Notes under the pieces: model-generated
Told to the model about the DNA's origin: nothing
Seen by the model: the letters and a program-made list of their open reading frames with translations, nothing else
Database searches by the model: none
In this document: positions 1 through 64,000 of the stretch, piece after piece
Layout of the letters: each line of letters begins with the position of its first letter
Numbering within the stretch: position 1 is the first letter of the stretch
Origin: Candidatus Nomurabacteria bacterium
GTDB lineage: Bacteria > Patescibacteriota > Minisyncoccia > Phycocordibacterales > UBA9973
Reading direction: 5' to 3'
Length of the DNA: 64,000 bases
Assembly: GCA_020631955.1 (NCBI GenBank)
Contig: JACKGL010000002.1
Location: 141,860 to 205,859, forward strand
Position numbers and translations under genes: made by a program

Positions 1-332
1 ACCTGTTGCGGGGATACTTCTATCACAGAAAGACCCAATTCTTTAGCTATATAAAGTACAGCCCCTCTTACTTGATAGACACCAGATATAGTCTTTTGGT
101 TTTTGTTTACAAAAAGACTTTCCATCGATAGATACTGTGGTTTGTGTTTTACTATTATTTTTTTCAGTTCCTGACATATAAAAAAGAGCCTATCCTCAAA
201 ACCCATACCTTTGTCTGTTTCTATACAGTCAGAATAAACAACACTAAATACATTATCTTTTTTTTCCAATATTGCCACACCTAACCTACCATACCCTGGA
301 TCTATACCTATAATTTTTTCTTTAGTTTGCAT
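1..332 (-). CDS. ruvC: Crossover junction endodeoxyribonuclease RuvC (5' part; 3' end beyond window edge)
   Basis: Not in the ORF track because it runs off the edge. Manual translation from ATG (332..330) gives MQTKEKIIGIDPGYGRLGVAILEKKDNVFSVVYSDCIETDKG..., with the GIDPG motif. The frame is open to position 1. Confidence 0.8.
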   Translation of the reverse strand, partial: MQTKEKIIGIDPGYGRLGVAILEKKDNVFSVVYSDCIETDKGMGFEDRLFFICQELKKIIVKHKPQYLSMESLFVNKNQKTISGVYQVRGAVLYIAKELGLSVIEVSPQQ

Positions 333-852
333 TGGTTATAACCTCTTGAACATCATCATGCTCTTCTAGGGCTTCTATTAAGTTACCTAGTTTTTCTCCT
401 GTTTCATCATCTATATCCATAGTTGTGTTTGGTATTAAGTCACCATCTTCATTTTTAGAAAAATTCCACATTACAGATCCTTGAGCACCCAAAGATCCTC
501 CGTTTTTAGACAAGATGTGCTTTATCTCTGCGTTGGTTCTGTTGTTGTTGTCGGTAAGAGCTTTTACCACTATACCTACCCCAGCTGGACCATAACACTC
601 AAAGATTACATCTATCATAGTAGAACTAGACTCACTAGCTTTTTTTATAGCCCTATCTATGTTGTCACTAGGCATGTTTTCCTTGCGAGCTTTTTCTATA
701 GCCACACGAAGCCCTGGTGAAGATGTATCTCCTCCACATTTTTTTGCTTCATTTTGTATTAGCTTTACTAGCTTACTAAATATTTTTGATTTTTGTGCGT
801 CAGTAACAGCTTTTTTGTTTTTTATTTTTGACCACTTATTGTGTCCAGACAT
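322..852 (-). CDS. yebC: YebC/PmpR family DNA-binding regulator (short form, 176 aa)
   Basis: The N-terminus MSGHNKWSKIKNKKAVTDAQKSKIFSKL and C-terminus HDDVQEVITNAN are typical of the family. It overlaps the ruvC start by 11 nt. Confidence 0.8.
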   Translation of the reverse strand: MSGHNKWSKIKNKKAVTDAQKSKIFSKLVKLIQNEAKKCGGDTSSPGLRVAIEKARKENMPSDNIDRAIKKASESSSTMIDVIFECYGPAGVGIVVKALTDNNNRTNAEIKHILSKNGGSLGAQGSVMWNFSKNEDGDLIPNTTMDIDDETGEKLGNLIEALEEHDDVQEVITNAN

Positions 853-867
853 GTTTTATTTTCTTAA

Positions 868-1860
868 CTATTTTTCAATAAAATCAAAACCCAAATGTTC
901 AAACCCCTTTTTTGTCACAGTTCTTCCTCTAGGTGTTCTTTCTATCATACCTTCTTGTATTAGGTACGGTTCTATTACATCTTCTACAGTGCTTGGGTCT
1001 TCTCCTATAGCAGCCGATATCGTTCCTAAACCAACAGGCCCACCTTTGAACTTGTCTATTATTACATTTAGATATTTTCTATCTATCTCCATTAGACCTA
1101 TGTCGTCCACCATCAGTATAGACAAAGCGTCACGGACCGTCTGCTTGTCTAGTTTTTTACTATGTACCAGAGCATAATCTCTACATCTTTTTAAAAGGTA
1201 GTTAGCTGTACGAGGTGTAAAACGAGATCTCTTTGCTATTTCTGTGGTGGCTTCATCGTGTATATCAGAACCAAGTATTTCTGCAGATCTTTTTATTATT
1301 TGAGCCAACTCTGGTTCATTGTAATATTCTAGTCTAAATACTCCACCTGAAAACCTAGATCTTAATGGGGAAGATAACATAGCTATCTTTGTAGTTGCCC
1401 CCACCAAAGTAAAAGGAGGTAAGTCTAGCTGTATTGTACGAGCAGAAGGCCCTTTTCCTATAATAATATCTAGCACACCTCTCTCAAGCGCAGGATAAAG
1501 AACTTCTTCCACTTGCTTTGACAGCCTGTGTATTTCATCTATAAACAGTATATCGTTAGGAGAGAGGTTGGTTAAGATAGAAGCAAGATCCCCAACCCTT
1601 TCTATAGCAGGTCCAGAGGTTATACGTATTTGCCTACCAGTTTCTAGGGCTATAAGATTGGCCAAGGTTGTTTTCCCTAATCCTGGAGGACCATAAAAAA
1701 GTATATGTTCTGCTGCGTGGCCCCTTTGTTTGGCGGCCTGGAGCAGTATTTTTAGGTTGTCTTTTATAGGTTTTTGGCCAATATACTCCTCCCAGGTAAG
1801 AGGTCTCAAGCTCTGGTCTAAATATGAATCTTCTGTTTTTTTATTATCTGGACTTGACAT
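868..1860 (-). CDS. ruvB: Holliday junction branch migration helicase RuvB
   Basis: 330 aa with Walker A GPPGLGKTT, and LFIDEIHRL and RTPRGR motifs. Confidence 0.95.
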   Translation of the reverse strand: MSSPDNKKTEDSYLDQSLRPLTWEEYIGQKPIKDNLKILLQAAKQRGHAAEHILFYGPPGLGKTTLANLIALETGRQIRITSGPAIERVGDLASILTNLSPNDILFIDEIHRLSKQVEEVLYPALERGVLDIIIGKGPSARTIQLDLPPFTLVGATTKIAMLSSPLRSRFSGGVFRLEYYNEPELAQIIKRSAEILGSDIHDEATTEIAKRSRFTPRTANYLLKRCRDYALVHSKKLDKQTVRDALSILMVDDIGLMEIDRKYLNVIIDKFKGGPVGLGTISAAIGEDPSTVEDVIEPYLIQEGMIERTPRGRTVTKKGFEHLGFDFIEK

Positions 1861-1889
1861 TTTTATATGATTATGCTACACTATACCCA

Positions 1890-2172
1890 GTTGACATTTA
1901 TCAACAGTTTATGCACATATTATACCAAATTTTAGGTTGCGTGTGCACTTCATTGCTGTAATAATATTGAAGCTCTAGAAAGAGGTATCTAATTTCTAAG
2001 CAATCAGACCCCTGAGTCTCTACAATAATAAAAAGGACGTAATGGTTCCCACTTTTGTGGATTTACTGCGACTATCCTTTGAGTTATTGTTACTCCAAGT
2101 CTTGAGGATTTGGAGGATTGTTTAGAAGTTAGAAATCTTTTTCTCCTCCCACGCCAAAAGCGTGGGTTTTTT
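1890..2172 (+). ncRNA. Candidate small RNA of unknown class (promoter-like TTGACA near 1891, ends at intrinsic terminator)
   Basis: This is a 314-nt gap between two minus-strand genes, yet it holds a plus-strand terminator (2148..2172) preceded by a GGAGGA...TCCTCC hairpin (2112..2149). There is no credible ORF. I saw no match to tmRNA, RNase P or SRP core motifs. Confidence 0.25.
2148..2172 (+). terminator. Rho-independent terminator (plus-strand orientation)
   Basis: Stem CCCACGC / GCGTGGG, loop CAAAA, followed by TTTTTT. Confidence 0.6.
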
Positions 2173-2174
2173 AT

Positions 2175-3878
2175 TTATTCATCTAAGTCTACTTTTTCAG
2201 AAACTTCTTCTAAAGTAGTGATACCTTTTACTACTTTTATTATTCCATCTTCTTTCATACGTAGTATTCCTTGGGTGTTTGAAGCAGATAATATCTCTCT
2301 TTCTGAAGGGTTGGTAGGTATGATGTCTTCTATTTCTTTTGTATTTACTTTTATAGCTTCAAATATACCTATTCTTCCTTTGTATCCACTACCATTACAT
2401 TTTTTACAACCAGAACCTTTTTTCACCCCATAAGTATCTTTTATTTCTATATCATATGTATTTATATCTACACCCCTATCTTTTATTTCTTGCAATACTT
2501 TGTTTATTGTCCTTGTTTCTTCTTCTGTAGTATTAGAGCTTACACTGCAGTCAGCACAGACTTTTCTTACAAGTCTTTGTGCTAAAGCAAGAGTAAGGGC
2601 AGAAGGGATGGTTTTAGGATTTACTTCTAGATCTATAAGACGAGGGATAGCACCAGCGGCATTGTTGGTGTGCAGTGTAGAGAAAACAAGGTGTCCGGTT
2701 AAAGCTGCTTCTGTAGCAGTGTTGGCTGTTTCACTGTCTCTTATTTCTCCGACCATTATTACGTCTGGGTCTTGTCTTAAAGCAGAACGCAAACCTTCTA
2801 AGAAAGTATAACCTTGCTTAGAGTTGGTTTGAGTTTGGGTGATACCTTGTAGGTGGTATTCTATAGGGTCTTCTATCGTGATGATTTTTATCTCCGGGTC
2901 ATATATCTTAGACAAGAATGCATACAAGGTGGTTGTCTTTCCGCTACCTGTTGGCCCGGTGATGATGATCATACCGTTTGGTTTCTTTATTTCCTTTATT
3001 ATTATTTCGTATAGGTTTTTAGGAATACCTAAGTCCTCCAAAGATACTCTTATAGACTTTGGATCCAAAATACGCATAACAATAGTATCTCCATAAGCTC
3101 CTGGGATAATAGATGTTCTTATAGATATCTCTGTTCCTGTGTCGTCTAAAAATATACTAAACCTTCCATCTTGAGCCACCTGTCTTAACATGAGCTTAAG
3201 TCCTGAAAGAAGTTTTATTCTTGTATCTATGGAGTGGAATATGTTTGTAGGGAATCTATATATTTCCTCTAGGTTTCCATCTATTCTATATCTCATACGC
3301 ACATCTTCCTCGGCTGGTTCTATGTGAATATCGCTGGCCTCAAGCTCTATAGCGCCGGCTAATATTATTTCTAATATTTTTGATGTCTTGTGCTGCTTCT
3401 CATTTTTGAGCTCTTCTATCAAAGTTTTTACATCTTCTATACTTTCTATTTTTTCTCGAAGGTCTTTTATGGTTTCTGGGAGGATATCTATACCTCCAGA
3501 CTTTTGAACCTCAGCACGAGATATGTCTTCAAATCTTTCCCAAGCTTTTTCTAAAGAAGCTTTAGACGCCATATAAAGTATAGGAGTGAAGCCTTGGTTT
3601 TGAAGATTGTCTACAAAAGCTTTCACCTCACTTGTCTCAGGGCTTCTTACTGCTATATGGATCTTTGTACCTAGTATATTGAAAGGAGCAATACTGTTTT
3701 TCCTGGCTTCATCTTCTGTTATATGTCTTAGAGCGCTTGTTTCTATAGTAGTAGAAGACAGGTCTATATAAGGTAAGTTGTATTTTGACTGTGCTAAAAA
3801 CTGCACAAGCTCTTCTTCCTCGCGAGCTTTTAGATCGTCTACTTTTCTTTTTTGTTTTTCGTCATCGAAAACAACCAT
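2175..3878 (-). CDS. pilB: Type IV pilus assembly ATPase PilB (GspE family)
   Basis: 567 aa with Walker A GPTGSGKTTTL, VGEIRD, and the C-terminal tetracysteine CADC...CKKCNGSGYKGR. Confidence 0.85.
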   Translation of the reverse strand: MVVFDDEKQKRKVDDLKAREEEELVQFLAQSKYNLPYIDLSSTTIETSALRHITEDEARKNSIAPFNILGTKIHIAVRSPETSEVKAFVDNLQNQGFTPILYMASKASLEKAWERFEDISRAEVQKSGGIDILPETIKDLREKIESIEDVKTLIEELKNEKQHKTSKILEIILAGAIELEASDIHIEPAEEDVRMRYRIDGNLEEIYRFPTNIFHSIDTRIKLLSGLKLMLRQVAQDGRFSIFLDDTGTEISIRTSIIPGAYGDTIVMRILDPKSIRVSLEDLGIPKNLYEIIIKEIKKPNGMIIITGPTGSGKTTTLYAFLSKIYDPEIKIITIEDPIEYHLQGITQTQTNSKQGYTFLEGLRSALRQDPDVIMVGEIRDSETANTATEAALTGHLVFSTLHTNNAAGAIPRLIDLEVNPKTIPSALTLALAQRLVRKVCADCSVSSNTTEEETRTINKVLQEIKDRGVDINTYDIEIKDTYGVKKGSGCKKCNGSGYKGRIGIFEAIKVNTKEIEDIIPTNPSEREILSASNTQGILRMKEDGIIKVVKGITTLEEVSEKVDLDE

Positions 3879-3882
3879 AGTA

Positions 3883-4077
3883 TTATTCTAACACTCTATT
3901 TGGTGTATTGCTAAAGCTGTCTATAAAGTTGTTTTCATAGTTGTGATTTATATATCTAAGAAAAAGTATTCCTAGCACTATCACAAGTATTGTCAGGAAT
4001 AGACGTACATATTCGGCATAAATAAAATTCCTCAAGGCTTTTTTATCTTTTCTTTTTGGTGTATTTATGTTTTTCAT
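3883..4077 (-). CDS. Small membrane protein, unknown function
   Basis: 64 aa with one hydrophobic helix. It is translationally coupled (4-nt overlap) to the upstream sortase gene. Confidence 0.3.
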   Translation of the reverse strand: MKNINTPKRKDKKALRNFIYAEYVRLFLTILVIVLGILFLRYINHNYENNFIDSFSNTPNRVLE

Positions 4078-4685
4078 ATGTTTATTTTCTTTGAAAGTTT
4101 AAGATGCACTACGTGTCTATGGGTAGAAGTATATAAAGGTGTACAAGTATATAAAGTGAGTTCATTTTCTATAGTAGGGGATTCTATCTCTACTTGGGTC
4201 GGCAAGACCACTTCTGTGTCGTATGTTTCATATACATAAAGTACTCCTTCCCAATACACAAAAGCTCTATCTCCCAATTCCATTTTTGGTAAGTGATAAA
4301 AAGTGCTAGACCGCTGCCCGCCTATAGATCTGTATCTGTGTGCTACTAGTACAGTGTTGCTACCTTTGTCCGGTGTACTAGTAAAAGGTCTTCTCCAGAC
4401 ATTGTCTCCGACACCTTTTATACTAGTACCTTCTACTATTTTTTGGCTGACTCCTATACTTGGTATGATAAGTTGGTTTTCTTGTGATTTTTCTATTGCG
4501 TTTAATACAAACTCAGGTATCTCTCCGCTACTATTTTTGTTTTCTAGTGCCAATATTACATTTGGGAAGAAGGGAAAGAAGATAAGATATAAAGACCAAA
4601 CCACAGCTAAAAATGTAGCTATTTTATTTATCTTTATAAGACTCTTAGCTCTCTTTTGTAGTTTGGCTACTTCATAATCTGACAT
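4074..4685 (-). CDS. Sortase family transpeptidase
   Basis: N-terminal TM helix, then VLVAHR (catalytic His), LTLYTCTP (TLxTC Cys motif) and a downstream RHVV Arg. Confidence 0.7.
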   Translation of the reverse strand: MSDYEVAKLQKRAKSLIKINKIATFLAVVWSLYLIFFPFFPNVILALENKNSSGEIPEFVLNAIEKSQENQLIIPSIGVSQKIVEGTSIKGVGDNVWRRPFTSTPDKGSNTVLVAHRYRSIGGQRSSTFYHLPKMELGDRAFVYWEGVLYVYETYDTEVVLPTQVEIESPTIENELTLYTCTPLYTSTHRHVVHLKLSKKINI

Positions 4686-4726
4686 AGATATATTTTATCA
4701 GAAATAAAGGATATTTTGTGCAAAAT

Positions 4727-4754
4727 AAAACACACCACATATGTGGTGTGTTTT
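4727..4754. terminator. Bidirectional hairpin terminator
   Basis: Perfect 20-nt palindrome CACACCACATATGTGGTGTG flanked by AAAA and TTTT. Confidence 0.6.
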
Positions 4755-4764
4755 ATTAAACTTT

Positions 4765-5997
4765 TTAGAAGTTTATAGTTTTTAGACTTAATTTCTTTCT
4801 TCTTGATTGAATGTAAAATACTGCTGCTATAGATATGATTCCTAGAGCTATCACTATAGTACTTTCTCCACTTGTTTGAGCTAGTGTAGCATCTGGGCCG
4901 ATAAATGATCCTAGAACAACCCCACCTTCATTATTACTATCATTGTTGTCATCGTCATCATCATTGTTGTTGTGGCTTCCACCACCTCCGTTGTTGTCTA
5001 GGTTTTCGTCTCCTAGATCTACCGGGCCTCCAATATCAACATTATCTATTACCTCATCACATTGTTTTGGTTGAGATCCATATCTTACAAAGAAAGTGTC
5101 GTCGTTGTGTCCTATAGTAAGCCAGTATTTTACAATACCACCACTTAGGTTCACTTCATCATTACCAGCTTCTAGTAGAGATATACCATCTGTCATCTTT
5201 TCTACTTTATTGTCACCAGATTCGTCGTTGGTGACAGCTTCTGCTGTAGTACCAAAGTATTCTATACTACCATCTACGTGTTCAAACCCTTCTCCTGGAA
5301 GTAGTCCGTATGAAGGAAGCATAATTCTAGATTGACCAGAAGACATTCTTTCTACCACCAGACCTTTCCACGGTTTGTATACGCTTTCTGTATATGGATC
5401 ATCTACCCAGTTTGCCCCATCATATATAAGGAACCATGTTCCAGAAGGGATAGGTAGAGGGTTGTTTGCTAAGAACACATCAGCTGTTACATTACCTGGC
5501 GCTATGTTAAGTGCGCTATCTATGTTTACTCTAGCAAAAGCTAGATCTGTACAAGAGTTGGCGTTTTGACATTGGTTCGTACAGTTTGAAGTACTATCAC
5601 ACATTTCCCAAGGTTGGTTTATGATACCGTCTCCGCAATAAGGAGCGTATGAGTGTGATGTACCAGCGTCTGTCCATCCATAGTCTGGAGTATCTATATC
5701 TTCCTCATCTAGTGGAGGATGCCAATCATCTTCTACACCATCTCCAGTGATAGTAGTATCTGTATCTATAGGAGGGAAGTAATCATCTTCTACACCTCCA
5801 CTTATATCCATAACATCTACTTCATCTGTAACAGTGAAATCTACGTCATGTATAACACCTACTTCATCACCTCCTCCAAATGTAAATCCACCAGAAAAAA
5901 GCTTCATTTTAGCCTCAGCAGAGAACACAGGTACAACAACCAAAACAGCAAAAAAGGCAATAAAAGCAATATTCTTTTGTATTTTTAATATTTTCAT
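4765..5997 (-). CDS. Secreted surface protein with C-terminal sortase-type sorting signal
   Basis: Signal peptide MKILKIQKNIAFIAFFAVLVVVPVFSAEA, an Asp/Asn-rich spacer, then LAQTSG plus a hydrophobic helix and RRKK at the C-terminus. Confidence 0.6.
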   Translation of the reverse strand: MKILKIQKNIAFIAFFAVLVVVPVFSAEAKMKLFSGGFTFGGGDEVGVIHDVDFTVTDEVDVMDISGGVEDDYFPPIDTDTTITGDGVEDDWHPPLDEEDIDTPDYGWTDAGTSHSYAPYCGDGIINQPWEMCDSTSNCTNQCQNANSCTDLAFARVNIDSALNIAPGNVTADVFLANNPLPIPSGTWFLIYDGANWVDDPYTESVYKPWKGLVVERMSSGQSRIMLPSYGLLPGEGFEHVDGSIEYFGTTAEAVTNDESGDNKVEKMTDGISLLEAGNDEVNLSGGIVKYWLTIGHNDDTFFVRYGSQPKQCDEVIDNVDIGGPVDLGDENLDNNGGGGSHNNNDDDDDNNDSNNEGGVVLGSFIGPDATLAQTSGESTIVIALGIISIAAVFYIQSRRKKLSLKTINF

Positions 5998-6084
5998 ACT
6001 TCTATTATATCACCTACTAGACAAAATGTCAATACTATTGCATAAACCAAAAAAGAGGTCTCGTGTAGACCTAAATAGACGTGA

Positions 6085-6113
6085 TTGACAAAAAGCTAAA
6101 AATATGATATAGA
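6085..6113 (+). promoter_or_regulatory. Sigma70-type promoter (TTGACA-17-TATAGA with TGA extended -10)
   Basis: TTGACA at 6085..6090, 17-nt spacer, TATAGA at 6108..6113, preceded by TGA. Confidence 0.5.
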
Positions 6114-6200
6114 ATAAGCAAACCTCTGCCCGAACCGCAGAGCCGGCATATTGCCAAATTCATTCTCAAATTCAAAAAAGGCCTTGGAGGGCCTAGCGAT

Positions 6201-7868
6201 ATGAAAAATATCTTTATATTAATCCTTGCGGTTCTCGGGATGAGTACCGCAATCGCAAATGTTGCCAACAACGGCATGAAAAATCGCGCCAACTCTGGTG
6301 CGGATTATTACATGCCTATGGATCAGATCGTAAGCGATATTAGTGCTATGGATCAAACAAGAATCAACTGGTCCATTAAAGGCACCCTTCAACTCATTGC
6401 TGATGACATGACCCGTGAAACTGGGCAGAATTACTCTGCTCAGGATGTTTACGACATGATCGTAAATGGCGAGTATGAAATCATGACCATCCGCCAGTTC
6501 GAGCAGAGGTACGGCGTAAAAGTAAAGAACTTCTCCTATCACAAGGAGACACGGGAGTTTGTGGAGGATACAGATCCTTCACACCAAGATCCTGAGCAAA
6601 GGATCTTGGTATTCAAGCCAGTCGGTACATTACTCGTTTATGCAGCCTTCAAAGAAGGTTGTGCAAATCTCCAGAAGGGGATAGGCTGGAGAAAGGATGA
6701 AGATGAAGAGGTTACGACCTCTGAGTCCGAGTATGCAGTAAACGAAGGGAATGCAACCGCAACCGCTTCTGCCAACGCATCTGCAGACGTCAACGTGAAC
6801 GTAAACGTTCACGAAGACGAGGAGTACTCCGTTTATGACGGAGGAAATTCCGGTGGTGGATACTATGACCAAAGTTGCGGTTGTTATCAACCACAACCTC
6901 AAATGCAGTTCTCTGCGTTTGTGGGTTTCAACACTGGATATGGTTATTTTCCACCTTCACCACAGATTATTTATGTAAATGATGGAAGTGACGGGGATGT
7001 TTATGTTAATAACGACAACGACATAGATATTACCATTAGTGGTGATGACGATGAAGATCCTCCTGTTGTAGACGATGGAGGCCCACACGATGGTGGCGAC
7101 CCTGGTACAGGAGGACCTCACGAAGGGGGTGATCCACCTATCGAGGGATATGCGGATGGCGGTGATGGACGTTTGGCAGCTGAAAACTCATGGGAAAAGG
7201 AGGTGAATAACCTCCAGGCCCAGGAGAAGACAGCTGGTAAGAAGAACACTCAAACTGTTCAGAATGTTCCGGAAACGGACAACCTGAGTGGCAAGAATAA
7301 AACTTCTTATTCAAAACCATCAACACAGACAACCAATACCACTTCACACAACAACCAAGGTGCCCAAAGCATCAAAGTTGTGAAGAAGTGGACACCATCT
7401 AACCAAACAGCCAGTGCTGGAAAAAACCAAACCGTTGCTCAAAACAACGGGCAGGTTAAAGCCAATGCTGGGCAGGTTAAAACCAACACCAACACTGTGA
7501 CTGAAAACTCCACTAGAAATAATACTGGTTATGCTAACCAGGACTACTGGTGGAACAAAGGTCAGTACGCTTCCAATGCGTCCAGCGATGGCCGTAACGG
7601 AGGCAACAACTCTGGTTACAGCAACAGCAATGGTAATAGCCGAAACGGTGGCAACACCAACAACGGCTATGGCCAAAGCCAAAGCGGTAGGAATTATTCC
7701 TACTCCGGTCAAAACACCGGAGACCGCAACCAGTATACTACTGGTAACAACCGTCCCACCTACAACGGTGGAAAACCATACTCCGGTTCGGGGAGTATGG
7801 GAAGACCTGTGGGGGCTGTAAAAGGCCCTATGGGGAATACCTCGCGGACAAATTTCCGCGGACGGTAA
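6201..7868 (+). CDS. Secreted protein: about 170-aa N-terminal domain plus long N/Q/G/S/T-rich low-complexity tail (G+C-rich foreign gene)
   Basis: Signal peptide MKNIFILILAVLGMSTAIA. A hand-counted sample at 7381..7440 is 47% G+C, against about 30% in neighbouring genes. Confidence 0.6.
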   Translation: MKNIFILILAVLGMSTAIANVANNGMKNRANSGADYYMPMDQIVSDISAMDQTRINWSIKGTLQLIADDMTRETGQNYSAQDVYDMIVNGEYEIMTIRQFEQRYGVKVKNFSYHKETREFVEDTDPSHQDPEQRILVFKPVGTLLVYAAFKEGCANLQKGIGWRKDEDEEVTTSESEYAVNEGNATATASANASADVNVNVNVHEDEEYSVYDGGNSGGGYYDQSCGCYQPQPQMQFSAFVGFNTGYGYFPPSPQIIYVNDGSDGDVYVNNDNDIDITISGDDDEDPPVVDDGGPHDGGDPGTGGPHEGGDPPIEGYADGGDGRLAAENSWEKEVNNLQAQEKTAGKKNTQTVQNVPETDNLSGKNKTSYSKPSTQTTNTTSHNNQGAQSIKVVKKWTPSNQTASAGKNQTVAQNNGQVKANAGQVKTNTNTVTENSTRNNTGYANQDYWWNKGQYASNASSDGRNGGNNSGYSNSNGNSRNGGNTNNGYGQSQSGRNYSYSGQNTGDRNQYTTGNNRPTYNGGKPYSGSGSMGRPVGAVKGPMGNTSRTNFRGR

Positions 7869-8056
7869 AAAGTTTTAGGAGGAGTACAGCTGAACAGCAG
7901 AACTCCTCCATATTTTTCTCCTCTTAAGTTGTAAGATTTGAGGTGAGAAAAGTGTCATCATAAAAGACACTTCTCCTATAAAGGAGAGCAACACTATTTT
8001 TTGTAACTACGTATTTTTATCAAAACTATACAAATAGGTATAGGTCTATTTGTGTG

Positions 8057-8085
8057 TTGACAAAATAGGTAAATTATGATATAGA
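8057..8085 (+). promoter_or_regulatory. Sigma70-type promoter (TTGACA-17-TATAGA with TGA extended -10)
   Basis: TTGACA at 8057..8062, 17-nt spacer, TATAGA at 8080..8085. The architecture matches the promoter at 6085. Confidence 0.5.
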
Positions 8086-8143
8086 TAGTGTGTTATTAGA
8101 AGAAGGACTTTTATTATAAAAAAGTCAAAATCAAACGAAAATT

Positions 8144-10432
8144 ATGAAAAATATTATAAAAACAATAAAAATATTTGCTCTTGTAGCTGTATTTCTAGGA
8201 GGTGCTTTCACTGCTTTTGCAGCTGATACAACACTAAATCAACACCCTTCAGACCTACCTACATTTAGAGTAAGAAACCACACAGACCTAGGTCCTTGTA
8301 CTACTTCATGTTCATGGGCTTCTTCTACCAACGCTGACGCTGGTGAGATAGTTTCTGTTATTATTTATTATCACAACTCAGGTGACGCTATCGCCCAAGA
8401 CGTAACACTTAAGATAGGTGGTACATCAGGTGGTACTACTGGTAGCGCTACTACACACGTACTTTCTGGTACAGTAGATGCAGACAACGCATCTCCTGCA
8501 ACAGGAAGCGCTACTATATATCTATCGTCTTCACAGACTCTTACATATATAGATAACTCACTTATATATTATCCTGACCAAGGTGATGTGTACTACACAC
8601 TACCTGACGCCAACCTTTTCTCTACTGGTGTAGATATAGGTGACTTGGGTATTGGTTGGTACAACCAAGGAACAGCAGTAGCTAAGTTCCAAGTAAGTAA
8701 CGTTACTACTCCTACAGTGTATGCTTGTAACGACGGTATAGACAACGATGGTGACGGACTTACTGACTATCCAGCAGACCCAGGATGTTATTCTTCTTCA
8801 GATACTGATGAATACAACTACACAGGTGGTGCTGGTAGTGCTCCAGTAGTAGACACTCTTTCAGCTACAGATGTAGATGAAGATAGTGCTACTCTAAGAG
8901 GTAACCTTATCTCTACAGGTGGATATACTTCTACTGTGTACTTCAAGATAAGTGACAACGGCTGTTCTTCGTTTGACGCCACAACTTCTTCTAGCTCTCT
9001 ATCTTATCCTGCATCATTTTCTGTACACTTCTCTGGTCTAGAGTCAGATACAGAATATTGTTATCGTGCATATGCTTCTAACGCATACGGACTAGATGAA
9101 GGACCAAAGATTTACTTCACTACAGATGATAACAACAACGGAAACTTTGATGTTACTACTGACTCAGCTACAAATATACAAGACGACAGAGCTACACTTC
9201 GTGGAGAAGTAGAAGCTGGTGACTATGATGTAGATGATTGTTGGTTTGAATGGGGACTAGATGACCATGTGTCTGATCTAGACGAAACAGAAAACGTAAA
9301 CTGTAGTGTAAACGACGGTGATACAGAGGACTTCGACGAAGTTATCACAGGTCTAGACGCTGATGAAACATATTACTTCCGTTTTTGTGCAGAAGATAAT
9401 GATGGTGAAGAACAATGTGGATCTATCAGAAGCTTTAGAACAGATGACAACGGAACAAACTTCTCACCTTCAGGTAGAGCAAACATCATCACTACTATAG
9501 CTACTGAAGTAACAGGTTCATCTGCAAAACTAAACGGTCTTATGACAGAATCAGGAGACAGCTATACATATGGATACTTCGAATGGGGTACTTCTACAGC
9601 ACTGTCTTCTCGTACAGCAGATATATCACTAGGTGATACAAACAATGATATCGCTTTTGGTAACTTTGTTATCAACCTTTCACCAAACACTCTATATTAC
9701 TTCCGCGCTTGTGGAAGAAACGAAGGAGGTGTGGACTGTGGAGATATACTTTCATTCCGTACATTATCTGGTGGTTCATTTACTTATACTGTACCTACTA
9801 CCACAACAACAGTAACAAACATTTCTTCAGGTACAGGTGGAGACGCTAGAATAATGCTAGAAATAACTTCTCCTTATGAGAACGCTTGTCCTACAGATAT
9901 AAACGACTACACAGTAACTTACAAAAACATATCAGGTAGAGACTTGTCAGATGTAGTACTTAGAGTAACTCTTCCTGTGGGGGTAGACTTCCGTAGATCA
10001 AGCAAAGGAGAGTTTACAGCTTCTGACAACACTCTTACCCTAGAAATAGGAACACTAGAGAGAAATGAAGAAGGAGAAGTATCTATATCAGCTGATGTAA
10101 ACTACAAAGCAGTAAATGCTGGTGAAGATATACTTGTGACTACAGCAGTGATGGCTTATACATACGAAAGTACTCTAGGCCAAGAAGACGCTATAGCTTA
10201 CTACATACATGATGTAAACAACTGTAGAAACGGTAACACTCTTGGAGCCTTCGCACTGTTTGGTGGAGCTGGGTTCTTCCCATCTACACTACTAGGATGG
10301 CTACTACTTATACTAGTTATCATGGCTCTTATCTACGCAGGTAGAAGACTGAGCGAAGATGCTAGAGCAAGAAGAGGAGCTACTGTAGCACAAAGAAGTT
10401 CTACAAGATCAGTAGACGATCTCCCTTACTAA
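8144..10432 (+). CDS. Large surface-anchored repeat protein (signal peptide, repeated beta-rich modules, C-terminal TM anchor)
   Basis: 762 aa. It has a signal peptide, the Cys/Asp motif CNDGIDNDGDGLTDYPADPGC, several repeats ending in ...YYFR(F/A)C...CG...F(R)T, and a C-terminal TM helix followed by Arg-rich tail. Confidence 0.7.
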   Translation: MKNIIKTIKIFALVAVFLGGAFTAFAADTTLNQHPSDLPTFRVRNHTDLGPCTTSCSWASSTNADAGEIVSVIIYYHNSGDAIAQDVTLKIGGTSGGTTGSATTHVLSGTVDADNASPATGSATIYLSSSQTLTYIDNSLIYYPDQGDVYYTLPDANLFSTGVDIGDLGIGWYNQGTAVAKFQVSNVTTPTVYACNDGIDNDGDGLTDYPADPGCYSSSDTDEYNYTGGAGSAPVVDTLSATDVDEDSATLRGNLISTGGYTSTVYFKISDNGCSSFDATTSSSSLSYPASFSVHFSGLESDTEYCYRAYASNAYGLDEGPKIYFTTDDNNNGNFDVTTDSATNIQDDRATLRGEVEAGDYDVDDCWFEWGLDDHVSDLDETENVNCSVNDGDTEDFDEVITGLDADETYYFRFCAEDNDGEEQCGSIRSFRTDDNGTNFSPSGRANIITTIATEVTGSSAKLNGLMTESGDSYTYGYFEWGTSTALSSRTADISLGDTNNDIAFGNFVINLSPNTLYYFRACGRNEGGVDCGDILSFRTLSGGSFTYTVPTTTTTVTNISSGTGGDARIMLEITSPYENACPTDINDYTVTYKNISGRDLSDVVLRVTLPVGVDFRRSSKGEFTASDNTLTLEIGTLERNEEGEVSISADVNYKAVNAGEDILVTTAVMAYTYESTLGQEDAIAYYIHDVNNCRNGNTLGAFALFGGAGFFPSTLLGWLLLILVIMALIYAGRRLSEDARARRGATVAQRSSTRSVDDLPY

Positions 10433-10451
10433 TAAAAAAATAAACTAAAAC

Positions 10452-10483
10452 AAAAACCGCAGAAATGCGGTTTTTGTTTTTTT
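10452..10483 (+). terminator. Rho-independent terminator
   Basis: ACCGC-AGAAAT-GCGGT followed by a long T tract. Confidence 0.65.
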
Positions 10484-10499
10484 GATATATACTGTCCAT

Positions 10500-10934
10500 A
10501 TGCAATACCAGATGAATCTAGAAAACATAAAAGATGTGGCACAAAAAATCTTGTATGAAATACGAGAAAGGAAAGTGGACAAAAGAGCTACGGTACTAGC
10601 ACTAGAAGGAGACCTTGGTGCTGGTAAAACACACTTAACAAAAGAAATAGGAAATATTCTTGGTGTAGAAGAAGAAATAAACTCTCCGACTTTTGTCGTG
10701 ATGAAAATGTATGAGACTAAAGATAAGGACTTTTTGCACTTGGTGCACATAGATGCATATAGACTAGAAGAAAAAGATAAAGACAACCTAAAACTAGAAG
10801 AAATATTTTCTCGTGAAAACACTTTGGTAGTAGTAGAATGGCCGGAGATAATAAAAAACGTTCTTCCTGAGAACAGGATAAAAGTGAGTATACAACACTT
10901 AGAAGAGGAAGAGAGGTTGGTAAATATAGACTAA
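10500..10934 (+). CDS. tsaE: tRNA t6A37 biosynthesis ATPase TsaE
   Basis: GDLGAGKTHLTK P-loop, SPTFVVM, HIDAYRL. The start is moved to an internal Met because the track start overlaps the upstream terminator. Confidence 0.75.
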   Translation: MQYQMNLENIKDVAQKILYEIRERKVDKRATVLALEGDLGAGKTHLTKEIGNILGVEEEINSPTFVVMKMYETKDKDFLHLVHIDAYRLEEKDKDNLKLEEIFSRENTLVVVEWPEIIKNVLPENRIKVSIQHLEEEERLVNID

Positions 10935-10942
10935 TTCTCTCA

Positions 10943-10971
10943 TTGACTTTCGGGTATTTTCATGATATAAT
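10943..10971 (+). promoter_or_regulatory. Sigma70-type promoter (TTGACT-17-TATAAT with TGA extended -10)
   Basis: TTGACT at 10943..10948, 17-nt spacer, TATAAT at 10966..10971. Confidence 0.55.
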
Positions 10972-10987
10972 AAAAAGAAAAGCCATC

Positions 10988-11467
10988 ATGAAAATGAAAG
11001 TATTCCTTTCCATTTTTGCACTGATGCTCGGAATGAGCGTGAGTGCACAAAACGAACTTGTAAACCCCGTTCCAAAGACCGTAATGGTCATGGATGGGAA
11101 GATGTATACCGCTACGCCTGCGGAGGCGAAAGCAGAAAAAAGCCGCATCCAAAAAATTTACGGAGACGTAGTCATCTACGACTTCGTAGATTCACTCCAA
11201 AACGGAGTGATTGTGGCCGTATCGAAAAAGTACGAGGTGTCGTTTTTCTACCGTGGTTATACCACTAACTACATCTGGGAACAGGTGCTGGTAGTGGACC
11301 ATGTCATGGATTATGACATTAGTGAGGATGGTATCATTGTAAAAGTGAATCCACCAAAGTCCCCACCGCAGGTGGTGTGGCTCAAAGAAATTTCAGGTGA
11401 GTATTTGGTCGAAAGATCGGAATCGCCAGAGGAATACCGTCAAATGTGGGCGGAATTCTACAAATAA
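10988..11467 (+). CDS. Small secreted protein, unknown function (G+C-rich foreign gene)
   Basis: Signal peptide MKMKVFLSIFALMLGMSVSAQ. The hand-counted sample 11161..11220 is 50% G+C. Confidence 0.55.
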   Translation: MKMKVFLSIFALMLGMSVSAQNELVNPVPKTVMVMDGKMYTATPAEAKAEKSRIQKIYGDVVIYDFVDSLQNGVIVAVSKKYEVSFFYRGYTTNYIWEQVLVVDHVMDYDISEDGIIVKVNPPKSPPQVVWLKEISGEYLVERSESPEEYRQMWAEFYK

Positions 11468-11564
11468 TAGCCTTGGAAGGCTTTAGTTGACCGTCATCCA
11501 GTTTCTCTGGTGAAGGTTTTTTTATTTTCTTCACCCAAAGTCGCAAAAAGTGTATGATAGGGGT

Positions 11565-13931
11565 ATGGCAAAGAAATATTCCAAAAGATTGGTTGTACTA
11601 GATGCGCACGCTATCATCCACCGTGCTTATCACGCCCTTCCAGACTTCACTACAAGCAAAGGTATACCTACCGGTGCCTTGTACGGTATTTGTAATATGC
11701 TACTTAAAATAGAAGGAGAATTCCGACCAGACTATATAGTCGCAGCCTATGACCTACCAGGAGGGACCTTTAGACACGAGACTTTTTCTGATTACAAAGC
11801 AGGTAGAGGTAAAGCTGACGACGCACTGGTGAACCAGATGGAAAGATCTAAAGATATTTTCAAAGCATTTTCTATACCTATATATTCTCATCCTGGATTT
11901 GAAGCAGACGATATCATAGGAACGATAGCTGAAATTACAAAAAAAGATAAAGACCTCCAAGTGGTGATAGCTTCTGGGGATATGGATACACTTCAGCTAG
12001 TGGAAGGTGACAAAACCGTAGTCTATACATTTAAGAAAGGAATAAATGACACAGTAGTCTATGACGAAGATGCGGTGATGGAAAGATACAACTTTTCACC
12101 AGTAGAGCTTATCGACTACAAAGGTCTTCGAGGGGATCCTTCTGACAACATACCTGGTATAGCTGGTGTCGGAGAAAAAACTGCTACCATGCTCATATCA
12201 CATTTTCATACTATAGAAGAGATGTATAAAAAGCTAAAAAATGGTGAAGTGGGTGATATAAAACTTTCAGAAAAAATGAAAGAAAAAATATTGGAAGGAG
12301 AGAAAGAAGCTTTGTTTTCAAAAGAGCTGGCGACTATAAGAAAAGACGCTCCTATAGAATTTACTTTACCTGATCAAAAGTTTAGAGACAGGTTGGACTT
12401 TGAAAAGATAGACAAGCTTTTTGCCGAGCTGGAGTTTAAGAGTTTGCGGACAAAAGTAAAAAGTATTTTCTCTATTGAAGAAGCTATAAATACCAAGCCA
12501 AAAGAGATACTTACAGTAGATAAGGAAGAAGTAGAAAAGCTCAAACTCGGACTTTGGGTGCTAGATTCCAACCGTACTCATATAGAAGATGACGAAGTTC
12601 TTAGTATAGCCAAAGCTAAAGACTTTAAAGAAGCAGAAAAAAATATTATTGAAAGTATAAATAAAGATGAACTAAGTTTTGTTTATGATGATATAGAACT
12701 GCCTATCATGCCGATAATAAAAGGCATGCAAGACAGAGGTATATCGCTTGACGTGAAGTTTTTGGAAAAAAAAGCTAAAGAGTATAGAAAAATACTGGAA
12801 GGAATAGAGAGGCAAATATATAAACACTCTAAAGAGGAGTTTAATATTAATTCACCAAAACAACTAGGGGAAATACTATATGACAAACTAGGCATCAAAC
12901 CAGAAACAGGAAAAATAAAAAAGACAGCGGGAGGAGCCAGATCTACTAGAGAGTCAGAACTTCAAAAAATGAAAGGTCAACATTCTATAATAGAAGAAAT
13001 ACTCAAATACAGAGAACTAGAAAAGATCACCAACACATATGTGGAGGCGTTGCCGAAATACGTGGCAGAAGATGGCAAACTAAGAGCCAACTTCAACCAA
13101 CGTGGTACTACCACAGGAAGATTTTCATCTGACAACCCAAATCTACAAAACCTTCCTATAAAAAGTGAATACGGAAAAGATATACGCAAAGCTTTTGTGG
13201 CGAGTCCAGGATACAAACTAGTCTCTATAGACTATTCTCAAATAGAGCTCCGAGTAGCAGCTCTTCTTTCTCAAGATGAATATTTTATTGACGTGTTTTT
13301 ACAAAGAGGAGATATACACCATGCTGTAGCCAAAAAAGTATTTGGAGTAGACGACGCTGGGGTGACAAAAAACATGCGTAGAGAAGCGAAGGTTATCAAC
13401 TTTGGAATACTTTACGGTATGGGAGTAAATGCTCTTAAGGAAAACCTAGGGTCTACTAGGAGTGAGGCGGCAGAATTTCACGAGAATTATTTTAAACAAT
13501 TTCCTAGCATCAAATCTTATCTAGACAGTGTAGAGAATTTTGCTATCAGGAACGGATACACCAAAACTCTTTTTGGTAGGAGAAGATATTTCCCAGACAT
13601 AAGGTCACGTATACCCTATATAGCAGCTCAAGCAAAAAGAATGGCTATCAACGCACCAATACAAGGTACAGCTACGGCAGACATCATCAAACTAGCGATA
13701 AAAGATGTGAACACTCTTATAAATAAAGAAAAATGGCAAGATAAAGCCTATCTTATCATGCAGGTTCACGACGAGCTCGTGTATGAGGTGAGGGAAGATA
13801 TAACTGACGAATTTATCAAAAAGGTGGTTCCTGTGATGGAAGAAGTGATACCAGAGGAGTTTGTAAAAGGTATGAAAACAGTGCCTCTTAAGGTGGATTA
13901 TGTGGTCGGAACCAGCTTGGATAAAATATAA
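11565..13931 (+). CDS. polA: DNA polymerase I (5'-3' exonuclease plus polymerase domains)
   Basis: N-terminal LVVLDAHAIIHRAYHALP, polymerase motifs DYSQIELRVAA and QVHDELV. The start is taken at MAKKYSKR. Confidence 0.9.
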   Translation: MAKKYSKRLVVLDAHAIIHRAYHALPDFTTSKGIPTGALYGICNMLLKIEGEFRPDYIVAAYDLPGGTFRHETFSDYKAGRGKADDALVNQMERSKDIFKAFSIPIYSHPGFEADDIIGTIAEITKKDKDLQVVIASGDMDTLQLVEGDKTVVYTFKKGINDTVVYDEDAVMERYNFSPVELIDYKGLRGDPSDNIPGIAGVGEKTATMLISHFHTIEEMYKKLKNGEVGDIKLSEKMKEKILEGEKEALFSKELATIRKDAPIEFTLPDQKFRDRLDFEKIDKLFAELEFKSLRTKVKSIFSIEEAINTKPKEILTVDKEEVEKLKLGLWVLDSNRTHIEDDEVLSIAKAKDFKEAEKNIIESINKDELSFVYDDIELPIMPIIKGMQDRGISLDVKFLEKKAKEYRKILEGIERQIYKHSKEEFNINSPKQLGEILYDKLGIKPETGKIKKTAGGARSTRESELQKMKGQHSIIEEILKYRELEKITNTYVEALPKYVAEDGKLRANFNQRGTTTGRFSSDNPNLQNLPIKSEYGKDIRKAFVASPGYKLVSIDYSQIELRVAALLSQDEYFIDVFLQRGDIHHAVAKKVFGVDDAGVTKNMRREAKVINFGILYGMGVNALKENLGSTRSEAAEFHENYFKQFPSIKSYLDSVENFAIRNGYTKTLFGRRRYFPDIRSRIPYIAAQAKRMAINAPIQGTATADIIKLAIKDVNTLINKEKWQDKAYLIMQVHDELVYEVREDITDEFIKKVVPVMEEVIPEEFVKGMKTVPLKVDYVVGTSLDKI

Positions 13932-13967
13932 TCTTGACTAAAGAGCCAGAAAGAAGATAATAAAGAC

Positions 13968-14456
13968 ATGGATATAAAATCAATCTCAAGTGAAAATATC
14001 AACGCCATGAAGGTACATCAGATACTAGCTCATTCATACCTTATATATTTTGGTGTATTTGTTTTTGGGGTACTTTTGGACTTTTTCTTAGGAACTATGT
14101 TTTTTATGTTTCCAGGGCAGACATATGTAGGAGTAGTGTTGGTATGGATAGGTTCATATCTTCTATATTGGGCTCAAAAGACTTCACGGAGAACTCATAA
14201 AAAAAGAAACAGTGAAGAAAGAGTAGTGGCCGACTTTATGAGAGGTCCTTACAAATACACCAGGACTCCTTCACAATGGGGACTAATGATGATGGTACTT
14301 GGTTTTGGTCTTTTGGTTCAGTCTATGGTTGTCGTAGTGTTAGCTGTGATTGTTTTTATTTTAATGAAACTTACTTTCATAAGAAAAGAAGAAAACAGAC
14401 TTTACCAAAAGTATGGTGAAGTATATATGCAATATAAAAAAACAGTAAGGTGCTAA
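13968..14456 (+). CDS. Membrane protein, ICMT/phospholipid-methyltransferase-like
   Basis: Four predicted TM helices. GPYKYTRTPSQWG resembles the GPYxxxRHPxYxG motif of the family. Confidence 0.45.
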   Translation: MDIKSISSENINAMKVHQILAHSYLIYFGVFVFGVLLDFFLGTMFFMFPGQTYVGVVLVWIGSYLLYWAQKTSRRTHKKRNSEERVVADFMRGPYKYTRTPSQWGLMMMVLGFGLLVQSMVVVVLAVIVFILMKLTFIRKEENRLYQKYGEVYMQYKKTVRC

Positions 14457-14457
14457 C

Positions 14458-15111
14458 ATGATATATCTTGTAGTAGGTGAAGACAGAAAAACTGTAAAAA
14501 AAGAAACACAGCTTCTTATAAAAAACCAAATGAGTAAGAAGAATCTTTTTGAAGTCTTGGAAGGTGGAGATATATCTTTTCAAAAACTATCAGACATGGC
14601 ACTCTCCTCACAATCACTCTTTGGTGAAGATAGTAGCGTTATAGTAAAAGATTTTACTGAGTCTTTTGATTGGGAGAAGATAAAAAAGAACTTAAAAATA
14701 TTTCAGGACTCAGAAACCAAGTTCTTTTTTGTAGAGTCTTCACTTAACAAAACTGATATTTCTTTGTTTGAAAAAATAAAAGCAAATATAAAAAATATTG
14801 AAAATAAAAAAAGTGTAAAAGAAGTAAAAAAGAATCCGTTTCTCATAACTAACTATTTTGAAAAAAAAGATGTGATCAATACTTGGAAAATTTTTCTAAC
14901 AGAAGTAGACCAAGGAGAAGGGTATTATAGTATAGGAGCTAGAATAAGTTGGAAGATAAGAGATATGATATCTAAAAAAAGTTTTACCAAATGGACAAAA
15001 GACGAACTGGTAGAATTTTCTAACAATCTTATATCTATAGAGTCTGAAAAAAGAAATGCAGGGGTTCCTATGGAAATAGAACTCGAAAGATTGATACTAA
15101 ATATAAAATAA
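14458..15111 (+). CDS. Possible DNA polymerase III delta subunit (HolA-like, short)
   Basis: The N-terminus MIYLVVGEDRKTVKKE resembles the HolA start; similarity is weak otherwise. Confidence 0.35.
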   Translation: MIYLVVGEDRKTVKKETQLLIKNQMSKKNLFEVLEGGDISFQKLSDMALSSQSLFGEDSSVIVKDFTESFDWEKIKKNLKIFQDSETKFFFVESSLNKTDISLFEKIKANIKNIENKKSVKEVKKNPFLITNYFEKKDVINTWKIFLTEVDQGEGYYSIGARISWKIRDMISKKSFTKWTKDELVEFSNNLISIESEKRNAGVPMEIELERLILNIK

Positions 15112-15360
15112 AAAATAGAAAAATAAAAAAGAGGCCACGCACATGATATCGACACTCGTCAAAAGCATATGTGTGGCCTCTTGCCTTCTTAAATACGTAT
15201 TTATTCAACGCTAGATGCGTTATTAAAAGAACTATAAATTGTTAAACATCCCCCTGATTTAATGCCTACACAATTTTGTGCTTGAAAAAATCTCCAATGT
15301 TTTTACCCTTAAGGCGGGTGACCTTCTGGAACTTTTCAAGGACTTTATTTGTTTTTATTA
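15112..15360 (-). ncRNA. Candidate small RNA ending in a 16-bp hairpin terminator
   Basis: No ORF on the minus strand. The hairpin AAGAGGCCACGCACAT...ATGTGTGGCCTCTT (15129..15182) is followed on the minus strand by a long T tract. A weak TTGCAA promoter-like box lies at 15378..15383. Confidence 0.2.
15129..15182 (-). terminator. Strong hairpin terminator (T tract on the minus strand; may also stop the plus-strand holA-like gene)
   Basis: The 10-bp and 5-bp helices are separated by a G.T pair, with a 20-nt loop. The plus-strand A-run at 15115..15130 is the minus-strand T tract. Confidence 0.55.
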
Positions 15361-15428
15361 TATACTATTTTTTCCTTTTGCAATACTTCTTCTGTGGAAA
15401 AACGCAGACCGGAGCCTGCGTTTTTATC

Positions 15429-15572
15429 TTAAAGCAGGTGTTCTTCCTGCTCTGCCAGCTCTTCTATAGCATAGAAGAAGGCATGCCAGGCATTGTCCTG
15501 CCAATTTTCATTTTCTTTATCCCAGATATCCTGCCAGAATTCTGCGATACTGTTTTGGGTTATGGTGTACAT
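15429..15572 (-). CDS. 47-aa acidic Trp-rich micro-protein (hypothetical)
   Basis: Below the track's size cutoff. Manual translation: MYTITQNSIAEFWQDIWDKENENWQDNAWHAFFYAIEELAEQEEHLL. TATAAT-like box upstream, hairpin AACGCAG-N-CTGCGTT downstream, locally G+C-richer. Confidence 0.3.
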   Translation of the reverse strand: MYTITQNSIAEFWQDIWDKENENWQDNAWHAFFYAIEELAEQEEHLL

Positions 15573-15664
15573 AGGCTCGGTTTTTTATGATTATATAATA
15601 TAGAAGGGTAGAATGTGCTTGATACTTTTGTAGATCTGTGTTAATTTATTGTGTACTAAATCAT

Positions 15665-15737
15665 CCGCCCGTAGCTCAGTTGGTAGAGCAGCTCCCTTTT
15701 AAGGAGATGGTCGTAGGTTCGAATCCTACCGGGCGGA
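15665..15737 (+). tRNA. tRNA-Lys (anticodon UUU)
   Basis: Manual cloverleaf: acceptor CCGCCCG/CGGGCGG, anticodon loop CTTTTAA, T arm GTAGG-TTCGAAT-CCTAC. 73 nt, no encoded CCA. Confidence 0.9.
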
Positions 15738-15749
15738 CACGAACAAAAA

Positions 15750-15772
15750 ACACTCCCTGCGGAGTGTTTTTT
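15750..15772 (+). terminator. Rho-independent terminator after tRNA-Lys
   Basis: ACACTCC-CTGC-GGAGTGT followed by TTTTTT. Confidence 0.65.
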
Positions 15773-15776
15773 GCAT
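15760..15776 (+). repeat. 17-bp direct repeat, copy 1 (CGGAGTGTTTTTTGCAT)
   Basis: Identical to 15900..15916. This copy is the 3' half of the tRNA-Lys terminator. Confidence 0.8.
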
Positions 15777-15899
15777 CATGTCCGAGCCGGAGCAATGTTT
15801 TTGTTTTAAACGAAGCGAGAAGGCAAAAACTGCGAGGCGGGCCCGCGAGATTTTTTCGTCAGAAAAAATACTTGTGGGGACACAAGGACAAAATACCTA

Positions 15900-15916
15900 C
15901 GGAGTGTTTTTTGCAT
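15900..15916 (+). repeat. 17-bp direct repeat, copy 2 (CGGAGTGTTTTTTGCAT)
   Basis: Identical to 15760..15776 but lacks the 5' half of the hairpin. Confidence 0.8.
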
Positions 15917-15945
15917 TGTGCCCTAGTGTGGGTTAGTATTCTAGT

Positions 15946-16425
15946 ATGAAAACAATAAGAGCTTTGTTCCACAATATTCGCAGTGCACACAATATAGGTG
16001 CTATGCTTCGTAGTGCTGATGGTGTGGGTATAAAAGAGGTGTATGTATCTAAAATAGTCCCACTTCCTACTGACAGGTTTGGTAGAGCTCAACCAGAGAT
16101 ATCTAAGACAGCACTTGGTGCAGAAAAGGATATAAAGATAAACGTGTACGAAGATTTTTCTTCTCAAATAAAAAGTCTCAAAGAAGAAGGATTTAAAATA
16201 GTCTTCGTTGAACAATACCCTTCATCTGTAAAATACACAGACATTCATTTTTCTAAAGAAGAAAAAATTCTCATTTGTATGGGAGAGGAAACAAAAGGTT
16301 TTACAGAGGAAGAGATATCTTTAGCAGATGTCATAGTAGAAATACCGATGAAAGGGAATAAAGAGTCGCTCAATGTAGCTACCACTTTTGGTATCATATC
16401 TTTTGCTATACGAGACTTTATCTAA
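15946..16425 (+). CDS. SpoU/TrmH family RNA 2'-O-methyltransferase
   Basis: 159 aa with NIGAMLRSADGVG and C-terminal SLNVATTFGI motifs of the SPOUT fold. Confidence 0.75.
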   Translation: MKTIRALFHNIRSAHNIGAMLRSADGVGIKEVYVSKIVPLPTDRFGRAQPEISKTALGAEKDIKINVYEDFSSQIKSLKEEGFKIVFVEQYPSSVKYTDIHFSKEEKILICMGEETKGFTEEEISLADVIVEIPMKGNKESLNVATTFGIISFAIRDFI

Positions 16426-16996
16426 AGTCTACTGTTCTAGCTATATCAAAAAGTATATTTTGATTTGTTTCTGTCAGGTTGTTGCCATATAGCAAGAGGT
16501 TTTCTCTTGCACCTCTATCTATAAAGACCTCTGTTCTCGTGCCATATATACTTGCAGGTTTTACGTATGTTGTATCAAAGCCATCTATTTCACCATCGGC
16601 AAATATGTATTTAGTATCGGTATCTTTTATTGTTTTTTCTACTAGTGTTCCAAAATCAAACGTATAAGTGACACTACCATTGGTCAGCTCTCCTGAAAAG
16701 GTGTTTACACCTGAGAGCTCGTTGTATGAGAAATCACTAGGCATATAAAATGAAAAGTAAAATGTATCATATCTTATCCATCCTGGAGGGTAAGATGCGG
16801 CTTCTAAAGTAGTTTCTGGTCCACCTACAGTAGGGCCGTAGACTATACTCTCATCGTCTATGTCTTGTCTTGGTGTGATGAAAGCTGCTGTGCCTTGCTC
16901 TTTTACTCTTTGTACACCTCCAGTGATAAACCAAAGTATCCATATCACTATTAGTATAAGTATTAAAAATCTAAAATCTCTAAATTCGCTAGCCAT
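16418..16996 (-). CDS. Membrane-anchored exported protein, unknown function
   Basis: 192 aa with an N-terminal TM helix (FLILILIVIWILWFITGG). Confidence 0.5.
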   Translation of the reverse strand: MASEFRDFRFLILILIVIWILWFITGGVQRVKEQGTAAFITPRQDIDDESIVYGPTVGGPETTLEAASYPPGWIRYDTFYFSFYMPSDFSYNELSGVNTFSGELTNGSVTYTFDFGTLVEKTIKDTDTKYIFADGEIDGFDTTYVKPASIYGTRTEVFIDRGARENLLLYGNNLTETNQNILFDIARTVDFR

Positions 16997-17010
16997 ATAT
17001 TATATGGTAT

Positions 17011-17925
17011 CTATTTTTGGTGCTTATCGCAATAGTGACTACTTCTTCCTGCTATAACTTTTCTTATTATAGTGCCGGAGCAACCTTTTTTTGTACATTT
17101 TTCACCTGTTCTTCTGTATGCGTTGTGTCTGTGTTGGAAAGCGCCACGTTCTCCATATATATTTCTATAATCACTCATAGAGTCACCGCCAAAGTCTATA
17201 CCTTTTTTGAGCACCTTTTTCATTGCTATGAACATAGCTTTATATTCAGAGTCTTTTATATTTCTGACAAACCTGTCTGGTCTTATACCAGAAAGAAACA
17301 GCATCTCGTCGCTGTATATGTTGCCTATACCTACTACTAGAGTCTGATCCAAAAGAGCCTTCTTTATTGGCCAAGAAGGTTTTTTCGATATTCTTTCTTT
17401 GAAGTCTTTTTGTGTGAAGTTTTTTTCTAGTGGCTCGGGACCGAGGTCTTTTAGGTGTTTGGAAGTAAATATTTTATCTGTCTTTTCTATAGTGACCTTG
17501 GCAAACTTTCTAGAGTCGCAAAGTACAAGATGAGACCCATTATTAAGACTAATAACAAAATGCACAAATCTGTTATATGGGTCGCGCAGGGAATCACTAG
17601 AATTTTTGTGAGGAGACCAAGAGTTTGTTTTTTTGTTGTAGTCATATTTTCCATACATCATGTGACCTGTCATCTTCATGTGGACCAATATAGTTTCGTT
17701 GTTGGATAAATGAATGAGAATATTTTTTGCTCTTCTTTCTGATTTTACTATCTTTGCGCCTAAAGATCTTTTTTTGAGATCTTTGAAAAAAGAAGGGTTT
17801 TTTATAGAGTCGGCAAACCTTTTGTCTTTTGAATATAAATCAGTCCAAACATCGGTAATTTTCTTACCGACAGCTGTAGAGCGGATACCTTCTACTGTTG
17901 TGTGGACTTCTGGGAGTTCTGGCAT
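17011..17925 (-). CDS. mutM: Formamidopyrimidine-DNA glycosylase (Fpg/MutM)
   Basis: MPELPEV N-terminus and the C-terminal zinc finger CxxC...CDKHQ. Confidence 0.9.
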   Translation of the reverse strand: MPELPEVHTTVEGIRSTAVGKKITDVWTDLYSKDKRFADSIKNPSFFKDLKKRSLGAKIVKSERRAKNILIHLSNNETILVHMKMTGHMMYGKYDYNKKTNSWSPHKNSSDSLRDPYNRFVHFVISLNNGSHLVLCDSRKFAKVTIEKTDKIFTSKHLKDLGPEPLEKNFTQKDFKERISKKPSWPIKKALLDQTLVVGIGNIYSDEMLFLSGIRPDRFVRNIKDSEYKAMFIAMKKVLKKGIDFGGDSMSDYRNIYGERGAFQHRHNAYRRTGEKCTKKGCSGTIIRKVIAGRSSHYCDKHQK

Positions 17926-17961
17926 GAGTCTACTTTATCGTATGAATAAATAATTGCAAAT

Positions 17962-17985
17962 AAAAAAGCGAAGCTATTGCTTCGC
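17962..17985 (-). terminator. Rho-independent terminator (minus strand)
   Basis: GCGAAGC-TATT-GCTTCGC with a T tract on the minus strand. Confidence 0.6.
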
Positions 17986-17992
17986 CTTATCT

Positions 17993-19153
17993 TCACCTTG
18001 CTATATAAGCAAGCTTTGAGTTGGAAAATCTTTTGTCCCCAGTCACTTCTTTATATAAGCCTATATAGTGGGGGATAGTAACATTGTCTACATCTAACCC
18101 TTCTATCTCCAATAAATGAAGAGGGGTATCATTCATAAACTCATAACCGGAAATATCTCCCAGAAAAACATTTGAGAACAGATCGAGTTCCATGCGAACG
18201 TGGTCATGAGCAAAACAGAAACGTTTTTTGCGAAGCTCCTCGCCGACCTTTCTTTCCAGGAAAGAGGAGTAGGAGTCTTCACTTATAAGTCTTTGTTTTT
18301 CTGCCAGTCCTGCACTAGTCTGATATTTTTTCGTCCAGTAGAAACTGTTGATGTCATCCACTTTTCTCTTACGGACTCTTTCTGCTCCGAATTCTGTCTT
18401 GAGATAGGTTTGAGATATATCAACACTACGAGTGTTTTTAGGCAATCTCGCGATGTTAATATAATCCAACAACAGAAACTTTCTCTCATTTTCTATTGGA
18501 GGCTCATCAAATAAGTTCAAAATAGCACTGGTTGCTTTCTTGAGTTTGGTTTCGAAATCTGTGCGATTACTGAAGATCTCAAAATGTTCAAAGTCCATCC
18601 AGGCTCTTTGTATCTTATCTTCGAGCAGGCAGGCTTCTTCAGCCGTGCTCTCATAACGGGCTTCGTTGTTTGTGTTGTCGAAAAGTTCTGGTAAACCATA
18701 ACCTACAGTTACCATGTCTACAACAAGATCGTAAGCCTCTACACCAGCTACCACTCTGTTTAGGTTGTATTTATCCAGAAGTCTTAAGAACTCTTTTTCA
18801 CCGACATAAGCCTCCTCATCTAAAAAGCCTCTGTCATAGATAATGAGTATTCTTGCTTCCTTATCTTCTTGAAGCAGACTTTCAGCCGCTTTTTCCATAT
18901 GAGCATAGTCGAGCATTTGGAGCTCTATTACATACTCTTGGAAGGGGATCATGCCTACAGATGCTGGTGATATGCCACCTATTATTCTTGCCGTCGCGGC
19001 TTCGGAGGCGATGAGTACTTTTATACCCCTTTCTTCTGCTATCTCTTTTACATAAGGTATCATGCTGGATTTGCCACCCTTGGGTCCACCAGTAAGAACT
19101 ACTCTTTTAATATTATCATTGTTTATTTTCCTCATAAAAGATCGTTTGCCCAT
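17993..19153 (-). CDS. P-loop NTPase (AAA_28-like) fused to a CYTH domain
   Basis: P-loop GGPKGGKSS near the N-terminus and the CYTH ExExK signature ENERKFLL in the C-terminal half. The start is moved to an internal Met (MGKRSF); the track's N-terminal 59 aa look non-coding. Confidence 0.65.
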   Translation of the reverse strand: MGKRSFMRKINNDNIKRVVLTGGPKGGKSSMIPYVKEIAEERGIKVLIASEAATARIIGGISPASVGMIPFQEYVIELQMLDYAHMEKAAESLLQEDKEARILIIYDRGFLDEEAYVGEKEFLRLLDKYNLNRVVAGVEAYDLVVDMVTVGYGLPELFDNTNNEARYESTAEEACLLEDKIQRAWMDFEHFEIFSNRTDFETKLKKATSAILNLFDEPPIENERKFLLLDYINIARLPKNTRSVDISQTYLKTEFGAERVRKRKVDDINSFYWTKKYQTSAGLAEKQRLISEDSYSSFLERKVGEELRKKRFCFAHDHVRMELDLFSNVFLGDISGYEFMNDTPLHLLEIEGLDVDNVTIPHYIGLYKEVTGDKRFSNSKLAYIAR

Positions 19154-19244
19154 AATATAGCACAAAGAAGGCAGGCCTTCATCTTTTGGGTTTTCACAAG
19201 CAAGGTTGTACAAAATCTTTACATAGTATAAACTCGAGGCAGTT

Positions 19245-19724
19245 ATGGAAGGTAGATCAGTCTCAAAAAGTGAAAATACACCAGCTCCAGAGAAAAAGGA
19301 GCAGCTGACAAAAAAGGAAAAGGTATCCACAGCTTTTGATATTGCTTCTAAGTACGCAAAAAAGTATGTTCTTCCTAGAGACCGTTCTCCAGAGACTATG
19401 CCAGAGAGTAAAGAGTCTTTAAATACTATATGGATAACAGAGCTGAAGAAAGAGCTACTTAGTTATTATGATGGAATAGAAGACGAAGACAGAGGTCTAA
19501 ATATCATACAGTCTACTATACAAAAGATAGATAAAGAACTTGGTCTTCTGAACCCAGAAAGGGAAGAGAGTATAGGTTATAAAGAAAATGATTATATGTA
19601 TATGCTTGAAAACTTGTACGGAATAAAAAGAATAATAGAACAAATAAGTCTCGACCTAAACATCAACGAAAACAGTGACAATATAGATTTTGTTATTTAT
19701 AACCTAGAAAACAAGTTTAGATAA
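19245..19724 (+). CDS. Hypothetical protein
   Basis: 159-aa ORF, Lys/Glu-rich, no recognised motif. Confidence 0.4.
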   Translation: MEGRSVSKSENTPAPEKKEQLTKKEKVSTAFDIASKYAKKYVLPRDRSPETMPESKESLNTIWITELKKELLSYYDGIEDEDRGLNIIQSTIQKIDKELGLLNPEREESIGYKENDYMYMLENLYGIKRIIEQISLDLNINENSDNIDFVIYNLENKFR

Positions 19725-19981
19725 TGAAAGACTTATACGAAAAAATAATGAAGATAGACATACCTCACGAAGACCAGCTTGGAATACTGTGGCTTGTTAG
19801 AAGTATGAACACAGATGACAGAGAAAGGATGATAAGTATATTGGTGGGCAACCCTGATATTGCTATAGATTTTTGGCAGAGTTATAAATCAAAAAAAGAA
19901 GCCCTTGTTGCCAACGACCCATCTTTGTTTGAAACTATACTAGAACAAGAAAGAAAAATGCTCGACGAAATGGAAGAATAG
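19724..19981 (+). CDS. Hypothetical protein
   Basis: 85-aa ORF coupled to the upstream ORF by an ATGA-type overlap. Confidence 0.4.
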   Translation: MKDLYEKIMKIDIPHEDQLGILWLVRSMNTDDRERMISILVGNPDIAIDFWQSYKSKKEALVANDPSLFETILEQERKMLDEMEE

Positions 19982-20560
19982 CTATCCTTGTGAAAGCCAC
20001 TTGATAGCTTCTTTTATTATCATACCTGTGTCGTCTATGTCTCTATCTATTTGTGTCAGTACGTCTCGTATCTCTCTTTTGTCATAACCCAAAGACTCTA
20101 AGGCTAAGTACACATCGTCATAACCTGATACGTTTTGACCATATTCTTTTTCTACCAAATTGGATAATTTATCACGAAGTTCTATGACTATCTTTTCTGC
20201 TGTTTTCTTACCTATACCTGAAAACTTTGTAAGATAAGCCGAGTCTGAGTTGGCTATAGCTTTTTTTAAGTTTTCTATTGGTTCTGAAGAGACTATACCT
20301 AAAGCACCTTTTGGTCCTACACCTGAGACTGTAAGCATCATTTCAAAGAGTGCCAGCTCTGATTTTTGCATAAATCCATATAGATCTATAGCGTCTTCCT
20401 TCACGGAGGTGTATGTATATATTTGTATAGAATCTCCAGCTTCACCCGTGTTTATAAGTGTATTTGCTCCTAGATATACCAAGTATCCCACACCACTCAC
20501 GTCTATGGTGATGGATTTTTCGTCTTTATCTATAATATTACCCCTGAGGAAACGTATCAT
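19982..20560 (-). CDS. ruvA: Holliday junction DNA helicase subunit RuvA
   Basis: MIRFLRGNII start, GVGY, helix-hairpin-helix segments (VSGVGPKGA, FSGIGKKTAEKI). Confidence 0.85.
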   Translation of the reverse strand: MIRFLRGNIIDKDEKSITIDVSGVGYLVYLGANTLINTGEAGDSIQIYTYTSVKEDAIDLYGFMQKSELALFEMMLTVSGVGPKGALGIVSSEPIENLKKAIANSDSAYLTKFSGIGKKTAEKIVIELRDKLSNLVEKEYGQNVSGYDDVYLALESLGYDKREIRDVLTQIDRDIDDTGMIIKEAIKWLSQG

Positions 20561-20736
20561 TACATCTAATAGTATATTAGAATAAGCCTGATTTACCAAT
20601 ACCATGTTGCAAAGTCACAATATTGTGTTATTATTGGCTCGCATGTACGGAAGTGTCTCTCCATACTTGTTTGGAAATAGAGGCTAGATAAAAGGACCAC
20701 CTCATTTTCTAAATATTAGATAAATAATCAAATTAT

Positions 20737-20994
20737 ATGCCAATAAAAGATTCTGCAAAGAAATCACTTAGAGTTTCAAAGAGAAAGAAGCTTGTAAACG
20801 ACAGAAGAAAGAAAACTCTTCGTGATACTTCAAAAAAAGTTGAGAAAGATATCAAAGCTGATAAAAAAATAGCAGCTCAATCTTTGTCTGCTGCATACAA
20901 AGCTATCGATAAAGCAGCAAAGAGAGGAATAATAAAGAAAAACACTGCTTCTAGAAAAAAATCTAAACTAGCAAGAATGGTAAACAAAGCATAA
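20737..20994 (+). CDS. rpsT: 30S ribosomal protein S20
   Basis: 85 aa, basic; MPIKDSAKKSLRVSKRK... AYKAIDKAAKRGIIKKNTASRKKSKL. Confidence 0.9.
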   Translation: MPIKDSAKKSLRVSKRKKLVNDRRKKTLRDTSKKVEKDIKADKKIAAQSLSAAYKAIDKAAKRGIIKKNTASRKKSKLARMVNKA

Positions 20995-20996
20995 AT

Positions 20997-21248
20997 ATGC
21001 TTTACGAATTTTACGGAACAGAATGTCCACATTGCGAAAGAATGCGCAATGTTGTCGAGTCTGTAGAGAAAAAACACAACGTCACTTTCGAAAGAAAGGA
21101 AGTGTGGCATGATGAAGATAACCTAGCTTTTCTAAAAGAATGCGACAAGAATGACGAATGTGGAGGTGTGCCTTTCTTCTATAATGATGAAACAGGTAAG
21201 TGGATCTGCGGTGAAGCTACAGAAGAAGAACTAGAATCAATAATATAA
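20997..21248 (+). CDS. Small thioredoxin-fold protein (CPHC active site)
   Basis: 83 aa with the CxxC motif CPHC near the N-terminus. Confidence 0.6.
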   Translation: MLYEFYGTECPHCERMRNVVESVEKKHNVTFERKEVWHDEDNLAFLKECDKNDECGGVPFFYNDETGKWICGEATEEELESII

Positions 21249-21279
21249 AACAAAATCCCGGGAGTCTCGGGGTTTTGTT

Positions 21280-21495
21280 TTATAGGTTGTCCATTATTTC
21301 TTGGTCTCTTTCTTCAGCAAGTCTCTGAACTCCTTCGACTTGGTTCTGGACGTAGTCTATCTTACCTGTGATTTTGTTTTGTATCTTTTGGAAATATGTT
21401 TCACCGCTGTTGTCTTTATAAAAATATATAAAAGCTGCTAGTGCAATGATGATAATCAAAAAGAATTTTGCAAAACCTGCATCGTTATTTTTCAT
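21280..21495 (-). CDS. Small membrane protein, unknown function
   Basis: 71 aa with one TM helix (FFLIIIIALAAFIYF). Confidence 0.4.
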   Translation of the reverse strand: MKNNDAGFAKFFLIIIIALAAFIYFYKDNSGETYFQKIQNKITGKIDYVQNQVEGVQRLAEERDQEIMDNL

Positions 21496-21523
21496 GGATA
21501 CATTATATCAAGTTATCTATGGA

Positions 21524-21561
21524 TAAGAAATTTTTTAATGTGCCCTCGCCAGGAATCGAAC
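21524..21561 (+). repeat. 38-bp perfect direct repeat, distal copy (displaced tRNA-Arg 3' end plus trailer)
   Basis: TAAGAAATTTTTTAATGTGCCCTCGCCAGGAATCGAAC, identical to 22185..22222. Confidence 0.9.
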
Positions 21562-21566
21562 ACACA

Positions 21567-21595
21567 TTGACTTAATGTATATTTTAGTGTATAAT
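21567..21595 (+). promoter_or_regulatory. Near-consensus sigma70 promoter (TTGACT-17-TATAAT) at the island edge
   Basis: TTGACT at 21567..21572, 17-nt spacer, TATAAT at 21590..21595. Confidence 0.6.
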
Positions 21596-21640
21596 ATAAA
21601 CAATATTTTTATTTTTTCTTTACATAAAAACTGATAAACA

Positions 21641-22144
21641 ATGGGATCTAATAAGTTAGTATTCAACTCCAGGGGTGATAGCGCTTGGGTGGAATTTGCA
21701 AACGGAAAAGAAACGGTATCTTGGGATACCAAGGAAGAGGCTCTTGAAGCCTTAAACGACCTGTTTAATAAGGACAGGATATCTGAGGATGAAGTTAAAA
21801 AGTTTTCAAAGGAAATATTCCTGAAAGAAACTTTTCCTAGTATTTTTGATTCTGTGAGAATTATTGGGGCAATAATTGCTCTCAGTCATTCTTCTCTTGA
21901 ACCGGATTACAAACAAATTGCTAATCCCACATTTGCTGTGTGCGACTGTGGGGCTAAGCCAATTCATGGATATTTCCATGATGATGATAATAACAAGGCA
22001 GGAATGCCTGTTATGTTCAAGAATCAAGCAAGAGACTTCACTAACTGGCTTTTGAAAAATGGTATTGTGTCAGAAGAAGGAAAAACATCTCTGTTCGTAC
22101 AGATAGATATGACAGAACTTCCCGAACACCCACAGGTAAACTGA
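21641..22144 (+). CDS. Island-borne hypothetical protein (167 aa)
   Basis: The only long ORF between the direct repeats. It has no recognised motif and is G+C-richer than its flanks. Confidence 0.55.
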   Translation: MGSNKLVFNSRGDSAWVEFANGKETVSWDTKEEALEALNDLFNKDRISEDEVKKFSKEIFLKETFPSIFDSVRIIGAIIALSHSSLEPDYKQIANPTFAVCDCGAKPIHGYFHDDDNNKAGMPVMFKNQARDFTNWLLKNGIVSEEGKTSLFVQIDMTELPEHPQVN

Positions 22145-22151
22145 TATTTTT

Positions 22152-22179
22152 CAACCGCTCTTTTGAGCGGTTGTTTTTA
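22152..22179 (+). terminator. Rho-independent terminator
   Basis: CAACCGCTC-TTTT-GAGCGGTTG followed by TTTTT. Confidence 0.7.
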
Positions 22180-22184
22180 TCTTC

Positions 22185-22222
22185 TAAGAAATTTTTTAAT
22201 GTGCCCTCGCCAGGAATCGAAC
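22185..22222 (+). repeat. 38-bp perfect direct repeat, tRNA-proximal copy
   Basis: Covers the last 21 nt of tRNA-Arg(GCG) (22202..22222) plus 17 nt of trailer. Confidence 0.9.
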
Positions 22223-22273
22223 CTGGACCGACAGTTCCGCAAACTGACGTTCTATCCATTAAACTACGAGGAC
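22202..22273 (-). tRNA. tRNA-Arg (anticodon GCG)
   Basis: Manual fold: acceptor GTCCTCG/CGAGGGC (one G.U), D arm GTTT-AATGGATA-GAAC as in the other Arg tRNA, anticodon loop TTGCGGA (one U.U at the top of the stem), T arm CCAGG-TTCGATT-CCTGG. 72 nt. Confidence 0.8.
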
Positions 22274-22286
22274 ATGTAAGGTGATA

Positions 22287-22628
22287 CTACCTTACCTTGG
22301 CTCCTGGTGCAATATCTTCTTCTGCTACCAAAAATATAGGTCTATCTTCTCCTACAGCCATAAGCATACCTTCGCTATCTAAGCCCCTTATTTTTCTCGG
22401 AGCTAAGTTTGTGCAGAAAAGCATTTGTTTACCCACGAGCTTTTCTGGCTCTGTGTACCACTCTCTTATAGCTGAAAGTATTTGTCTATGTTTTTCTTCT
22501 CCACAATCAAGCTCAAATCTGATCAGCTTATCAGAGTCTGGTACAGCTTCTGCTACTAGCACTTTGCAGAGTTTCATTTCAAGTTTTGTAAAATCTTCGT
22601 AAGAAGCATTTATTTTTTCTTCACTCAT
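22287..22628 (-). CDS. tRNA-binding domain protein (CsaA/EMAP-like)
   Basis: 113 aa. KLEMKLCKVLVAEAVPDSDKLIRFELDCGEE ... LAPRKIRGLDSEGML is typical of the OB-fold tRNA-binding domain. Confidence 0.75.
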   Translation of the reverse strand: MSEEKINASYEDFTKLEMKLCKVLVAEAVPDSDKLIRFELDCGEEKHRQILSAIREWYTEPEKLVGKQMLFCTNLAPRKIRGLDSEGMLMAVGEDRPIFLVAEEDIAPGAKVR

Positions 22629-22629
22629 A

Positions 22630-23031
22630 TTATTTTTTATCTAAATACCTTTGTAATATATGCATCGCTGCTATATGGTCTATTTCTTTTTTAAAATCTT
22701 TCTTCACCTGTCTTTGTGTATTTGTATTTCCTTTTGTCATCTCTCTGAGTCTTGATTCGTGAGAAGTCATGGATTCATCTTGATAGTCTACTTCGTACCC
22801 AGACTCTTCTAGGAAACTTTTATATCCTTCTATCAAAGATACTAGTTTGGTGTCTTGGTCTTTGGTGTATCCTATGACCACAGTTTTTACCCTTTGTTCT
22901 TTTATATAGAGCATCAGAGATTCTTTTTGATTTGCTGAAAACACTTTACCTGGGAAGGCTATCTTCTGGTTTTCATCTGAGTATGCAGTACCTATTCTTT
23001 TTGTACCTATATCAAGAGCTATTATCTTCAC
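22630..23031 (-). CDS. ruvX: Putative pre-16S rRNA nuclease / Holliday junction resolvase-like YqgF (RuvX)
   Basis: MKIIALDIGTKRIGTAYSD N-terminus. Confidence 0.85.
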   Translation of the reverse strand: MKIIALDIGTKRIGTAYSDENQKIAFPGKVFSANQKESLMLYIKEQRVKTVVIGYTKDQDTKLVSLIEGYKSFLEESGYEVDYQDESMTSHESRLREMTKGNTNTQRQVKKDFKKEIDHIAAMHILQRYLDKK

Positions 23032-23148
23032 AAATAGAGATTATCATATTTGTACTTTTACTACAATTTTGCTAATATGCTCGTACCAGTATTTCTGGTG
23101 AAAAGAATAAAGTATTTGCTAAAAGATACTTTGAAAAATTAAATAAAT

Positions 23149-23235
23149 GGAGGCGTGGCTGAGTGGTTGAAGGCACTTGTCTTGAAAACAAGAGACTGGG
23201 CAACTGGTCCGTGAGTTCGAATCTCACCGCCTCCG
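23149..23235 (+). tRNA. tRNA-Ser (anticodon UGA)
   Basis: Class II tRNA, 87 nt: acceptor GGAGGCG/CGCCTCC, anticodon loop CTTGAAA, long variable arm, T arm GTGAG-TTCGAAT-CTCAC. Confidence 0.9.
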
Positions 23236-23246
23236 CACACGATGGA

Positions 23247-23278
23247 AATACCCAATGCGAAAGCGTTGGGTATTTTTA
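23247..23278 (+). terminator. Rho-independent terminator after tRNA-Ser
   Basis: ATACCCAA...TTGGGTAT followed by TTTTT. Confidence 0.6.
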
Positions 23279-23368
23279 TTGTGCAGAGGGTTGCCGCGAA
23301 TCCTATAAGTTTATGCCCACCTCTGTAAAAACAAAGAGCAAAGCGATTATGTTTTTAAGAGAAGGGTA

Positions 23369-23385
23369 AATCTCGCTCCCTCCGC
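23369..23385 (+). repeat. Degenerate copy of the tRNA-Ser 3' end
   Basis: AATCTCGCTCCCTCCGC versus tRNA AATCTCACCGCCTCCGC: 14 of 17 identical by hand alignment. Confidence 0.6.
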
Positions 23386-23396
23386 CAAGACAATTT

Positions 23397-23411
23397 AGTA
23401 TCGGACGACCC
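23397..23411 (+). repeat. AGTATCGGA(G)NGACCC motif, copy 1
   Basis: AGTATCGGACGACCC, preceded by CCGCCAAGACAATTT as in copy 3. Confidence 0.6.
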
Positions 23412-23471
23412 GAGTGTCTATATTTTGCAACACTTCTGGAGACCTCGATATTCGTAAAAAGTTCGAACCTG

Positions 23472-23486
23472 TGAGGGATTCGAACT
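23472..23486 (-). repeat. Inverted tRNA T-arm-like fragment
   Basis: The minus strand reads GTTCGAATCCCTCAC, close to the tRNA-Ser GTTCGAATCTCAC. No cloverleaf can be built around it. Confidence 0.4.
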
Positions 23487-23560
23487 TTCTGTATTTTTGG
23501 GTATAGGAGTGAGGGGTGACCCACGTGCTTCGAAGAGCTTACACCCCTCATTAAGAATAA

Positions 23561-23576
23561 AGTATCGGAGCGACCC
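23561..23576 (+). repeat. AGTATCGGAGNGACCC motif, copy 2
   Basis: AGTATCGGAGCGACCC. Confidence 0.6.
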
Positions 23577-23633
23577 AGATACTTTATAAAACAGAGACCA
23601 CCTGAAAAGGTGGTTTTTGCTATACTACTAAAC

Positions 23634-24506
23634 ATGAACACGGAAACACTAAAAGATTTTATAGAAACTCATTGGGGTTTTGAAGAGGTTGTCTTGGAAC
23701 TCCTGCAAAATAAGGGCGATAGGTTCGTGTATAAAATCATTTCTAAAGAAGGTAATTTTGTTATTAAAATATCTGATACAGAAAAAACGGTAGAACAATT
23801 CAAGAAAGATTTGTATATGCTTGAATATGGGCCACGCATCGGATTTGACTATGTTCCAAAAATTATAGAGACAAAAGACGGGAGCTCGTATTTACATTTT
23901 CAAAATAGATTTCTTTTCATCATGGCTTTTCTTTCGGGGGAAAGCCCTGAAAACAACCCTCTGGATTGGCATAAAATTGGAGCGCTTACAGCCAGGCTCC
24001 ACAATATTAAAAATTATAAATACACTATCGATTTTAACCCATTGGATAAAAAAGGCGGAGTTGATGAGTTTTCTCAAGCCCTCTCATTTGGGAAGGAGTA
24101 TAGGGAGCTTTTTGCGACACTGCCAGATTTTTCAAACCTACCAAAAACTCCTATCCATACCGATATTGGTCTTCATAATTCTATAAAAAAAGAAAATGGG
24201 GAGATTATTTTCATTGACTGGGATGACGCTGGGATTGGGTTGCGTATTTTAGATATTGGCTTTCCGTTACTATCTCAGTTTGTTGATGAGAATAATATTA
24301 TACATACACAAAACGCCAAAGCCTTTTATTCAAGTTATTTTGAGAATGTACACATTCCTGTTTCTGAGAATGAAAAGAGGATGATATTTGATGCATCGTT
24401 ATTCTTTGCTCTCATTTATTTACGCTATAGTGATGTCGATAAAACATGGCAGCGAATTCAATGGGCTTTGTCTCATCGTGAAGAAATAGAATCAGTGCTG
24501 TTCTAG
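23634..24506 (+). CDS. Aminoglycoside/choline-kinase-type phosphotransferase (APH family)
   Basis: HTDIGLHN (HxDxxxxN catalytic loop) and FIDWDDAG (metal-binding Asp). Start at MNTETLKDF. Confidence 0.7.
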   Translation: MNTETLKDFIETHWGFEEVVLELLQNKGDRFVYKIISKEGNFVIKISDTEKTVEQFKKDLYMLEYGPRIGFDYVPKIIETKDGSSYLHFQNRFLFIMAFLSGESPENNPLDWHKIGALTARLHNIKNYKYTIDFNPLDKKGGVDEFSQALSFGKEYRELFATLPDFSNLPKTPIHTDIGLHNSIKKENGEIIFIDWDDAGIGLRILDIGFPLLSQFVDENNIIHTQNAKAFYSSYFENVHIPVSENEKRMIFDASLFFALIYLRYSDVDKTWQRIQWALSHREEIESVLF

Positions 24507-24601
24507 TACCCCGACCCATACCCCTCAATCCATATTTAAAATATACCACTAGAACGCCTTATGGTGTCTGTAGGTGTGGGTACTTAACCCACGCGGCCCG
24601 C
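24507..24601 (+). repeat. 95-nt cassette-end element, copy 1
   Basis: Runs from the stop codon to GGCCCGC. 57 of 95 positions match 25353..25447 in an ungapped hand alignment, with conserved blocks CCCCGACCCA, CTTAYGGTGTCT, GGTACTKAACCCA and GGCCCGC. Confidence 0.65.
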
Positions 24602-24612
24602 CAAGAAAACAA

Positions 24613-24628
24613 AGTATCGGAGTGACCC
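24613..24628 (+). repeat. AGTATCGGAGNGACCC motif, copy 3
   Basis: AGTATCGGAGTGACCC. A partial fourth copy, GGACGACCCGA, lies at 24646..24656. Confidence 0.6.
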
Positions 24629-24692
24629 GGAGGATTATGATTGTAGGACGACCCGATTAGTCAAGTTTGCATATTTAAGTTAAAATACTGAT

Positions 24693-25352
24693 ATGGAAAG
24701 TTTTCGTCAAAGCCCAATAACAACTGAAAATGAAACTGAAAAAAAGCCACTAAAAGAGAGTGTTGATTTTGTGTTTGAACAGCATACTGAATTAGCGTCT
24801 ATTGGTACCAAGGATCAGTACGTCCAATATATCGCGACTATTTTCCCAGATAGCAAATTCAAGGAAGTCGTATATCACAATTCAGATGCTGAATTTAAGA
24901 ATGAGGGGTTCAAACCAATGAAGCCTAATTTTGATACGCTTAACAGCATTGAGGGAGTCTATAATTTCAGCTCGAATCGTACCTTTGCTCAGCGATATGG
25001 CATTAATACTTATGCTGTCGTCTTGGACATCCATAATGCTATTGAAGATACTTCTTCGGGGGAATATGTTGACGACATAGACAGACCTTTATCTGAAGCA
25101 TTATTTAAAATAGGGAAACAAACCAAAGCGAATCCCTTCGCACCAGAATACGATGAAAATCTGAAAAATACCGATGCGGTGATTAATCATATTTCAGGAG
25201 AAGATTACATAGAAAAACATCCAAGAACTGGAAGGGAGTGGGGTGTTCCTCCTCAAACAGTAGTCAGCGTATTCCACGAGAATCAGATACACATTCTTGG
25301 TTCATCATCTGATGTGCAAAAGTTTCGTGAATTTGTTGAAAGAGAAAAATAG
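24693..25352 (+). CDS. Cassette-borne hypothetical protein (219 aa)
   Basis: Long ORF with no signal peptide. The C-terminal ...NQIHILGSSSDVQKFREFV reminds me of domains in polyvalent phage/plasmid proteins; this is an unverified impression. Confidence 0.5.
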   Translation: MESFRQSPITTENETEKKPLKESVDFVFEQHTELASIGTKDQYVQYIATIFPDSKFKEVVYHNSDAEFKNEGFKPMKPNFDTLNSIEGVYNFSSNRTFAQRYGINTYAVVLDIHNAIEDTSSGEYVDDIDRPLSEALFKIGKQTKANPFAPEYDENLKNTDAVINHISGEDYIEKHPRTGREWGVPPQTVVSVFHENQIHILGSSSDVQKFREFVEREK

Positions 25353-25447
25353 ATCCCCGACCCACACACCTTATTTTAACTCCTAAAAGTCTCCTGAAAT
25401 ACCCTTACGGTGTCTTACCTCCCTGGTACTGAACCCATATGGCCCGC
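25353..25447 (+). repeat. 95-nt cassette-end element, copy 2 (array terminus)
   Basis: Exactly the same stop-codon-to-GGCCCGC length as copy 1. It is followed by ATAAAAATCCC instead of CAAGAAAAC. Confidence 0.65.
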
Positions 25448-25449
25448 AT

Positions 25450-25472
25450 AAAAATCCCGAAAGGGATTTTTA
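25450..25472 (+). terminator. Rho-independent terminator
   Basis: AAAATCCC-GAAA-GGGATTTTT. Confidence 0.65.
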
Positions 25473-25529
25473 TAATTGTATTGTTATAAACCAGCACTTT
25501 GTTTTTATTTTTCATGCTAGAATATAAGT

Positions 25530-25991
25530 ATGGAACCCATATCCTGGCAAGAGTTGGAATATACTCCAAAAGAAAAGAAACCCGATTTTTATTGGGCTTT
25601 GGGTATTATTGCTGTTGCTTTGGGTGTGTCAGCTTTTGTTTATAGTAATCCGATACTCGGCATACTTATATTGGTAGGAGCTTTTTCTATAGCTATCATC
25701 TCGCTTCGCAAACCTCGCATGATGACATATGAGATATCTGAAAGAGGTATATCTATAAATGGAGAATTTTTTTCTTATAGAAGCATAGAAGCTTTTTATT
25801 TTGATAGAAAATATTATGGTCATTTGGTGCTCAGATTAGGAAAGGGAGCTTTTGCTACAGAAACCATAAACTTACCAGAAGGTGTAGATATAGATGAACT
25901 ACATAACTTTTTTGAAGAAGTTATGCCAGAAAAAGAAACAGAAATGATAGAAACGCCCTTTCATCTACTATTTGAAAGGATAGGTATCTAA
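25530..25991 (+). CDS. Membrane protein, unknown function
   Basis: 153 aa with two TM helices followed by a soluble domain. Confidence 0.5.
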   Translation: MEPISWQELEYTPKEKKPDFYWALGIIAVALGVSAFVYSNPILGILILVGAFSIAIISLRKPRMMTYEISERGISINGEFFSYRSIEAFYFDRKYYGHLVLRLGKGAFATETINLPEGVDIDELHNFFEEVMPEKETEMIETPFHLLFERIGI

Positions 25992-25993
25992 AC

Positions 25994-26578
25994 ATGCGCA
26001 GACTCAAAGAAAAAATGGTTGCATGGGTCAACAAGAAAATCGACAACCCACGAAAAGGTTTGTGGCTTTTTATTTTGGCTTTTTCTGAATCTAGTTTTTT
26101 TCCTATTCCTCCTGATGTGCTTCTTATAGGTATACTACTAACAAAAGAAAGAGCTCGTGCATATAGATATGCTTTTATTACTACTGTATCTTCTGTAGCT
26201 GGAGGAGTGTTTGGATATCTTATAGGACTTTTACTTTTCGATACCGTAGGAGCACAGATAGTCGACTTTTATCACTTACAAGAGGAAGTACAATATATAG
26301 GTAGAGTTTTTTCTGACAATGCATTTTTATCTATACTAGTATCTGCTTTCACTCCTATACCTTATAAAGTATTCACCATATCAGCCGGACTTTTTTCTGT
26401 ACCTTTTATACCTTTCTTTGTTGCTTCTGTAGTAGGAAGAGGTGCGAGATTTTATCTGGAAGCTGCATTACTTAAAAAGTATGGGCCAAGCGTGTCTAAG
26501 TTTATAAAAAAATGGTTTGATTTGATATCTATTGGTATAATACTATTGATAGTTATCGCTTTAATTATTTTTAAATAA
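25994..26578 (+). CDS. YqaA/DedA-type membrane protein
   Basis: SSFFPIPPDVLL motif and multiple TM helices. Confidence 0.6.
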   Translation: MRRLKEKMVAWVNKKIDNPRKGLWLFILAFSESSFFPIPPDVLLIGILLTKERARAYRYAFITTVSSVAGGVFGYLIGLLLFDTVGAQIVDFYHLQEEVQYIGRVFSDNAFLSILVSAFTPIPYKVFTISAGLFSVPFIPFFVASVVGRGARFYLEAALLKKYGPSVSKFIKKWFDLISIGIILLIVIALIIFK

Positions 26579-27667
26579 ATGAAGGACAGAGAAAATGTAT
26601 CAAAAATATTTCCTACACCAAGCTTCCTGGGGGGCAACTCTTTAGGGGTGGATATATCTGACAAATCTGTAAAATACGCATCGCTTTCTCCAGAAAATGG
26701 TGAATTAATACTCAACTACCACGGTAGAGAAGACATACCTGACGGGATAGTAGAAAGAGGTGAGATACAAGATCCTGAAAAACTTAAAGAGATATTTCGT
26801 AAAATAAAAAAGAAAGTAAAGAACGAATACATAAGAGCCGCTCTTCCTGAAGAAAAACTTTATCTATTCAACTTAAGTCTCCCAAAAATGCAAAACGAAG
26901 AGGTGAGAGATGCTATAGCTTTGTCACTGGAACAATACGTACCTATAACAAACGTAGATGTTATTTTTGACTTTGATTTTATAGAAGAGAAAAATGGTGA
27001 AATGCATTTCCAAGTAGGTGTGATACCAAAAGATATTATAGATAGCTATTTATCTTTGTTTGAGGGTACTGGTTTTACGCCTATTTCATTTGAGATAGAA
27101 GCGCAATCTATAGCCAGAGCTGTTATACCGAAAACAGAGACAGGAGCTGTAATGGTGGTGGATATGGGAGAGACTCGTACTGGTATATCTATAGCTTATA
27201 AAGGTTTTGTTTTGTTTACATCTACTGTAGAGATAGGAAGTGTACATTTGGATCAAGCTATAATGAAACATTTCAATATAGATGAAAAAGAAGCAAAACG
27301 AAGAAAAGAAAAATACGGCATAAGACAAGGTATGTCTGAAGAAAGTAATCTATTATCTGCTGTGGTAGACACTCTGACAGCTCTTCGTGATGAAGTAAAC
27401 AAGCACTATATATTTTGGGGCAGTCACCCTTTTGATAATGGATCCGAAAGACCAAAGATAGAAAAAATGATTATGTGTGGTGGAGGGTCAAATCTTTCCG
27501 GGGTCACTGACTTTATGTCTGAATCATTAAAAATGATAGTAGAAAAAGCCAACCCGTGGGTGAATGTTAATTCCATGAAAAGATACATACCAGATATGCA
27601 AAGAGATGATTCTATGGCTTATACTACTAGTTTTGGATTAGCATTAGCTGATTACGACCATGATTAA
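26579..27667 (+). CDS. pilM: Type IV pilus assembly protein PilM (actin-like ATPase fold)
   Basis: 362 aa; GVDISDKSVKYASL ... VVDMGETRTGISI ... MCGGGSNLSG. Confidence 0.75.
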   Translation: MKDRENVSKIFPTPSFLGGNSLGVDISDKSVKYASLSPENGELILNYHGREDIPDGIVERGEIQDPEKLKEIFRKIKKKVKNEYIRAALPEEKLYLFNLSLPKMQNEEVRDAIALSLEQYVPITNVDVIFDFDFIEEKNGEMHFQVGVIPKDIIDSYLSLFEGTGFTPISFEIEAQSIARAVIPKTETGAVMVVDMGETRTGISIAYKGFVLFTSTVEIGSVHLDQAIMKHFNIDEKEAKRRKEKYGIRQGMSEESNLLSAVVDTLTALRDEVNKHYIFWGSHPFDNGSERPKIEKMIMCGGGSNLSGVTDFMSESLKMIVEKANPWVNVNSMKRYIPDMQRDDSMAYTTSFGLALADYDHD

Positions 27668-28226
27668 TTTATTACCATTAGAATATAAAAAGAAAATAAA
27701 CAAAGAGATCATGGAAAGAGTGGTATCTATCATCTCTTTTATGGTTACAATAGTTTTTTTTGTGGGGGCCTTGGTAGCTATACCTTCTTTAGTGTTTCTT
27801 AGTTCCCAGACCAAGTCTGCACAAGCTGAACTCTCTGGTGTGACAGCTGTGTTTGGGGAAGAGTCTGGTAAAAGTGCGTCTGTGCTTATAGCTGAAAGAA
27901 GTGAGCTTATTAGTTATTTCTTTACTGAAGAAAATATACCTCTTTATCCTACAGAAGCTTTCAACTATTTTATAGAAGATGCAGGCGAGGGGATAAATAT
28001 AACCAATTTGATATATAAACCAGAAGTAAGTAAAGCCGGGAAAGATGAGGTGTCTCAAATAACATATGTGGCGGGGATATCAGGGACTTCTGACACAAGA
28101 GATGAACTTATAAAATACAGAAAAAAACTTGAATCAAGAGAAGATATAGCCTCAGTGGATTTACCTATAGGAAGTTTGGTCGAAGACAAAGACATAGAGT
28201 TTAGTATAACAATCACTTTTAAATAG
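27660..28226 (+). CDS. PilN-like pilus assembly protein
   Basis: MINLLPLEYKKK start, a single TM helix, and its position after pilM. Confidence 0.55.
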   Translation: MINLLPLEYKKKINKEIMERVVSIISFMVTIVFFVGALVAIPSLVFLSSQTKSAQAELSGVTAVFGEESGKSASVLIAERSELISYFFTEENIPLYPTEAFNYFIEDAGEGINITNLIYKPEVSKAGKDEVSQITYVAGISGTSDTRDELIKYRKKLESREDIASVDLPIGSLVEDKDIEFSITITFK

Positions 28227-28227
28227 C

Positions 28228-28764
28228 ATGAAAAAGACTAGAGTTTTTACAATAATAACCTCAGCACTGGCCATCATTTTTATTGCCGGATACTTTGTTC
28301 TTCAAGGTGTTATAGATAAAAAGTTCAAGGAATTGGAAGATGTAAAAAAACAAATCACTATAGCTGATAACAAATTCCTTCAAATACGAAACCAAAACCA
28401 ACTCCTTTCTTCTGATAGTGATGAAGACGTACTCAACTCTTTATTTTTGAAAGAGGACAAAGTGGTAGATTTTATTGAAGAAATAGAAGGTTTTGATGAT
28501 GTTTTAGGTACAGATACTTCTATAACAAAAATAGATGAAATAGAAAACTCTGCTACAGGAAACCCAGAAATATCTTTGACTATAAACTCTGTCGGGAGCT
28601 TTGACCAACTAATAGAGATAAGTAAGCTCTTGGAAAATATGCCATTTGAAGTTTCTTTTACTGGTAGTCAGTTATCACAAGAACTTACTAGAGAAGGAGA
28701 ATTTGTAGATTCGTGGAAACTTTCAGCTGATATTATTATTCATACTTACAGGAAAAATAAATGA
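28228..28764 (+). CDS. PilO-like pilus assembly protein
   Basis: N-terminal TM helix plus coiled coil. Called by position only. Confidence 0.4.
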   Translation: MKKTRVFTIITSALAIIFIAGYFVLQGVIDKKFKELEDVKKQITIADNKFLQIRNQNQLLSSDSDEDVLNSLFLKEDKVVDFIEEIEGFDDVLGTDTSITKIDEIENSATGNPEISLTINSVGSFDQLIEISKLLENMPFEVSFTGSQLSQELTREGEFVDSWKLSADIIIHTYRKNK

Positions 28765-29189
28765 AAGACTTCATAGAAAAAATAAAAACAAGCTTTAAAA
28801 AGAAAGACAAGGAAAAACCATTTAAGAAAAAGAAAGCTTATAGAAAAAAAGACCTTTCTTTTATATGGAAGGTTTTGATACTTAGTTTTTTCAGTATTTT
28901 ATTATTGCTAACAATTTTTGAATCTATCACTTTCTTAAAACTTTCTAAAAAAGAATTTGTCTTTACGGATGAAGAGCTTGCAGGGTTTGTTTCTGATGAT
29001 AATTATGGTGTCCTTTCAGGAATAGTAGACCGCTTCACAAAGAAAAAAGAAGTATTTGAGGATATACTAGGCAAGCCCATGTTTATGGATGAGAGTGATA
29101 TACAAGTAGACTCTTTGTCTGACACAGACGGGGGATCTGAGAGTGTCACTAGCAGTGTGCCAAGTAGCACATCAGGTACGTCTCGATAA
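28761..29189 (+). CDS. Membrane protein, unknown (pilus cluster)
   Basis: 142 aa, basic N-terminus, one TM helix, overlaps the preceding gene by 4 nt. Confidence 0.4.
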   Translation: MKDFIEKIKTSFKKKDKEKPFKKKKAYRKKDLSFIWKVLILSFFSILLLLTIFESITFLKLSKKEFVFTDEELAGFVSDDNYGVLSGIVDRFTKKKEVFEDILGKPMFMDESDIQVDSLSDTDGGSESVTSSVPSSTSGTSR

Positions 29190-29239
29190 AAGCTTGACTC
29201 ATAAGGGTAAATATTGCTATATTTGAGACCGTACATATT

Positions 29240-29311
29240 GCCTTCGTAGTTCAATGGATAGAACGAGGGACTTCTAATCCCTTAATGTAGGTTCGATTCC
29301 TACCGAAGGCA
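29240..29311 (+). tRNA. tRNA-Arg (anticodon UCU)
   Basis: Acceptor GCCTTCG/CGAAGGC, anticodon loop CTTCTAA, T arm GTAGG-TTCGATT-CCTAC. 72 nt. Confidence 0.9.
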
Positions 29312-29367
29312 CAATTGCTTTTGATTGTTTTACATGATGAGCAATATAATGTAATATACCTTTACTT

Positions 29368-29440
29368 GCGCGATTAGCTCAGTTGGTAGAGCAGTCCGTT
29401 TACACCGGAAAGGTCGGGGGTTCAAGTCCCTCATCGCGCA
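29368..29440 (+). tRNA. tRNA-Val (anticodon UAC)
   Basis: Acceptor GCGCGAT/ATCGCGC, anticodon loop TTTACAC, T arm GGGGG-TTCAAGT-CCCTC. 73 nt. Confidence 0.9.
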
Positions 29441-29446
29441 CAAAAA

Positions 29447-29480
29447 ATCACCCCGACCGTGTGTCGGGGTGATTTTGTTT
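29447..29480 (+). terminator. Rho-independent terminator after the tRNA pair
   Basis: ATCACCCCGAC...GTCGGGGTGAT followed by a T tract. Confidence 0.7.
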
Positions 29481-29501
29481 ATAGGGTGATATAATCTTTA
29501 T

Positions 29502-30383
29502 ATGGGATACGAAGAATCATTTCTAGGTAATCTAGATAGGACATTAGAAAAACAAAGAAAGAATATTTTTGAGGACTCAAACAAACTGAAACAAATAGTC
29601 AATAAAATGAAGGAACTCTTCATTATTGATAAACCAGAAATCAGTTCTTTTGGTGATATACACAAGAAAGATGTTATTGATTCAGATTTAGAAAAACTAA
29701 AACAAAGAGAGGTAGATTTTAAAAATAGTGGTTCACAAGAGGATTTGCTCATGATATCAGAAATATTTGAAGGTATTGTTATAGCAGAATCTGAACAAAA
29801 CGAATGGTTGGGGAGTAAAGCTACTGTAACTAGTGCGTCTAGATATGATGATGTTTTTAACGGTGTAGATGCTGTGTGTGAGTTTAGATCGGACGAAGAT
29901 GAAAACAAATTTCTTGCTCTAGGTATAGATGTGACTTTTGGTAATGCTGATTCAGATACTCTAGATAAAAAGTTCTCTAAAATAGAAAAGATGATTAAAT
30001 CAGGAGAGATGACCAATCTGAAGTATTTTAAAGACAGTGAAGGTAGAAATAAGAGTATGTACGCGCCTAAAGTAGTAGTGGGAGCAGACACAAATACAGT
30101 TAAAGAACTCTTTGATTTGTGGGATAAAAAAAAGAATAAAGAGCTTGCGGCTCATCCTTATCAATGTGGAATGGTTTTGACTATACAATATCAACTGTAT
30201 CATTTTTATAAATTAGCTATGGATTATGGTCATGAAAACATAGCTGAATCCTATCGCAATGCTCTTGAGCAAGTAAATGACTTAGTAGAAGAAAAAAAAG
30301 ATATGTACAATAGTATGCTTGAAGATAGTATGAAAGATACTGTTGTGAAAAGATTATGGGATAAAGTTAGACCTAAAGAATAA
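29502..30383 (+). CDS. Hypothetical protein (293 aa)
   Basis: Long ORF with no recognised motif, directly downstream of tRNA-Val. Confidence 0.5.
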   Translation: MGYEESFLGNLDRTLEKQRKNIFEDSNKLKQIVNKMKELFIIDKPEISSFGDIHKKDVIDSDLEKLKQREVDFKNSGSQEDLLMISEIFEGIVIAESEQNEWLGSKATVTSASRYDDVFNGVDAVCEFRSDEDENKFLALGIDVTFGNADSDTLDKKFSKIEKMIKSGEMTNLKYFKDSEGRNKSMYAPKVVVGADTNTVKELFDLWDKKKNKELAAHPYQCGMVLTIQYQLYHFYKLAMDYGHENIAESYRNALEQVNDLVEEKKDMYNSMLEDSMKDTVVKRLWDKVRPKE

Positions 30384-31126
30384 TGCAACCAGGAATAATA
30401 TACGAAGATGAATATTTGATGGCAGTAGCCAAACCAGCAGGGATGATGGTACACAGTGACGGCAGAAGTGACGAGTATACTTTGGCTGACTGGATATCAG
30501 AAAACAGACCAGAAGTAGTAGGTGTAGGTGAAAACATGGAAATAGACGGCAAGGAAATAAAAAGACCTGGCATTGTTCACCGTTTAGATAGAGACACTAC
30601 AGGAGTGGTGGTCATAGCTAAAAACCAAGAAACTTTTCTTTTTCTAAAAAGACAGTTTAAAGGACATAAAATAAAAAAAAGATATGAAGCCATAGTTTGG
30701 GGACATGTGGCTAGAGACTTTGGGATTATTGATGCTCCTATAGGTAGAAGTAAGTCCGACTTCAGACAATGGTCTGCTTCTCGTGGTGCTAGAGGAGAGA
30801 AGAGAGATGCTAAGACTAGGTTTCAAGTGATAAAAAGATTTGTTTATGATGACGAAGACGGAGAAAGAGAAAAATACACTCATATAGCACTTTACCCACT
30901 TTCCGGACGTACCCATCAGCTAAGGGTGCATATGAAATTTATCAACCACCCTATAATAGGGGACAAGCTTTATGGGGCTGGTAAAAAGACAGCTTTTGAT
31001 TTCGACAGACCAGCTCTTCATGCAAAAGAGCTTACCATTACTCATCCTAAAAAAGGCGAAACCAAGTTTCTCGCTCCATACCCAAAAGACTTAGAAGAGG
31101 CTCTTGCGGCAATCGCGAATTCATGA
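30383..31126 (+). CDS. RluA/RluD family pseudouridine synthase
   Basis: HRLDRDTTGVVVIAK catalytic motif. Confidence 0.85.
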   Translation: MQPGIIYEDEYLMAVAKPAGMMVHSDGRSDEYTLADWISENRPEVVGVGENMEIDGKEIKRPGIVHRLDRDTTGVVVIAKNQETFLFLKRQFKGHKIKKRYEAIVWGHVARDFGIIDAPIGRSKSDFRQWSASRGARGEKRDAKTRFQVIKRFVYDDEDGEREKYTHIALYPLSGRTHQLRVHMKFINHPIIGDKLYGAGKKTAFDFDRPALHAKELTITHPKKGETKFLAPYPKDLEEALAAIANS

Positions 31127-31142
31127 TAAAGTCTTCCTCGTT

Positions 31143-31694
31143 ATGGCACAGACAGTAAATGTTAATTTTACGCCGGTAAACCTAGCTTCAAGAAAGAATC
31201 TTGATATGAAAGCTGGAGATACAGTAAAGGTGTATTCAAAAATTCAAGAAAAAGGAAAGACACGTCTTCAGGCATTTGAAGGAGTGGTACTTGCTCGTAA
31301 GCACGGTGGTGAACCAGGAGCTACTTTCACAGTAAGAAAGGTGGCTAGCGGTGTAGGTGTAGAGAGAGTTTTTCCACTTTATTCACCTATGATAGACAGA
31401 ATAGAGATAATAAAGAGAAGCAAGACCAGAAGAAGTAAGCTATACTTCATACGTGAAAAAGCTGCTAAAGAAATAAGAAAGAGAATGAAAGCTTTTGCTT
31501 TTGCTCAGTCATCAGTAGATTTTATCGAAGAAGAACCAGAAGTAGTAGAAGAAATAGCAGAAGAAACCGAAGCAATACCAGAAATGGCGGCAGAAGAAAC
31601 TCCAGTTGAAGCAACAGCTGAAGAAGCGGCCCCAGAAGAGAAGACAGAAGAAGTACCAGCTGAAACAACTGAAGAAGAAACAAAGTCTGAATAA
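31143..31694 (+). CDS. rplS: 50S ribosomal protein L19 with an approximately 65-aa acidic C-terminal extension
   Basis: GDTVKVYSKIQEKGKTRLQAFEGVVLARKHGG...FTVRK core, then an E/A/T/P-rich tail. Confidence 0.9.
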   Translation: MAQTVNVNFTPVNLASRKNLDMKAGDTVKVYSKIQEKGKTRLQAFEGVVLARKHGGEPGATFTVRKVASGVGVERVFPLYSPMIDRIEIIKRSKTRRSKLYFIREKAAKEIRKRMKAFAFAQSSVDFIEEEPEVVEEIAEETEAIPEMAAEETPVEATAEEAAPEEKTEEVPAETTEEETKSE

Positions 31695-31696
31695 TT

Positions 31697-31720
31697 AAAA
31701 TCCCCGAAAGGGGATTTTTT
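31697..31720 (+). terminator. Rho-independent terminator
   Basis: AAAATCCCC-GAAA-GGGGATTTTTT. Confidence 0.7.
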
Positions 31721-31734
31721 GGTATAATTTTTTT

Positions 31735-32019
31735 ATGAGAAATATAAAACAATATAAAGAAAAACTTGTCGATGAAGGATTTAAACATGTATTTGAGTGG
31801 AGAGATAGACCAGGTACGATCTACGAAATACACGCGCACAAAGACCGTGTATCTTTTTATCTTCTCGACGGTGATCTAACTTTTGAATTTGATGATGAGA
31901 AAGTACATATACAAGCTCCGACTAGATACGATGTGGCGCCCGGCAGAGAACACAGTGCTATTGTTGGAAAAAACGGAGCTTACTATGTGGTAGGAGAAAT
32001 GATAGAAGGGGACTCTTAA
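31735..32019 (+). CDS. Small cupin-fold protein
   Basis: 94 aa; H-x-H...E and late H pattern (YEIHAHKD...REHSA). Confidence 0.55.
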   Translation: MRNIKQYKEKLVDEGFKHVFEWRDRPGTIYEIHAHKDRVSFYLLDGDLTFEFDDEKVHIQAPTRYDVAPGREHSAIVGKNGAYYVVGEMIEGDS

Positions 32020-32026
32020 TTTTTTT

Positions 32027-32258
32027 GTGTCTTTATTGTACCAAGTTAGAACCTATTTCCAAAGTCGAACCTAATCGCACATCCGTGCGCTAAAGCGCCT
32101 CTGTGCGAAGCACAGAGCTTTTCCAAAGGAAAAGGACGGATATGCGAAATGCAAATGCGGAACGCGAGCGGAAAGAATTTTGCGGAGGACTGGGGGTCTG
32201 GGGGAAAGGGCTCCGCAAAATTTCCGCTTCGTGTGCTTCGCTGTTTTTTGGCTGGGCG
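32027..32258 (+). repeat. IR-A, left copy (232 bp)
   Basis: Checked base by base: the reverse complement of 33980..34211 is identical over all 232 nt. Confidence 0.95.
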
Positions 32259-32407
32259 GGCATTAAGAAAAGAAATACAATATTGAAATTTTGGCAAAGC
32301 CAAAATACATTCTTAGTTTGTGCTTGACCCACCCTCCCATTCGCGCACAAAAATTCTGCTCCCAAAAACAACTAGAAAAAGAGAGCAAAAAATGTTAAAA
32401 TTGCACT

Positions 32408-33973
32408 ATGGAAAATAATGGTTTCAATAAGATTATAAACAACATTAACGAACAAAAAGGAAATTTTGGTGAGCCCCTTATTGAAAAACTTGGTCTAAAA
32501 ACTGGCAAGGAAGTCTCTCTGGTTAAACGTTCTCTTTCCGAAAATTCTGCCATTGGTGTTGGACAAAAAATTGAGGGCAAACTTATCCGTGATGTTCATG
32601 TTGGGCTACCTATTGAATTAGAAAATTCAAACACAAGTCCAATCAAAGAAATAAAAGAGGAACAAGGAAAATATTTTGTAAAAACACTTACTTCTGTGTA
32701 TGAACTTTTTGTACAAGCACAAAAAGTGGGAAATTTTGAGAAAATTTCCCACTTACAAGATGAACTAAAACAAATTGAATCTCATTTAAGTGAACAACCT
32801 GAATCAATCCAAAAAATGTTTCAAGAAATGAAAGACAAATTTTATTCTTCGGTTGAAATAGATAATAAAAAATTTATGTTCACCCAATTAAATGGAAATG
32901 ATGTAATGTCTTGGGTTGAAGATAAAAAAAATCCAGGCAAATGGAAAACTCGTCTTTTCAGGTTTTCTAGTTCAGATCACCAATGGAAATCACTGCCCGG
33001 AGAACGCGATGACGGAAGTTATATGAAAGGTGATGAGGATAGTCCTTTGCATCATTATGTGCAAAGTGCGAAATTAGATAAGAGAATTTATAAATTGATA
33101 AATTCTTTGCCTCAAAAATATAATCATTATTCAGCACAAGAATATTTACCCACTCCCCCGTATGGAGATACCAAAGGTCATTTTTGGAATGAATTTGAAT
33201 TTAAGGAAAATTACCAAACATTAAAAAATAAAGAATGGGCTTCCTACCAAGACTTTTGCCAGAGGTTTTTTAAGGGTTATGAAAGATTTGTGATGGGTGC
33301 TGATGGTTTCAGAAATTTTACTTTAGACGGTGGTCTGTATAAATGGATGAAAAATCTTGAAAGCATTGCAGAGTTTAGAAATATAAAAACTGAACTAGAA
33401 AGATTAAACACTAATCCAGAATATGCTGAGGAGTTGAAGCAAAGCAGTCTTTGGCGAATGGAAAAATTTATCAATGATAAACCGGAAGTTAAACACTTTG
33501 CTGAAGTATACAAACAAAATATTGGTTCTTACGTTGAAAAATGTTTTAAAGCAAGATTTCCTGAAACAATGATGCCTGATTTCAAAAAATGTGTTGATAA
33601 ATACGATAAGGTTGATATTGCTGAACAAGCACAAAAAAATAATATTCATATTGAGGAATACAAGGTAAATAATCCTGAAGGAGACGAATTAGTCTTTGCT
33701 ATGGCATATGACGATAAAGGTCGAGTCTATATTGATAATATTTATGACCCAAGAGTAGAAATTAGTGATTATGGTATTCCAAGCGAAATAGTCCAAATGG
33801 GACATTTGGTTTACAAGCCAGAGGATTATAGACAACAAACATATGCAATTCCTGAAAAATATTTAAATGATAAAAATAGCCACAAGTATATTGACATAAG
33901 TGCATTGTGGGAAAATATCCCAGTGATTAAAAATTTCAAAGAAGAGTTAAGGGTGCGTGGTGTTTTGAAATAA
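32408..33973 (+). CDS. Orphan cargo protein (521 aa) enclosed by IR-A
   Basis: Uninterrupted ORF, AT-rich unlike the flanking repeats, with no signal peptide or recognised motif. Its stop lies 6 nt before the right IR-A copy. Confidence 0.6.
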   Translation: MENNGFNKIINNINEQKGNFGEPLIEKLGLKTGKEVSLVKRSLSENSAIGVGQKIEGKLIRDVHVGLPIELENSNTSPIKEIKEEQGKYFVKTLTSVYELFVQAQKVGNFEKISHLQDELKQIESHLSEQPESIQKMFQEMKDKFYSSVEIDNKKFMFTQLNGNDVMSWVEDKKNPGKWKTRLFRFSSSDHQWKSLPGERDDGSYMKGDEDSPLHHYVQSAKLDKRIYKLINSLPQKYNHYSAQEYLPTPPYGDTKGHFWNEFEFKENYQTLKNKEWASYQDFCQRFFKGYERFVMGADGFRNFTLDGGLYKWMKNLESIAEFRNIKTELERLNTNPEYAEELKQSSLWRMEKFINDKPEVKHFAEVYKQNIGSYVEKCFKARFPETMMPDFKKCVDKYDKVDIAEQAQKNNIHIEEYKVNNPEGDELVFAMAYDDKGRVYIDNIYDPRVEISDYGIPSEIVQMGHLVYKPEDYRQQTYAIPEKYLNDKNSHKYIDISALWENIPVIKNFKEELRVRGVLK

Positions 33974-33979
33974 CTGCCT

Positions 33980-34211
33980 CGCCCAGCCAAAAAACAGCGA
34001 AGCACACGAAGCGGAAATTTTGCGGAGCCCTTTCCCCCAGACCCCCAGTCCTCCGCAAAATTCTTTCCGCTCGCGTTCCGCATTTGCATTTCGCATATCC
34101 GTCCTTTTCCTTTGGAAAAGCTCTGTGCTTCGCACAGAGGCGCTTTAGCGCACGGATGTGCGATTAGGTTCGACTTTGGAAATAGGTTCTAACTTGGTAC
34201 AATAAAGACAC
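33980..34211 (-). repeat. IR-A, right copy (232 bp, inverted)
   Basis: Perfect inverted copy of 32027..32258. Confidence 0.95.
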
Positions 34212-34238
34212 CAGTATTGAACTTAGCGGTTGAGAACC
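34185..34238. other. attP-like quasi-palindromic site centred on the IR-A/IR-B junction
   Basis: GGTTCTAAC (34185..34193) and GTTGAGAACC (34229..34238) are symmetric about CAC at 34209..34211, with further partial arm symmetry. Confidence 0.55.
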
Positions 34239-34355
34239 AACCAAGGAGTGGGCGGCACAAAGTGCCGCCCACGCTGTTTCCCCTGATTTTCCAAACGCAT
34301 TTGGAGCCGCGCCTGCGGCGCGGCGCACTGTTTTTTCGCCAAGAAGCAGGTTCGA
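34209..34355 (-). repeat. IR-B, left copy (147 bp, inverted; includes a duplicate of the recombinase 3' coding end)
   Basis: Checked base by base: the reverse complement equals 35932..36078. It overlaps IR-A by 3 nt. Confidence 0.95.
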
Positions 34356-34437
34356 AATCAGAATGCAATTTTGGCATAGTATTTGCTTTGGATACAAAAA
34401 GAATTTTTGTTTGAAAATATTTTTGCTATACTGGAAA

Positions 34438-34530
34438 TGTTGTAACCAATTATTAGTTAGTCAGCAGAAAGGGCTATTCCAGATATCTTGACTAACGTTG
34501 AGGTTACAACACTGGAGTGGCCCTTTCTGC
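34438..34530 (+). promoter_or_regulatory. Structured recombinase leader with interleaved perfect complementarities
   Basis: Pairings: A 34438..34447 with 34502..34511 (10 bp); B 34456..34463 with 34489..34496 (8 bp); C 34464..34474 with 34520..34530 (11 bp); D 34478..34482 with 34512..34516 (5 bp). It ends 15 nt before the ATG. Confidence 0.5.
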
Positions 34531-34545
34531 TTGAAGAAAAAATAT

Positions 34546-36111
34546 ATGCAAAAATTCTTTTTGTATGCTCGCAAGAGCACCGATGTCGAGGATAAACAAG
34601 TGTTGAGTATCAAAGCTCAATTAACAGAGTTGCGCGCTTTCGCCAAAAATGAAAAGTTGGAAATTGTTAATGAGTTTGTAGAAAAGCGTACCGCTAAAGT
34701 TCCAGGTCGCCCCATTTTTGGCGAAATGATGAGACGAATTGAGAAAGGTGAAGTAAGCGGAATATTATCATGGCACCCCGATCGTCTGGCGCGCAATTCT
34801 GTGGACGGCGGACAGATAATCTACTTTCTCGACATCGGAAACCTTGCGAGCCTCAAATTCCCTAGCCACTGGTTTGAAAACACGCCACAGGGCAAATTCT
34901 CGCTGTCCATGGCATTTGTCCAAAGCAAATACTATGTAGATTCTCTTTCCGAGAACACGAAACGCGGACTTCGCCAAAAAGTGAGAATGGGTATATTTCC
35001 AAGCCAAGCGCCAGTGGGATATTTGAATGATAGCCGAACAAAAACGATTGTAGTTGAAAAGAAAAAATCTCGCATTGTGCGTTTGGCTTTCGAGCGATAT
35101 GTAAAAGGCAATCAAAGGTTAGAAGATATTGCAGAATTTTTGGCGAAGTCCGGTATTACAACCCGAACCGGAAAGAGAATCTCCAAAACCAAAGCGTCTT
35201 TTATCCTATCAAATCCGTTTTATATCGGCTTATTCAAATACAGTGGTGAACTCCACGAGGGGAAGCACGAGCCAATCATTTCAAAGAAACTTTTTGATGA
35301 AGCACAGGAAATGCTAAAACTTCGTGGTCAACCCGAAAGAAAACCACAAAATGAACCTCAACCATTTTGCGGTCTCATTTCCTGTGCTTCTTGTGGAATG
35401 ATGATAACTGGCGAACACAAATTCAAACGGCAGAAGAATGGGAATGTCCACGAGTACACATATTATCGCTGTACGAAAAAACGAAAAGATTTTATCTGCA
35501 AAGAATCTGCCGTTAGAGAGGAAGAAATGAATCGCCAGTTATCATCCCTCATTCAAAAAGTTTCTTTGCCTAAAGACTGGGCGGAGGAATTATTGAAAAT
35601 GGCGGAAAATGAACACAAAAACTCCGCCCAGTCTTTAACTGCTTGTGTGAAAGAGAAAGAAACGAAAATATCTGAAATTTCACAAAAGCTAGAGCGACTT
35701 CTTAACGGATATTTAGACCAAATTGTTGACGAGCAAGATTATCGAAATCAAAAAGCAAAATTATTGTCCGAGAAGAAGTCGCTTCAAGAAGAAATTTCAG
35801 ATTTTTCACACAAGCAGAATGATTGGCTCGAACCGATGAAAGAATGGATAAAAGACGCACAATCCTTGGACAAAATTGCTTCTGATGATGACCTTTTTGC
35901 AAAAAAGGTCAAAGCCAAAGAAATCTTTGGCTCGAACCTGCTTCTTGGCGAAAAAACAGTGCGCCGCGCCGCAGGCGCGGCTCCAAATGCGTTTGGAAAA
36001 TCAGGGGAAACAGCGTGGGCGGCACTTTGTGCCGCCCACTCCTTGGTTGGTTCTCAACCGCTAAGTTCAATACTGGTGCGCAGGAGAGGACTTGAACCTC
36101 CACACCCGTAA
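34546..36111 (+). CDS. Large serine recombinase
   Basis: Resolvase-type N-terminus YARKSTDVEDKQVLSIKAQ (catalytic Ser) and HPDRLARN, a recombinase domain, the zinc ribbon CGLISCASCG...YYRC, and a coiled coil. The last approximately 60 codons lie in IR-B and the tRNA. Confidence 0.85.
   Translation: MQKFFLYARKSTDVEDKQVLSIKAQLTELRAFAKNEKLEIVNEFVEKRTAKVPGRPIFGEMMRRIEKGEVSGILSWHPDRLARNSVDGGQIIYFLDIGNLASLKFPSHWFENTPQGKFSLSMAFVQSKYYVDSLSENTKRGLRQKVRMGIFPSQAPVGYLNDSRTKTIVVEKKKSRIVRLAFERYVKGNQRLEDIAEFLAKSGITTRTGKRISKTKASFILSNPFYIGLFKYSGELHEGKHEPIISKKLFDEAQEMLKLRGQPERKPQNEPQPFCGLISCASCGMMITGEHKFKRQKNGNVHEYTYYRCTKKRKDFICKESAVREEEMNRQLSSLIQKVSLPKDWAEELLKMAENEHKNSAQSLTACVKEKETKISEISQKLERLLNGYLDQIVDEQDYRNQKAKLLSEKKSLQEEISDFSHKQNDWLEPMKEWIKDAQSLDKIASDDDLFAKKVKAKEIFGSNLLLGEKTVRRAAGAAPNAFGKSGETAWAALCAAHSLVGSQPLSSILVRRRGLEPPHP
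35932..36078 (+). repeat. IR-B, right copy (147 bp)
   Basis: About 57% G+C by hand count (84 of 147). It contains perfect hairpins GCCGCGCC-GCA-GGCGCGGC and GTGGGCGGCAC-TTT-GTGCCGCCCAC. Confidence 0.95.
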
Positions 36112-36160
36112 GGGCACATCCACCTCAAGGATGCTTGTCTACCAGTTTCAACACCTGCGC
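36074..36160 (-). tRNA. tRNA-Leu (anticodon GAG), class II
   Basis: 87 nt including CCA. It aligns arm for arm with E. coli-type tRNA-Leu: acceptor GCGCAGG/CCTGCGC, anticodon loop TTGAGGT, long variable arm, T arm GGAGG-TTCAAGT-CCTCT. The last 5 nt lie inside IR-B. Confidence 0.9.
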
Positions 36161-36176
36161 AAGACAAAGTGCTTAG

Positions 36177-36205
36177 ATATTAACAAAAGAACACTTAATA
36201 ATCAA
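36177..36205 (-). promoter_or_regulatory. tRNA-Leu promoter (TTGATT-17-TAATAT on the minus strand)
   Basis: -35 at 36205..36200 and -10 at 36182..36177, about 17 nt upstream of the tRNA 5' end. Confidence 0.5.
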
Positions 36206-36249
36206 ACTGCTTTTTAGAGCTCTGTTTTCGTGATATCATATAAGGTATT

Positions 36250-36588
36250 ATGTTGAAAGATAAGAAGTGTATCCCTTGTGAAGATGAGAATGCAAAAGCT
36301 ATAGATCCATTGCTTTTGGACGAGTATTTACAAGAGATAAATGATTGGGAAATATCAGATGATAAAAAAAGTATTAGCAAGAAATATGTTTTTAGAGATT
36401 TTGTAAAGTCATTAGAATTTGCCAACGCAGTAGGAGATATCGCAGAGATAGAAGGACATCATCCAGATATCAACATTTCTTACAACAAAGTGAAGCTCAC
36501 TCTTACTACACACAACATAGGAGATCTTACAGAAAACGACTTTATATTAGCGGCCAAGATAAACGCACTAGATAATATATTTATATGA
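36250..36588 (+). CDS. Pterin-4-alpha-carbinolamine dehydratase (PCD/DCoH)
   Basis: 112 aa; EGHHPDI motif and ...LTTH....LTENDF. Confidence 0.85.
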   Translation: MLKDKKCIPCEDENAKAIDPLLLDEYLQEINDWEISDDKKSISKKYVFRDFVKSLEFANAVGDIAEIEGHHPDINISYNKVKLTLTTHNIGDLTENDFILAAKINALDNIFI

Positions 36589-37580
36589 TATTAGCAATAA
36601 CAAACGTAATACTAGGTATAATAGGCTTTTGTATAGCCTTCTATATTTTTCATAAGAAAAGTCACGAGACAGCGCTGGTGTGTCCTATAGGAAGTGACTG
36701 TGACGCAGTGGTGCACTCAGAGTACTCACATTTTATGGGTGTATCTGTAGAAAGGCTCGGTATGGTTTATTATCTACTTATTACGATCTTTTATGCTTTT
36801 GCTATCTTTTTCCCAACCCTTACAAATGGATTGATACACTTTATCATGCTTGGTATTACCTTAGGATCTTTTCTATTTTCTGCATACTTGGTATCTGTAC
36901 AAGGTTTTGTTATACACGAATGGTGTGCTTGGTGTTTAGGAAGTGCAACTGTTTCTACAATGATATTTTTAACCAACTTCTTATTGGTAGACTTGGAGGT
37001 GACTTACTACCTTGTACAATATAAGGGGCTCATAGTAATTCTTCATGGAGTAGCTGCCGCTATAGGGGTAGGAGGAGCTACTATTACCGATACACTGTTC
37101 TTCAAGTATCTTTCAGATAAGAAGATCTCTAAAGAGGAAGCTAGCACACTTAAAACCCTTTCTACTTTGATATGGTTTGCTCTGGGACTATTGGTGCTTA
37201 CTGGCGTAGGACTTTATATGCCAGAAAAAGAAACATTACTACAAACACCAAAATTCTTGGCGAAGATGATAGCCGTAGCTGTGCTTATAGTAAACGGTGT
37301 AGCCCTCAACTTCATAGTTTCTCCTAAGATAACAAAGATAAACTTCGACGATCAAGAACCTATCAGAGATATAAAAAATGATATACTTCGCCACGTAGCT
37401 TTTGCTTTAGGGGCTGTATCTATTATCAGCTGGTACTTTGTATTTATACTTGGGTCTTTAAGAAGTACAAACATGACTTTTGATAACATAATACTTATTT
37501 ATCTACTTGCTTTAGTTATCGGGGTATTGGGGAGCCAATTTTTTGCCGAACACATAAGAAGAAAGGATTCTCTAAAATAG
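36585..37580 (+). CDS. Vitamin K epoxide reductase (VKOR) family membrane protein with extra C-terminal TM domain
   Basis: CPIGSDCDAV loop cysteines and a CAWC active-site motif in a TM helix. Confidence 0.65.
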   Translation: MILAITNVILGIIGFCIAFYIFHKKSHETALVCPIGSDCDAVVHSEYSHFMGVSVERLGMVYYLLITIFYAFAIFFPTLTNGLIHFIMLGITLGSFLFSAYLVSVQGFVIHEWCAWCLGSATVSTMIFLTNFLLVDLEVTYYLVQYKGLIVILHGVAAAIGVGGATITDTLFFKYLSDKKISKEEASTLKTLSTLIWFALGLLVLTGVGLYMPEKETLLQTPKFLAKMIAVAVLIVNGVALNFIVSPKITKINFDDQEPIRDIKNDILRHVAFALGAVSIISWYFVFILGSLRSTNMTFDNIILIYLLALVIGVLGSQFFAEHIRRKDSLK

Positions 37581-37633
37581 TAGACACACATAGTACATTT
37601 TGGTATAAAGATATAGCCAATTTCTTGGTATAT

Positions 37634-37706
37634 GGTGTCTATAGTGTAATGGTTAGCACTAGAGTTTGTGGAACTCTCAGTTCGGGTTCAAATCCCGATA
37701 GACACC
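37634..37706 (+). tRNA. tRNA-His (anticodon GUG) with encoded G-1
   Basis: G-1 plus acceptor GTGTCTA/TAGACAC, discriminator C, anticodon loop TTGTGGA, T arm TCGGG-TTCAAAT-CCCGA. Confidence 0.9.
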
Positions 37707-37745
37707 CAAAGTGAACATTTTATATCAAATAGTGATTTTCTAAGT

Positions 37746-38780
37746 ATGAGTTTTGAACAGGAAGAAAACATTCCAAAATTAATAAATGAAGTACCCCCGC
37801 AAAAAGGTTTCCAAGATAAAATAGGTGAGTATGTTCTACGTATTGAAGAAGGAGAAAAAATAGAGTCTTTTGGTGATATTCCTCAATCATGGAAGCAAGA
37901 AATAAACAGAAGACTAAAAGAAAAAGAAGAAATACAAAAAAAAATAGACAAAAGACATAAACAGGATCAAGAAGAAATAAATAAAATACGAAAAGAGATT
38001 TTAGACACCAGTAAACCTGAAGGGTTGGAAGAAAAGAATAATAAACTCAAAGAATATCTCTTAAATAAAATACAAGATCGTTTCACGAAAGAAGTGTCTA
38101 GAAATCTTGCTATATCTAATATACAGAAAGCAAATAATTTAGAATTATATAAAATTGCTCTAGATCAATTTTATAATGATAATAGGAAAGCAAACTATGA
38201 TCGTAATAATGAAAAGTTTGATTATGATGTAGAGCAAGTGACCTCAGAGGTCAATGATTTAATAAAAAGAGTTCAAAATGAAAACGGGTGGCATTATCGT
38301 ATACCACAAACAGCTACAACAGCAAATAAGTCAAAAGAACGTTTTAGTTTGAATGTTTGGGCAAATAAAGAACTTGTACGAAGACTTGATGAGTTAACAT
38401 ATAAATATGGTATTTATTACAAAACACCAACACAAGCTGATGATTGGAATGAAAGAACTGACCCGGTCACGATTTACATTACAAACCCTGATTTAACACC
38501 AGATCAAATTGAGCAACTTAAACAAGAAGTTATTCAAGTTACGAAAGATTTTATACGTGATAATAATGGTTTTGGAATATATGGTGAAAATATTTCAGAG
38601 GGTGTTGAGTTTGGTCCTGAGAGTACGCCTGAAGAAATAAAACGATTAAAGACACAAGCAGAAACGATCAGTCTAGAAGCAAAGGAGGCACTTGATCAAT
38701 ATTTACAGAGAAATGGTAAGGAGAAGTCGTCGGTTGGTCAAAACATCGCCGCCCAAAGACTTATTAATTTTTTAAGTTAA
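37746..38780 (+). CDS. Hypothetical protein (344 aa)
   Basis: Start moved to MSFEQEEN because the track start overlaps tRNA-His. Lys/Glu-rich N-terminal half; no recognised motif. Confidence 0.5.
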   Translation: MSFEQEENIPKLINEVPPQKGFQDKIGEYVLRIEEGEKIESFGDIPQSWKQEINRRLKEKEEIQKKIDKRHKQDQEEINKIRKEILDTSKPEGLEEKNNKLKEYLLNKIQDRFTKEVSRNLAISNIQKANNLELYKIALDQFYNDNRKANYDRNNEKFDYDVEQVTSEVNDLIKRVQNENGWHYRIPQTATTANKSKERFSLNVWANKELVRRLDELTYKYGIYYKTPTQADDWNERTDPVTIYITNPDLTPDQIEQLKQEVIQVTKDFIRDNNGFGIYGENISEGVEFGPESTPEEIKRLKTQAETISLEAKEALDQYLQRNGKEKSSVGQNIAAQRLINFLS

Positions 38781-38882
38781 TAGGTTTTTCTGTAGTTTTT
38801 ATTGGGCATCTTTATTTTAAAATTATTTTCAATAAAATATTGATCTTCACCCAACTTTATTTAAAAGTGATATAATATTCTT

Positions 38883-39992
38883 ATGAAATATTTAAGGAGC
38901 ATTCTTTTTCTGGCAATTTCTTTTTTTGCTTCTTTTTCTGTTGCTTCTGCTCACGAAGCATACGTCATATCTTACAAAGACTTTTGGTCTGGCATACACG
39001 CTCCGTTTAGCGGACACGCTTTCGACGCTCTAGCGTCTTCGAGCAACCTTCATACAACCATAGTCATCGTGATATCTGTTTTTATTCTCCTTACTGTTAG
39101 TTTTTTTATAAGAAGAAGTTCTGTTGGACAGAAGATGAGTTCTTTTATAGAAAGATTTTCTAGATTTGGACCTCATTTTGTAAGAGTCACTATAGGTATA
39201 GCTTTTATACTCTCAGCTTTGGGCGATAGTTTTTTGGGTCCAGAACTAAAAGTAGATCTACTTCCTTTTCACAGTTTGATACAAACCACCTTACTTATTA
39301 TAGGGGTTATGATATTGGTCGGATTTTTGACCGAGATAGCTGCTCTTTTAGGAATAGTTATCTTCTTAGTCGGGATGTCTGTGTTTGGTGGATATTTATT
39401 CACTTATCTAAATTATTTTGGAGAACTTTTGGTTTTGCTTTTGTTTGGTATGAGGGTTTTTTCTATAGATAAATATATTTTTGGTCCATTACGAAGATTT
39501 ACTTTTTTTGAAAAATACGAGACTGTCATAGTCAGAGTCTTTTACGGACTAGCTTTGGTCTATGCTGCTATCACAGTTAAGCTCCTTCATCCTGACCTAA
39601 CAGTTTCTGTAGTCGAAAACTGGCATCTGACAAATTTCCACTGGCTTTTCCCATCTGATCCACTTTTGGTTACACTAGGAGCTGGTATAGTCGAGACTGT
39701 TATAGGAATATTTATAATATTTGGTTTTGAGATGAGGCTCACTGTTCTTATAAGTCTTTTTTATATAACACTATCTTTACTTTATTTTAGAGAACTTGTC
39801 TGGCCACATCTTTTACTTTATGGAATATCACTCAACCTTTTGGTTCAGCCAGAAGTGTTCACTATTGATCACATACTTTTCAGCCATCACCGAAAAGCCA
39901 AATCTTGGTGGAGAAGACCTTTTTCGCCTCATAATGATAGAGGGAAGAGCCAGAAGGGGTCTAAGGAAACAGAAATGTCTGTGGGAGCCTAA
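38883..39992 (+). CDS. Polytopic membrane protein, unknown function
   Basis: 369 aa with a signal/TM start and at least 8 hydrophobic helices. Confidence 0.5.
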   Translation: MKYLRSILFLAISFFASFSVASAHEAYVISYKDFWSGIHAPFSGHAFDALASSSNLHTTIVIVISVFILLTVSFFIRRSSVGQKMSSFIERFSRFGPHFVRVTIGIAFILSALGDSFLGPELKVDLLPFHSLIQTTLLIIGVMILVGFLTEIAALLGIVIFLVGMSVFGGYLFTYLNYFGELLVLLLFGMRVFSIDKYIFGPLRRFTFFEKYETVIVRVFYGLALVYAAITVKLLHPDLTVSVVENWHLTNFHWLFPSDPLLVTLGAGIVETVIGIFIIFGFEMRLTVLISLFYITLSLLYFRELVWPHLLLYGISLNLLVQPEVFTIDHILFSHHRKAKSWWRRPFSPHNDRGKSQKGSKETEMSVGA

Positions 39993-40164
39993 TACCACAG
40001 ACCATGTTGTCTATTTGTCTCTAACTCGCAGATACTAGTAAAACCACTATTAAGGTTATCCATATTATTGAGCTGAGCACTCTACTGTTCTTGTTCGTAT
40101 ACATATCTTTCTTTACTATATTGTTACACTTTATATGACACACAAGAGAGGTGTTTTCTTACAT

Positions 40165-40189
40165 TAAAAAAACCGGAGCAAAGCTCCGG
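40165..40189 (-). terminator. Rho-independent terminator of purA
   Basis: CCGGAGC-AAA-GCTCCGG with a minus-strand T tract. Confidence 0.7.
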
Positions 40190-40196
40190 CTCCAGA

Positions 40197-41465
40197 TTAT
40201 ATTCTGGTTTTTATATTCTGGTCTCGTTCAGGTCCGACCGAGACAATATTTATGGGTACACCCAAGGTTTCCTCAATGAACTTGATGTACCCCGTGAGAC
40301 CTATTGGTATATGGTAACTTTCTCTTATATCAGAGATATCACCCCAACCAGGCAGTTCTTTGTACACAGGCATGTGTTTTTCGGACAGATCAAAAGGCAT
40401 ATCGTTGTACACATTACCATCTTCATCTCTGTAAGCGACACAGACCTTCAGGCTTTCAAAACCTGCAAGTACATCAGCTTTGGTAAGGATGATTTCATCC
40501 ACACCATTGGTCTGGACCGCATGTTTTAGTACAACCATATCCAGCCATCCACACCTACGTGGTCTGCCGGTGGTAGAACCGTACTCACACCCTACATCCT
40601 TCATTCTATCTCCGGTGCTGTTACGAAGCTCGGTAGGGAAAGGTCCTTCACCCACTCTAGTGGTGTAGGCCTTGGCAATACCGATGACCTTACCGATCAT
40701 CTTGGTCGATATCCCGAGACCTGTACATACTCCACCTATAGTCACATTTGAAGAGGTGACAAATGGATATGTGCCATGGTTGATATCGAGCATGGTGCCC
40801 TGTGCTCCTTCTGCCAAGACTTTTTTTCCCGCAGAAAGTTGTTTTCTCAGGTAATATCCTGAGTACACGACTTGTATGCCACTTTCCAAGAACCAGTCTA
40901 CAGCGGCGAAGAAGTCATCATCAGAGAGTACTTCTTCGTTGCAGTTGTTGCTGTGCAACAACTGTTCATGGCTTTTCCTCAGTTTGTAATATTTCTCTTT
41001 AAAGTAAATACTGAATAGATCTCCGATACGAAGTCCTTTACGTTGTGTCCGGTCAGTATAAGCAGGTCCTATGCCTTTTTTTGTTGTTCCTATCTTGTTG
41101 CTACTTATTTTTTCATTCATACCATCTAACAGCCTGTGTGTTGGTATGATGATGTTTGCGTTTTGGCAAACAAGAAGTCTCTCGGTTATACCAGGATCTG
41201 ACTGCTGAAGACTTTCCACCTCTTCTTTGAATAATATCAGGTCTATGACCATACCACCACCCAAAAGGTTGATAGTGCCTTCGTTAAATACCCCGGAAGG
41301 TACCATGTGAAGTACGTGCTTCTTTTCTCCGATCACTATAGTGTGGCCAGCATTGGGTCCACCCTGGAATCTTGCAAATATGTCATATTCACTGAGCAAG
41401 TCGGTGAATTTACCTTTTCCTTCGTCACCCCACTGGAGTCCGAGGAGTACATCTACTTTTGCCAT
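40197..41465 (-). CDS. purA: Adenylosuccinate synthetase
   Basis: GLQWGDEGKGK P-loop, GTTKKGIGPAY, and TTGRPRRCGW. Start at MAKVDVLLG. Confidence 0.9.
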   Translation of the reverse strand: MAKVDVLLGLQWGDEGKGKFTDLLSEYDIFARFQGGPNAGHTIVIGEKKHVLHMVPSGVFNEGTINLLGGGMVIDLILFKEEVESLQQSDPGITERLLVCQNANIIIPTHRLLDGMNEKISSNKIGTTKKGIGPAYTDRTQRKGLRIGDLFSIYFKEKYYKLRKSHEQLLHSNNCNEEVLSDDDFFAAVDWFLESGIQVVYSGYYLRKQLSAGKKVLAEGAQGTMLDINHGTYPFVTSSNVTIGGVCTGLGISTKMIGKVIGIAKAYTTRVGEGPFPTELRNSTGDRMKDVGCEYGSTTGRPRRCGWLDMVVLKHAVQTNGVDEIILTKADVLAGFESLKVCVAYRDEDGNVYNDMPFDLSEKHMPVYKELPGWGDISDIRESYHIPIGLTGYIKFIEETLGVPINIVSVGPERDQNIKTRI

Positions 41466-41586
41466 TATGAATCTACAGTTTGTTCTACTTGATAGTATAT
41501 TCTTTTTCTCAAATGTCAATTTTGGACTGTGTTCTAATTTATCCCCAACCCTTTCCGGGTATCATAAATAGTAGTAAAATTAATAT

Positions 41587-42102
41587 ATGACATATAATTT
41601 ACATCCAATATTTGTGCACTTTCCTATAGCACTACTTACGCTTTATTCCGTATTAGCTGTGTTGCCATTTCGCAAATGGTTTCCAAATGTGAACTGGAGA
41701 GATATACTTTTTGTACTTTTAGCAGCTGGATTTTTCGGAGCGTACTTATCTACCGCCACAGGAGAAACGGCAGAACATTTAGTAAGAGTAGATAGTAATG
41801 TTTTGCATGCTCATACTTTTTTTGCTGCTATGTCTATGTGGACTTATGGGCTTCTGTTTTTGGGAGAAGCACTCAGAGTTCTGGATGCTAAGATAAAAAG
41901 GCTTGGTTTTATTTCTTTTTTGTTTCCTATTTTAGATAAAGTAAAAAACATTTTGCAAAATAAAGGTGTTATGTTTTTGCTGGCGGCGCTTGGTTTTGTG
42001 GCTATGCTCCTCACAGGGCTTTTAGGGGGAGTAATGGTGCACGGCGCCACGGCAGACCCACTTGCTCCTATCGTACTTAGATTATTAGGTATCAATGCAT
42101 AA
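41587..42102 (+). CDS. DUF2231-like membrane protein
   Basis: HPIFVHFPIALL N-terminal motif and 4 TM helices. Confidence 0.5.
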   Translation: MTYNLHPIFVHFPIALLTLYSVLAVLPFRKWFPNVNWRDILFVLLAAGFFGAYLSTATGETAEHLVRVDSNVLHAHTFFAAMSMWTYGLLFLGEALRVLDAKIKRLGFISFLFPILDKVKNILQNKGVMFLLAALGFVAMLLTGLLGGVMVHGATADPLAPIVLRLLGINA

Positions 42103-42103
42103 T

Positions 42104-42499
42104 ATGAAAGGTTTTAAAGAAAACATAGAAAAACTAACACTTGAAAATGAGAACTTTAGAAAAGTCCTCTATACAGGACAAGAAAGCCAGCTCGTTTTGA
42201 TGAGTTTGCTTCCTGGTGAAGATATAGGATATGAAGTACATAAAGAAAATGATCAATTTTTCCGATTTGAAGCAGGTAGTGGGGAAGTGCATATAGATGA
42301 TACTGTGTACAATGTGTCTGCTGACGATGCTGTTATAGTGCCAAAAGGAGCTCGTCATAACATAATAAATACAGGAGAAGATAAAATGAAGCTCTACACT
42401 ATATATTCGCCAGCTCATCATAAAGATGGTATTGTAAGAGACACTAAGAAGGAGGCAGAAGAAAACGAAGCCGAGTTTGACGGAGTGACTACAGAGTAA
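42104..42499 (+). CDS. Cupin domain protein
   Basis: GYEVHKENDQFFRFEAGSGEV...VPKGARHNIINTG cupin motifs. Confidence 0.6.
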   Translation: MKGFKENIEKLTLENENFRKVLYTGQESQLVLMSLLPGEDIGYEVHKENDQFFRFEAGSGEVHIDDTVYNVSADDAVIVPKGARHNIINTGEDKMKLYTIYSPAHHKDGIVRDTKKEAEENEAEFDGVTTE

Positions 42500-43627
42500 C
42501 TAGTGACAATGTGCGCATGTGTGCCTAGTATCATTAATCTCTAAGTGATCCTTATTTATAAGAAGTATTGCTAAATAAGTGGTTATTGGTACACATAATA
42601 TGATACCAATGCTTCCAGCTAGGGTTCTTACTATTTCAGCTGCTAACTGCTCTGTATTTACTGTATACAAAAATGACAGATTTAGACTCTTATATAATAG
42701 TAATGTAGGTAAGCCCACACCAGCATAAGCTAGCACTAGAGTATTTACCAAAGAACTAGTGTGGTCTTTTCCTACAGTTAGCGCTCCTCTGAAAACATCT
42801 TTTTTGGATTGATTAGGGTTTGATTGCCAAAGTTGTTTCACTATAGAGACCTGTGTAATAGCAATATCATCTAATACACCTATAATTCCTATTATAATTC
42901 CACCCAGAAGTATTCCTTTTACATCTATAAACCCCCCTGAGTTGAAGTTTACGTAAACAGCTTCCTCAGATACGTATCCGTTTAGCTGTCCTAGTTCTAC
43001 AGAAAAGTATGCCAAGAGAGCTGTTATGATCATTGTTGTGCCCAACCCTAAAAGAGCAATAAAAGATGTCCTGTTCCACCCGTGAGTAATTATTACTGCA
43101 AAAAACAGTATTATTATTGAAATAATTATAGAAAATAATACCGGCGATCCAAATTTCATCAAACCTGGCAATAGAACATATATAATAACTAAAAATGACC
43201 CTAAAAGTCCTAAAATACTTTTTACACCTTGTTTACCGGCAAAGATTATTACAGTGGCAATAAAAATAAGAAGCAAAATAAATAATATAAAAGATCTATC
43301 TATTTGGTTTACATATTTATATGTAACATCATTGAACTCATCATAATTTTCTAATACAAAAAATCTATCCCCAACTTTAAGTGGAAAAGTGTCATTTGTT
43401 ATATCAAAAACCTCACCCTTGTTTTCCTTGGAAAGGGAAGTAGCTTTTATTTCTTGTATTAGTACCTCATTTTCGCTATATGTACTTTCAAAGTATTCAG
43501 AGGTTATTTCTAGTACTTCTGCCCTATATATTTTTTCTTGAGTTTTTTGTTCTTCGGCAAGGGAAAAGTTTAAAGGTAAAGAAAAAATATATAAAACTAT
43601 TATAAATAACTGCAATTTTTTCTGCAT
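42500..43627 (-). CDS. YibE/F-like polytopic membrane protein
   Basis: Signal peptide, an extracytoplasmic N-terminal domain, then about 7 TM helices. The C-terminus HTCAHCH may bind metal. Confidence 0.45.
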   Translation of the reverse strand: MQKKLQLFIIVLYIFSLPLNFSLAEEQKTQEKIYRAEVLEITSEYFESTYSENEVLIQEIKATSLSKENKGEVFDITNDTFPLKVGDRFFVLENYDEFNDVTYKYVNQIDRSFILFILLLIFIATVIIFAGKQGVKSILGLLGSFLVIIYVLLPGLMKFGSPVLFSIIISIIILFFAVIITHGWNRTSFIALLGLGTTMIITALLAYFSVELGQLNGYVSEEAVYVNFNSGGFIDVKGILLGGIIIGIIGVLDDIAITQVSIVKQLWQSNPNQSKKDVFRGALTVGKDHTSSLVNTLVLAYAGVGLPTLLLYKSLNLSFLYTVNTEQLAAEIVRTLAGSIGIILCVPITTYLAILLINKDHLEINDTRHTCAHCH

Positions 43628-43682
43628 TATTTAATGCTATCAAATAAAGTTTTAGATTCAAAGTTTGTTTATGCGAATAGTT

Positions 43683-43698
43683 TGCAAAATAATTTGTA
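43683..43698. promoter_or_regulatory. Degenerate copy of the Fur/Zur-type operator
   Basis: TGCAAAATAATTTGTA, which matches the perfect palindrome 17 nt downstream except for one extra base and one substitution. Confidence 0.4.
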
Positions 43699-43714
43699 TA
43701 TGTTAAGATACTAA

Positions 43715-43729
43715 TGCAAATAATTTGCA
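43715..43729. promoter_or_regulatory. Candidate Fur/Zur-family operator (perfect 7-1-7 palindrome)
   Basis: TGCAAAT-A-ATTTGCA lies in the divergent promoter region between the YibE/F-like and ZIP transporter genes. A Fur-family gene follows the ZIP gene. Confidence 0.5.
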
Positions 43730-43757
43730 AATATTTTATTAGTATTTATTATAGATC

Positions 43758-44576
43758 ATGTATTTTTATCCACTTATAGCAGCATTATTGGTTTCTGTAG
43801 TTTCGTTATCAGGAGCTCTTTTTTTAGCTGGTCCACTTAAAAAACTACTCAATATGCACCTGTCTTATTTATCTTCTTTCTCTGCTGGTGTATATATAGT
43901 TACAGCTATACTTATTATTTTAGAAGCTAGTGAGTCCTTGAGTATTGGATTTACTATACTTTTTGTTTCCATAGGTTTTGTTCTTTTCTTTGCTTTGGAA
44001 AAGTTGATCCCCGAAGCCCACCATTGTTCGCACGACGGCTGTGACACCACTCACAATGAGAAGTTTGCTAGTAAGGTACTTCTTTCTGATTATTTTCATA
44101 ACATAGGAGATGGTATTCTTATAGCTGCATCATTCTCGGCAAGTGTCAGTATAGGTATACTAGTCACACTTAGTATTGTCGTTCATGAGTTTGTTCAAGA
44201 AATATCAGAATTCATACTCCTGAAAGAAGCTGGGTATAGTAACAGAAAAGCTCTTTATAGAAATTTCATTGTCGCACTCAGTGTGTTTTTAGGAGTGGGT
44301 CTAGGTCTTTTGATAAAAGACATGCATGTTTTTGAGTCAATAATACTTGCGATAGCATCTGGGGCTCTGCTACAAGTTGTATTTGTGGATATTTTACCAC
44401 ACAAGACCCAAGGTAATTTTTCTCATATAATGAGACACTCGATGATATTTGTTTTTGGTGTAATAGTAATACTTGGTATTAGAAACATTGTTCCGCATAC
44501 TCATGTATTGGAAGACGAACACGGACATCACGAAAATGAAGATGAGAATGAAAACGACCATAATCTGGATATGTAA
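43758..44576 (+). CDS. ZIP family divalent-metal transporter
   Basis: HNIGDGILIA and HEFVQEISEF motifs and a His/Asp/Glu-rich C-terminus. Confidence 0.8.
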   Translation: MYFYPLIAALLVSVVSLSGALFLAGPLKKLLNMHLSYLSSFSAGVYIVTAILIILEASESLSIGFTILFVSIGFVLFFALEKLIPEAHHCSHDGCDTTHNEKFASKVLLSDYFHNIGDGILIAASFSASVSIGILVTLSIVVHEFVQEISEFILLKEAGYSNRKALYRNFIVALSVFLGVGLGLLIKDMHVFESIILAIASGALLQVVFVDILPHKTQGNFSHIMRHSMIFVFGVIVILGIRNIVPHTHVLEDEHGHHENEDENENDHNLDM

Positions 44577-44605
44577 TATGTAGTATAATATATTTGTAAA
44601 TATTT

Positions 44606-44962
44606 ATGAGGAAGACACAAAACAGAGAAGATATAATAAACATTTTTAAGAAAAATCCAGGGAAGTTTTTTTCTGCGAAGGAAATTTATGAAAAATTACA
44701 AGATTTAGACTTGGCTACTGTTTATAGAAACCTCTCTTTATTTAAAAATGAAGGACTTATAAAAGAACATAAAATTAACACAGAAAAAGAATCATTTTAT
44801 GAATTTTCAAGTAATAACTCGCATCATCATGTAGTCTGTGAGGCTTGTAGTGAAGTAATACATGTTGATCTACCAAAAAGTGTTTTAAAGAATATAAAAG
44901 GTATCGGTCATTTTAAAAATGGCAGTATTTCCGTGACTATTTCTGGTGTTTGTGATAAGTAA
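44606..44962 (+). CDS. Fur family transcriptional regulator (possibly Zur)
   Basis: 118 aa; winged-helix ATVYRNLSLFKNEGLI, HHHVVCEACSEVIHV metal site. Confidence 0.7.
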   Translation: MRKTQNREDIINIFKKNPGKFFSAKEIYEKLQDLDLATVYRNLSLFKNEGLIKEHKINTEKESFYEFSSNNSHHHVVCEACSEVIHVDLPKSVLKNIKGIGHFKNGSISVTISGVCDK

Positions 44963-45005
44963 TCAGTTGTATGCCCACTAATTTCTATTGTGATATAATT
45001 GGAGT

Positions 45006-45329
45006 ATGAATTTTGGCATGGAAAACGGAGGTCTTTTTCCTAAAAAAGATCTGGAAAACACAGAAAATAAAATTGAGGTTAAAAATTATACTGAATACGA
45101 TGATAGTCAGGTGAGAACTTATGTATCATTTTTTCTTGCTAATGAGCATGGATATGATCTAAATACAGAAGAGCTGGTAAAAACTATAAAAGACAAACTT
45201 GTAGAAGCATATAATTTTCCAGAAAATGGCGCTGTGGTAGTAGACGGGAAGTATCTTAGAGTGCGATTACCTTCCGGGGAATTTTTTCAAAAACCATTAT
45301 TAGATCAACAGCTAGATGAAGCTGCTTAA
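45006..45329 (+). CDS. Hypothetical protein
   Basis: 107-aa ORF with no motif. Confidence 0.4.
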   Translation: MNFGMENGGLFPKKDLENTENKIEVKNYTEYDDSQVRTYVSFFLANEHGYDLNTEELVKTIKDKLVEAYNFPENGAVVVDGKYLRVRLPSGEFFQKPLLDQQLDEAA

Positions 45330-45373
45330 ATACTTTCTTTACTAAAAAACGATTTTTTGTTAGATTCTTTTTT

Positions 45374-46123
45374 ATGCAAAAAAACACCCAAGCAATAATA
45401 CTAGCAGCAGGTAAGGGGACCAGAATGAAGACAGAACACCCAAAATGTCTTACACCTCTTGGAAATAAGACCTTTTTAGATATGGTACTTTTAGCTACAG
45501 AGTCAGTGTGTGATAGATCTGTAGTAGTTGTGGGATATAAAGGGGAAGAAGTGATAAACCACGTAAGTGATGGGGTGGCAGATTTTGTCTGGCAAAAAGA
45601 GCAACTTGGTACAGGTCATGCAGTAGCTGCAGCAAAAGACATTTCTAAGAGCAGGGATTTACCCAACACACTAGTGCTCATGGGTGATCAGCCTCTTATC
45701 TCAGGTAGTACACTTGAAGAGCTTGTGAAAGTTCATTCTGACAAAGAAGCTACCATCACACTACTGACCGCTGTTGTGCCTGACTTTGAAAATGAATTTT
45801 CTCCTTTTTTACGTTTTGGTCGCATCATAAGAGACGAACACAATGCTGTAGACAAGATAGTAGAATACAAAGACGCGACAGAAGAAGAAAAGAATATAAA
45901 AGAAGTAAATATAGGTACTTATATTTTTGATTCAAATTTTCTCTGGCAACATATAGAAAAACTAGGCAACAAAAACGCTTCTGGAGAATATTATATTACT
46001 GACCTTATCCAAATAGCTTTTGAAGAAGGAAAGAAGGTGTTGCCTTTTGTACTTCCAGACACAAAAGAAGCTTTTGGAGTGAATTCACCTGAAGATCTAG
46101 AAATAGTAAAAAATAAAATCTAA
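45374..46123 (+). CDS. Sugar-phosphate nucleotidyltransferase (GlmU N-terminal-domain-like)
   Basis: AIILAAGKGTRMK signature and LGTGHAV. Confidence 0.65.
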   Translation: MQKNTQAIILAAGKGTRMKTEHPKCLTPLGNKTFLDMVLLATESVCDRSVVVVGYKGEEVINHVSDGVADFVWQKEQLGTGHAVAAAKDISKSRDLPNTLVLMGDQPLISGSTLEELVKVHSDKEATITLLTAVVPDFENEFSPFLRFGRIIRDEHNAVDKIVEYKDATEEEKNIKEVNIGTYIFDSNFLWQHIEKLGNKNASGEYYITDLIQIAFEEGKKVLPFVLPDTKEAFGVNSPEDLEIVKNKI

Positions 46124-46141
46124 TTTGTTATAATTAGACTT

Positions 46142-47110
46142 ATGGTACTTGAATTTGTTTTATTTGCTTTAGGTTTTTTTGTACTTATAAAAGGAGCCGA
46201 CCTAGTAGTTACCGGCGCTTCTGGTATAGCGAAAAAAATGGGAGTAAGTCAACTCGTCATAGGTCTTACGATAGTAGCTTTTGGTACATCTGCTCCAGAG
46301 CTAGGGGTAAATATATTTTCTGCGCTCAAGGGTGTGACAGATATAGCTATAGGTAATATTTTGGGTAGCAACATAGCCAACATACTACTTATTTTAGGTA
46401 TATCAGCGATGTTTGCTGATCTTACTGTACAAAAGGATACTATATTTAAAGAAATACCCTTTAGTCTTTTAGCAGCGCTTGTTTTGATATTTTTGGCTGC
46501 TGATGGACTTTTTATATCTAGTTATGAATCACTTCTTACTAGAGGAGACGGGCTTACACTACTAGCCTTTTTCTCAATATTCTTTTACTACACTGTTAGC
46601 ATCGCCAAAAATGGTAATACTAAAATAGAAGAAGAGGAAGATAAAGAGACAACAAAAAAGATACTTCATCTTGTTTTTATTATCATACTTGGTTTTGTAA
46701 TGCTCGTCTTTGGAGGTAGGTGGATAGTCAATGGTGCCACTACCATAGCAGAGCTTTTAGGACTATCTCAGTCCATAATAGGTCTTACCATTGTTGCTAT
46801 AGGTACATCTTTACCAGAACTAGTGACCTCTGTCATCGCTGTACGAAAAGGGGAGATAGATATAGCTATAGGTAATGTTGTGGGGTCTAATATTTTTAAT
46901 ATATTTTTGGTTTTAGGTATTACATCTATAATAAGACCACTTCCTTTTTCTGACACCGCGCTCTCCTATGCTTTCATGACTGTAGCTACTAGTATGCTTT
47001 TGTTTGCATTTTTGTTTGTTGGTAAGAGGCACACTATAGATAGATGGCAGGGTTATGTGTATGTGGGTCTTTATATTTTATATATAGTTTATATTATTTT
47101 TATTTCCTAG
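46142..47110 (+). CDS. CaCA family cation/Ca2+ exchanger (YrbG-like)
   Basis: Duplicated alpha-repeats GTSAPELGV...GNILGSNIANILL and GTSLPELVT...GNVVGSNIFNIFL. Confidence 0.8.
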   Translation: MVLEFVLFALGFFVLIKGADLVVTGASGIAKKMGVSQLVIGLTIVAFGTSAPELGVNIFSALKGVTDIAIGNILGSNIANILLILGISAMFADLTVQKDTIFKEIPFSLLAALVLIFLAADGLFISSYESLLTRGDGLTLLAFFSIFFYYTVSIAKNGNTKIEEEEDKETTKKILHLVFIIILGFVMLVFGGRWIVNGATTIAELLGLSQSIIGLTIVAIGTSLPELVTSVIAVRKGEIDIAIGNVVGSNIFNIFLVLGITSIIRPLPFSDTALSYAFMTVATSMLLFAFLFVGKRHTIDRWQGYVYVGLYILYIVYIIFIS

Positions 47111-47113
47111 TTT

Positions 47114-47632
47114 ATGGGTAAGACTGTAAAAGTGTCTGACAAGATGCAAAAAAATTACACTTATGAATTGTCTGAACCTATAGGTAAGAATTTTGATAAA
47201 GATTTCAAGCCAGACCTTACTCCAAAAGAGATGCTCTCGTTAGGTGTGTTCGGTGGAGTGTATATGAGAGATTGTCAGAAAGAGTTTCCAAAAGATTGGT
47301 TTAAAAAGGCTAAGTTTGCTCCGAAAGGAGTTTATAGGCCGCAAGCTAGTATTAATTATTTTGGTGTAAATGCTTCACAGTCTCTTGCTGAGTGGGAAAA
47401 GAAGGGTTGGATAAATGAGAAGAATGATCCACGTGGCTGGTTTCAATGGTACTGTAGATATTATATGGGACGACGACTACCTAAAGAAGACCAAAGACAG
47501 GTAAAAAGATGGAATGCAATAAGGAGACATATAGGACAAATAGCAGCCAACTGTAGACCTGGGGATATTAATTGTCGTCCACGTCAGAGACAGGCATTAT
47601 TACACTGGGCATATGATTCTAGAAAATTCTAA
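47114..47632 (+). CDS. Conserved-looking hypothetical protein (172 aa)
   Basis: Trp/Arg-rich core DPRGWFQWYCRYYMGRR; family not recognised. Confidence 0.5.
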   Translation: MGKTVKVSDKMQKNYTYELSEPIGKNFDKDFKPDLTPKEMLSLGVFGGVYMRDCQKEFPKDWFKKAKFAPKGVYRPQASINYFGVNASQSLAEWEKKGWINEKNDPRGWFQWYCRYYMGRRLPKEDQRQVKRWNAIRRHIGQIAANCRPGDINCRPRQRQALLHWAYDSRKF

Positions 47633-47636
47633 TAAT

Positions 47637-48530
47637 ATGATGAAAAAAGTAGTTATAACAGGTGGGGCGGGATTTATCGGTAGCAAAATAACCGAGTCTC
47701 TCATAGAGAAGGGTTATAGTGTTACCGTTCTTGATATATTTCCACCTAAAACAGAAAAACCCAATCTTTCTTTTGTAAAAGTAGACACATCTTTAGAAAT
47801 GGATCCAAAAATATTTGAAGGAGTGTATGGTGTTATAAATCTTGCTGGAGTAAATATAGGACAGAGATGGAACAAAAAAATAAAAACATCTATCAAAGAT
47901 TCTAGAATAAACACAACTATAAATCTTGTAAGTGCTATTTCAAAAACAAATGTTAAACCAAGCACACTAATATCTGCTTCTGCTGTTGGAATATATGGAG
48001 ACCAAAAAGATGTGCTTCTAGAAGAAGGCTCGAGTTATGGTAGAGATTTTCTCGCACAAGTTGCAAAGAGTTGGGAAGAAGAAGCGTCTAAAGCTCGTGA
48101 TCTTGGAACCAGGGTTTGCCTAGTTAGAACTGCGCATGTCTTAGGGAAAGGCGGGATACTGGGTGCACTTACTCCGGTTTTCAAAAAACACTTAGGTGGA
48201 TATTTTGGAAATGGAAAGCAGTATATGCCATGGGTGCACTGGCAAGACATAGTGAATATATATGTTTTTCTTTTAGAAAAAGACTATGCAAGAGGCTCTT
48301 ATAACACTGGTGCAGGAGAACCTATAACTCAAAAAAAACTTTTTAAAACTTTTGCAAAAGTAAACAAATTTTGGCCTGTATGGATGATCCCTAGACCTAT
48401 AGCAAAAATAGTTTTGGGAGAGTTTGGGCTTTCGCTTTTTTCTTCACAAAAAATCAGCTCCGAAAAGCTGATTTCACTAGGGTTTTCCTTTAAGTACACA
48501 AACGTTTCTGAGGCTATAAAAAATATCTAA
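47637..48530 (+). CDS. NAD-dependent epimerase family protein (YfcH/SDR39U1-like)
   Basis: VVITGGAGFIGS Rossmann motif and the C-terminal SSEKLISLGFSFKY typical of the DUF1731 tail. Confidence 0.75.
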   Translation: MMKKVVITGGAGFIGSKITESLIEKGYSVTVLDIFPPKTEKPNLSFVKVDTSLEMDPKIFEGVYGVINLAGVNIGQRWNKKIKTSIKDSRINTTINLVSAISKTNVKPSTLISASAVGIYGDQKDVLLEEGSSYGRDFLAQVAKSWEEEASKARDLGTRVCLVRTAHVLGKGGILGALTPVFKKHLGGYFGNGKQYMPWVHWQDIVNIYVFLLEKDYARGSYNTGAGEPITQKKLFKTFAKVNKFWPVWMIPRPIAKIVLGEFGLSLFSSQKISSEKLISLGFSFKYTNVSEAIKNI

Positions 48531-49633
48531 TCTTTATTTATTTTTATCACTAATATTTCAGAATCCGTACCTATCCTCATGGGTACAAGTGCGGTACCTA
48601 CTCCTGAGGTGACGATAGATGTATTTCCACCAAAATAGTTTATTCCATATGTGTATGATTTATACATTGATCTTACAAGCCATGTGACAGGGAAGAACTG
48701 ACCTTTGTGTGTATGACCAGATAGTACTAAGGATATTCCTTTTTCCATAAGGAATTTTGCATGTTTTGGATCGTGGAGGAGGGCTATAGAAGATATGGTT
48801 GTGTCTAGATTCATTTTTTGTATCTGTTCTTCTGCGTGATGTTCATTTTTTTCAGAAAAATCAAAACCAGCTATTTGGGTGTCGTTTACTATGGTTTTTT
48901 CATCTATAAGAGTATTGGTTAGGTTTTTTATTATTGGGAAATATTTTTCTGGTTCGGCATTGTAGTATTCATGGTTACCAGGTGTGTAATATACACCATA
49001 TGTACTTTTTATTTCTTGCAAGGGTTGTAATATATTTTCATAATCAAAAACCGGCCCATCTATCACATCTCCTGCGATAAATACTATGTCAGGGTTTGTA
49101 TCATTTATAATCCTTACGACTTTTTTCAAAAACCTCAATTTCCTAGTAGGTCCTATATGTAAATCAGAAATGAGTACTATTTTTTTGTCTTTCCATTTTT
49201 CGTACAAACTCTCATTTTTTATTTCAACGTTTTTTATCTTTGTTTTACTTGCATGGTATATTCCATACTTTACCAATATAACTTCTAGTATGAGTAAGAT
49301 ATAAGTTATTTCTTTGTAAGGTATTTTATAAACAAAAACATCTGTCAGATAAAGTCCCGCTGAGACTATAGATATAGCAAAAGTATACATGATGACAGCT
49401 AGCCAAAAGGCACTCATGTTGTACATGAGAAAATATATTTTTCTATATTTGTTGTACCCCAGAGTCATACTAGCTATGAGCATAGTAGGGAAGAACACAG
49501 ATATTACTAGGATAAGTGATTTAACGCTCTGGCTGATGATATCTATTTTTGTGAACACATCTACGATAAAAAAAGAGGAGAAAAATATTATTACTCCAAA
49601 CGGTATTATCATGAAGAAAAATCTTGATTTCAT
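48527..49633 (-). CDS. Membrane-anchored metallophosphoesterase
   Basis: N-terminal TM helices, then DLHIG, GDVIDG, GNHEY, GHTH motifs. Confidence 0.75.
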   Translation of the reverse strand: MKSRFFFMIIPFGVIIFFSSFFIVDVFTKIDIISQSVKSLILVISVFFPTMLIASMTLGYNKYRKIYFLMYNMSAFWLAVIMYTFAISIVSAGLYLTDVFVYKIPYKEITYILLILEVILVKYGIYHASKTKIKNVEIKNESLYEKWKDKKIVLISDLHIGPTRKLRFLKKVVRIINDTNPDIVFIAGDVIDGPVFDYENILQPLQEIKSTYGVYYTPGNHEYYNAEPEKYFPIIKNLTNTLIDEKTIVNDTQIAGFDFSEKNEHHAEEQIQKMNLDTTISSIALLHDPKHAKFLMEKGISLVLSGHTHKGQFFPVTWLVRSMYKSYTYGINYFGGNTSIVTSGVGTALVPMRIGTDSEILVIKINKD

Positions 49634-50074
49634 TTAAGCCAACTCTTTTAGATCTTTTATCACCTCACTCGCGTGAGTTTCTGGTTTTACTTTGCTATAA
49701 ATTTTTCTCACGACACCTTCCGGGTCTATAAGAAAAGAAATTCTTTTTGGCATCATGATACCGTCAGCTCCATATTCGTTTATTATTTTTCCTTCTTTGT
49801 CGGAGATAAGAGTGAAAGGTAGGCCGAACTTTTCTATAAAACCAGAATGAGACTTTTCGCTATCTTTGGATACTCCGAGAACTACGGCGTTTAGTTTTGT
49901 GAACTCTTTGTGAGTGTCGCGAAGAGCACAAGCTTCTTTAGTGCATCCAGGGGTGTTGTCTTTAGGGTAGAAGTACAAAAGTACCCATTTCCCTATGAAA
50001 TCGCTAAGTTTTATTTTGTTGCCACTCTGATCTACAGAGTTGAAGTCTGGCGCTTTTTTGTTTTCTTTTATCAT
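49634..50074 (-). CDS. bcp: Peroxiredoxin (Bcp type)
   Basis: FYPKDNTPGCTKEAC active-site motif. Confidence 0.85.
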   Translation of the reverse strand: MIKENKKAPDFNSVDQSGNKIKLSDFIGKWVLLYFYPKDNTPGCTKEACALRDTHKEFTKLNAVVLGVSKDSEKSHSGFIEKFGLPFTLISDKEGKIINEYGADGIMMPKRISFLIDPEGVVRKIYSKVKPETHASEVIKDLKELA

Positions 50075-50134
50075 CACCATCTATGGTAACAAATTTAGTG
50101 TAAAATACGAGAGTTTGTGTTAATATTTACCGGT

Positions 50135-51382
50135 ATGAAAAGGAGTATATGGTTTTTGTTTTTTACAATATTTCTCGACCTTTTAGGGGTCGGTATTTTG
50201 ATACCTATAGTACCCTTACTATTTGCTGATCCGTCTTCAGCTTATTTTCTACTTTCTCCTGGTACTAATATAGACTATGGATACATACTACTTGGTTTTC
50301 TTGTTGCTTCTTATCCACTGTCTCTTTTCCTTACAGCTCCGATACTTGGACAGCTTTCAGATAGGTTTGGTAGAAAAAAAATACTCATCATATCTATAAC
50401 AGGTACAGCTCTGTCTTATCTACTTTTTGCTTATGGTGTGAAGGAGGGAAGTATTCCGATCATTTTTATATCTAGAGTATTGGACGGACTCACGGGGGGT
50501 AATATATCTGTTGCTCAAGCTGCTATTGCTGATCTTACACCAAACAAAGATAGAGCTAAGAACTTTGGACTCATAGGAGCTGCTTTTGGGCTTGGTTTTA
50601 TACTTGGACCATTTTTAGGTGGAGTAATGTCAAAACCTGACATAATAAGTTGGTTTAGCATTACGACTCCATTTATATTTTCATCTATACTCTCTGTGAT
50701 AAACGTACTTTCACTCATCTTCTTCTTTAAAGAAACACATCAACCAGACCCTACAAAAAATAAAATAGATTTTCTGGTCTCATTTAAGAAAATAATATCT
50801 GCCAAGAACTATAAAGATGAGAGGATCATATTTTTGTCTACATTTCTTATGAGTTGTGGTTTTACTTTCTTCACCACTTTCTTTGGAGTATACCTCATAA
50901 CAAAGTACAATTTCGACCAGACACAAATAGGCAGTTTCTTTGGATATGTCGGGCTTTGGATAGTTATCACCCAAGGACTCATAACCAGATTTTTGGCCAA
51001 GTATGTAAGTGAGGTGAAAGTCTTGCGGGTAGTGTACTTTACTAGTGCCTTGGCTATATTTTTGTATTTCTTTCCAGAACAAGCAAAAGCCCTTTTGTAT
51101 ATCGTGCCGGCCTTTGCTATATCCAACGGTCTAGCCAACGCCAACTCTATGGGGCTTTTATCTAGAAAGACCAGACCAGATATGCAAGGAGAAGTTTTGG
51201 GTATAAACTCTTCTGTTATGGCTTTGGGTCAGACTATACCACCGGTACTTTCTGGTTTTATTGCAGCTATATTGTCTCCAGGAGCTCCTCTTATCATCTC
51301 AGGTATAGTTATAGGTGTTGCCGGACTCGCTTTTGTGTTTTTGTATGAGGAAGGCGAAGAAGACGGGCTTGATAATATCTAA
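50135..51382 (+). CDS. MFS transporter
   Basis: 12 TM helices and GQLSDRFGRKK motif A. Confidence 0.8.
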   Translation: MKRSIWFLFFTIFLDLLGVGILIPIVPLLFADPSSAYFLLSPGTNIDYGYILLGFLVASYPLSLFLTAPILGQLSDRFGRKKILIISITGTALSYLLFAYGVKEGSIPIIFISRVLDGLTGGNISVAQAAIADLTPNKDRAKNFGLIGAAFGLGFILGPFLGGVMSKPDIISWFSITTPFIFSSILSVINVLSLIFFFKETHQPDPTKNKIDFLVSFKKIISAKNYKDERIIFLSTFLMSCGFTFFTTFFGVYLITKYNFDQTQIGSFFGYVGLWIVITQGLITRFLAKYVSEVKVLRVVYFTSALAIFLYFFPEQAKALLYIVPAFAISNGLANANSMGLLSRKTRPDMQGEVLGINSSVMALGQTIPPVLSGFIAAILSPGAPLIISGIVIGVAGLAFVFLYEEGEEDGLDNI

Positions 51383-51402
51383 AAAGTCTTTAAAATATAG
51401 GT

Positions 51403-51966
51403 ATGGTTAAAAATTCATTAGCAATTTTAGCAATTATATTTGTCTTAGCTGTCGCTGTGACGGTATCTATTCGCAATGCGGAAAAGACAGGTAAAATGCC
51501 AACTCTTTTTGATGAGAGCGCAAATACAGAAGGAAATATGGAAATAAATAACAATATTCCTTCTACATTAGAAGATAACAAATCAGACTCTGTTTCGGCA
51601 GATGAAAATAATATGAGTGATGTAATAAGAGAATTCACCACTGAAGGAGGTGTAAAAGTCGAAGTTAAAAAAGAAGGTCAAGGAGCTGAAGCTCAAGCTG
51701 GTACAGAAGTAAATGTACACTATACTGGTATGCTTACAGATGGAACAGTTTTTGACTCAAGTGTTTCCAGGGGAGTGCCTTTTAGTTTTACCTTAGGTGC
51801 AGGACAAGTGATAAGAGGTTGGGAAGAAGGAGTACTTGGTATGAAAGTAGGAGAAGTAAGAACTCTCACTATACCTTCTGATATGGCTTATGGTGACGGA
51901 GGTATACCAGGAGCTATACCACCGAAGGCGACACTTATTTTTGATGTCGAAATGGTTAGTTTTTAA
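51403..51966 (+). CDS. FKBP-type peptidyl-prolyl isomerase (membrane-anchored/secreted)
   Basis: VHYTGMLTDGTVFDSS...FTLGAGQVIRGWEEGV...IPPKATLIFDVE. Confidence 0.85.
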   Translation: MVKNSLAILAIIFVLAVAVTVSIRNAEKTGKMPTLFDESANTEGNMEINNNIPSTLEDNKSDSVSADENNMSDVIREFTTEGGVKVEVKKEGQGAEAQAGTEVNVHYTGMLTDGTVFDSSVSRGVPFSFTLGAGQVIRGWEEGVLGMKVGEVRTLTIPSDMAYGDGGIPGAIPPKATLIFDVEMVSF

Positions 51967-51979
51967 TAGATAATTTTTT

Positions 51980-52783
51980 ATGAATATGTTTGAAGGATTA
52001 CAACAACAAGAAAAAACAAGAATAGCAAAAACATTGGCACTTTTCCTTTTGGTTTTGACAGCATTCTTCTTTTTTAAAGTTATATATCAAATAAGAAGTT
52101 TTAGATATCTAGGAGGTGTGCCACAGTATAACTCCATCACAGTGTCTGGGCACGGTGAAGTGTTGGCAAAAGCTGATACAGCTACTGTGACTTATTCTTA
52201 TACAGCAGAAGCTACTACTGTAAAAGAAGCACAAGATATGTTGAATGAAAAAATAAACGCTGTAGCCGCTAAGCTTACAGAGATAGGAATAGAAGAAGAT
52301 AGTATAAAGACAACTAGCTTTGTCTCTACACCGAAGTACAAGTATGATGGTTATACAAAATGGCCAAGATATGAACAAGATATTGTAGGTTATAAAGTAG
52401 AACAGACCAATGAACTTAAGATAAAAGATACTGAGCTTGTAGAGCCTGTACTCGCTGCTATAGCAGAATCTGGAGACTTCCAAGTATATGGACCTATGTT
52501 TGAAGTAGGTGATACTGATGCTCTAGAAGAAGAAGCAAGATCTCTAGCGATACAAGATGCTAAAGATGAAGCACAAAGACTCGCTAAGGATCTAGGTGTA
52601 AAACTAGTAGGAGTAATGAGTTTTTATGATGAGTCTGACTACGGACCATACTATGGAGGTGATTATGCAGCTAGAGATGTTATGTACGCTATGCCAGAAT
52701 CCGCACCAGTAAGTACGCCAAATCTTTCTGAAGGTGAAGATACAATAACGAAGAATGTGTCTGTAACGTTTGAGATAAGATAA
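51980..52783 (+). CDS. SIMPL (DUF541) domain protein
   Basis: N-terminal TM helix, then ITVSGHGEV...ADTATV...KTTSFVSTPKY pattern. Confidence 0.65.
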   Translation: MNMFEGLQQQEKTRIAKTLALFLLVLTAFFFFKVIYQIRSFRYLGGVPQYNSITVSGHGEVLAKADTATVTYSYTAEATTVKEAQDMLNEKINAVAAKLTEIGIEEDSIKTTSFVSTPKYKYDGYTKWPRYEQDIVGYKVEQTNELKIKDTELVEPVLAAIAESGDFQVYGPMFEVGDTDALEEEARSLAIQDAKDEAQRLAKDLGVKLVGVMSFYDESDYGPYYGGDYAARDVMYAMPESAPVSTPNLSEGEDTITKNVSVTFEIR

Positions 52784-52796
52784 AAACTTTCTATAA

Positions 52797-52825
52797 AAAC
52801 AACTCCAAATCGGAGTTGTTTTTAT
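52797..52825 (+). terminator. Rho-independent terminator
   Basis: AACTCC-AAATC-GGAGTT followed by a T tract. Confidence 0.6.
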
Positions 52826-52842
52826 TTTGGTATAATAGATAT

Positions 52843-53409
52843 ATGGCAAAATTCATGAAAGCTCACGGCATGTTCATCACTCTAGGTGTGTTTCTTATTC
52901 TATGGTCTATGGTTTTTGCAAATGTGGATGTGGCCTCTTTTGTACAAAGAATAGGACAGACAAATGGATATATTATAGCTATAGTGGTGGCTTTGGTAGG
53001 AGGACTTTCTGCTTTTACCACAGCTTCTTTTTATACCACTGTGGCTGTACTTGTAGTAGGAGGACTCAACCCACTTTTACTAGCACTTGTAGTGGCTCCG
53101 TTTCTGATATTGGGGGATTATGTTTTTTATTACTTTGGCAGGAAAGGTAGGATGCTTATACCTGAAAGGAACTACAGATTTTTATCCAAAGTAGAAAGTG
53201 TAGTCAATCACAAAAGGAAAATAATACCTTCATTTTTCATCTATTTATATTCTGGACTTACTCCACTACCAGCAGATGTTCTTATGGCTCTTTTAGCTAT
53301 AGCTAAGTATCCTTTTAAGTATGTAATACCTGTAATATTTTTAGGGCATATAACCTTTATCCAGATAGTATCCATATTGGCTATCAACACTTCCTCTTTG
53401 TTTTATTAG
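52843..53409 (+). CDS. Polytopic membrane protein, unknown function
   Basis: Start moved to MAKFMKAHG, downstream of the terminator; 5-6 TM helices. Confidence 0.45.
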   Translation: MAKFMKAHGMFITLGVFLILWSMVFANVDVASFVQRIGQTNGYIIAIVVALVGGLSAFTTASFYTTVAVLVVGGLNPLLLALVVAPFLILGDYVFYYFGRKGRMLIPERNYRFLSKVESVVNHKRKIIPSFFIYLYSGLTPLPADVLMALLAIAKYPFKYVIPVIFLGHITFIQIVSILAINTSSLFY

Positions 53410-53493
53410 GTACTTGCTAAAATCCTAAAAAGGGTGTATATTTGACACGTGCCCAGTATAGGGTTTTTTTTATTGAATTATTTTAAGTAAATT

Positions 53494-53676
53494 ATGAAGA
53501 TAGTAGAATTTTTTAAATCTACAAAAAATGAAATGAGCCACGTAGTATGGCCTAAGAGAAGAGAAGTGATAATATCCACTATTGTTGTGGTTGTTGTGTC
53601 TGTGCTCATTGCATATTTTCTAGGAGTTTTCGATCTTATTTTTGGAAAAGGTTTGGGTATTATTATTAATCTATAA
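53494..53676 (+). CDS. secE: Preprotein translocase subunit SecE
   Basis: 60 aa; KNEMSHVVWPKRREV plus a single TM helix, upstream of nusG. Confidence 0.8.
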   Translation: MKIVEFFKSTKNEMSHVVWPKRREVIISTIVVVVVSVLIAYFLGVFDLIFGKGLGIIINL

Positions 53677-53682
53677 AAGTCT

Positions 53683-54231
53683 ATGGGAAAACAAGAAGTT
53701 ACAGGAGAGAGGCACTGGTATGCAGTGCACACATATTCTGGATATGAAAATGCTGTAGAAAGAAATCTAAAGCAAAGAATAGATTCTCTTGGTATGAATG
53801 ACAAAATATTTAACGTGATAGTACCTACCGAAAAGAAAGTTAAGATAAAAGGAGGTAAGAGAGTCGAAGTAGATGAAAAAATATATCCTGGTTATGTGAT
53901 AGTAGATATGATAGTTACTGACGACTCATGGTATATAGTGAGAAATACTCCTAGAGTTACCGGATTCGTTGGGTCTGGAGTAAATCCAGTACCACTAGAC
54001 CAGAAAGAAGTAGACATGCTCTTCTCTAGAATGAACAAAGATACACAAGCTAAGCATGCTATAGATCTAGAAGTAGATGAACAAGTCATCATCACCGACG
54101 GTCCATTCAAAGAACTAGAAGGTAAAGTAGCAGAAGTAGATCAAGAAAGAGGAAAAATCAAAGTTCTTGTATCTATGTTCGGTCGTGAGACACCTGTAGA
54201 GCTAGATTTCTTGCAGGTAAAGAGAATATAA
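53683..54231 (+). CDS. nusG: Transcription termination/antitermination factor NusG
   Basis: WYAVHTYSGYEN start and the KOW motif at the C-terminus. Confidence 0.9.
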   Translation: MGKQEVTGERHWYAVHTYSGYENAVERNLKQRIDSLGMNDKIFNVIVPTEKKVKIKGGKRVEVDEKIYPGYVIVDMIVTDDSWYIVRNTPRVTGFVGSGVNPVPLDQKEVDMLFSRMNKDTQAKHAIDLEVDEQVIITDGPFKELEGKVAEVDQERGKIKVLVSMFGRETPVELDFLQVKRI

Positions 54232-54290
54232 CCTTTTGGTTTACAAAAATACACATTTCTGATATTCTCTAGTGCGTTACGCTTCAAAAA

Positions 54291-54333
54291 AGTCCCGACG
54301 CTTTAGTCGGGATCCCGACAGATTGTCGGGACT
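54291..54333 (+). promoter_or_regulatory. Four-arm CCCGAC/GTCGGG repeat structure upstream of rplK
   Basis: AGTCCCGAC (54291..54299), GTCGGGA (54306..54312), TCCCGAC (54313..54319), GTCGGGACT (54325..54333). They can form two hairpins or one long helix. Confidence 0.35.
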
Positions 54334-54359
54334 TCAAATTATTACTATAAGAAAAAATT

Positions 54360-54785
54360 ATGGCAAAAAAAGTTATTAAAAGTCTAAAATTGTTTATCCC
54401 AGCAGGGAAGGCTACTCCTGCTCCACCTCTAGGACCTACTTTGGGACAGGCTGGAGTAAACATAGGAGATTTTACCCAAAAATTCAATGCTGCTACAGCA
54501 CAAATGGGTAATGATGTTCTAGGTGTAGTGCTTGAGGTTTATGATGACAGAAGTTATGATTTCCATCTTAAAACTCCTCCAACATTCTCTCTTATCAAAA
54601 AAGCAGCAGGAGTGGACAAAGGAGCAAAGAGACCAGGAAGTGGTAGAGCTGGTACTATAACCAGAGCTCAGCTAAAAGAAATAGCAGAAAAGAAAATGCC
54701 AGACCTAAATGCAAATGACATAGACGCTGCTATGAAAATAGTAGAAGGACAAGCAAGACAAGGAGGTATAGAAATAACAGACTAA
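54360..54785 (+). CDS. rplK: 50S ribosomal protein L11
   Basis: [35 protein letters not shown]. Confidence 0.95.
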
Positions 54786-54788
54786 ATA

Positions 54789-54811
54789 AAAACACCCGAA
54801 AGGGTGTTTTT
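54789..54811 (+). terminator. Rho-independent terminator directly after rplK
   Basis: AAAACACCC-GAAA-GGGTGTTTTT. Confidence 0.7.
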
Positions 54812-54848
54812 ATTTGATTATTTACTTACAATATGTAAAATAAGTCGT

Positions 54849-55349
54849 ATGGGACAAGATCTAAAATCCAACACAGACCAAAGACCTTCTTGGGATCAAT
54901 ATTTTCTGAATCTAGCTGAAGTAGTGGGAACAAGAGGGACTTGCGACAGAGGTTATGCCGGTTGTGTAATTACAAAAGATAAAAGGATATTATCTACTGG
55001 TTATGTAGGTTCTCCTGTGGGACTACCTCACTGTAGTGAAGTGGGTCATGAGATGCACACAGTGACTCATGAAGATGGTAGTACTTCTAGACACTGTATA
55101 CGTACAGCGCATGCAGAACAAAACGCCATAAACAACGCTGCTCGTATAGGTATAGCTATAGAAGGAGGAACTGTTTATTGTAAAATGATACCTTGCTATA
55201 AATGTGCGCAGAGTATTATCAATGCTGGTATAGTTAGAGTAGTGGCTATGAAAGATTATCATGCATCAGCAAGATCAAAAGAGATTTTCAAAGATGCTGG
55301 AATAGAGTATATTGTTTTAGGAGAAATGGAAGTTTATAACGACATGTAA
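54849..55349 (+). CDS. dCMP deaminase (ComEB-like)
   Basis: HAEQNAI and PCYKCAQ zinc-binding motifs. Confidence 0.85.
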   Translation: MGQDLKSNTDQRPSWDQYFLNLAEVVGTRGTCDRGYAGCVITKDKRILSTGYVGSPVGLPHCSEVGHEMHTVTHEDGSTSRHCIRTAHAEQNAINNAARIGIAIEGGTVYCKMIPCYKCAQSIINAGIVRVVAMKDYHASARSKEIFKDAGIEYIVLGEMEVYNDM

Positions 55350-55351
55350 AT

Positions 55352-55681
55352 ATGATTGATCTAAAAGAACTACAAAAAGAGGTAATGAGGAACAAGCTTG
55401 AAAAAGGTTTCAACACTACAGATGTGGCCTTGGAGTTTTGTAGAGCTCACGAAGAGCTTTCCGAAGCTTTCTCAAAGTTCAACAAAAATGAAGATGGTGT
55501 AGCGGAAGAATTTGCTGATGTGGCTATATTTTTACTTGGGATGTCTGAGATACTTGGGTTTGATCTTGAAAAAGAACTACTAAGAAAAATAGAAATCAAC
55601 AAAAATAGACAGTATAAAAAGACCACTTCTCCTGACGGAAAAACAATTTTCATAAGAATAAAAACAGATATAGACCCTTAA
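55352..55681 (+). CDS. MazG-like nucleotide pyrophosphohydrolase
   Basis: 109 aa; EELSEA...EEFADVAIFLL four-helix EExxE/D pattern. Confidence 0.7.
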   Translation: MIDLKELQKEVMRNKLEKGFNTTDVALEFCRAHEELSEAFSKFNKNEDGVAEEFADVAIFLLGMSEILGFDLEKELLRKIEINKNRQYKKTTSPDGKTIFIRIKTDIDP

Positions 55682-55710
55682 GAAATACCGGCTTTACTAG
55701 CCGGTATTTC
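55682..55710. terminator. Bidirectional hairpin terminator
   Basis: GAAATACCGGC-TTTACTA-GCCGGTATTTC lies between convergent genes. Confidence 0.6.
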
Positions 55711-56191
55711 TTTTATAGTTCACGAATCTGTAGTCATATTCGTGCTTATCATCTTTATCGTGTGATTCGCTCCACGTTTCTTCCCACTCATCACACGAGA
55801 CTTCGGGGAAAAATGTATCTGCTTCTAATTCTGCATCTACATGTGTGAGATAGAGTCTGTCTGCCAAAGGAAGTGACTCCATGTAGAGCTGTCCGCCACC
55901 TATGATAAATACTTCATCATCTTCTTTTGCATTTGATTTTTCCAATGCATCTTCTAGACTACTAGCCAATATACATCCCGGAGCAGAATATGAAGTGTCT
56001 CTAGTGACAACAACATTTTTTCTATCAGGGAGAGGTCTGCCTATGGATTCGTATGTTTTTCTACCCATTATCACAGTATGACCCGAAGTGATCTCTTTGA
56101 ATCTTTTAAGATCAGCTGGAAGCTTCCAAAGTAGCTCGTTGTTTTTACCGAGCTCATTATTTTTACCGATAGCGGCTATGATAGATATCAT
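55697..56191 (-). CDS. folA: Dihydrofolate reductase
   Basis: MISIIAAIGKNNELG...LPW-type start, GRKTYESIG, and FIIGGGQLY. Confidence 0.85.
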   Translation of the reverse strand: MISIIAAIGKNNELGKNNELLWKLPADLKRFKEITSGHTVIMGRKTYESIGRPLPDRKNVVVTRDTSYSAPGCILASSLEDALEKSNAKEDDEVFIIGGGQLYMESLPLADRLYLTHVDAELEADTFFPEVSCDEWEETWSESHDKDDKHEYDYRFVNYKRNTG

Positions 56192-56192
56192 A

Positions 56193-57146
56193 TTAGACAG
56201 CTATAGGAGCTTTTATAGCTGGTAGTGGGTCATAGTCTGAAAGTTCAAAGTCATCTATATCAAAATCTTCAATATTTTTCTTATTAGGGTTTATTTTTAC
56301 TTTTGGCATAGAAGGCAGGTTTTCTTTTCTAGAAAGTTGTTCTTGTGCTTGTTCTAGATGGTTTAGATAAAGGTGAGTATCGCCACCTGTCCATACGAAC
56401 TCGCCAGGGTCCATGTCTACTATCTGGGCTATGATCATGGTAAGTAATGCATAACTAGCTATATTAAAAGGTACACCCAAGAAAGTATCGCAACTTCTTT
56501 GGTACAGTTGGCAGGAAAGCTTTCTCCGCCCATTTTCTCCTGGTGCTGTATAGAATTGGAATAGACAATGACAAGGAGGAAGTCCGGCTTTTGCCATCTC
56601 TTCTATGTCTGCCGCATTCCAAGCAGAGACAATAAGTCTTCTATCATCTGGTTTTGTTTTGAGTCTTTCTATTACAGAAGCTAGCTGATCCACTTTTCCG
56701 TCTTTTGTAGGCCAGTGTCTCCATTGATATCCATATATAGGACCTAGATTGCCATATTCTGCAGCGAAGACATCATCTTCTTTTATTCTTTCTACAAATT
56801 TTTTTATACCTTCATTCCATTCTTCTGTGCCAGTAGCTGGAACATTTTCTCCACTTCTTATGAGATATGCTTTGTATGGCCATTCGTCCCATATATGAAC
56901 ATTATTTTTTGCTAGATATTGTAGGTTGGTATCACCACGTAGGAACCAAAGTAGTTCATGGACAATAGCCTTGAAAGGTACTTTCTTTGAAGTAAGGAGA
57001 GGGAAGCCTTCGTTAAGAGGAAATCTCATTTGGTAACCAAATATAGATTTTGTTCCAGTCCCGGTACGGTCACCTTTTTGCACTCCGTCGCTCATTATTT
57101 TTTCTACCAATTTTAGGTATGTTAGGTCTGCATGATATTTTTCCAT
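56193..57146 (-). CDS. thyA: Thymidylate synthase ThyA
   Basis: [18 protein letters not shown], and DTHLY motifs. Confidence 0.95.
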
Positions 57147-57267
57147 ATTTTCATTATATTAATTTTACATATTAAATACAAACTAAAGTTGACAAATATA
57201 TATAAAAATGTTATTGTTTTAACATCATTCTTATCTCCTGTATTTTCGGATATAGATTTTCACAGAG

Positions 57268-57291
57268 AGATACATTCGTGTATCTTTTTTT
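57268..57291 (+). promoter_or_regulatory. Terminator-like hairpin in the leader of the DEAD-box helicase gene
   Basis: AGATAC-ATTCGT-GTATCT followed by TTTTTTT, about 60-80 nt upstream of the candidate starts. Confidence 0.3.
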
Positions 57292-57346
57292 GTTCCACTG
57301 AAGAATGCTTTGAGTATATACACTCAATATTAATCTTGAGCATAAG

Positions 57347-58681
57347 GTGGATGTGCTAAAAAATATAATTATGAGAAATCAAACACGTGTAAAAACACGG
57401 ACTGTTAAAGGTTTTGGGGGCAGGAAATCAACCTCACAATCTTCTGGTCGCTTTACTAATACAAGCGATAGTAAAAGAAGGTTTAAAAAAGAATATAGAA
57501 AAAATGATAAACCATCTTTTGGTGGAAGGTCTGGTTTTCGTAGAGGTTCACGCAAAGGTGGTCGTTTTAAGGGTGAAAATATATTGATATCACGTTTTGT
57601 TCAAAAAGCAGTAGATATTGTAGAAGAAAAATATGTTCCTCAAAATACTTTTGCTGATTTTCCTTTTGCAAAAAGAATTCACGATAACCTTAGTAAAAAG
57701 AATTTTATTGAACCTACACCTATACAAGATCAAATAATAAACCACGCACTAGAAGGAAAAGATGTGTTTGGTTTAGCAAACACAGGTACAGGTAAGACGG
57801 CTGCGTTTTTATTACCTCTTATAGATAAGGTTGGTAAAAATAAAAATGAGAAAGTTATCATTTTAGCGCCTACCAGAGAACTGGCTCTGCAGATAGAAAG
57901 TGATTTTAGAGAACTTGCGTACGGTATGGGTATATATTCTGTAGCGTGTGTCGGAGGTATGAGTATAGGGAAACAAATAAAAGATTTGAAAAGAACCACA
58001 TCTTTTATTATAGGTACACCAGGTAGAGTTAAGGATCTTATTGAGAGAAAATCTTTTGACCCTAGTCTGTATGGAACTGTGGTATTAGATGAAGCTGATA
58101 GGATGCTCGATATGGGATTTCGTCCGGATATGGATTTTATACTTTCTAGATTAAAATCAAAAAAGCATACTTTATTTTTCTCAGCGACTCTTTCTCCAGG
58201 AGTAAAAAAGATGACACAAGAATTTTTAGTTGACCCTATATTTGTCTCTGTTATAAATGGTGAAACTTCAAAAAATGTTGATCAAGACATAGTAAGATAT
58301 AATGGTGCAGATGATAGATTAACAAAACTACAAGAAGAATTAAGAAAAGATGGTTCAGATAAGGTGTTGATCTTTAGAGAAATGAAAAGCTCTGTCGACA
58401 AACTATCTTATGAATTAAAAGATAGAGGGTTTAAGGTTGGCGGTATACATGGAGATAAAAGAAATAGCCAACGCATAAGGATATTGGATGATTTTAAAAG
58501 AAATAAGATTAATATTCTTATAGCCACCGATGTGGCTGCGAGAGGTCTTGATATTCCAGATGTCACACATGTCATAAATTATGATGTACCAAGCACCTAC
58601 GATACATATGTTCATAGAATAGGTAGAACTGGTAGAGGTGGTAAAAAAGGGAACGCTTTAACTTTCGTGGAAAACAACTAA
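57347..58681 (+). CDS. DEAD-box ATP-dependent RNA helicase with basic N-terminal extension
   Basis: Q motif PTPIQ, AxTGTGKT, DEAD, SAT, HRIGRTGRGG. The start is uncertain; Met at 57371 is an alternative. Confidence 0.85.
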   Translation: MDVLKNIIMRNQTRVKTRTVKGFGGRKSTSQSSGRFTNTSDSKRRFKKEYRKNDKPSFGGRSGFRRGSRKGGRFKGENILISRFVQKAVDIVEEKYVPQNTFADFPFAKRIHDNLSKKNFIEPTPIQDQIINHALEGKDVFGLANTGTGKTAAFLLPLIDKVGKNKNEKVIILAPTRELALQIESDFRELAYGMGIYSVACVGGMSIGKQIKDLKRTTSFIIGTPGRVKDLIERKSFDPSLYGTVVLDEADRMLDMGFRPDMDFILSRLKSKKHTLFFSATLSPGVKKMTQEFLVDPIFVSVINGETSKNVDQDIVRYNGADDRLTKLQEELRKDGSDKVLIFREMKSSVDKLSYELKDRGFKVGGIHGDKRNSQRIRILDDFKRNKINILIATDVAARGLDIPDVTHVINYDVPSTYDTYVHRIGRTGRGGKKGNALTFVENN

Positions 58682-58686
58682 TTAAA

Positions 58687-58722
58687 AAAGAAGCCGGGCT
58701 AAGTCTACGGCTTCTTTTTTTG
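58687..58722 (+). terminator. Rho-independent terminator
   Basis: GAAGCCG...CGGCTTC followed by TTTTTTT. Confidence 0.65.
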
Positions 58723-58749
58723 TTTTATTAAAAATGCTAAACTCTAATC

Positions 58750-60006
58750 ATGAGTTTTCTAAAAGAAGATAAAGAAATATACGAGGCCCTGTTAGGTGAA
58801 GAAAGAAGGCAAAAAGAAGGTTTAGAGCTTATACCATCTGAGAACTATGTTTCAGCTGCAGTTCTAGAAGCCAACGGGTCAGTATTTACCAACAAATATT
58901 CAGAAGGATATCCTGGAAAAAGATACTACGGCGGTCAGGATTTTACGGATATAGTAGAGACAGTAGCTATAGAAAGAGCCAAAAAACTTTTTGGATGTAA
59001 GTATGCAAATGTTCAACCACACTCAGGAGCTCCTGCAAACTTAGCTGTTTACGCCGCACTTCTTGAGCCAGGTGATACTGTGCTCGGCATGGATCTTTCT
59101 CATGGTGGACACCTTACACACGGACATCCTATGACATTGCCAGCAAAGATATATAAATTTGTCACTTACAAGATGAAAGATCCGGATACAGGTGAGATAG
59201 ACTACGAGGGACTAAGACAAATGGCGATAGAGCACAAACCAAAAATAATTCTTGCAGGTTTTTCCGCTTATCCAAGATCGCTTGATTACACTAAATTTGT
59301 AGAGATAGCAAAAGAAGTAGGTGCTATTACTGTAGCAGACATGGCCCACATTGCAGGGCTTATCGCTGGTAAGGCACTGCCTAACCCTTTCGATGCAGGT
59401 TTTGATATTATTACTACAACTACTCACAAAACACTTCGTGGTCCTAGAGGAGGAATGATACTTACAAGAGAGAGTGAAGAGATAGCAAAAAAGATAGACA
59501 AGTCTATTTTCCCAGGCATCCAGGGTGGGCCACATATGCATACTATAGCTGCCAAAGCTGTGGCTTTTGGTGAAGCTATGACACCAGCTTACAAAGAGTA
59601 TTGTCAGCAAGTACTGAAAAATGCCAAAGCCATGGAAGAAGTCCTAAGGCGTGAGGGTGTGCGCATGATAGGTGGGGGAACAGACAACCATCTTATACTT
59701 GCAGACGTATATGGTTCACTTGGTGTGACAGGAAAAGAAGCACAAACAGTACTCGATGAAGTAGGTATCACATTGAACATGAACTCAATAGCAGAAGACA
59801 CTAGAAAACCACTAGATCCATCTGGTATTCGTTTTGGTACACCAGCTATCACAACTCGTGGGTTTTTAGAAGCAGATTGTGCCCGTGTCGCAGAACTTAT
59901 GATAGAGACACTCAGAAACAAAGATGATGAAGCTAAGAAGGCGGAAATAAAAAAAGAGATTGTGAGTATGGCAGAATCTCATCCAATACCAGAAAAATTT
60001 GTTTAG
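58750..60006 (+). CDS. glyA: Serine hydroxymethyltransferase
   Basis: LELIPSENY, the PLP-Lys segment TTTTHKTLRGPRGG. Confidence 0.95.
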   Translation: MSFLKEDKEIYEALLGEERRQKEGLELIPSENYVSAAVLEANGSVFTNKYSEGYPGKRYYGGQDFTDIVETVAIERAKKLFGCKYANVQPHSGAPANLAVYAALLEPGDTVLGMDLSHGGHLTHGHPMTLPAKIYKFVTYKMKDPDTGEIDYEGLRQMAIEHKPKIILAGFSAYPRSLDYTKFVEIAKEVGAITVADMAHIAGLIAGKALPNPFDAGFDIITTTTHKTLRGPRGGMILTRESEEIAKKIDKSIFPGIQGGPHMHTIAAKAVAFGEAMTPAYKEYCQQVLKNAKAMEEVLRREGVRMIGGGTDNHLILADVYGSLGVTGKEAQTVLDEVGITLNMNSIAEDTRKPLDPSGIRFGTPAITTRGFLEADCARVAELMIETLRNKDDEAKKAEIKKEIVSMAESHPIPEKFV

Positions 60007-60010
60007 TTTT

Positions 60011-61672
60011 TTACAAAAACAATCTAACTATACGCAAGTCTTCATAAGAGTATTTGTTTTTGAGCACTTCCATTACTGGTTTTAATGGTCGATGTCCATC
60101 GACTATACCTACTCTTTGGAAAGCGGACCAGATATTTTTCCAAGTGGTAGCCGGGAGCATTTTTCTTAGATGATATATGTTTATACTAGGATCATTTTCT
60201 TTCCAATATTCTGTATGTTCTAGTATGGTGCCCAAAGTAAGATTTCTTTCTTTGGCTATCTCTTTTAGGTCTTTACCTTCTAACAACATTTCTAGAGTTA
60301 GTTCCTTTGTATCTTTTTTCTTCTCTTTATATTTTGAACTAGCTCTACTCACGAAATCTTCCTGTGCTTCTTGCAGGTCACTATCGTTCATACTTTCTAT
60401 CATGCCAGATAGTAGGGAAGACTCTTCTTGCCATTTAGCATCATAAGAAAAAGCTTCTTCATGCAGTGCAAACGCTTTGTCATTTATACCCAAAAGGTGA
60501 AGTCCTGAAAGACTTCGGAGTCGAGAAAGAGCTACATAACCCATGCCTTTTTCGAAAGAGTCTCTGAGGTCTATGAGAGCAGAGTCTAGAGACATACCTT
60601 GGCTTTTATGTATGGTGATAGCCCAAGCTAGACGAAGAGGGTACTGTGAGACTTTGGCTTTTATTTTTCCATCATCTTCTATAGTCCAGTCCATCCTTTC
60701 TACTTCTATCATATCGCCATCTTTCGTCTCTACATAAATATTTTGCTTGTCGCATTTTCTCACTATACCTTGAGTGCCGTTTACAAAACCAAGATCATAA
60801 TTGTTCTTCACGAACATTACTTTGGCACCTTCTTTGAGTCGTAGCACGGAAGGTGCTAAACAACTTTTTTCAAGCATACCTACTAGAGCATCTGGCCCCG
60901 TGCTTTCCATATAGTAGACTAGTTCTTCTCCTTTTATTTTATTTAGTTCTTCGTTGTTTATCTTATCTACATTTATATTCCTCGCAAAAAGCTGGGTATG
61001 TATAGTGTCGGTATTTATCTCTTTTACTATTTTTTTCTCTAGTTTTGTCTTGGTTTTTTCATCTACTTCCTGGCTTCGTATAGAGTTGAGTATATCTACA
61101 AACTCTTTATCTTCTTGTCTATATTGTTCAGACAGATAACATATTGCTAGATCTAAAGACCGCCAAGCTCTGGAATGATATACAAACTCTGACATTTTTT
61201 CTTCTTGCCATATTTCTGGGTCGGTTTCTCTTCTTCCGATAGGAGGGAGCTGGAAAAAATCTCCCACAAGTACTACTTGCATACCACCAAAAGGCCTATC
61301 GTCTCCTTTTATTTCTCTTACCACAGCATCTACCATATCCAAACGATAGTCGTGAAGCATAGATACTTCATCTATGATGAGCACCTCAGTCTTTTTTATT
61401 CTGTTTTTTAGATAAGATTTTTCTGCGATGTGAGATATTTCACTTTGGGTAAGATGGTCTTTTATACCTATACCACTCCAAGCGTGGATGGTGATACCAT
61501 TCATATGAGTAGCTGCTATACCTGTAGAAGCCGTGACTCCTACTTTGATATTTTGTTCATCCAACCAAGATATATATTTCCTAACTAAGTGAGTTTTACC
61601 ACTACCAGCAGAACCAGTAATAAATACATTTCTTCCTGTTTTGAGTATTTTAAGAGCTGTTTCTTGAGTCAT
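60011..61672 (-). CDS. PIF1/RecD-like SF1B DNA helicase with C-terminal helix-turn-helix-like extension
   Basis: Walker A GSAGSGKTH, IIDEVSM, GDFFQLPPI, and TIHKSQG. Confidence 0.75.
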   Translation of the reverse strand: MTQETALKILKTGRNVFITGSAGSGKTHLVRKYISWLDEQNIKVGVTASTGIAATHMNGITIHAWSGIGIKDHLTQSEISHIAEKSYLKNRIKKTEVLIIDEVSMLHDYRLDMVDAVVREIKGDDRPFGGMQVVLVGDFFQLPPIGRRETDPEIWQEEKMSEFVYHSRAWRSLDLAICYLSEQYRQEDKEFVDILNSIRSQEVDEKTKTKLEKKIVKEINTDTIHTQLFARNINVDKINNEELNKIKGEELVYYMESTGPDALVGMLEKSCLAPSVLRLKEGAKVMFVKNNYDLGFVNGTQGIVRKCDKQNIYVETKDGDMIEVERMDWTIEDDGKIKAKVSQYPLRLAWAITIHKSQGMSLDSALIDLRDSFEKGMGYVALSRLRSLSGLHLLGINDKAFALHEEAFSYDAKWQEESSLLSGMIESMNDSDLQEAQEDFVSRASSKYKEKKKDTKELTLEMLLEGKDLKEIAKERNLTLGTILEHTEYWKENDPSINIYHLRKMLPATTWKNIWSAFQRVGIVDGHRPLKPVMEVLKNKYSYEDLRIVRLFL

Positions 61673-61746
61673 GTGGATATACTAGCAAAAAAGGGTAAAT
61701 ACCCCAAGGAGTTGGGTAGAAAAATTTTTTAGTGTAAAATAGCTAC

Positions 61747-62439
61747 ATGAACAAAAAAGGAAAGCTCATAGTTGTCGATGGTACCGATGGTAGTGGTAAA
61801 GCTACTCAAATAGAGTACTTACGCAAACGTCTTTCTAAAGAGGGGTATACAGTAAAAATGGTGGACTTTCCAGAGTATTATAAGAATTTTTTTGGTAGTT
61901 TTATTGCAAACTGTTTACGAGAACAATACTACAACTGGACAAATGTGCACCCTAAAATAGCTTCTATAGCTTATGCTGCAGACAGATGGGAGTCAAAAGA
62001 AAAGATAGAAGGCTGGCTTGAAAAAGGATATATAGTTTTGGCCAATAGATATGTAAGTGCTAACCAAATACACCAAGGAGGCAAAATAAGAGATAACAAA
62101 AAAAGAAAAGAATTTCTAGAATGGCTCGACACTATGGAACACAAAGTTTTCAAAATACCTCGTCCTGACATAGTGGTATTTTTATCTGTGCCTATAACTG
62201 TGACACAAAAACTCATGAAAGAAAGAAATAAAGGTCATGAAAGACAATATTTGAAAAATAAAACAGATGTACACGAGAATGACCTACGATTTCTGGAGAA
62301 CTCTCGCAAGAGTGCTATGAAGCTAGTAGCTGAACTCAACAATTTTGTGAAAGTAGATTGTGCAAAAAGAGGACAGATGCGTCCACGCGAAGACATACAC
62401 GAAGAGGTATATGAGATAGTAAAAAAAGAGGTTTTGTAA
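61747..62439 (+). CDS. tmk: Thymidylate kinase-like (dTMP kinase family)
   Basis: GKLIVVDGTDGSGKATQ P-loop and DRW/ANRY motifs. Confidence 0.75.
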   Translation: MNKKGKLIVVDGTDGSGKATQIEYLRKRLSKEGYTVKMVDFPEYYKNFFGSFIANCLREQYYNWTNVHPKIASIAYAADRWESKEKIEGWLEKGYIVLANRYVSANQIHQGGKIRDNKKRKEFLEWLDTMEHKVFKIPRPDIVVFLSVPITVTQKLMKERNKGHERQYLKNKTDVHENDLRFLENSRKSAMKLVAELNNFVKVDCAKRGQMRPREDIHEEVYEIVKKEVL

Positions 62440-62440
62440 T

Positions 62441-62998
62441 ATGAGCAATTTTATCATCATATATGGTCCTGTGGCGGTAGGTAAATTAACTACAGCCAAA
62501 CTTCTATCAGAGAAACTTGGTTATAAGATGAGCCATAATCATGCAATAAATGATGTTGTCTCTGATTTATTTGATATAAAGTCAAAAGAGTATGATGAGG
62601 TTGTCCATAACATGAGAGTATTCTTTTTTCAGCAAGTTCTTAATCACGATATAAATCTTATCACCACACACTGTTATGCTCACAACTTCGTAAACAAAGT
62701 GACAGGTATGACTGATCCAGAATATATAAAAGAGCTGGTAAACATCGGAAAAAGTAATGGTAAAAATGTCTGTGTTGTGCACTTGAAGGCTAGTAATGCA
62801 GAGCTTATGAAAAGAGTCGTAGAAGAGTCTAGGAAAGCTCATAAGAAGCTCACCGACGAGCAAATAATGAAAGAAATAAGTGAGCAAAATGATTGGGAAA
62901 ACTCTGCACCTATAGAGGGACAAATGATTTTGGACAACACAAATCTGTCAGTGGAAGAGTCTGTAAATGAGATTATTAAATATTTTGATTTGAAATGA
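62441..62998 (+). CDS. P-loop kinase-like protein (AAA_33-like)
   Basis: IIIYGPVAVGKLTTA P-loop. Specificity unknown. Confidence 0.5.
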   Translation: MSNFIIIYGPVAVGKLTTAKLLSEKLGYKMSHNHAINDVVSDLFDIKSKEYDEVVHNMRVFFFQQVLNHDINLITTHCYAHNFVNKVTGMTDPEYIKELVNIGKSNGKNVCVVHLKASNAELMKRVVEESRKAHKKLTDEQIMKEISEQNDWENSAPIEGQMILDNTNLSVEESVNEIIKYFDLK

Positions 62999-63501
62999 GT
63001 AAAGTAATAGTCGTGGATAAAAATGACAACTTTATAAAACATAAAGAAAGAAACGACAGAAGTCCAGAAGATATTATACGTATCACTGGACTTTGGGTTT
63101 TAGATGAAATGGGGAATATTTTACTAGCTCAAAGAGCTTTAAATAAAAAAGACAGCGCTGGGCTTTGGGGTCCGGCTGTGGCAGGTACTGTAGAAGAAGG
63201 AGAGACATATGAGTCTAATATTTACAAGGAAGCAGAAGAGGAAATAGGTCTTAAAGGTTACAATTTTACACCAGTAGAAAAGGTAGTTTATATATCAAAA
63301 AACGGAGGCAGGTGTTGTCAGGTTTATACTGTAAAAATACCTCATGATTATAATTTTAAAATTCAAGAAGATGAAGTAGAAAAAGTAGAGTGGTTTGATC
63401 CAGAAAGTTTAAAAAGTAAAGTTAGAGAAAAACCAGAAGAATTTGTCGGGTCTATGGTTAGATTTGTAGAAAATATTGAGAAATATGCAACTCAAAGTTA
63501 A
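62995..63501 (+). CDS. NUDIX hydrolase
   Basis: Nudix box GTVEEGETYESNIYKEAEEEIGL. Confidence 0.8.
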   Translation: MSKVIVVDKNDNFIKHKERNDRSPEDIIRITGLWVLDEMGNILLAQRALNKKDSAGLWGPAVAGTVEEGETYESNIYKEAEEEIGLKGYNFTPVEKVVYISKNGGRCCQVYTVKIPHDYNFKIQEDEVEKVEWFDPESLKSKVREKPEEFVGSMVRFVENIEKYATQS

Positions 63502-63910
63502 AAAGTTATATGAAGATTCAAAGCTTCCTGTAAAAGGCCATCCTGGTGATGCTGGTATGGACTTCTTTACTAGAGAAAAAGTAGTATTAGCCCCCGGTGA
63601 ACAAAAAAGGATACTTACTGGCGTAGCGGTAGAGATACCGGAAGGTTATGTTGGTCTTATCTGGGACAAGTCCAGTATTTCTTTTAACCAAGGACTGACC
63701 AACTTAGGTGGAGTTATAGACTCCTCTTACAGAGGTGAGATTATGGTCTCTTTGTTAAATACTTCAAACAAGGAACAAGTGATAGAAAAAGATCACAAAG
63801 TCGCTCAGATGGTGGTACAGAAGTTTTTGGATTGTGAAATAGTAGAAGTAGATTCTCTTTCCGAAACTATTCGTGGCGAAGGTAGGGAAGGTAGTACGGG
63901 TAAGAAATAA
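63485..63910 (+). CDS. dut: dUTP diphosphatase
   Basis: GDAGMD, GVIDSSYRGEI, and C-terminal RGEGREGSTG motifs. Start at MQLKVKKL. Confidence 0.85.
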   Translation: MQLKVKKLYEDSKLPVKGHPGDAGMDFFTREKVVLAPGEQKRILTGVAVEIPEGYVGLIWDKSSISFNQGLTNLGGVIDSSYRGEIMVSLLNTSNKEQVIEKDHKVAQMVVQKFLDCEIVEVDSLSETIRGEGREGSTGKK

Positions 63911-64000
63911 AAAAGGCGCTATAAAAGCGCCCTGTGTATTTCATTTGTTGTTCACACACACGATCATATTTCCAGGATTGAGGAGTCTGTTCTCATGGAA

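Follow-up and report, generated by a model that had tools for sequence, protein, structure and literature searches.

An integrated element at a tRNA-Leu gene

The stretch of DNA analysed in this study (64,000 nt, hereafter the window) contains an integrated element of 4,052 bp (positions 32027-36078), which is built of two abutting pairs of perfect inverted repeats and reads flank/a-cargo-a'/b-recombinase-b'/tRNA-Leu from left to right. The recombinase gene (34546-36111, forward strand) encodes a large serine recombinase (LSR) with Resolvase, Recombinase and Zn_ribbon_recom domains (Pfam E values 4.7e-20, 1.9e-18 and 3e-07) and matches a PHROG integrase family (E = 1e-77); its reading frame crosses b' and stops inside the antisense tRNA. 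Homologues of this recombinase are numerous (>7,795 at E < 1e-60), and many of them lie on 2-kb contigs that end at these repeats. The tRNA gene, a tRNA-Leu(GAG) on the reverse strand (36074-36160; ARAGORN, and 46 bits with the Rfam tRNA model), appears to be the integration target and would represent the attL side.

The cargo gene, ORF521 (32408-33973, forward strand), encodes 521 aa and has no assigned function. Searches of Pfam, PHROG, PADLOC and PDB sequences gave no match, nor did a Foldseek comparison of its structural model (pLDDT 88) with PDB, and its identification as a replication or defence protein was dropped on these grounds. Sixty-eight homologues were identified; those with a taxon name belong to Patescibacteria, and several directly follow tRNA genes. 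ORF521 was also rejected as a resident chromosomal gene, being without synteny in 19 genomes and adjoining various tRNAs.

The end module under study is the repeat IR-A, whose left arm (a; 32027-32258, forward strand, read inward toward the cargo) and right arm (a'; 33980-34211, forward strand, read outward) are 100% complementary over 232 nt with a spacing of 1,721 nt; when one indel is allowed, the match reaches about 237 nt. An earlier note on this DNA had reported a 232-nt repeat present twice, which agrees with the perfect inverted copy. It had further described the repeat as G+C-rich in a genome of otherwise about 30% G+C. The arm is indeed 51% G+C (32% in the segment enclosed), but the mean of the window is about 36-37%, and not 30%. 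The ORFs across IR-A are mirror images between the two arms, consistent with the previous view that they are mirror translations and that the block is non-coding. Read from the sequence, the inner terminus of a (32246-32258, forward strand) consists of a T6 run and a G+C box, GGCTGGGCG(GGC), and related inner ends occur in two other loci (TTTTTTGGCGGGGCGGGC in L128 and TTTTCGGCGGGGCGGGC in L112).

The second pair, IR-B, is a perfect inverted repeat of 147 nt. Its left arm (b; 34209-34355, forward strand) opens with CACCA, the tRNA 3' end, and contains two hairpins (34249-34269 and 34306-34324), of which the second leads into GCACTG and a T6 run. L072 and L128 have comparable hairpins, whose stems covary. 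The final 5 nt of the tRNA gene lie within the right arm (b'; 35932-36078, forward strand). A degenerate extension of IR-B derived from a decayed second recombinase was considered on account of a 57% tblastn match and rejected, as only 9/53 identities lie beyond the perfect repeat.

The arms a' and b overlap by the trinucleotide CAC (34209-34211), which is also found on the tRNA-sense strand at both outer junctions (tRNA/b and a'/flank), here and in L128. The a'/b junction (34186-34235, forward strand) reads GTACAATAAAGA-CA-CCAGTATTGAAC, is attP-like and conserved across loci, and forms an imperfect dyad (16/26 positions, counted from the sequence). In each module the core has one sense at one end and the opposite sense at the other. 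Direct CAC ends therefore exist only when both modules are taken together, and separate excision of each repeat-bounded module was discarded as a possibility.

The outer ~40 nt of IR-A, the P arm (32027-32066, reverse strand), end in GTG, the crossover trinucleotide (CAC when read from the opposite strand), and overlap an outward promoter-like site. Its family consensus, TTTTGrAAATAGGT..C....TTGGTAnAATAnAnnCAC, was obtained from 55 distinct copies. The P arm includes a tRNA-T-arm-like AGGTTC motif; that of L129 is diverged, yet reads TGTATAAT. We consider the P arm a conserved recombination half-site, which would be bound by the recombinase. A degenerate tRNA within IR-A was also sought; ARAGORN detected none, and the GGTTCGA and GGTTCTAA motifs are part of the conserved P arm. 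The observations of the earlier note on IR-A were sound, and they treated the repeat alone, so that the half-site and promoter-like site in its outer ~40 nt, the abutting IR-B and the tRNA-integrated element with variable cargo were all missed.

Occurrence of the element among related recombinase loci

We surveyed 83 related recombinase loci. The b repeat was detected in 71 of them, with a median arm identity of 99.3% and 33 perfect pairs. A tRNA gene abuts a b arm in 38 of these 71 loci (37 at the b' end and one at the b arm), and these tRNAs include Leu, Val, Tyr, Ile, Arg and Gly species. Even recombinases 74-100% identical to the one in the window have many different tRNA species as neighbours. 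All target tRNAs end in CAC(CA) and carry GGTTC at a fixed distance from that end, and close relatives apparently use many tRNAs through this shared T arm and CAC end.

The a'/b junction was found in 39 of the 50 loci with a readable left flank when a strict test (P arm abutting b) was applied. In 10 of the other 11 loci the arm start that was detected is not where b really begins (the arms are truncated or partial, or that side carries a tRNA), and the remaining one, L129, has the diverged P arm mentioned above. The earlier note had named homologous elements that keep the recombinase and lack the block as evidence against its reading; none of these loci is of that kind. In L094, L095, L102, L103, L046, L096, L072, L068 and L063, full a/a' pairs (181-487 nt) adjoin b and enclose unrelated cargo, among which an ABC transporter, a tRNA synthetase and a restriction-modification pair were recognised by eye. 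The complete layout is also present at a tRNA-Tyr gene in L128 (a 426-kb contig), in which a' is followed by a classic bidirectional terminator, as expected of the original downstream DNA of the tRNA.

Several comparisons bear on mobility. Sister strains agree in the flank and in the first 37 nt of a, beyond which the a-body and the cargo differ. In L027, an identical stretch of b and recombinase lies beside a different tRNA-Leu in unrelated DNA. An unoccupied attB site was sought among contigs encoding identical flanking proteins and none was found. A scan of viral contigs for the P arm gave no match and no circular junction was found, the a'/b junction being seen only as the internal copy. 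Flipped versions of segments were observed in L004, L119 and several JGI contigs. These isomers were dropped as proof of inversion, since the repeats are longer than the assembly k-mer length and at least one such contig, L118, is visibly chimeric. IR-A itself is not an assembly artefact: both arms are also present in L002 and L003, which were assembled independently, and Logan unitigs end within the repeat.

Structure and conservation of the hairpins

A chain of perfect hairpins had been listed previously for IR-A, and every one of them was found in place when read directly from the sequence. Two are CTCTGTGC-GAA-GCACAGAG (32099-32117) and CTTTTCC-AAA-GGAAAAG (32118-32134). The third is a helix, AATTTTGCGGAG/CTCCGCAAAATT (32176-32187 with 32211-32222), whose 23-nt loop carries two copies of CTGGGGG; a tandem AAATGC and a tandem GCTTCG are present as well. 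The alternative pairing of 32232-32241 with 32105-32114 was less fortunate: the 10-nt complementarity exists in the sequence, but none of the four relatives with the four-way junction described below has it, and it was no longer regarded as meaningful.

The four-way junction (32076-32146), which had gone unnoticed in the earlier note, is closed by an 11-bp stem (32076-32086/32136-32146) and contains the hairpin GCGC-TAAA-GCGC (32087-32098) together with the hairpins at 32099-32117 and 32118-32134. It appears in the minimum-free-energy fold of both strands, and L081, L102, L105 and L078 have a junction of the same build whose helices differ in sequence (five loci in all). The main hairpin, H3 (32171-32229), has the 12-bp helix above as its core stem (extendable to 17 bp with a 3-nt bulge), and its loop carries GGGGGTCTGGGGG, which reads CCCCAGACCCC on the a' strand. 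As RNA, IR-A has folding z-scores of -3.2 (forward strand) and -5.7 (reverse strand), and none of 200 shuffled sequences was as stable.

This structure is retained in homologous elements. Strong G+C-rich hairpins were predicted for every one of about 35 distinct a' sequences, examined over the stretch adjoining the P arm, and the H3 loop motif is kept across loci over at least eight different perfectly complementary stems. For H3 and a second hairpin, H2, 98.7% of cells are paired and 14 of 21 pairs show compensatory changes; none of 500 shuffles scored as high, and slid controls were about 50% paired. The covariation that the earlier note had suggested looking for is therefore present, and its claim that the block holds more secondary structure than a recombinase arm needs is supported. 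These compensatory changes show that the hairpin is conserved; it does not follow that it acts as RNA. The composition of the a-body is mosaic (H2 is missing here and the four-way junction is missing in L128), and the order of modules is conserved across elements.

Promoter- and terminator-like signals

Promoter and terminator calls in this study are consensus matches only. In the P arm, the promoter scan matched an outward sigma-70-like site on the reverse strand (32062-32035: TTGGAA, 16 nt, TGgTACAAT), with its counterpart in a' at 34176-34203, also pointing outward; matches in both IR-A arms were obtained here and in L128. For the recombinase, a conserved TATAcT/TATAAT downstream of b was recognized by eye, and the gene may have its own promoter there.

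Intrinsic terminators were defined by a G+C-rich stem, a short loop and a T-run 0-2 nt from the stem. A match was found at 34306-34324, and b has such matches in both arms. The window's own IR-A gave no match: its H3 loop is 23 nt long, and its T6 run lies 16 nt past the extended H3 stem and 23 nt past the 12-bp core. In L053, L042, L127 and L039, a T-run directly follows H3 on the inward strand.

Possible functions of IR-A

The earlier note had considered a non-coding RNA, a transcriptional insulator or an accessory-factor binding array for IR-A, among which the insulator fits best, and no signature of a single transcribed strand was seen. Our tentative preference, to which we give somewhat less than an even chance, is that IR-A forms the end module of the cargo half in a small integrative element mobilised by the LSR, and that it acts in cis irrespective of orientation, combining an att half-site, a promoter and a hairpin array that insulates transcription. 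In tRNA sense the order is tRNA-Leu/b-recombinase-b'/a-ORF521-a'/flank; the outer junctions would act as attL (tRNA/b) and attR (a'/flank), and the internal a'/b junction would be an intact attP-like site of inverted polarity. In an excised circle, two 376-nt inverted repeats would therefore part the recombinase and cargo segments. The outer ~40 nt would serve as the P half-site of the recombinase, overprinted by an outward extended -10 promoter that is predicted to start at the crossover. The remaining ~190 nt are a G+C-rich hairpin chain, which would have to form whichever strand is used. These hairpins, like the hairpin and T-run of b, may block transcription in both directions and protect RNA ends, and would in this way shield the two modules (cargo and recombinase) from one another as well as from the tRNA promoter and the outward promoters. 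The inverted-repeat form would follow from the need for one and the same insulator, in opposite orientations, at both ends of a module, and continuing recombination between the arms would keep them identical.

Several observations do not fit this insulating module easily. The invariant C-rich loops (CCCCAGACCCC and CCCCAGAAAA) are not explained by insulation, as a terminator needs no conserved loop of 19-23 nt, and such loops point to a sequence-specific partner. The window's own IR-A lacks a terminator-scan match, the benefit of an internal inverted attP is not accounted for, the recombinase possibly has its own promoter downstream of b, and neither an empty attB site nor a circular junction was recovered.

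A possible but doubtful alternative is that the a-body, alone or with b, is transcribed as a structured non-coding RNA whose loops bind a protein or another RNA and regulate the recombinase or the cargo, either as a riboregulator of recombinase expression or directionality or as a protein sponge (GGA/GGAGG on the G-rich strand, CCUCC on the C-rich strand). Structured RNAs are classically recognised by stems that covary around invariant loops, and a multi-helix junction is conserved across loci. One C-rich motif recurs in the H3 loop, the H2 loop and a single-stranded linker of b, in each case on the a'-to-b strand, and a transcript leaving the cargo either way would read the a' strand. Among helices assigned confidently by eye, five G-T wobbles were counted on the a' strand, against one A-C. 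When the curated H3 and H2 helices were examined, on the other hand, about 4 G-U cells and 3-5 A-C cells were present among 452 (each about 1%), which is no bias toward G-U and an unusually low G-U level for selection on one strand. Counts over whole 430-nt fragments (6 G-U and 14 A-C) came mostly from spurious helices and were too noisy, so that the curated helices were used instead. H3 is moreover inverted relative to the P arm in L094. Since G-U pairs are rare and no commoner than A-C, and since H3 can be flipped, we see no signature of a single transcribed strand. The promoter scan revealed no promoter-like site feeding the a-body, the only predicted one firing away from it, and the mosaic of modules also argues against a defined RNA.

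Database searches likewise did not favour a non-coding RNA. With Rfam 15, only tRNAs reached the gathering score in the window and in L008, L011, L112 and L128, and in a permissive search over IR-A the best hit was a microRNA model (20.7 bits, E = 1.3). A known RNA family for IR-A was therefore rejected, and the earlier statement that none could be assigned holds. Guide-like matching of the loops or b to the target tRNA was sought and not found: the loops are invariant over Leu, Val, Tyr, Ile, Arg and Gly targets, and variants of b do not track the tRNA species.

It is rather unlikely that the hairpin array is architectural DNA for recombination, that is, extruded cruciforms or accessory-protein sites steering synapsis, directionality or inversion. 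Small serine resolvases and invertases do use accessory sites and enhancers. To our knowledge, however, the LSRs characterised so far (Bxb1, phiC31 and A118) have sites of ~40-50 bp and use no accessory DNA. The array always lies directly inside the P half-site, its stems are Watson-Crick only with no strand bias and H3 is tolerated either way, the near-perfect identity of the arms suggests frequent exchange, and no directionality factor gene is evident in the 4-kb element. Against these points, the hairpins of b, which supplies the other half-site, are different ones, and in L008 and L011 the same H2 and H3 loops occur with a recombinase of only 43% identity, the repeat and the P arm there being unrelated; the a-body therefore does not track recombinase specificity.

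A more speculative proposal, which we regard as improbable, is that the a'-b block is the gene for a recombinase-associated structured RNA of a new class that spans or starts exactly at the crossover. The inverted attP copy would keep this RNA made after integration. Through its conserved loops the RNA would interact with the serine recombinase or with a host factor and set directionality (integration, excision or inversion). If true, this would be the first RNA-assisted large serine recombinase.

It is a speculative and quite improbable idea that the hairpins act on single-stranded DNA following uptake or excision, for instance as a single-strand origin or a signal for priming, with the inverted copy giving either strand an active version. 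Conserved loops on covarying stems are reminiscent of single-strand origins and of hairpin-recognised ends in other mobile DNA. The inverted repeat places both module polarities on each strand, and the contiguous 376-nt a'+b block has a DNA folding z-score of -8.1. However, the cargo varies, and no replication, relaxase or HUH gene could be recognised in it by eye, and the scan of viral contigs recovered no circular or free form. Finally, it is very improbable that the body has no function of its own and represents selfish G+C-rich palindromic clutter in non-coding ends or an assembly artefact: its module composition is indeed mosaic and variable between elements, but the loops are invariant across recombinase lineages of 43% identity while stems change by compensatory substitutions, module order is conserved, and the repeat occurs in a 643-kb contig, a 426-kb contig and independent assemblies with unique DNA on its flanks.

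Implications for Patescibacteria

Patescibacteria (CPR) have tiny genomes and few described mobile elements. The design described here is repeated in very many of them. The family reported here brings varied accessory genes to tRNA loci by means of an abundant recombinase, and might therefore be a main route of gene gain in this group. The elements are also a systematic cause of assembly breaks and chimeras in Patescibacteria genomes. The a-body offers a clean experimental target: its structure is conserved and well supported, its loops are invariant and it belongs to no known family.

Comparison with known systems

The closest relatives of this system are LSR elements and prophages (Bxb1, phiC31, A118, SCCmec CcrAB and TnpX/TndX). 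They share the three-domain recombinase, which here is encoded adjacent to the repeats, insertion at a fixed point of a conserved gene (here the tRNA 3' end) with the short core CAC at both the putative attL and attR junctions, a quasi-palindromic attP-like junction, and a GGTTC motif common to the half-sites of element and target, though not at the same distance from the core. In contrast to known attP sites of ~50 bp without long terminal repeats, perfect inverted repeats of 147 and 232 nt bracket each module here, and repeats of 181-487 nt are found in relatives, well beyond minimal sites of 40-50 bp. An intact inverted attP-like copy inside the integrated element is also peculiar to the present family, and no directionality factor gene is apparent. 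Our literature searches found no description of a double inverted-repeat design with an internal attP-like site, and the design seems to have no described counterpart.

Other systems resemble the element in part. The yeast 2-micron plasmid (FLP/FRT) is similar to the predicted circle, with two long identical inverted repeats that each carry a target and one segment that encodes the recombinase; FLP, however, is a tyrosine recombinase of a replicating plasmid, whereas here the enzyme is a serine recombinase, the element was seen only integrated, the cargo does not consist of replication genes and no circle was observed. The Hin, Gin, Cin and Pin segments likewise have a serine recombinase gene beside a segment flanked by inverted repeats. 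Their repeats are ~26 bp and their small invertases need an enhancer, whereas the repeats here are 147-487 nt and symmetric, and flipping would alter nothing obvious. In the case of the bridge/seeker RNAs of IS110/IS1111, a structured non-coding element end by the recombination site and a junction promoter are common to both systems. The IS110 type has a DEDD transposase and loops complementary to target and donor DNA; we found instead a serine enzyme, loops that are invariant across targets and a b repeat that does not track the tRNA. Intrinsic terminators and REP-type palindromes are also G+C-rich perfect hairpins in A+T-rich intergenic DNA, often with T-runs, and IR-A differs from them in its large conserved loops, its multi-helix junction and its fixed position in a recombination arm.

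Organization of the element

The element at 32027-36078, placed at the 3' end of tRNA-Leu(GAG), contains two perfect inverted repeats. The first, IR-A (arms a and a'), was indeed present twice, as the earlier note had claimed, at 32027-32258 and 33980-34211, with 100% complementarity over 232 nt; ORF521 (32408-33973, + strand) lies between its arms. The second, IR-B (arms b and b', 34209-34355 and 35932-36078, 147 nt), begins where IR-A stops, the two overlapping by CAC at 34209-34211, and its arms flank the gene of a large serine recombinase (Resolvase, Recombinase and zinc-ribbon domains). Each hairpin that the note listed for IR-A was recovered at its position on the sequence, and dense structure was borne out by RNA fold z-scores of -3.2 (+ strand) and -5.7 (- strand) versus shuffled sequence. 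An 11-bp stem (32076-32086/32136-32146) closes three adjacent hairpins into a four-way junction. The claimed difference in composition held in part: the arm is G+C-rich (51%, versus 32% in the enclosed segment), but the surroundings are not at ~30% G+C, the window mean being about 36-37%.

tRNA-Leu(GAG), encoded on the opposite strand, overlaps the outer end of IR-B by its five 3'-terminal bases (C-A-CCA). Read in the sense of the tRNA, the parts follow as tRNA, b-recombinase-b', a-ORF521-a' and flank; each outer junction carries CAC, as would be expected of attL and attR. The internal a'/b junction (GTACAATAAAGA-CA-CCAGTATTGAAC) has dyad symmetry at 16 of 26 positions and looks like an intact attP, with inverted polarity. 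Given the core polarity, a lone repeat-bounded module could only invert, and given the direct ends of both modules taken together, the pair could excise. Neither a circular form of the element nor an empty insertion site for it was found in the database contigs searched.

Flipped versions of both segments were observed in contigs L004, L119 and L027 and in about 10 JGI contigs. We discounted these as evidence of inversion, because the repeats exceed assembly k-mers, either isomer contains all four graph edges, and contig L118 is demonstrably chimeric. The near-perfect arm identity in most loci lends indirect support to ongoing exchange between arms. MEGAHIT k141 contigs (L118, L004 and L119) pass straight through the 147-nt and 232-nt repeats and can fuse different genomes: in L118, the window flank is attached to a foreign L19 gene and an element 97% identical. 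In Patescibacteria bins, such elements give rise to chimeric contigs.

Over 35932-36111, the recombinase frame is open across all of b', with its stop past the crossover in the antisense tRNA, so that the last 10-15 residues depend on the DNA joined to b'; in homologues the open frame extends about as far. Sister strains lose their homology to the window precisely at the tRNA-His 3' end (37635-37708), where several contigs likewise break, and past it L118 (4787-6409) and L119 (3459-5081) encode a different, 540-aa large serine recombinase. Judged by these comparisons, the tRNA-His 3' end is a second insertion site, empty in the window.

Recurrence among related loci

Homologues of the recombinase numbered more than 7,795 at E < 1e-60, many of them on ~2-kb contigs, and those bearing a taxon name were Patescibacteria. 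Architecture was tallied in 83 related recombinase loci. The b repeat was present in 71 of them (median arm identity 99.3%, 33 perfect pairs), and a tRNA abutted a b arm at 38 (Leu 19, Val 7, Tyr 7, Ile 3, Arg 1 and Gly 1). By a strict test, 39 of the 50 loci with a readable left flank had the a'/b junction; among the 11 failures, the detected arm start was not the true b start in 10, and the last, L129, has a diverged copy. Contigs often start ~105-125 nt outside this junction, as expected from the effect of a repeated a module on short-read assembly.

A full a/a' pair abutting b was found in nine loci, with arms of 181-487 nt and cargo that by eye included an ABC transporter, a restriction-modification pair, TrpRS with a racemase, and Mur ligase with FemAB, among others. 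The whole layout is reproduced at tRNA-Tyr in L128, in the interior of a 426-kb contig, and its a' is followed by a classic bidirectional terminator that presumably belonged to tRNA-Tyr originally. Sister strains of the window organism match it in the flank and over 37 nt at the start of a, after which the a-body (the hairpin-rich remainder of the arm) and the cargo differ, and a 100% identical stretch of b and recombinase lies beside a different tRNA-Leu in unrelated DNA. Modules are chained as a'/b-R1-b'/a-X-a'/b2-R2-b2' in L063, and L069 has cargo modules on either side of the recombinase module. In L011 the recombinase module seems to have shrunk to a 20-bp palindrome. There (5478-5524), tRNA-Leu(CAA) is followed by the perfect palindrome CACCAGAAAAATAATGTAGC-TTCA-GCTACATTATTTTTCTGGTG, then by an a-body with hairpins H2 and H3 and by cargo including an ORF521 homologue; the palindrome looks like a recombinase module reduced to its two repeat stubs.

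ORF521 had no sequence match in Pfam, PHROG, PADLOC or PDB, and a Foldseek search of its AlphaFold model (pLDDT 88, pTM 0.75) against PDB gave no match better than E = 0.3. Its 68 homologues (Patescibacteria where named) show no synteny, and several lie directly after tRNA genes. ORF521 looks like a recurrent cargo protein with a fold without known match.

Hairpins in the body of the repeat

Hairpin H3 (32171-32229 in the window) has the loop TTCCT-CCCCAGACCCC-TCC on at least 8 different perfectly complementary stems, and the H2 loop is ATCCTTTCCCCAGAAAATAG. Both a large and a miniature form of a multi-helix junction occur, and the inner terminus of a (on the a' strand) is an A-run plus GCCCGCCCCGCC. 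IR-A of the window combines H3 with the miniature junction and inner terminus but lacks H2, and the L128 a-body has H3 and H2 only. The miniature junction is common to four further loci (L081, L102, L105 and L078), with all four helices differing in sequence. Covariation in homologues, proposed earlier as a check on the structure, was found: in 22 distinct H3-H2 sequences, 14 of 21 pairs had compensatory changes and 98.7% of cells pair, while 0 of 500 shuffles scored as high and slid controls paired at 28-51%. That the a-body is a nucleic-acid structure is well supported.

The inner ends of a' (33986-33998, CCAAAAAACAGCG) and b (34327-34340, CACTGTTTTTTCG) are complementary, so that the 376-nt block folds with both ends paired; that of a' is also similar to the inner end of b' (GCGAAAAAACAGTGC). 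In L128 the pairing is down to some 6 bp, and it may be a mere A-run meeting a T-run. Another G+C-rich, hairpin-dense block lies 3' of the cargo in L008 (4316-4670) and L011 (8925-9028); its features include CGTGTGTGCG-TATT-CGCACACACG and a 22-nt long-range inverted pair, has no Rfam match and is unrelated in sequence to IR-A.

Predicted functions of IR-A

We consider it very probable that IR-A is an end module of the element. The P arm (the outer ~40 nt of a) has the consensus TTTTGrAAATAGGT..C....TTGGTAnAATAnAnnCAC over 55 distinct copies, and its TTGAAA/TTGGAA, 16-17-nt spacer and TG-n-TAnAAT read as a predicted outward extended -10 promoter starting on the crossover. A promoter scan gave an outward P-arm match in both arms of the window and in L128, and the P arm of L129, drifted in sequence, yet retains the reading TGTATAAT. 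The invariant part AATAGGTTC is similar to the tRNA T-arm. Another promoter-like pattern, TAGAAA and TAAAAT spaced by 17 nt and preceded by TG, sits just within the inner end of a, before the cargo genes, at 32373-32401 in the window and 5550-5578 in L128, two elements whose cargo is unrelated.

The b arm starts with the CACCA of the tRNA, followed by two G+C-rich hairpins with covarying stems, and its hairpin plus T-run passes a terminator scan. It would supply the interrupted tRNA with a 3' end and a stop and shield the recombinase gene; as b is repeated inverted, transcription entering from either side would meet the same barrier. The a module would follow the same logic, with a half-site at the tip and hairpins inside, and in several relatives a T-run comes directly after H3 on the inward strand. 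From these parallels, we read IR-A as probably uniting a half-site with an outward promoter and a bidirectional insulating array; the inverted arrangement would then reflect a need for the same inward-facing module at both ends. The predicted half-site and promoter are fairly probable, and insulation by the hairpins is possible but doubtful: the terminator scan of IR-A in the window gave no match (its T-run lies 16 nt past the extended H3 stem), and the invariant large loops are unaccounted for by insulation. The package as a whole is put forward tentatively, with slightly less than even confidence.

Alternatively, the a-body might be a structured RNA acting in cis or in trans, which we regard as unlikely. 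Rfam contained no family matching its window or canonical version. Stems had ~4 G-U versus 3-5 A-C among 452 cells and are thus essentially Watson-Crick without strand bias; a noisier whole-fragment count gave no G-U excess either. Moreover, L094 has H3 inverted with respect to its P arm, and the sole predicted promoter is directed away from the body. This says that the hairpins, as predicted, must form on either strand, and points to a DNA-level structure or an RNA made in both directions. A DNA-level structure would also suit hairpins serving as architectural DNA for synapsis, directionality or inversion, an explanation that we rate somewhat lower still. The same loops occur in L008 and L011 with a recombinase only 43% identical and a different repeat and P arm, which implies that the body travels with cargo modules rather than with the DNA specificity of one recombinase. 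A guide role of the loops was ruled out, since they are constant whatever the target tRNA. Hairpins as a single-strand DNA signal are improbable, and functionless palindromic clutter or an artefact is more improbable yet; both arms were found in independent assemblies and Logan unitigs end within the repeat, which rules out a single-assembly artefact.

Comparison with known systems

Both the recombinase and its targeting of tRNAs are of a known kind. In full-text literature searches, we found no description of double inverted-repeat modules, of an internal attP-like junction, of promiscuous tRNA 3'-end use by near-identical enzymes, or of the conserved structured a-body. The element was seen integrated only; its predicted excised form, a circle of two modules, would be similar to the yeast 2-micron plasmid. 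Other large serine recombinases have been described in which the zinc-ribbon motif is offset in attP half-sites relative to attB half-sites. A similar shift is present here, GGTTC occupying positions -24 to -20 relative to CAC in the P arm versus -20 to -16 in every target tRNA; if the likeness holds, it would account for the use of many tRNA species.

What the first reader, a model, noticed from the sequence alone, without database searches (positions are those of the whole stretch)
32259..33979. Orphan 521-aa cargo gene enclosed by IR-A, compositionally unlike the rest of the element
The segment between the IR-A copies carries a single intact ORF (32408..33973). It has no signal peptide, no TM helix and no motif I recognise.

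Its stop codon lies 6 nt from the repeat boundary.

The ATG is preceded by an extended -10-like TGTTAAAAT (32393..32401) only about 7 nt upstream. This suggests a leaderless or near-leaderless mRNA; that is inference.

The gene is AT-rich: the hand-counted sample 32881..32940 is 35% G+C. The recombinase gene and both repeat families are about 50-57% G+C. The element is therefore a mosaic, as if the cargo had been captured separately.

Any recombination between the IR-A copies flips this gene relative to the upstream rluD-rplS-cupin transcription unit.
Basis: partly seen in the sequence, partly recalled or inferred. Interest (0 to 1): 0.55.

Follow-up and report, generated by a model that had tools for sequence, protein, structure and literature searches.

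The report
Unknown-function cargo gene on recombinase element
The 521-aa ORF is a real, strongly conserved gene of a protein family found almost only in Patescibacteria, with no recognisable fold; it rides as exchangeable cargo in a small serine-recombinase element inserted at the end of a tRNA-Leu gene, and its function is unknown (a defence or conflict role is my best guess).

Summary
ORF 32408..33973 is intact and lies between perfect 232-nt inverted repeats. It has no Pfam, NCBIfam, PHROG, PADLOC or PDB match. It is under strong purifying selection (dN/dS 0.03-0.11) and gives a confident AlphaFold model (pLDDT 90.6) with no PDB fold match.

The composition argument is only half right. The gene (32% GC) looks like the host genome (37%). 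The repeats (51-57%) and, mildly, the recombinase (41-43%, not 50-57%) are the outliers.

IR-A and IR-B together read as one architecture: host | a-X-a' | b-LSR-b' | tRNA-Leu 3' end. A 3-nt core (GTG) sits at both ends, and an intact attP-like junction (a'|b) lies inside in inverted orientation. Ten complete elements at ten different tRNA genes share this layout. 60 of 80 related recombinase loci have the b/b' pair.

Only 1 of those 80 carries a relative of this gene. Other cargos include viperin-like, Mrr, Shedu and restriction-modification genes. Strains of the same species carry a different cargo at the same site.

So the gene is passenger cargo and is not needed for mobility. Its function is unknown; I rate defence/conflict most likely. 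Inversion is plausible but was not demonstrated.

The parts
32027..32258 (.). IR-A left arm ('a'), the outer end of the element. Its first 3 nt, GTG, are the crossover core. Its first 37 nt are the conserved recombinase half-site, which is shared with strains that carry another cargo.
   Evidence: One search shows that L012 keeps the same 37 nt next to its b arm.
32259..33979 (.). Unique cargo segment X (1721 nt), 32.5% GC.
   Evidence: The Logan unitig L035 (1781 nt) equals X plus 30 nt on each side, which means the assembly graph branches at the repeat.
32373..32401 (+). Promoter-like site TAGAAA-17-(TG)TTAAAAT, 6 nt upstream of the ATG. It implies a leaderless or near-leaderless mRNA (inference).
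32408..33973 (+). 521-aa cargo gene. It belongs to an uncharacterised family found almost only in Patescibacteria. The predicted layout is an N-terminal beta-barrel (about residues 35-102), a helical linker, a beta/loop region carrying the invariant motifs FRFSGSDHQWK and PLHHYVQSAK, a helical bundle (275-380) and a C-terminal beta domain (395-500, motifs YIDNIYDP and YKPEDY).
33980..34211 (.). IR-A right arm ('a''). Its outer end carries a GGTTC T-loop-like motif and a promoter-like site (34176-34203, TTGGAA-16-TG-TACAAT) that points across the core towards the recombinase.
34209..34211 (.). Core CAC, shared by a' and b. It is the centre of the intact, inverted attP-like junction.
34209..34355 (.). 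IR-B left arm ('b'). It starts with CACCA, mimicking a tRNA 3' end, and contains a terminator-like hairpin at 34306-34324.
34546..36111 (+). Large serine recombinase, 521 aa from the ATG at 34546 (the ORF opens at a TTG at 34498). It has Resolvase, Recombinase and Zn_ribbon_recom domains. Its C-terminal tail runs into b'.
35932..36078 (.). IR-B right arm ('b''). It ends with the core GTG (36076-36078), which overlaps the tRNA 3' end.
36074..36160 (-). tRNA-Leu(gag). Its 3' end is the integration target (attB).
   Evidence: One search gives the native 3' flank in the syntenic locus L012.
31735..32019 (+). Cupin gene, the host flank on the far side of the element. Its stop codon lies 7 nt from the element end.

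Best explanation
The 521-aa ORF is a functional passenger gene in the cargo slot of a roughly 4.05-kb mobile element (32027-36078). A large serine recombinase (LSR) inserted this element at the 3' end of tRNA-Leu(gag).

The layout is: host | a-X-a' | b-LSR-b' | tRNA. The two ends carry the same 3-nt core, GTG. The internal a'|b junction is the reverse complement of what joining the two ends would produce. It is therefore an intact second copy of the attachment site, in inverted orientation. If the element excises (inferred), the circle would have two unique segments, cargo and recombinase, separated by one 376-nt inverted repeat. IR-A and IR-B would then be the two halves of that repeat, split by integration.

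The arms and the recombinase are the conserved vehicle. The segment between the a arms is a variable slot that holds different accessory genes in different elements and strains. The 521-aa protein is not needed for mobility.

The protein is cytoplasmic and has several domains, with many invariant polar residues, so it looks like an enzyme. In the window it is transcribed from its own extended -10 promoter as a leaderless or near-leaderless mRNA (inferred).

Its most likely role (inferred, about 35-40%) is in genetic conflict, as an anti-phage or anti-mobile-element defence protein that works alone or with variable partners.
For: Shown:
- The gene is real and constrained. dN/dS is 0.028 against the 91%-identical L014 copy, although synonymous sites are nearly saturated (pS 0.67), and about 0.1 against four others.
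- There are 68 homologue clusters and 27 invariant residues. The AF2 model has pLDDT 90.6.
- Element anatomy: the core is a direct repeat at both ends, and the inner junction equals right arm + core + left arm. This holds in the window, L001 and L034 and in seven further loci, each at a different tRNA.
- The reconstructed empty site (tRNA-Leu ...gcgCAC + aaaaaaatt) resembles the native tRNA-Leu 3' flank of the syntenic locus L012 (...gcgCACaaacaaaaaaaa).
- 60 of 80 LSR relatives have the b/b' repeat. In 40 of them the tRNA 3' end abuts b'. The sequence left of b is a conserved GGTTCGA...TATAAT...CACCA end.
- Cargo status: only 1 of 80 LSR loci holds a family member.
- Other cargos are viperin-like radical SAM, Mrr endonuclease with NUDIX, a DNA methylase with a ResIII helicase, Shedu, NUDIX-MTase-CYTH, a WYL regulator and proteases. 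They are often led by an XRE 'control protein' HTH.
- In relatives the gene follows such an HTH and sits next to a Shedu nuclease or to variable unknown genes.
- Same-species assemblies L120 and L121 have another cargo at the same site.
- There is no match in phage, plasmid or IMG/VR collections.
Against: - The function is not supported by any homology. No PADLOC model matches and no fold match exists in the PDB.
- Not all cargos are defence genes. Examples are D-Ala-D-Ala ligase, a surface protein and a solute-binding protein.
- More distant family members (the C-terminal 400 aa only) sit in stable chromosomal contexts without a recombinase. They lie next to a VirB4/TraG-like ATPase in three genomes, including the cultured Minisyncoccus archaeiphilus, or upstream of rpsB-tsf. 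The C-terminal module also occurs inside giant Patescibacteria proteins. This points to some other cellular role.
- Neither the circular form nor an empty site in this species was observed.
- No recombination directionality factor is evident in this two-gene element, so excision is unproven.
Confidence: 0.6

Rival explanations
1. The protein is a host-interaction or secretion-associated factor of the episymbiotic lifestyle, for example a substrate or accessory of a type-IV-secretion-like apparatus. The copy on the element would then be a horizontally spread variant of that factor.
For: In L022, L024 (Minisyncoccus archaeiphilus, complete genome) and L025, the family domain is the C-terminal part of proteins called at 554 to 1179 aa (L025 is shorter and its contig holds masked N runs), directly downstream of a 593-aa TraG/VirB4-like ATPase. 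The C-terminal module occurs in giant Patescibacteria proteins of 3400-7400 aa. One other cargo in the same slot is a surface protein (L061).
Against: The 521-aa form and almost all family members lack a signal peptide or membrane segment. In the mobile clade the gene sits behind XRE regulators and beside a Shedu nuclease, not beside secretion genes. Only three related genomes show the ATPase link.
Confidence: 0.2
2. The gene is the toxin of a toxin-antitoxin or addiction module (XRE-HTH antitoxin plus a large toxin, like hipBA) that stabilises the element.
For: In L001, L009/L010, L006 and L034 a 67-70-aa XRE HTH gene opens the operon, in some cases 4 nt upstream of the gene. JGI named two homologues 'HigB'.
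Against: The window, L012, L004/L005, L018 and L019 carry the gene without any HTH partner, and the gene is still intact and strongly conserved. There is no fold similarity to HipA, RelE or other toxins. Pfam finds no HigB domain in P0018. The HTH also heads cargo operons that lack this gene.
Confidence: 0.1
3. The segment is a phase-variable invertible switch. Recombination between the IR-A copies turns the gene on or off relative to the rluD-rplS-cupin transcription unit.
For: The perfect 232-nt inverted repeats would allow inversion. The cargo orientation relative to the recombinase is divergent in about 12 related elements and co-directional in about 4, including the window.
Against: The gene has its own promoter inside the segment. 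The promoter-like sites in the arms point outwards, not into X. Three independent assemblies that cross the left arm (L116, L117, L123) all show the window's orientation. Apparent flips in L125/L126 and in L010/L011 involve repeats longer than the assembler's k-mer. L125 also joins flanks of two species.
Confidence: 0.1
4. The protein serves the element itself, as a recombination directionality factor, a replication initiator or a transposase of an IS-like unit bounded by IR-A.
For: It is the only gene besides the recombinase in this 4-kb element. It is bounded by terminal inverted repeats. Directionality factors of serine integrases are very diverse.
Against: 79 of 80 loci with related recombinases lack it. 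It travels with recombinases only 39-46% identical to one another. It occurs without any recombinase or repeats in L012, L015, L018 and many distant loci. It has no nuclease, primase or NTPase motif or fold. The window holds only one copy of the repeats.
Confidence: 0.04

Closest known systems
Small tRNA-targeting integrative elements driven by large serine recombinases (LSR-type genomic islands, such as the serine-recombinase tycheposons of Prochlorococcus, and SCC-type cassettes moved by CcrAB)
   Same: The recombinase has the three-domain LSR build, and its best NCBIfam matches are CcrB and XisF, both below their cut-offs. The element inserts at a tRNA 3' end with a short duplicated core and rebuilds the ..CCA end. 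The accessory or defence cargo is variable.
   Different: Each unique segment is bracketed by long, near-perfect inverted repeats. A complete second att junction sits inside the element in inverted orientation. I know of no described LSR island with this layout, and two literature searches found none. No directionality factor is apparent.
Yeast 2-micron plasmid, and plastid-type quadripartite circles
   Same: The inferred excised form would be a circle of two unique regions separated by one pair of inverted repeats (376 nt). A site-specific recombinase gene lies in one unique region, and its site lies inside the repeat.
   Different: The 2-micron recombinase, FLP, is a tyrosine recombinase that flips the repeats. 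Serine integrases normally do not recombine two attP sites. The circle itself, any replication origin and flipping were not observed here.
Invertible segments of the Gin/Cin/Hin type (for example the phage P1 C segment with its 0.6-kb inverted repeats) and invertons
   Same: A gene-bearing segment is flanked by long inverted repeats, with a serine recombinase gene next door.
   Different: The recombinase is of the large integrase type, not a small invertase. The crossover core sits at the outer ends, as for integration. No alternative coding or promoter arrangement is created. Both orientations were not shown in one population.
Integron gene cassettes
   Same: One recombinase platform serves many promoter-poor or self-contained cargo units. 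The cargo differs between strains at the same site. Arrays of several repeat-bracketed modules exist (L057, L051).
   Different: There is no IntI tyrosine recombinase, attI or attC. Modules are bounded by 100-490-nt inverted repeats. Independent mobility of single modules is only inferred.
Uncharacterised proteins of Klosneuvirinae giant-virus genomes (Indivirus A0A1V0SDE5, Klosneuvirus A0A1V0SKW6, Hokovirus A0A1V0SF17)
   Same: These are the only significant structural matches to the 521-aa model (Foldseek E 4e-11 to 2e-7, TM 0.34-0.53).
   Different: They are themselves unannotated, share 13-15% identity, and give no functional information.

Membership tests
Large-serine-recombinase integrative element | Recombinase with Resolvase catalytic domain, Recombinase domain and zinc-ribbon domain, and a catalytic serine near the N-terminus | tested here: met
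   Pfam PF00239, PF07508 and PF13408 all score above their cut-offs. The YARKST motif is invariant in three relatives.
Large-serine-recombinase integrative element | Element ends share a short identical core with the target, and the joined ends would recreate an attP-like site | tested here: met
   GTG lies at 32027-29 and 36076-78, and the inner junction equals right arm + core + left arm. The same holds in nine other elements.
Large-serine-recombinase integrative element | An empty target site or an excised circle is observable | tested here: inconclusive
   No empty cupin/tRNA-Leu junction appeared among the 16 representative places shown, out of about 48 same-species contigs read. L012 gives only a comparable native tRNA-Leu flank. 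Contigs that look circular are equally explained by the symmetry of the repeats.
Large-serine-recombinase integrative element | A recombination directionality factor for excision | tested here: not met
   The element holds only two genes. The 521-aa gene is absent from 79 of 80 related loci, so it cannot be a general directionality factor.
Invertible DNA switch (Hin/Gin/Cin type or inverton) | Both orientations present in one population | tested here: inconclusive
   L116, L117 and L123 agree with the window. The flipped contigs are unreliable. No reads were available.
Invertible DNA switch (Hin/Gin/Cin type or inverton) | Inversion changes a promoter-gene or coding connection | tested here: not met
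   The promoter lies inside the segment with the gene, and the arm promoters face outwards.
Insertion sequence / transposon with terminal inverted repeats | The enclosed ORF is a transposase, and the unit has several copies or target-site duplications | tested here: not met
   The ORF has no transposase family or fold. The repeats occur only once in 64 kb.
Known anti-phage defence systems (PADLOC-DB v2) | The protein matches a model of a known or candidate defence protein | tested here: not met
   There were 0 hits for the query and for seven homologues. The neighbouring gene in L001 is SduA, with E 3e-61.
Type II toxin-antitoxin (XRE/HipB-like antitoxin plus large toxin) | An obligatory adjacent antitoxin gene | tested here: not met
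   No HTH gene is present in segment 32259-33979. Other solo copies also exist.
   No family could be assigned. L012 has the gene at the same rplS/Pterin_4a locus without long repeats, but there it is an insert flanked by 35-nt direct repeats next to tRNA-Leu.

The most novel reading that the evidence does not exclude
Two linked readings remain open.

First, the double-repeat LSR elements could be a previously undescribed cassette system that is widespread in Patescibacteria. In this reading, modules bracketed by split copies of the recombinase's own att site are swapped, stacked and possibly flipped at tRNA 3' ends. That would be a serine-recombinase counterpart of integrons or of 2-micron-type flip-flop circles.

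Second, the 521-aa protein could be a new-fold defence enzyme that these elements spread among ultra-small episymbiotic bacteria.
Probability: 0.25. Interest if true: 0.8.

Novelty: new variant of a known kind. Interest (0 to 1): 0.5.

Why it matters
Patescibacteria have tiny genomes and few recognised mobile elements or defence systems. This locus points to an abundant family of 3-9-kb recombinase elements: at least 581 hits in one metagenome collection. They occupy many different tRNA genes and shuttle accessory genes, many of them defence genes.

The 521-aa family is one such cargo. It has a confident predicted structure but no known fold or function. That makes it a concrete candidate for discovering a new activity.

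The recombinases, with their clearly delimited attP-like (a'|b) and attB (tRNA 3' end) sites, are also candidates as new genome-engineering integrases.

Tried and rejected
1. Sequence and profile searches of the protein against Pfam, PADLOC, PHROGs, NCBIfam and PDB sequences gave nothing. The same was true for fusion homologues of 600-880 aa.

2. Foldseek against the PDB gave a best E-value of 0.19. Against BFVD it found only unannotated giant-virus proteins.

3. tblastn against the phage and plasmid collections and against IMG/VR found no relatives.

4. Domain fusions in distant relatives (FHA, FGE-sulfatase, Metallophos) were too heterogeneous to interpret.

5. The partner proteins (337, 218, 217, 211 and 184 aa) gave no Pfam hit above cut-off. 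The three partners tested against PDB sequences (337, 218 and 184 aa) gave no hit either.

6. A word-index search with the C-terminal 139 aa found only fragments.

7. I first took L125/L126 as evidence that the recombinase segment flips. I rejected this because IR-B (147 nt) exceeds the MEGAHIT k of 141. L125 also joins a left flank from another species (rplS 74% identical) to sequence that is 100% window-type.

8. The opposite cargo orientation in L010 versus L011 is subject to the same caveat.

9. I considered L049, L040 and L077 as circular forms. I rejected them as uninformative, because b-Y-b'-a-X-a' is simply the reverse complement of the integrated order.

10. RNA in the repeats: Rfam found nothing beyond the tRNA. 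The a'b repeat folds much better than shuffled sequence (z = -7.4), but I did not pursue this.

11. I considered and rejected the roles of directionality factor, replication protein and transposase (see the rival explanations).
Full report
**1. The observation**

The window holds one long ORF at 32408..33973 (+, 521 aa). It lies inside a 1721-nt segment bounded by a perfect 232-nt inverted repeat, 32027-32258 / 33980-34211. A second perfect inverted repeat of 147 nt, 34209-34355 / 35932-36078, encloses a large serine recombinase (LSR) gene. These are the only long repeats in the 64 kb.

The stop codon is 6 nt from the repeat. TGTTAAAAT sits at 32393-32401, 6 nt before the ATG. The promoter scan lists it with a TAGAAA -35 at 17-nt spacing. 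The protein has no hydrophobic segment. It has no hit in Pfam, PADLOC, PHROGs, NCBIfam or PDB sequences.

The composition statement needs correcting:
- The gene is 32.1% GC (GC3 23.9%).
- The window is 36.9%, and its ORFs average 36.6% with sd 3.3.
- IR-A is 50.9% and IR-B is 57.1%.
- The recombinase is 41-43%, not 50-57%.

The cargo is therefore host-like, and the repeats are the outliers. The same gradient recurs in all ten complete related elements.

**2. The gene is real and belongs to a family**

There are 68 clusters at 90% identity and 439 representatives at 50% identity. Wherever a source names the organism, it is a Patescibacterium (Paceibacterota, 'Saccharibacteria', Azambacteria, Shapirobacteria, Dojkabacteria, Minisyncoccus).

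dN/dS is 0.028 against the 91%-identical copy in L014, although synonymous sites are nearly saturated. It is about 0.1 against four others. Twenty-seven residues are invariant across 59 sequences. They cluster in FRFSGSDHQWK, MKG, PLHHYVQSAK, FAMAYD.KGRVYIDNIYDP and YKPEDY.

AlphaFold2 with this alignment gives pLDDT 90.6 and pTM 0.77. The model has an N-terminal six-stranded beta unit, helices, a beta/loop region, a helical bundle and a C-terminal beta domain. Foldseek finds nothing in the PDB (best E 0.19). In BFVD it finds only three unannotated Klosneuvirinae proteins (E 4e-11 to 2e-7).

The N-terminal 110 residues are specific to a tight clade (56-91% identity). Distant members keep only the C-terminal 400 aa, or only the last 135 aa. 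These are sometimes embedded in proteins of 1000-7400 aa.

**3. What the repeats are**

tRNA-Leu(gag) lies at 36074-36160 on the minus strand, and its 3' end overlaps the last bases of IR-B.

The element starts with GTG (32027-29) and ends with GTG (36076-78). The two inner arms overlap by CAC (34209-11). The inner junction read backwards is exactly right-end arm + GTG + left-end arm. That is the sequence excision would create, so it is an intact att site in inverted orientation.

Joining the two host flanks gives ...cctgcgCACaaaaaaattaag. This resembles the native tRNA-Leu(gag) 3' flank of the syntenic locus L012 (...ctcgcgCACaaacaaaaaaaa).

The same anatomy is found in L001/L002 (tRNA-Gln, core CAGCA) and L034 (tRNA-Gly, core GCACAA). 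It is also found in L055, L056, L057, L061, L078, L105 and L115. In each case the core is the last 2-6 nt of the tRNA (..NCCA).

A metagenome scan with an LSR alignment found at least 581 relatives. Of the best 80, 60 have the b/b' pair and 40 have a tRNA 3' end abutting b', involving more than 20 tRNA species.

The sequence left of b is a conserved end..GGTTCGAgc..TTGGTAnAATAAAnA + CACCA. It carries a T-loop-like GGTTC about 4 nt further from the core than in the tRNA, plus an extended -10-like box that points across the core towards the recombinase. In serine integrases, attP and attB half-sites share motifs at different spacings (established knowledge). This fits a'|b being attP-like and the tRNA end being attB, but that remains inference.

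My reading is that IR-A and IR-B are the two halves of one 376-nt repeat. An excised circle of about 4.05 kb would have cargo and recombinase segments separated by two inverted copies of that repeat. The circle was not observed.

**4. Cargo status**

Only 1 of the 80 LSR loci contains a relative of the gene, and that one is a weak match (31% identity, L057).

In 26 delimited cargo segments, 72 of the 89 ORFs called were scanned. They include:
- XRE-type HTH 'control proteins' (9)
- two viperin-like radical-SAM proteins, with thymidylate kinases among the scanned ORFs
- an Mrr endonuclease with a NUDIX hydrolase
- a DNA methylase with a ResIII helicase
- Shedu
- a NUDIX-methyltransferase-CYTH fusion
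- a WYL regulator
- serine proteases
- also a D-Ala-D-Ala ligase, a large surface protein and a solute-binding protein

In the mobile clade the gene usually sits in an operon opened by an HTH and is accompanied by variable genes:
- L001: HTH-522-SduA
- L009/L010: HTH-527-337 aa
- L006: HTH-217-211-526-218
- L034: HTH-184-gene

The window copy is solo and has its own promoter, as do L012 and L018.

The closest homologue (L014/L034, 91%) travels with a recombinase only about 40% identical to the window's (39-43%). That element sits at tRNA-Gly, whereas the window's sits at tRNA-Leu.

Contigs of the same species are informative. The flanks of L120 and L121 are 99.6-100% identical to the window up to the 37th base of IR-A. 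They then continue with a different arm (86% identical to the arms of L040) and a different cargo: a 194-aa protein that I read by eye as RHH-like, followed by an ORF that I read by eye as peptidase-S51-like.

L012 keeps a frameshifted LSR with its b/b' arms and 37 nt of a' at tRNA-Val. Its copy of the gene sits alone at the tRNA-Leu 3' end, between 35-nt direct repeats. In L009/L010 the recombinase module has shrunk to a 47-nt palindrome.

**5. Function**

Nothing identifies the activity.

Against an element function: the gene is absent from 79 of 80 related elements.

Against a toxin-antitoxin pair: intact, conserved solo copies exist.

Against a switch: the promoter travels with the gene, and three assemblies agree on its orientation.

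For a conflict or defence role:
- the company it keeps in this slot
- the XRE regulators
- the Shedu neighbour
- the patchy, horizontally moved clade with a clade-specific N-terminal domain

Against that role, or pointing to another: distant members lie beside a VirB4/TraG-like ATPase in Minisyncoccus and two relatives, or upstream of rpsB-tsf. The C-terminal module also occurs in giant proteins.

I therefore commit to 'stand-alone cytoplasmic conflict/defence enzyme carried as cargo' at roughly 35-40%. A host-interaction or secretion-linked role comes second at about 20%.

**6. Comparison and novelty**

The recombinase is an ordinary three-domain LSR. Targeting a tRNA 3' end and carrying defence cargo are both known themes. 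What I could not find described is the internal inverted att copy with both unique segments bracketed by long repeats. Absence from the held library is not proof of novelty.

The protein family is uncharacterised, and its confident model has no PDB fold match.

Overall this is a new variant of a known kind of element, carrying a gene of unknown function.

**7. Caveats**

- The orientation of segments between repeats longer than the assembler's k-mer is not secure in short-read assemblies.
- The circular form, excision, promoter use and protein activity are all inferred.

Noticed in passing
L036-L115 (metagenome loci); window 34209-36160: Relatives of the window's recombinase form a large family, with at least 581 hits. 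Almost every gene is bracketed by 80-170-nt near-perfect inverted repeats, and the outer arm overlaps the last 2-6 nt of a tRNA gene. More than 20 different tRNA species are used.
   Followed up: yes
window 32185-32215 and 34023-34053; L001 5667-5675, L010 54-62, L034 7106-7114, L040 459-467, L048 47-55, L121 1226-1234: The inner part of the IR-A-type arms carries a hairpin whose loop holds GGGTCTGGGG(A), while the stem sequences differ between elements. The motif occurs in 23 of 131 loci, always in arms. In the window it occurs twice, against 0.15 expected by chance. It could be a conserved structured RNA or a protein-binding site.
   Followed up: partly
L120 1407-2128, L121 979-2125 (same species as the window; they diverge at window 32064): Other strains of the same species carry a different arm and a different cargo at the same insertion point. 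The cargo is a 194-aa protein and an ORF that look, by eye, RHH-like and peptidase-S51-like. These strains share only the first 37 nt of IR-A with the window.
   Followed up: partly
L125 4745-9698, L126 3417-8062; window 37635-37707: In another strain a second, different LSR (540 aa, with no flanking inverted repeats detected) lies directly after tRNA-His, followed by HTH/Peptidase_M78 genes. In the window the same tRNA-His site is unoccupied.
   Followed up: no
L125 1-3270: This contig shows rplS (74% identical to the window's) followed by tRNA-Leu(+), a recombinase segment 100% identical to the window's, then tRNA-Leu(-) and Pterin_4a. It is either an assembly chimera across the repeat, or evidence that two species share a nearly identical recombinase module.
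   Followed up: partly
L012 1131-3072 and 5813-7771: A syntenic relative has a frameshifted LSR with its repeats at tRNA-Val. Separately, the 527-aa homologue sits alone after tRNA-Leu(gag), bracketed by 35-nt direct repeats of a terminator hairpin. tRNA-Leu points the opposite way from the window's copy.
   Followed up: partly
L009 5478-5524, L010 3644-3686: Next to a cargo module with the 527-aa homologue, the recombinase module is replaced by a 43-47-nt palindrome made of the first ~21 nt of each b arm. This looks like a hairpin-mediated deletion of the recombinase.
   Followed up: partly
L057 1-9576; L051 1934-4509: These are arrays of three to four consecutive repeat-bracketed modules. 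In L057 there are also two inverted recombinase copies next to one tRNA, which suggests that modules can stack.
   Followed up: no
L024 (Minisyncoccus archaeiphilus PMX.108, 1524500-1537346), L022, L025: The family domain forms the C-terminus of 1100-1180-aa acidic, repeat-containing proteins in L022 and L024, directly downstream of a TraG/VirB4-like ATPase and near yidC and jag. L025 has the same neighbours but a shorter call (554 aa, contig with masked N runs).
   Followed up: partly
window 36074-36160: The whole-window Rfam scan at gathering threshold did not list tRNA-Leu(gag). It nevertheless scores 46 bits (gathering score 29) when the region is scanned alone, and ARAGORN finds it. This is presumably a filter effect.
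   Followed up: no

Follow-up and report, generated by a model that had tools for sequence, protein, structure and literature searches.

The systems closest to the locus described here are the phage-type serine integrases, with which it shares both the enzyme and the logic of the core. As in A118/LI, Bxb1 and phiC31, the recombinase combines Resolvase, Recombinase and zinc-ribbon domains with a coiled-coil region, and as at phage sites of large serine recombinases (LSRs) the joints have a tiny crossover core, arms of about 25 bp and no long direct repeats. The zinc-ribbon motif of the LI integrase occupies positions 16-24 in attP and 11-19 in attB, a shift of 5 bp (PMC3783163). The box of the present element is closer to the centre in the host site by 4 bp, against 5 bp in LI, in the same direction and for left half-sites only. 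Unlike phage LSRs, which use one locus, the element targets the generic 3' end of tRNA genes, with 17 isoacceptors. The right half of its attB is unconserved, its attP is asymmetric, and no gene for a recombination directionality factor was seen (the recombinase module contains no conserved small ORF). The integrated element also keeps an inverted attP-type joint, both of its modules lie in inverted repeats (IRs) of 114-435 nt, and its recombinase ORF runs across the crossover, all of which again differ from phage LSRs. Tycheposons and tRNA islands mostly use tyrosine recombinases, with one tRNA each and partial-tRNA direct repeats of about 40 nt (bioRxiv 10.1101/2020.12.28.424599). The present element resembles tycheposons as a small cargo element beside tRNA genes in streamlined genomes, with variable cargo and with different elements at the same tRNA site in one species. 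Unlike them it has a serine recombinase, a core of 3-5 nt, no duplication of a tRNA fragment and many target tRNAs; with a serine recombinase and only 3 nt repeated, the locus is not a tRNA island of the tyrosine type.

The Cin enzyme of the P1 C segment and the Hin enzyme of the Salmonella H segment are small serine invertases with symmetric 26-bp sites and a need for an enhancer/Fis; invertases of the Hin/Gin/Cin type have about 190 aa and a C-terminal HTH. Like these segments, the locus has its recombinase within or beside an IR-flanked segment, crossovers at the outer repeat tips and a site shared by neighbours. Unlike them it has an LSR, asymmetric sites and a strong orientation bias across genomes, and with at least 462 aa and LSR domains the enzyme is not a serine invertase. 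The yeast 2-micron plasmid is a eukaryotic replicon with the FLP tyrosine recombinase. The circle predicted for the present element would likewise have two unique regions split by IRs, each with a recombinase target; unlike for the plasmid, neither a circle nor a replication function was observed. The site at 34185-34238 is likely to be the intact attP-type joint of an element (32027-36078) that was inserted by its LSR at the 3' end of a tRNA-Leu(GAG) gene.

Organization of the element

The window is the whole stretch of DNA that was analysed, 64,000 nt in length. The element, its repeats, genes and joints lie within it at the following positions.

32027-36078, unstranded: entire inserted element (about 4.05 kb) with two modules, one for cargo and one for the recombinase (from IR boundaries and junction sequences)
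32027-32258, unstranded: left arm of IR-A, 232 nt, 100% complementary to 33980-34211
33980-34211, unstranded: right arm of IR-A, 232 nt, 100%
34209-34355, plus strand: left arm of IR-B (module b), 147 nt, a 100% pair with 35932-36078
35932-36078, minus strand: right arm of IR-B; trailer and terminator of tRNA-Leu
32408-33973, plus strand: cargo ORF, 521 aa, enclosed by IR-A
34438-34535, plus strand: highly structured leader of the recombinase gene (-46 kcal/mol, z = -6.5)
34546-36111, plus strand: LSR (Pfam Resolvase, Recombinase and Zn_ribbon_recom), enclosed by IR-B
36074-36160, minus strand: tRNA-Leu(GAG), the integration target (ARAGORN; Rfam, 46.2 bits; sequence)
32020-32063, minus strand: J1, the attR-type joint, made up of TTTTTTT on the cupin side, GTG and the reverse complement of the P arm (37 nt)
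34185-34238: J2, the attP-type joint, which is the flagged site
36076-36078: J3, the attL-type joint, inside the 3' end of tRNA-Leu(GAG)

IR-A and IR-B overlap by exactly CAC. A direct repeat of 3 nt, GTG, marks the two ends of the element (32027-32029 and 36076-36078), and the CAC of the middle joint is inverted relative to both outer copies. Since GTG is direct at J1 and J3, the 4 kb behave in their entirety like a single insertion of the conservative type, with 3 nt repeated. On the left the element is flanked by the stop of a cupin gene and then TTTTTTT, on the right by the tRNA. IR-B reaches with its outer end into the 3' end of tRNA-Leu(GAG), which stays intact, and GTG 36076-36078 is the complement of C72-A73-C74. 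In the orientation of the tRNA the joints read tRNA arm-CAC-P' (J3*), P-CAC-P' (J2) and P-CAC-AAAAAAATTAAG (J1*). Conservative insertion of all 4.05 kb is expected to leave this arrangement, apart from the additional P-CAC-P' joint that lies intact and inverted within the element. CAC is the minimal block common to J1, J2 and J3, here and in relatives, and it fixes the position of the crossover to within 3 nt, where the preliminary description had placed it. That description had also let the centre of the site coincide with the IR-A/IR-B boundary and the tRNA junction, which holds for the window and for dozens of independent relatives. The exchanged dinucleotide is probably AC at 34210-34211 (A73-C74), which is favoured by the sequences of the J1 joints because C74 is retained in 16/16 of them even though the next base is non-C in 11. 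The long inverted repeats evolve concertedly.

The LSR matches PF00239 (E = 4.7e-20), PF07508 (1.9e-18) and PF13408 (3e-7). Its closest solved relative is the A118/LI integrase (E = 2e-8), whose C-terminal domains are the only solved structure to which it shows similarity. The ORF passes through the right arm of IR-B and the crossover and stops inside the tRNA gene, on the antisense strand; in relatives, too, the frame always passes the crossover before it reaches its stop codon. The number of homologues exceeds 7,800. The best 120 are 73-88% identical, and nearly all of these with a source name are named as Patescibacteria/CPR lineages; a search of IMG/VR for a phage or viral form gave no relative of the recombinase. 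The cargo ORF of 521 aa had no match in Pfam or PADLOC, and its annotation as a defence system was rejected on the latter result. The tRNA was the only match in an Rfam scan of 31500-36700, so the repeats are not a known RNA family.

Relatives, other copies and the empty site

In a set of 80 related genome loci the LSR lies mostly at a contig end and the assemblies break just upstream of it, which indicates that the repeats break assemblies. Wherever sequence is available in this set, the LSR has a flanking repeat of the IR-B type (114-185 nt), the inner end of which is always at the same codon, after residue 462, and the outer end of which starts CACCA and abuts a tRNA 3' end. Among the scored joints 39/42 abut tRNAs called by ARAGORN, of 17 isoacceptors, and the tRNA end agrees with the CACCA end within 0-2 nt. 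At about 60 related loci in Patescibacteria the right arm CACCA...GAACT abuts tRNA positions 72-74, and the left arm abuts either the right arm or native tRNA-downstream DNA. The site is thereby borne out as an attachment-type joint of an LSR, as had been proposed: an LSR adjoins it and relatives carry the same arms at tRNA ends. LSRs 91-98% identical occur at different tRNAs (e.g., Met-CAT vs Leu-TAG, Arg-CCT vs Ile-GAT). A CTC core is found only in elements at tRNA-Gly, so the second core base varies with the discriminator of the target tRNA.

The layout of the element at 32027-36078 is shared by 16 fully resolved relatives. A second repeat pair of 150-435 nt surrounds their cargo and overlaps IR-B by 3-10 nt, and the cargo is unrelated from locus to locus (including a PEP-utilising enzyme, aminotransferase, class II aaRS, methyltransferase, zeta toxin and LD-carboxypeptidase). 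The far end of this pair leads into native tRNA-downstream DNA, which may be A-rich, form a terminator hairpin or be the next tRNA. J1 shows no conservation in its outer half, and attB none at all in its right half. The 27-nt P arm recurs without a mismatch in >120 metagenome contigs, where it is followed by the P' arm about 35-45 times or by about 70 unrelated flanks of the tRNA-downstream kind. Conservative insertion of two modules at a tRNA 3' end, with variable cargo and a broad range of tRNAs, is established. Five recombinase modules (L024, L033, L044, L075 and L101) lie between two convergent tRNAs; they may have arisen when the internal joint attacked a second tRNA, or they may be chimeric joins. 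Locus L101 may be chimeric, since halves of 97% and 100% identity are mixed in it.

The window sequence is part of GCA_041402165.1, and other assemblies of the same strain repeat the junctions (L002, L003, L009, L107). Logan unitigs (k=31) end at 32056 and 36049, in both cases precisely 30 nt inward of the outer end of a repeat, which is the signature expected of true repeat boundaries. In the conspecific contigs L094 and L095 the cupin flank is identical and the 37 nt of the P arm (32027-32063) are shared, after which a different cargo begins. The predicted 26-mer of the empty target site had 0 exact matches in JGI metagenomes. A search for the empty site by way of the flanking cupin and pterin-dehydratase proteins gave 48 contigs; in each of them the site was occupied or the assembly broke off at the repeats. 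An excised circle was not found either, and the attP sequence was seen only as internal J2.

Symmetry and conservation of the flagged site

The arms of the joint and the motifs within them are located as follows.

34175-34208, plus strand: P arm, forming the left half of the site, with high conservation among 35 relatives
34184-34193: T-loop-like box AGGTTCTAAC in the P arm
34185-34193: left motif GGTTCTAAC
34209-34211, plus strand: crossover core CAC, equal to C72-A73-C74 of the target tRNA
34212-34238, plus strand: P' arm, right half of the flagged site; core and arm read (CA)CCA, restoring the tRNA end
34219-34223, plus strand: conserved GAACT in the P' arm
34228-34242: small hairpin GGTTG-AGAAC-CAACC, which contains GTTGAGAACC
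34229-34238: right motif GTTGAGAACC
34248-34272: covarying hairpin in the left arm of IR-B
34306-34336: predicted intrinsic terminator in the left arm of IR-B
34348-34355: invariant AGGTTCGA box at the inner repeat boundary

The site had been singled out for two inverted copies of GGTTCT(C)AAC, described as recombinase half-sites placed symmetrically about CAC. Both motifs and the central CAC lie at the positions reported for them, and the 9/14 match between the arm interiors was reproduced. The symmetry is inexact: the arms measure 24 nt (left) and 27 nt (right), so the outer motifs are 3-4 nt out of register. Global alignment of arm against arm scores 5, against a window background of -6.6 ± 3.65, and only 0.22% of 5,800 sampled window positions reach that score, so within the window the resemblance of the arms beats chance. 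The resemblance is not a property of the family, in which the arm-against-arm scores have a median z of 0.41 and exceed z = 2 in only 2/35 homologous joints. Dyad matching about the core in the 35 joints is 0.31 (centre C/A) and 0.17 (centre A/C), with a background of about 0.25. Family-wide symmetry about the core is absent from the 35 joints, and a quasi-palindromic attP of about 50 bp with two similar half-sites is not a feature of the family. Alignment of homologues, which had been proposed as a check, showed that the core is kept as CAC or CTC but that the motif of the right arm is exchanged for other stems; in place of the hairpin at 34228-34242 relatives have other covarying stems, such as GGCTC..GAGCC and GGCTTT..AAAGCC. 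The right copy of GGTTCT(C)AAC is thus out of register, unconserved and part of a hairpin, and the family analysis of the joints rules out the outer pair as conserved half-sites. Symmetric GGTTCT(C)AAC half-sites are not supported, whereas the flagged spot as a recombinase crossover joint is well supported. The palindrome is largely specific to the window and mostly incidental, and is not the conserved recognition feature; joint J2 is strongly asymmetric. The lengths of the arms are compatible with the LSR geometry that had been invoked, with arms of about 25 bp and the left GGTTC box about 17-26 bp from the centre.

The T-loop-like box of the P arms has the consensus AGGTTC(T/G)(A/G)A. In P arms the distance from the start of the GGTTC box to the core is 24 nt; in tRNA arms, where the box is the real T-loop, it is 20 nt. 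Right half-sites have no comparable motif, and the 4-bp shift rests on left half-sites. An outward sigma-70 promoter is predicted in the P arm of the window, with a -35 element TTGGAA at 34176-34181 and an extended -10 element TGgTACAAT at 34195-34203; this promoter explains the conservation of the left arm at least partly. Read from the core, module b consists of CACCA, GAACT, the small hairpin, a 6-bp core hairpin, the terminator and AGGTTCGA. The 6-bp core hairpin shows full covariation, and most of its pairs are canonical in 38/38 loci. The conservation of the right arm is explained at least partly by the CCA end of the tRNA, the terminator module and the reading frame of the recombinase.

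These constraints could also account for the site without recognition by the recombinase, an explanation that is possible but on the whole unlikely. The palindrome would be incidental, the left arm being a promoter that faces outward, possibly with an operator, and the right arm the tRNA trailer and terminator plus coding sequence, and recognition would lie elsewhere or be minimal (CACCA and the shape of the tRNA). In its favour, the main clade keeps TTGAAA-N16-TGgTAcAAT with the start predicted at the core (promoter scan), and the hairpins and the terminator of module b covary. GAACT and CACCA encode the S-S-I-L-V tail of the LSR ORF, which is open through arm and core in 38/38 relatives, against 14-24/38 for the other frames. 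The lack of a family-wide dyad about the core fits as well; the best conserved dyad, AGGTTC-N5-TGGT-N11-ACCA-N5-GAACT, has its centre at 34204, 5.5 nt left of the crossover. However, the GGTTC box lies in the promoter spacer, which is normally unconstrained, and yet is conserved like the hexamers; it persists in clades with different hexamers and mimics the sole sequence common to all target tRNAs. The crossover at CAC is not disputed by this alternative.

Insertion and possible excision or inversion

If the joint is of the attP type, the LSR would insert the whole 4.05-kb element conservatively into ...tRNA-CAC-AAAAAAA..., with a reconstructed attB of GGACTCTTAATTTTTTT-GTG-CGCAGGAGAGGACTTGAACC and with strand exchange inside CAC, at tRNA positions 72-74. 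Insertion would yield J3 as tRNA arm plus P' and J1 as P plus the original downstream flank of the tRNA; J2 would persist within the integrated element, inverted to J1 and J3, because long IRs bound each module. The recombinase may bind and act catalytically at the site, and may read the GGTTC box as the real T-loop in the tRNA arm and 4 bp farther out in the P arm, an offset that would follow the rule by which large serine integrases space their attB and attP motifs. The P arm would double as an outward promoter, and the P'/b arm would supply the tRNA with its CCA end and terminator and the LSR frame with its 3' tail. J1 x J3 would be the excision reaction, as J1 and J3 are the sole joints in direct polarity: judged from the polarity of the cores, deletion is predicted for J1 x J3 only. 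The precursor would be a circular intermediate with two inverted attP regions, for which a recombinase orientation of about 50:50 is expected; the 3' end of the recombinase faces the tRNA in >90% of about 65 loci, which argues against free use of two equivalent attP copies. Other points also count against the attP reading. Neither an empty target site nor an excised circle nor an evident directionality factor came to light, J2 lacks the dyad symmetry typical of LSR attP sites, the right half of attB is unconserved, the conservation of the P arm could come from the promoter alone, and that of P' could come from the CCA end, the terminator and coding constraints.

A multiple-inversion switch of the shufflon or Hin/Cin kind, with J1, J2 and J3 as the sites at which the LSR inverts the cargo and recombinase segments, and with the long IRs as the ends of these segments, is doubtful. 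It agrees with the polarity of the cores, by which J2 would be limited to inversion with J1 or J3, and with the position of the recombinase inside an IR-flanked segment, like hin. Contigs with flipped modules were also found: the cargo is flipped in contig L004 and the recombinase module in L102, L030, L024, L027 and L035, that of L030 within a 149-kb contig. However, L004 and L102 are MEGAHIT contigs assembled with k=141, which is shorter than the repeats of 232 and 147 nt, so their orientation is left unresolved by assembly and is no proof of inversion; the flipped contigs L004, L101 and L102 were rejected as such proof for this reason. The single orientation of >90% of the loci and the unconserved outer half of J1 also stand against a switch, and canonical LSRs do not recombine attP with attL or attR (PMC3783163). 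Recombination of the RecA type between perfect repeats of 147-232 bp would explain rare flips without the LSR.

It is similarly improbable that the recombinase is a partner-swapping enzyme, free of a directionality factor, that always joins a P' end to a tRNA-like 3' end. The P arm would then be a portable pseudo-tRNA end, with a T-loop box and a promoter starting where the trailer would begin, and cargo modules (two pseudo-tRNA ends) and recombinase modules (two P' ends) would be alternating connectors. J2 would stay live and attack any of about 40 genomic tRNA genes, shuffling cargo and rearranging CPR chromosomes, and each event would rewrite the C-terminus of the enzyme because the LSR ORF crosses the core. 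Such an enzyme would account for the modules between convergent tRNAs and for cargo with P' on both sides.

Two independent transposon-like units with terminal inverted repeats, the recombinase and a non-autonomous cargo, inserted separately side by side, are very improbable. Each module does have perfect terminal inverted repeats, the cargo varies while the recombinase unit is conserved, and cargo-free recombinase units lie between two tRNAs in L024, L033, L044 and L075. However, each unit is flanked by CAC...GTG in inverted orientation, whereas conservative insertion with a non-palindromic 2-nt core must leave direct copies, and direct GTG...GTG ends are found only on the composite; the explanation was rejected on core polarity. 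The arms of the two-tRNA loci have also diverged (83-89% identity), and these loci may be chimeric via the multi-copy repeat. Mis-joining of the IRs and of their abutment is scarcely credible, for although the data are metagenome-derived and repeats break most assemblies just upstream of the recombinase gene, the same junctions are present in unitigs and independent assemblies of many samples, on which ground an artefact was rejected, and the architecture recurs in at least 16 MAGs that differ in study and assembler.

The full-text literature, the coverage of which is incomplete so that its silence is not proof, gave no description of this family of elements. Among serine-integrase elements there is no obvious precedent for two IR pairs combined with an attP kept inside the element. 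If the attP reading is true, the element would be a minimal mobile element, apparently undescribed, that is very abundant in the Candidate Phyla Radiation; it consists of one LSR and an exchangeable cargo cassette, and nearly any tRNA gene appears to be open to it at the 3' end. Its recombinase would be a natural LSR that reads a generic feature (T-loop box and CCA end) and not one locus, which is relevant to the engineering of programmable or broad-host integrases. For organisms whose genomes are tiny and in which few mobile elements are known, the family would also represent a concrete route of gene flow.

Recombinase reading frame and the IR-B arms

The reading frame of the large serine recombinase (LSR; 34546-36111) contains no stop codon within the element. 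It spans the entire arm of IR-B, the 147-nt inverted repeat around the recombinase, and the crossover in 38 of the 38 loci related to 34546-36111, whereas the other frames across the same arm and crossover are open in 14-24 of these 38 loci. The C-terminal residues and the stop codon are therefore set by sequence past the joint. A hairpin-forming leader of high predicted stability stops about 10 nt upstream of the recombinase ATG, and a T-loop-like box is located at the inner ends of the IR-B arms:

34438-34535, hairpin-forming leader of the recombinase (-46 kcal/mol, z = -6.5)
34348-34355 and 35932-35939, AGGTTCGA box, T-loop-like, at the inner ends of the IR-B arms

The box AGGTTCGA is invariant at the inner end of all IR-B arms, including those of elements with LSR identity as low as 64%. 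Synonymous variation is almost absent from the Ser-Asn-Leu codons that overlap it, and the constraint on the box therefore acts on the nucleotides.

Module arrangements in related contigs

The recombinase module is found without cargo between two convergent tRNA genes in five contigs (L024, L033, L044, L075, and L101). Identity between the arms of these two-tRNA loci reaches just 83-89% in L024, L044, and L075 but approximately 97% in L101; the arms of L033 have diverged so far that they do not register as a repeat. In two metagenome contigs (L132, 22-2435; L196, 862-3615) the cargo module is flanked on either side by P' arms, which correspond to the right half of the joint J2 in the window, and the two P' tips flanking the module are different from each other. 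This layout is expected of an excised circle or of an array of alternating modules; an artefact of graph assembly is a possible alternative. In three further metagenome contigs (L110, L189, and L217) the match to the LSR is split, with residues 1-78 at 70% identity, residues 79-472 at 38-41%, and about 1.1 kb between the two parts, suggesting an insertion inside the gene or a hybrid gene.

At the cupin/tRNA-Leu site of the conspecific contigs L094 (from 1407) and L095 (from 979) the cargo differs and encodes a 194-aa ORF. It sits behind the same 37-nt P arm as the cargo of the window element, and over its inner portion the repeat of this cargo shares 88% identity with IR-A, the repeat around the cargo, of the related contig L030. 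A second LSR element, with a different LSR of 540 aa, is present directly past the VKOR gene in the conspecific contigs L101 (4787-6409) and L102 (3459-5081). The window carries tRNA-His (37635-37707) at this position, without an element.

Other tRNA-linked repeats in the window

A perfect 38-nt direct repeat (21524-21561 and 22185-22222) consists of the final 22 nt of tRNA-Arg(GCG) and 16 nt of downstream flank. The two copies enclose a 661-bp insert with a single ORF of approximately 165 aa and no integrase, an arrangement that resembles a classical direct-repeat islet targeted to a tRNA, in minimal form. Directly downstream of tRNA-Lys, two copies of the terminator-like unit CCTnCGGAGTGTTTTTTGCAT (15756-15786 and 15896-15926) are spaced 140 nt apart.

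Predicted promoter of the P arm and the conserved dyad

Each copy of the P arm, the left half of J2 with an inverted copy at the joint J1, carries one predicted outward-facing extended -10 promoter:

34176-34203 (+), promoter at J2
32062-32035 (-), promoter at J1

A family-conserved dyad, AGGTTC-N5-TGGT-N11-ACCA-N5-GAACT (34184-34224), has its centre at 34204, which lies 5.5 nt to the left of the crossover. The dyad shares bases with the -10 box of the predicted outward promoter and is a possible operator. Transcription from the predicted promoter at J2 would yield a structured RNA of about 125 nt that starts at the core and ends at the terminator at 34306-34336. This RNA would equal the one yielded by the tRNA trailer at J3, the joint at tRNA-Leu.
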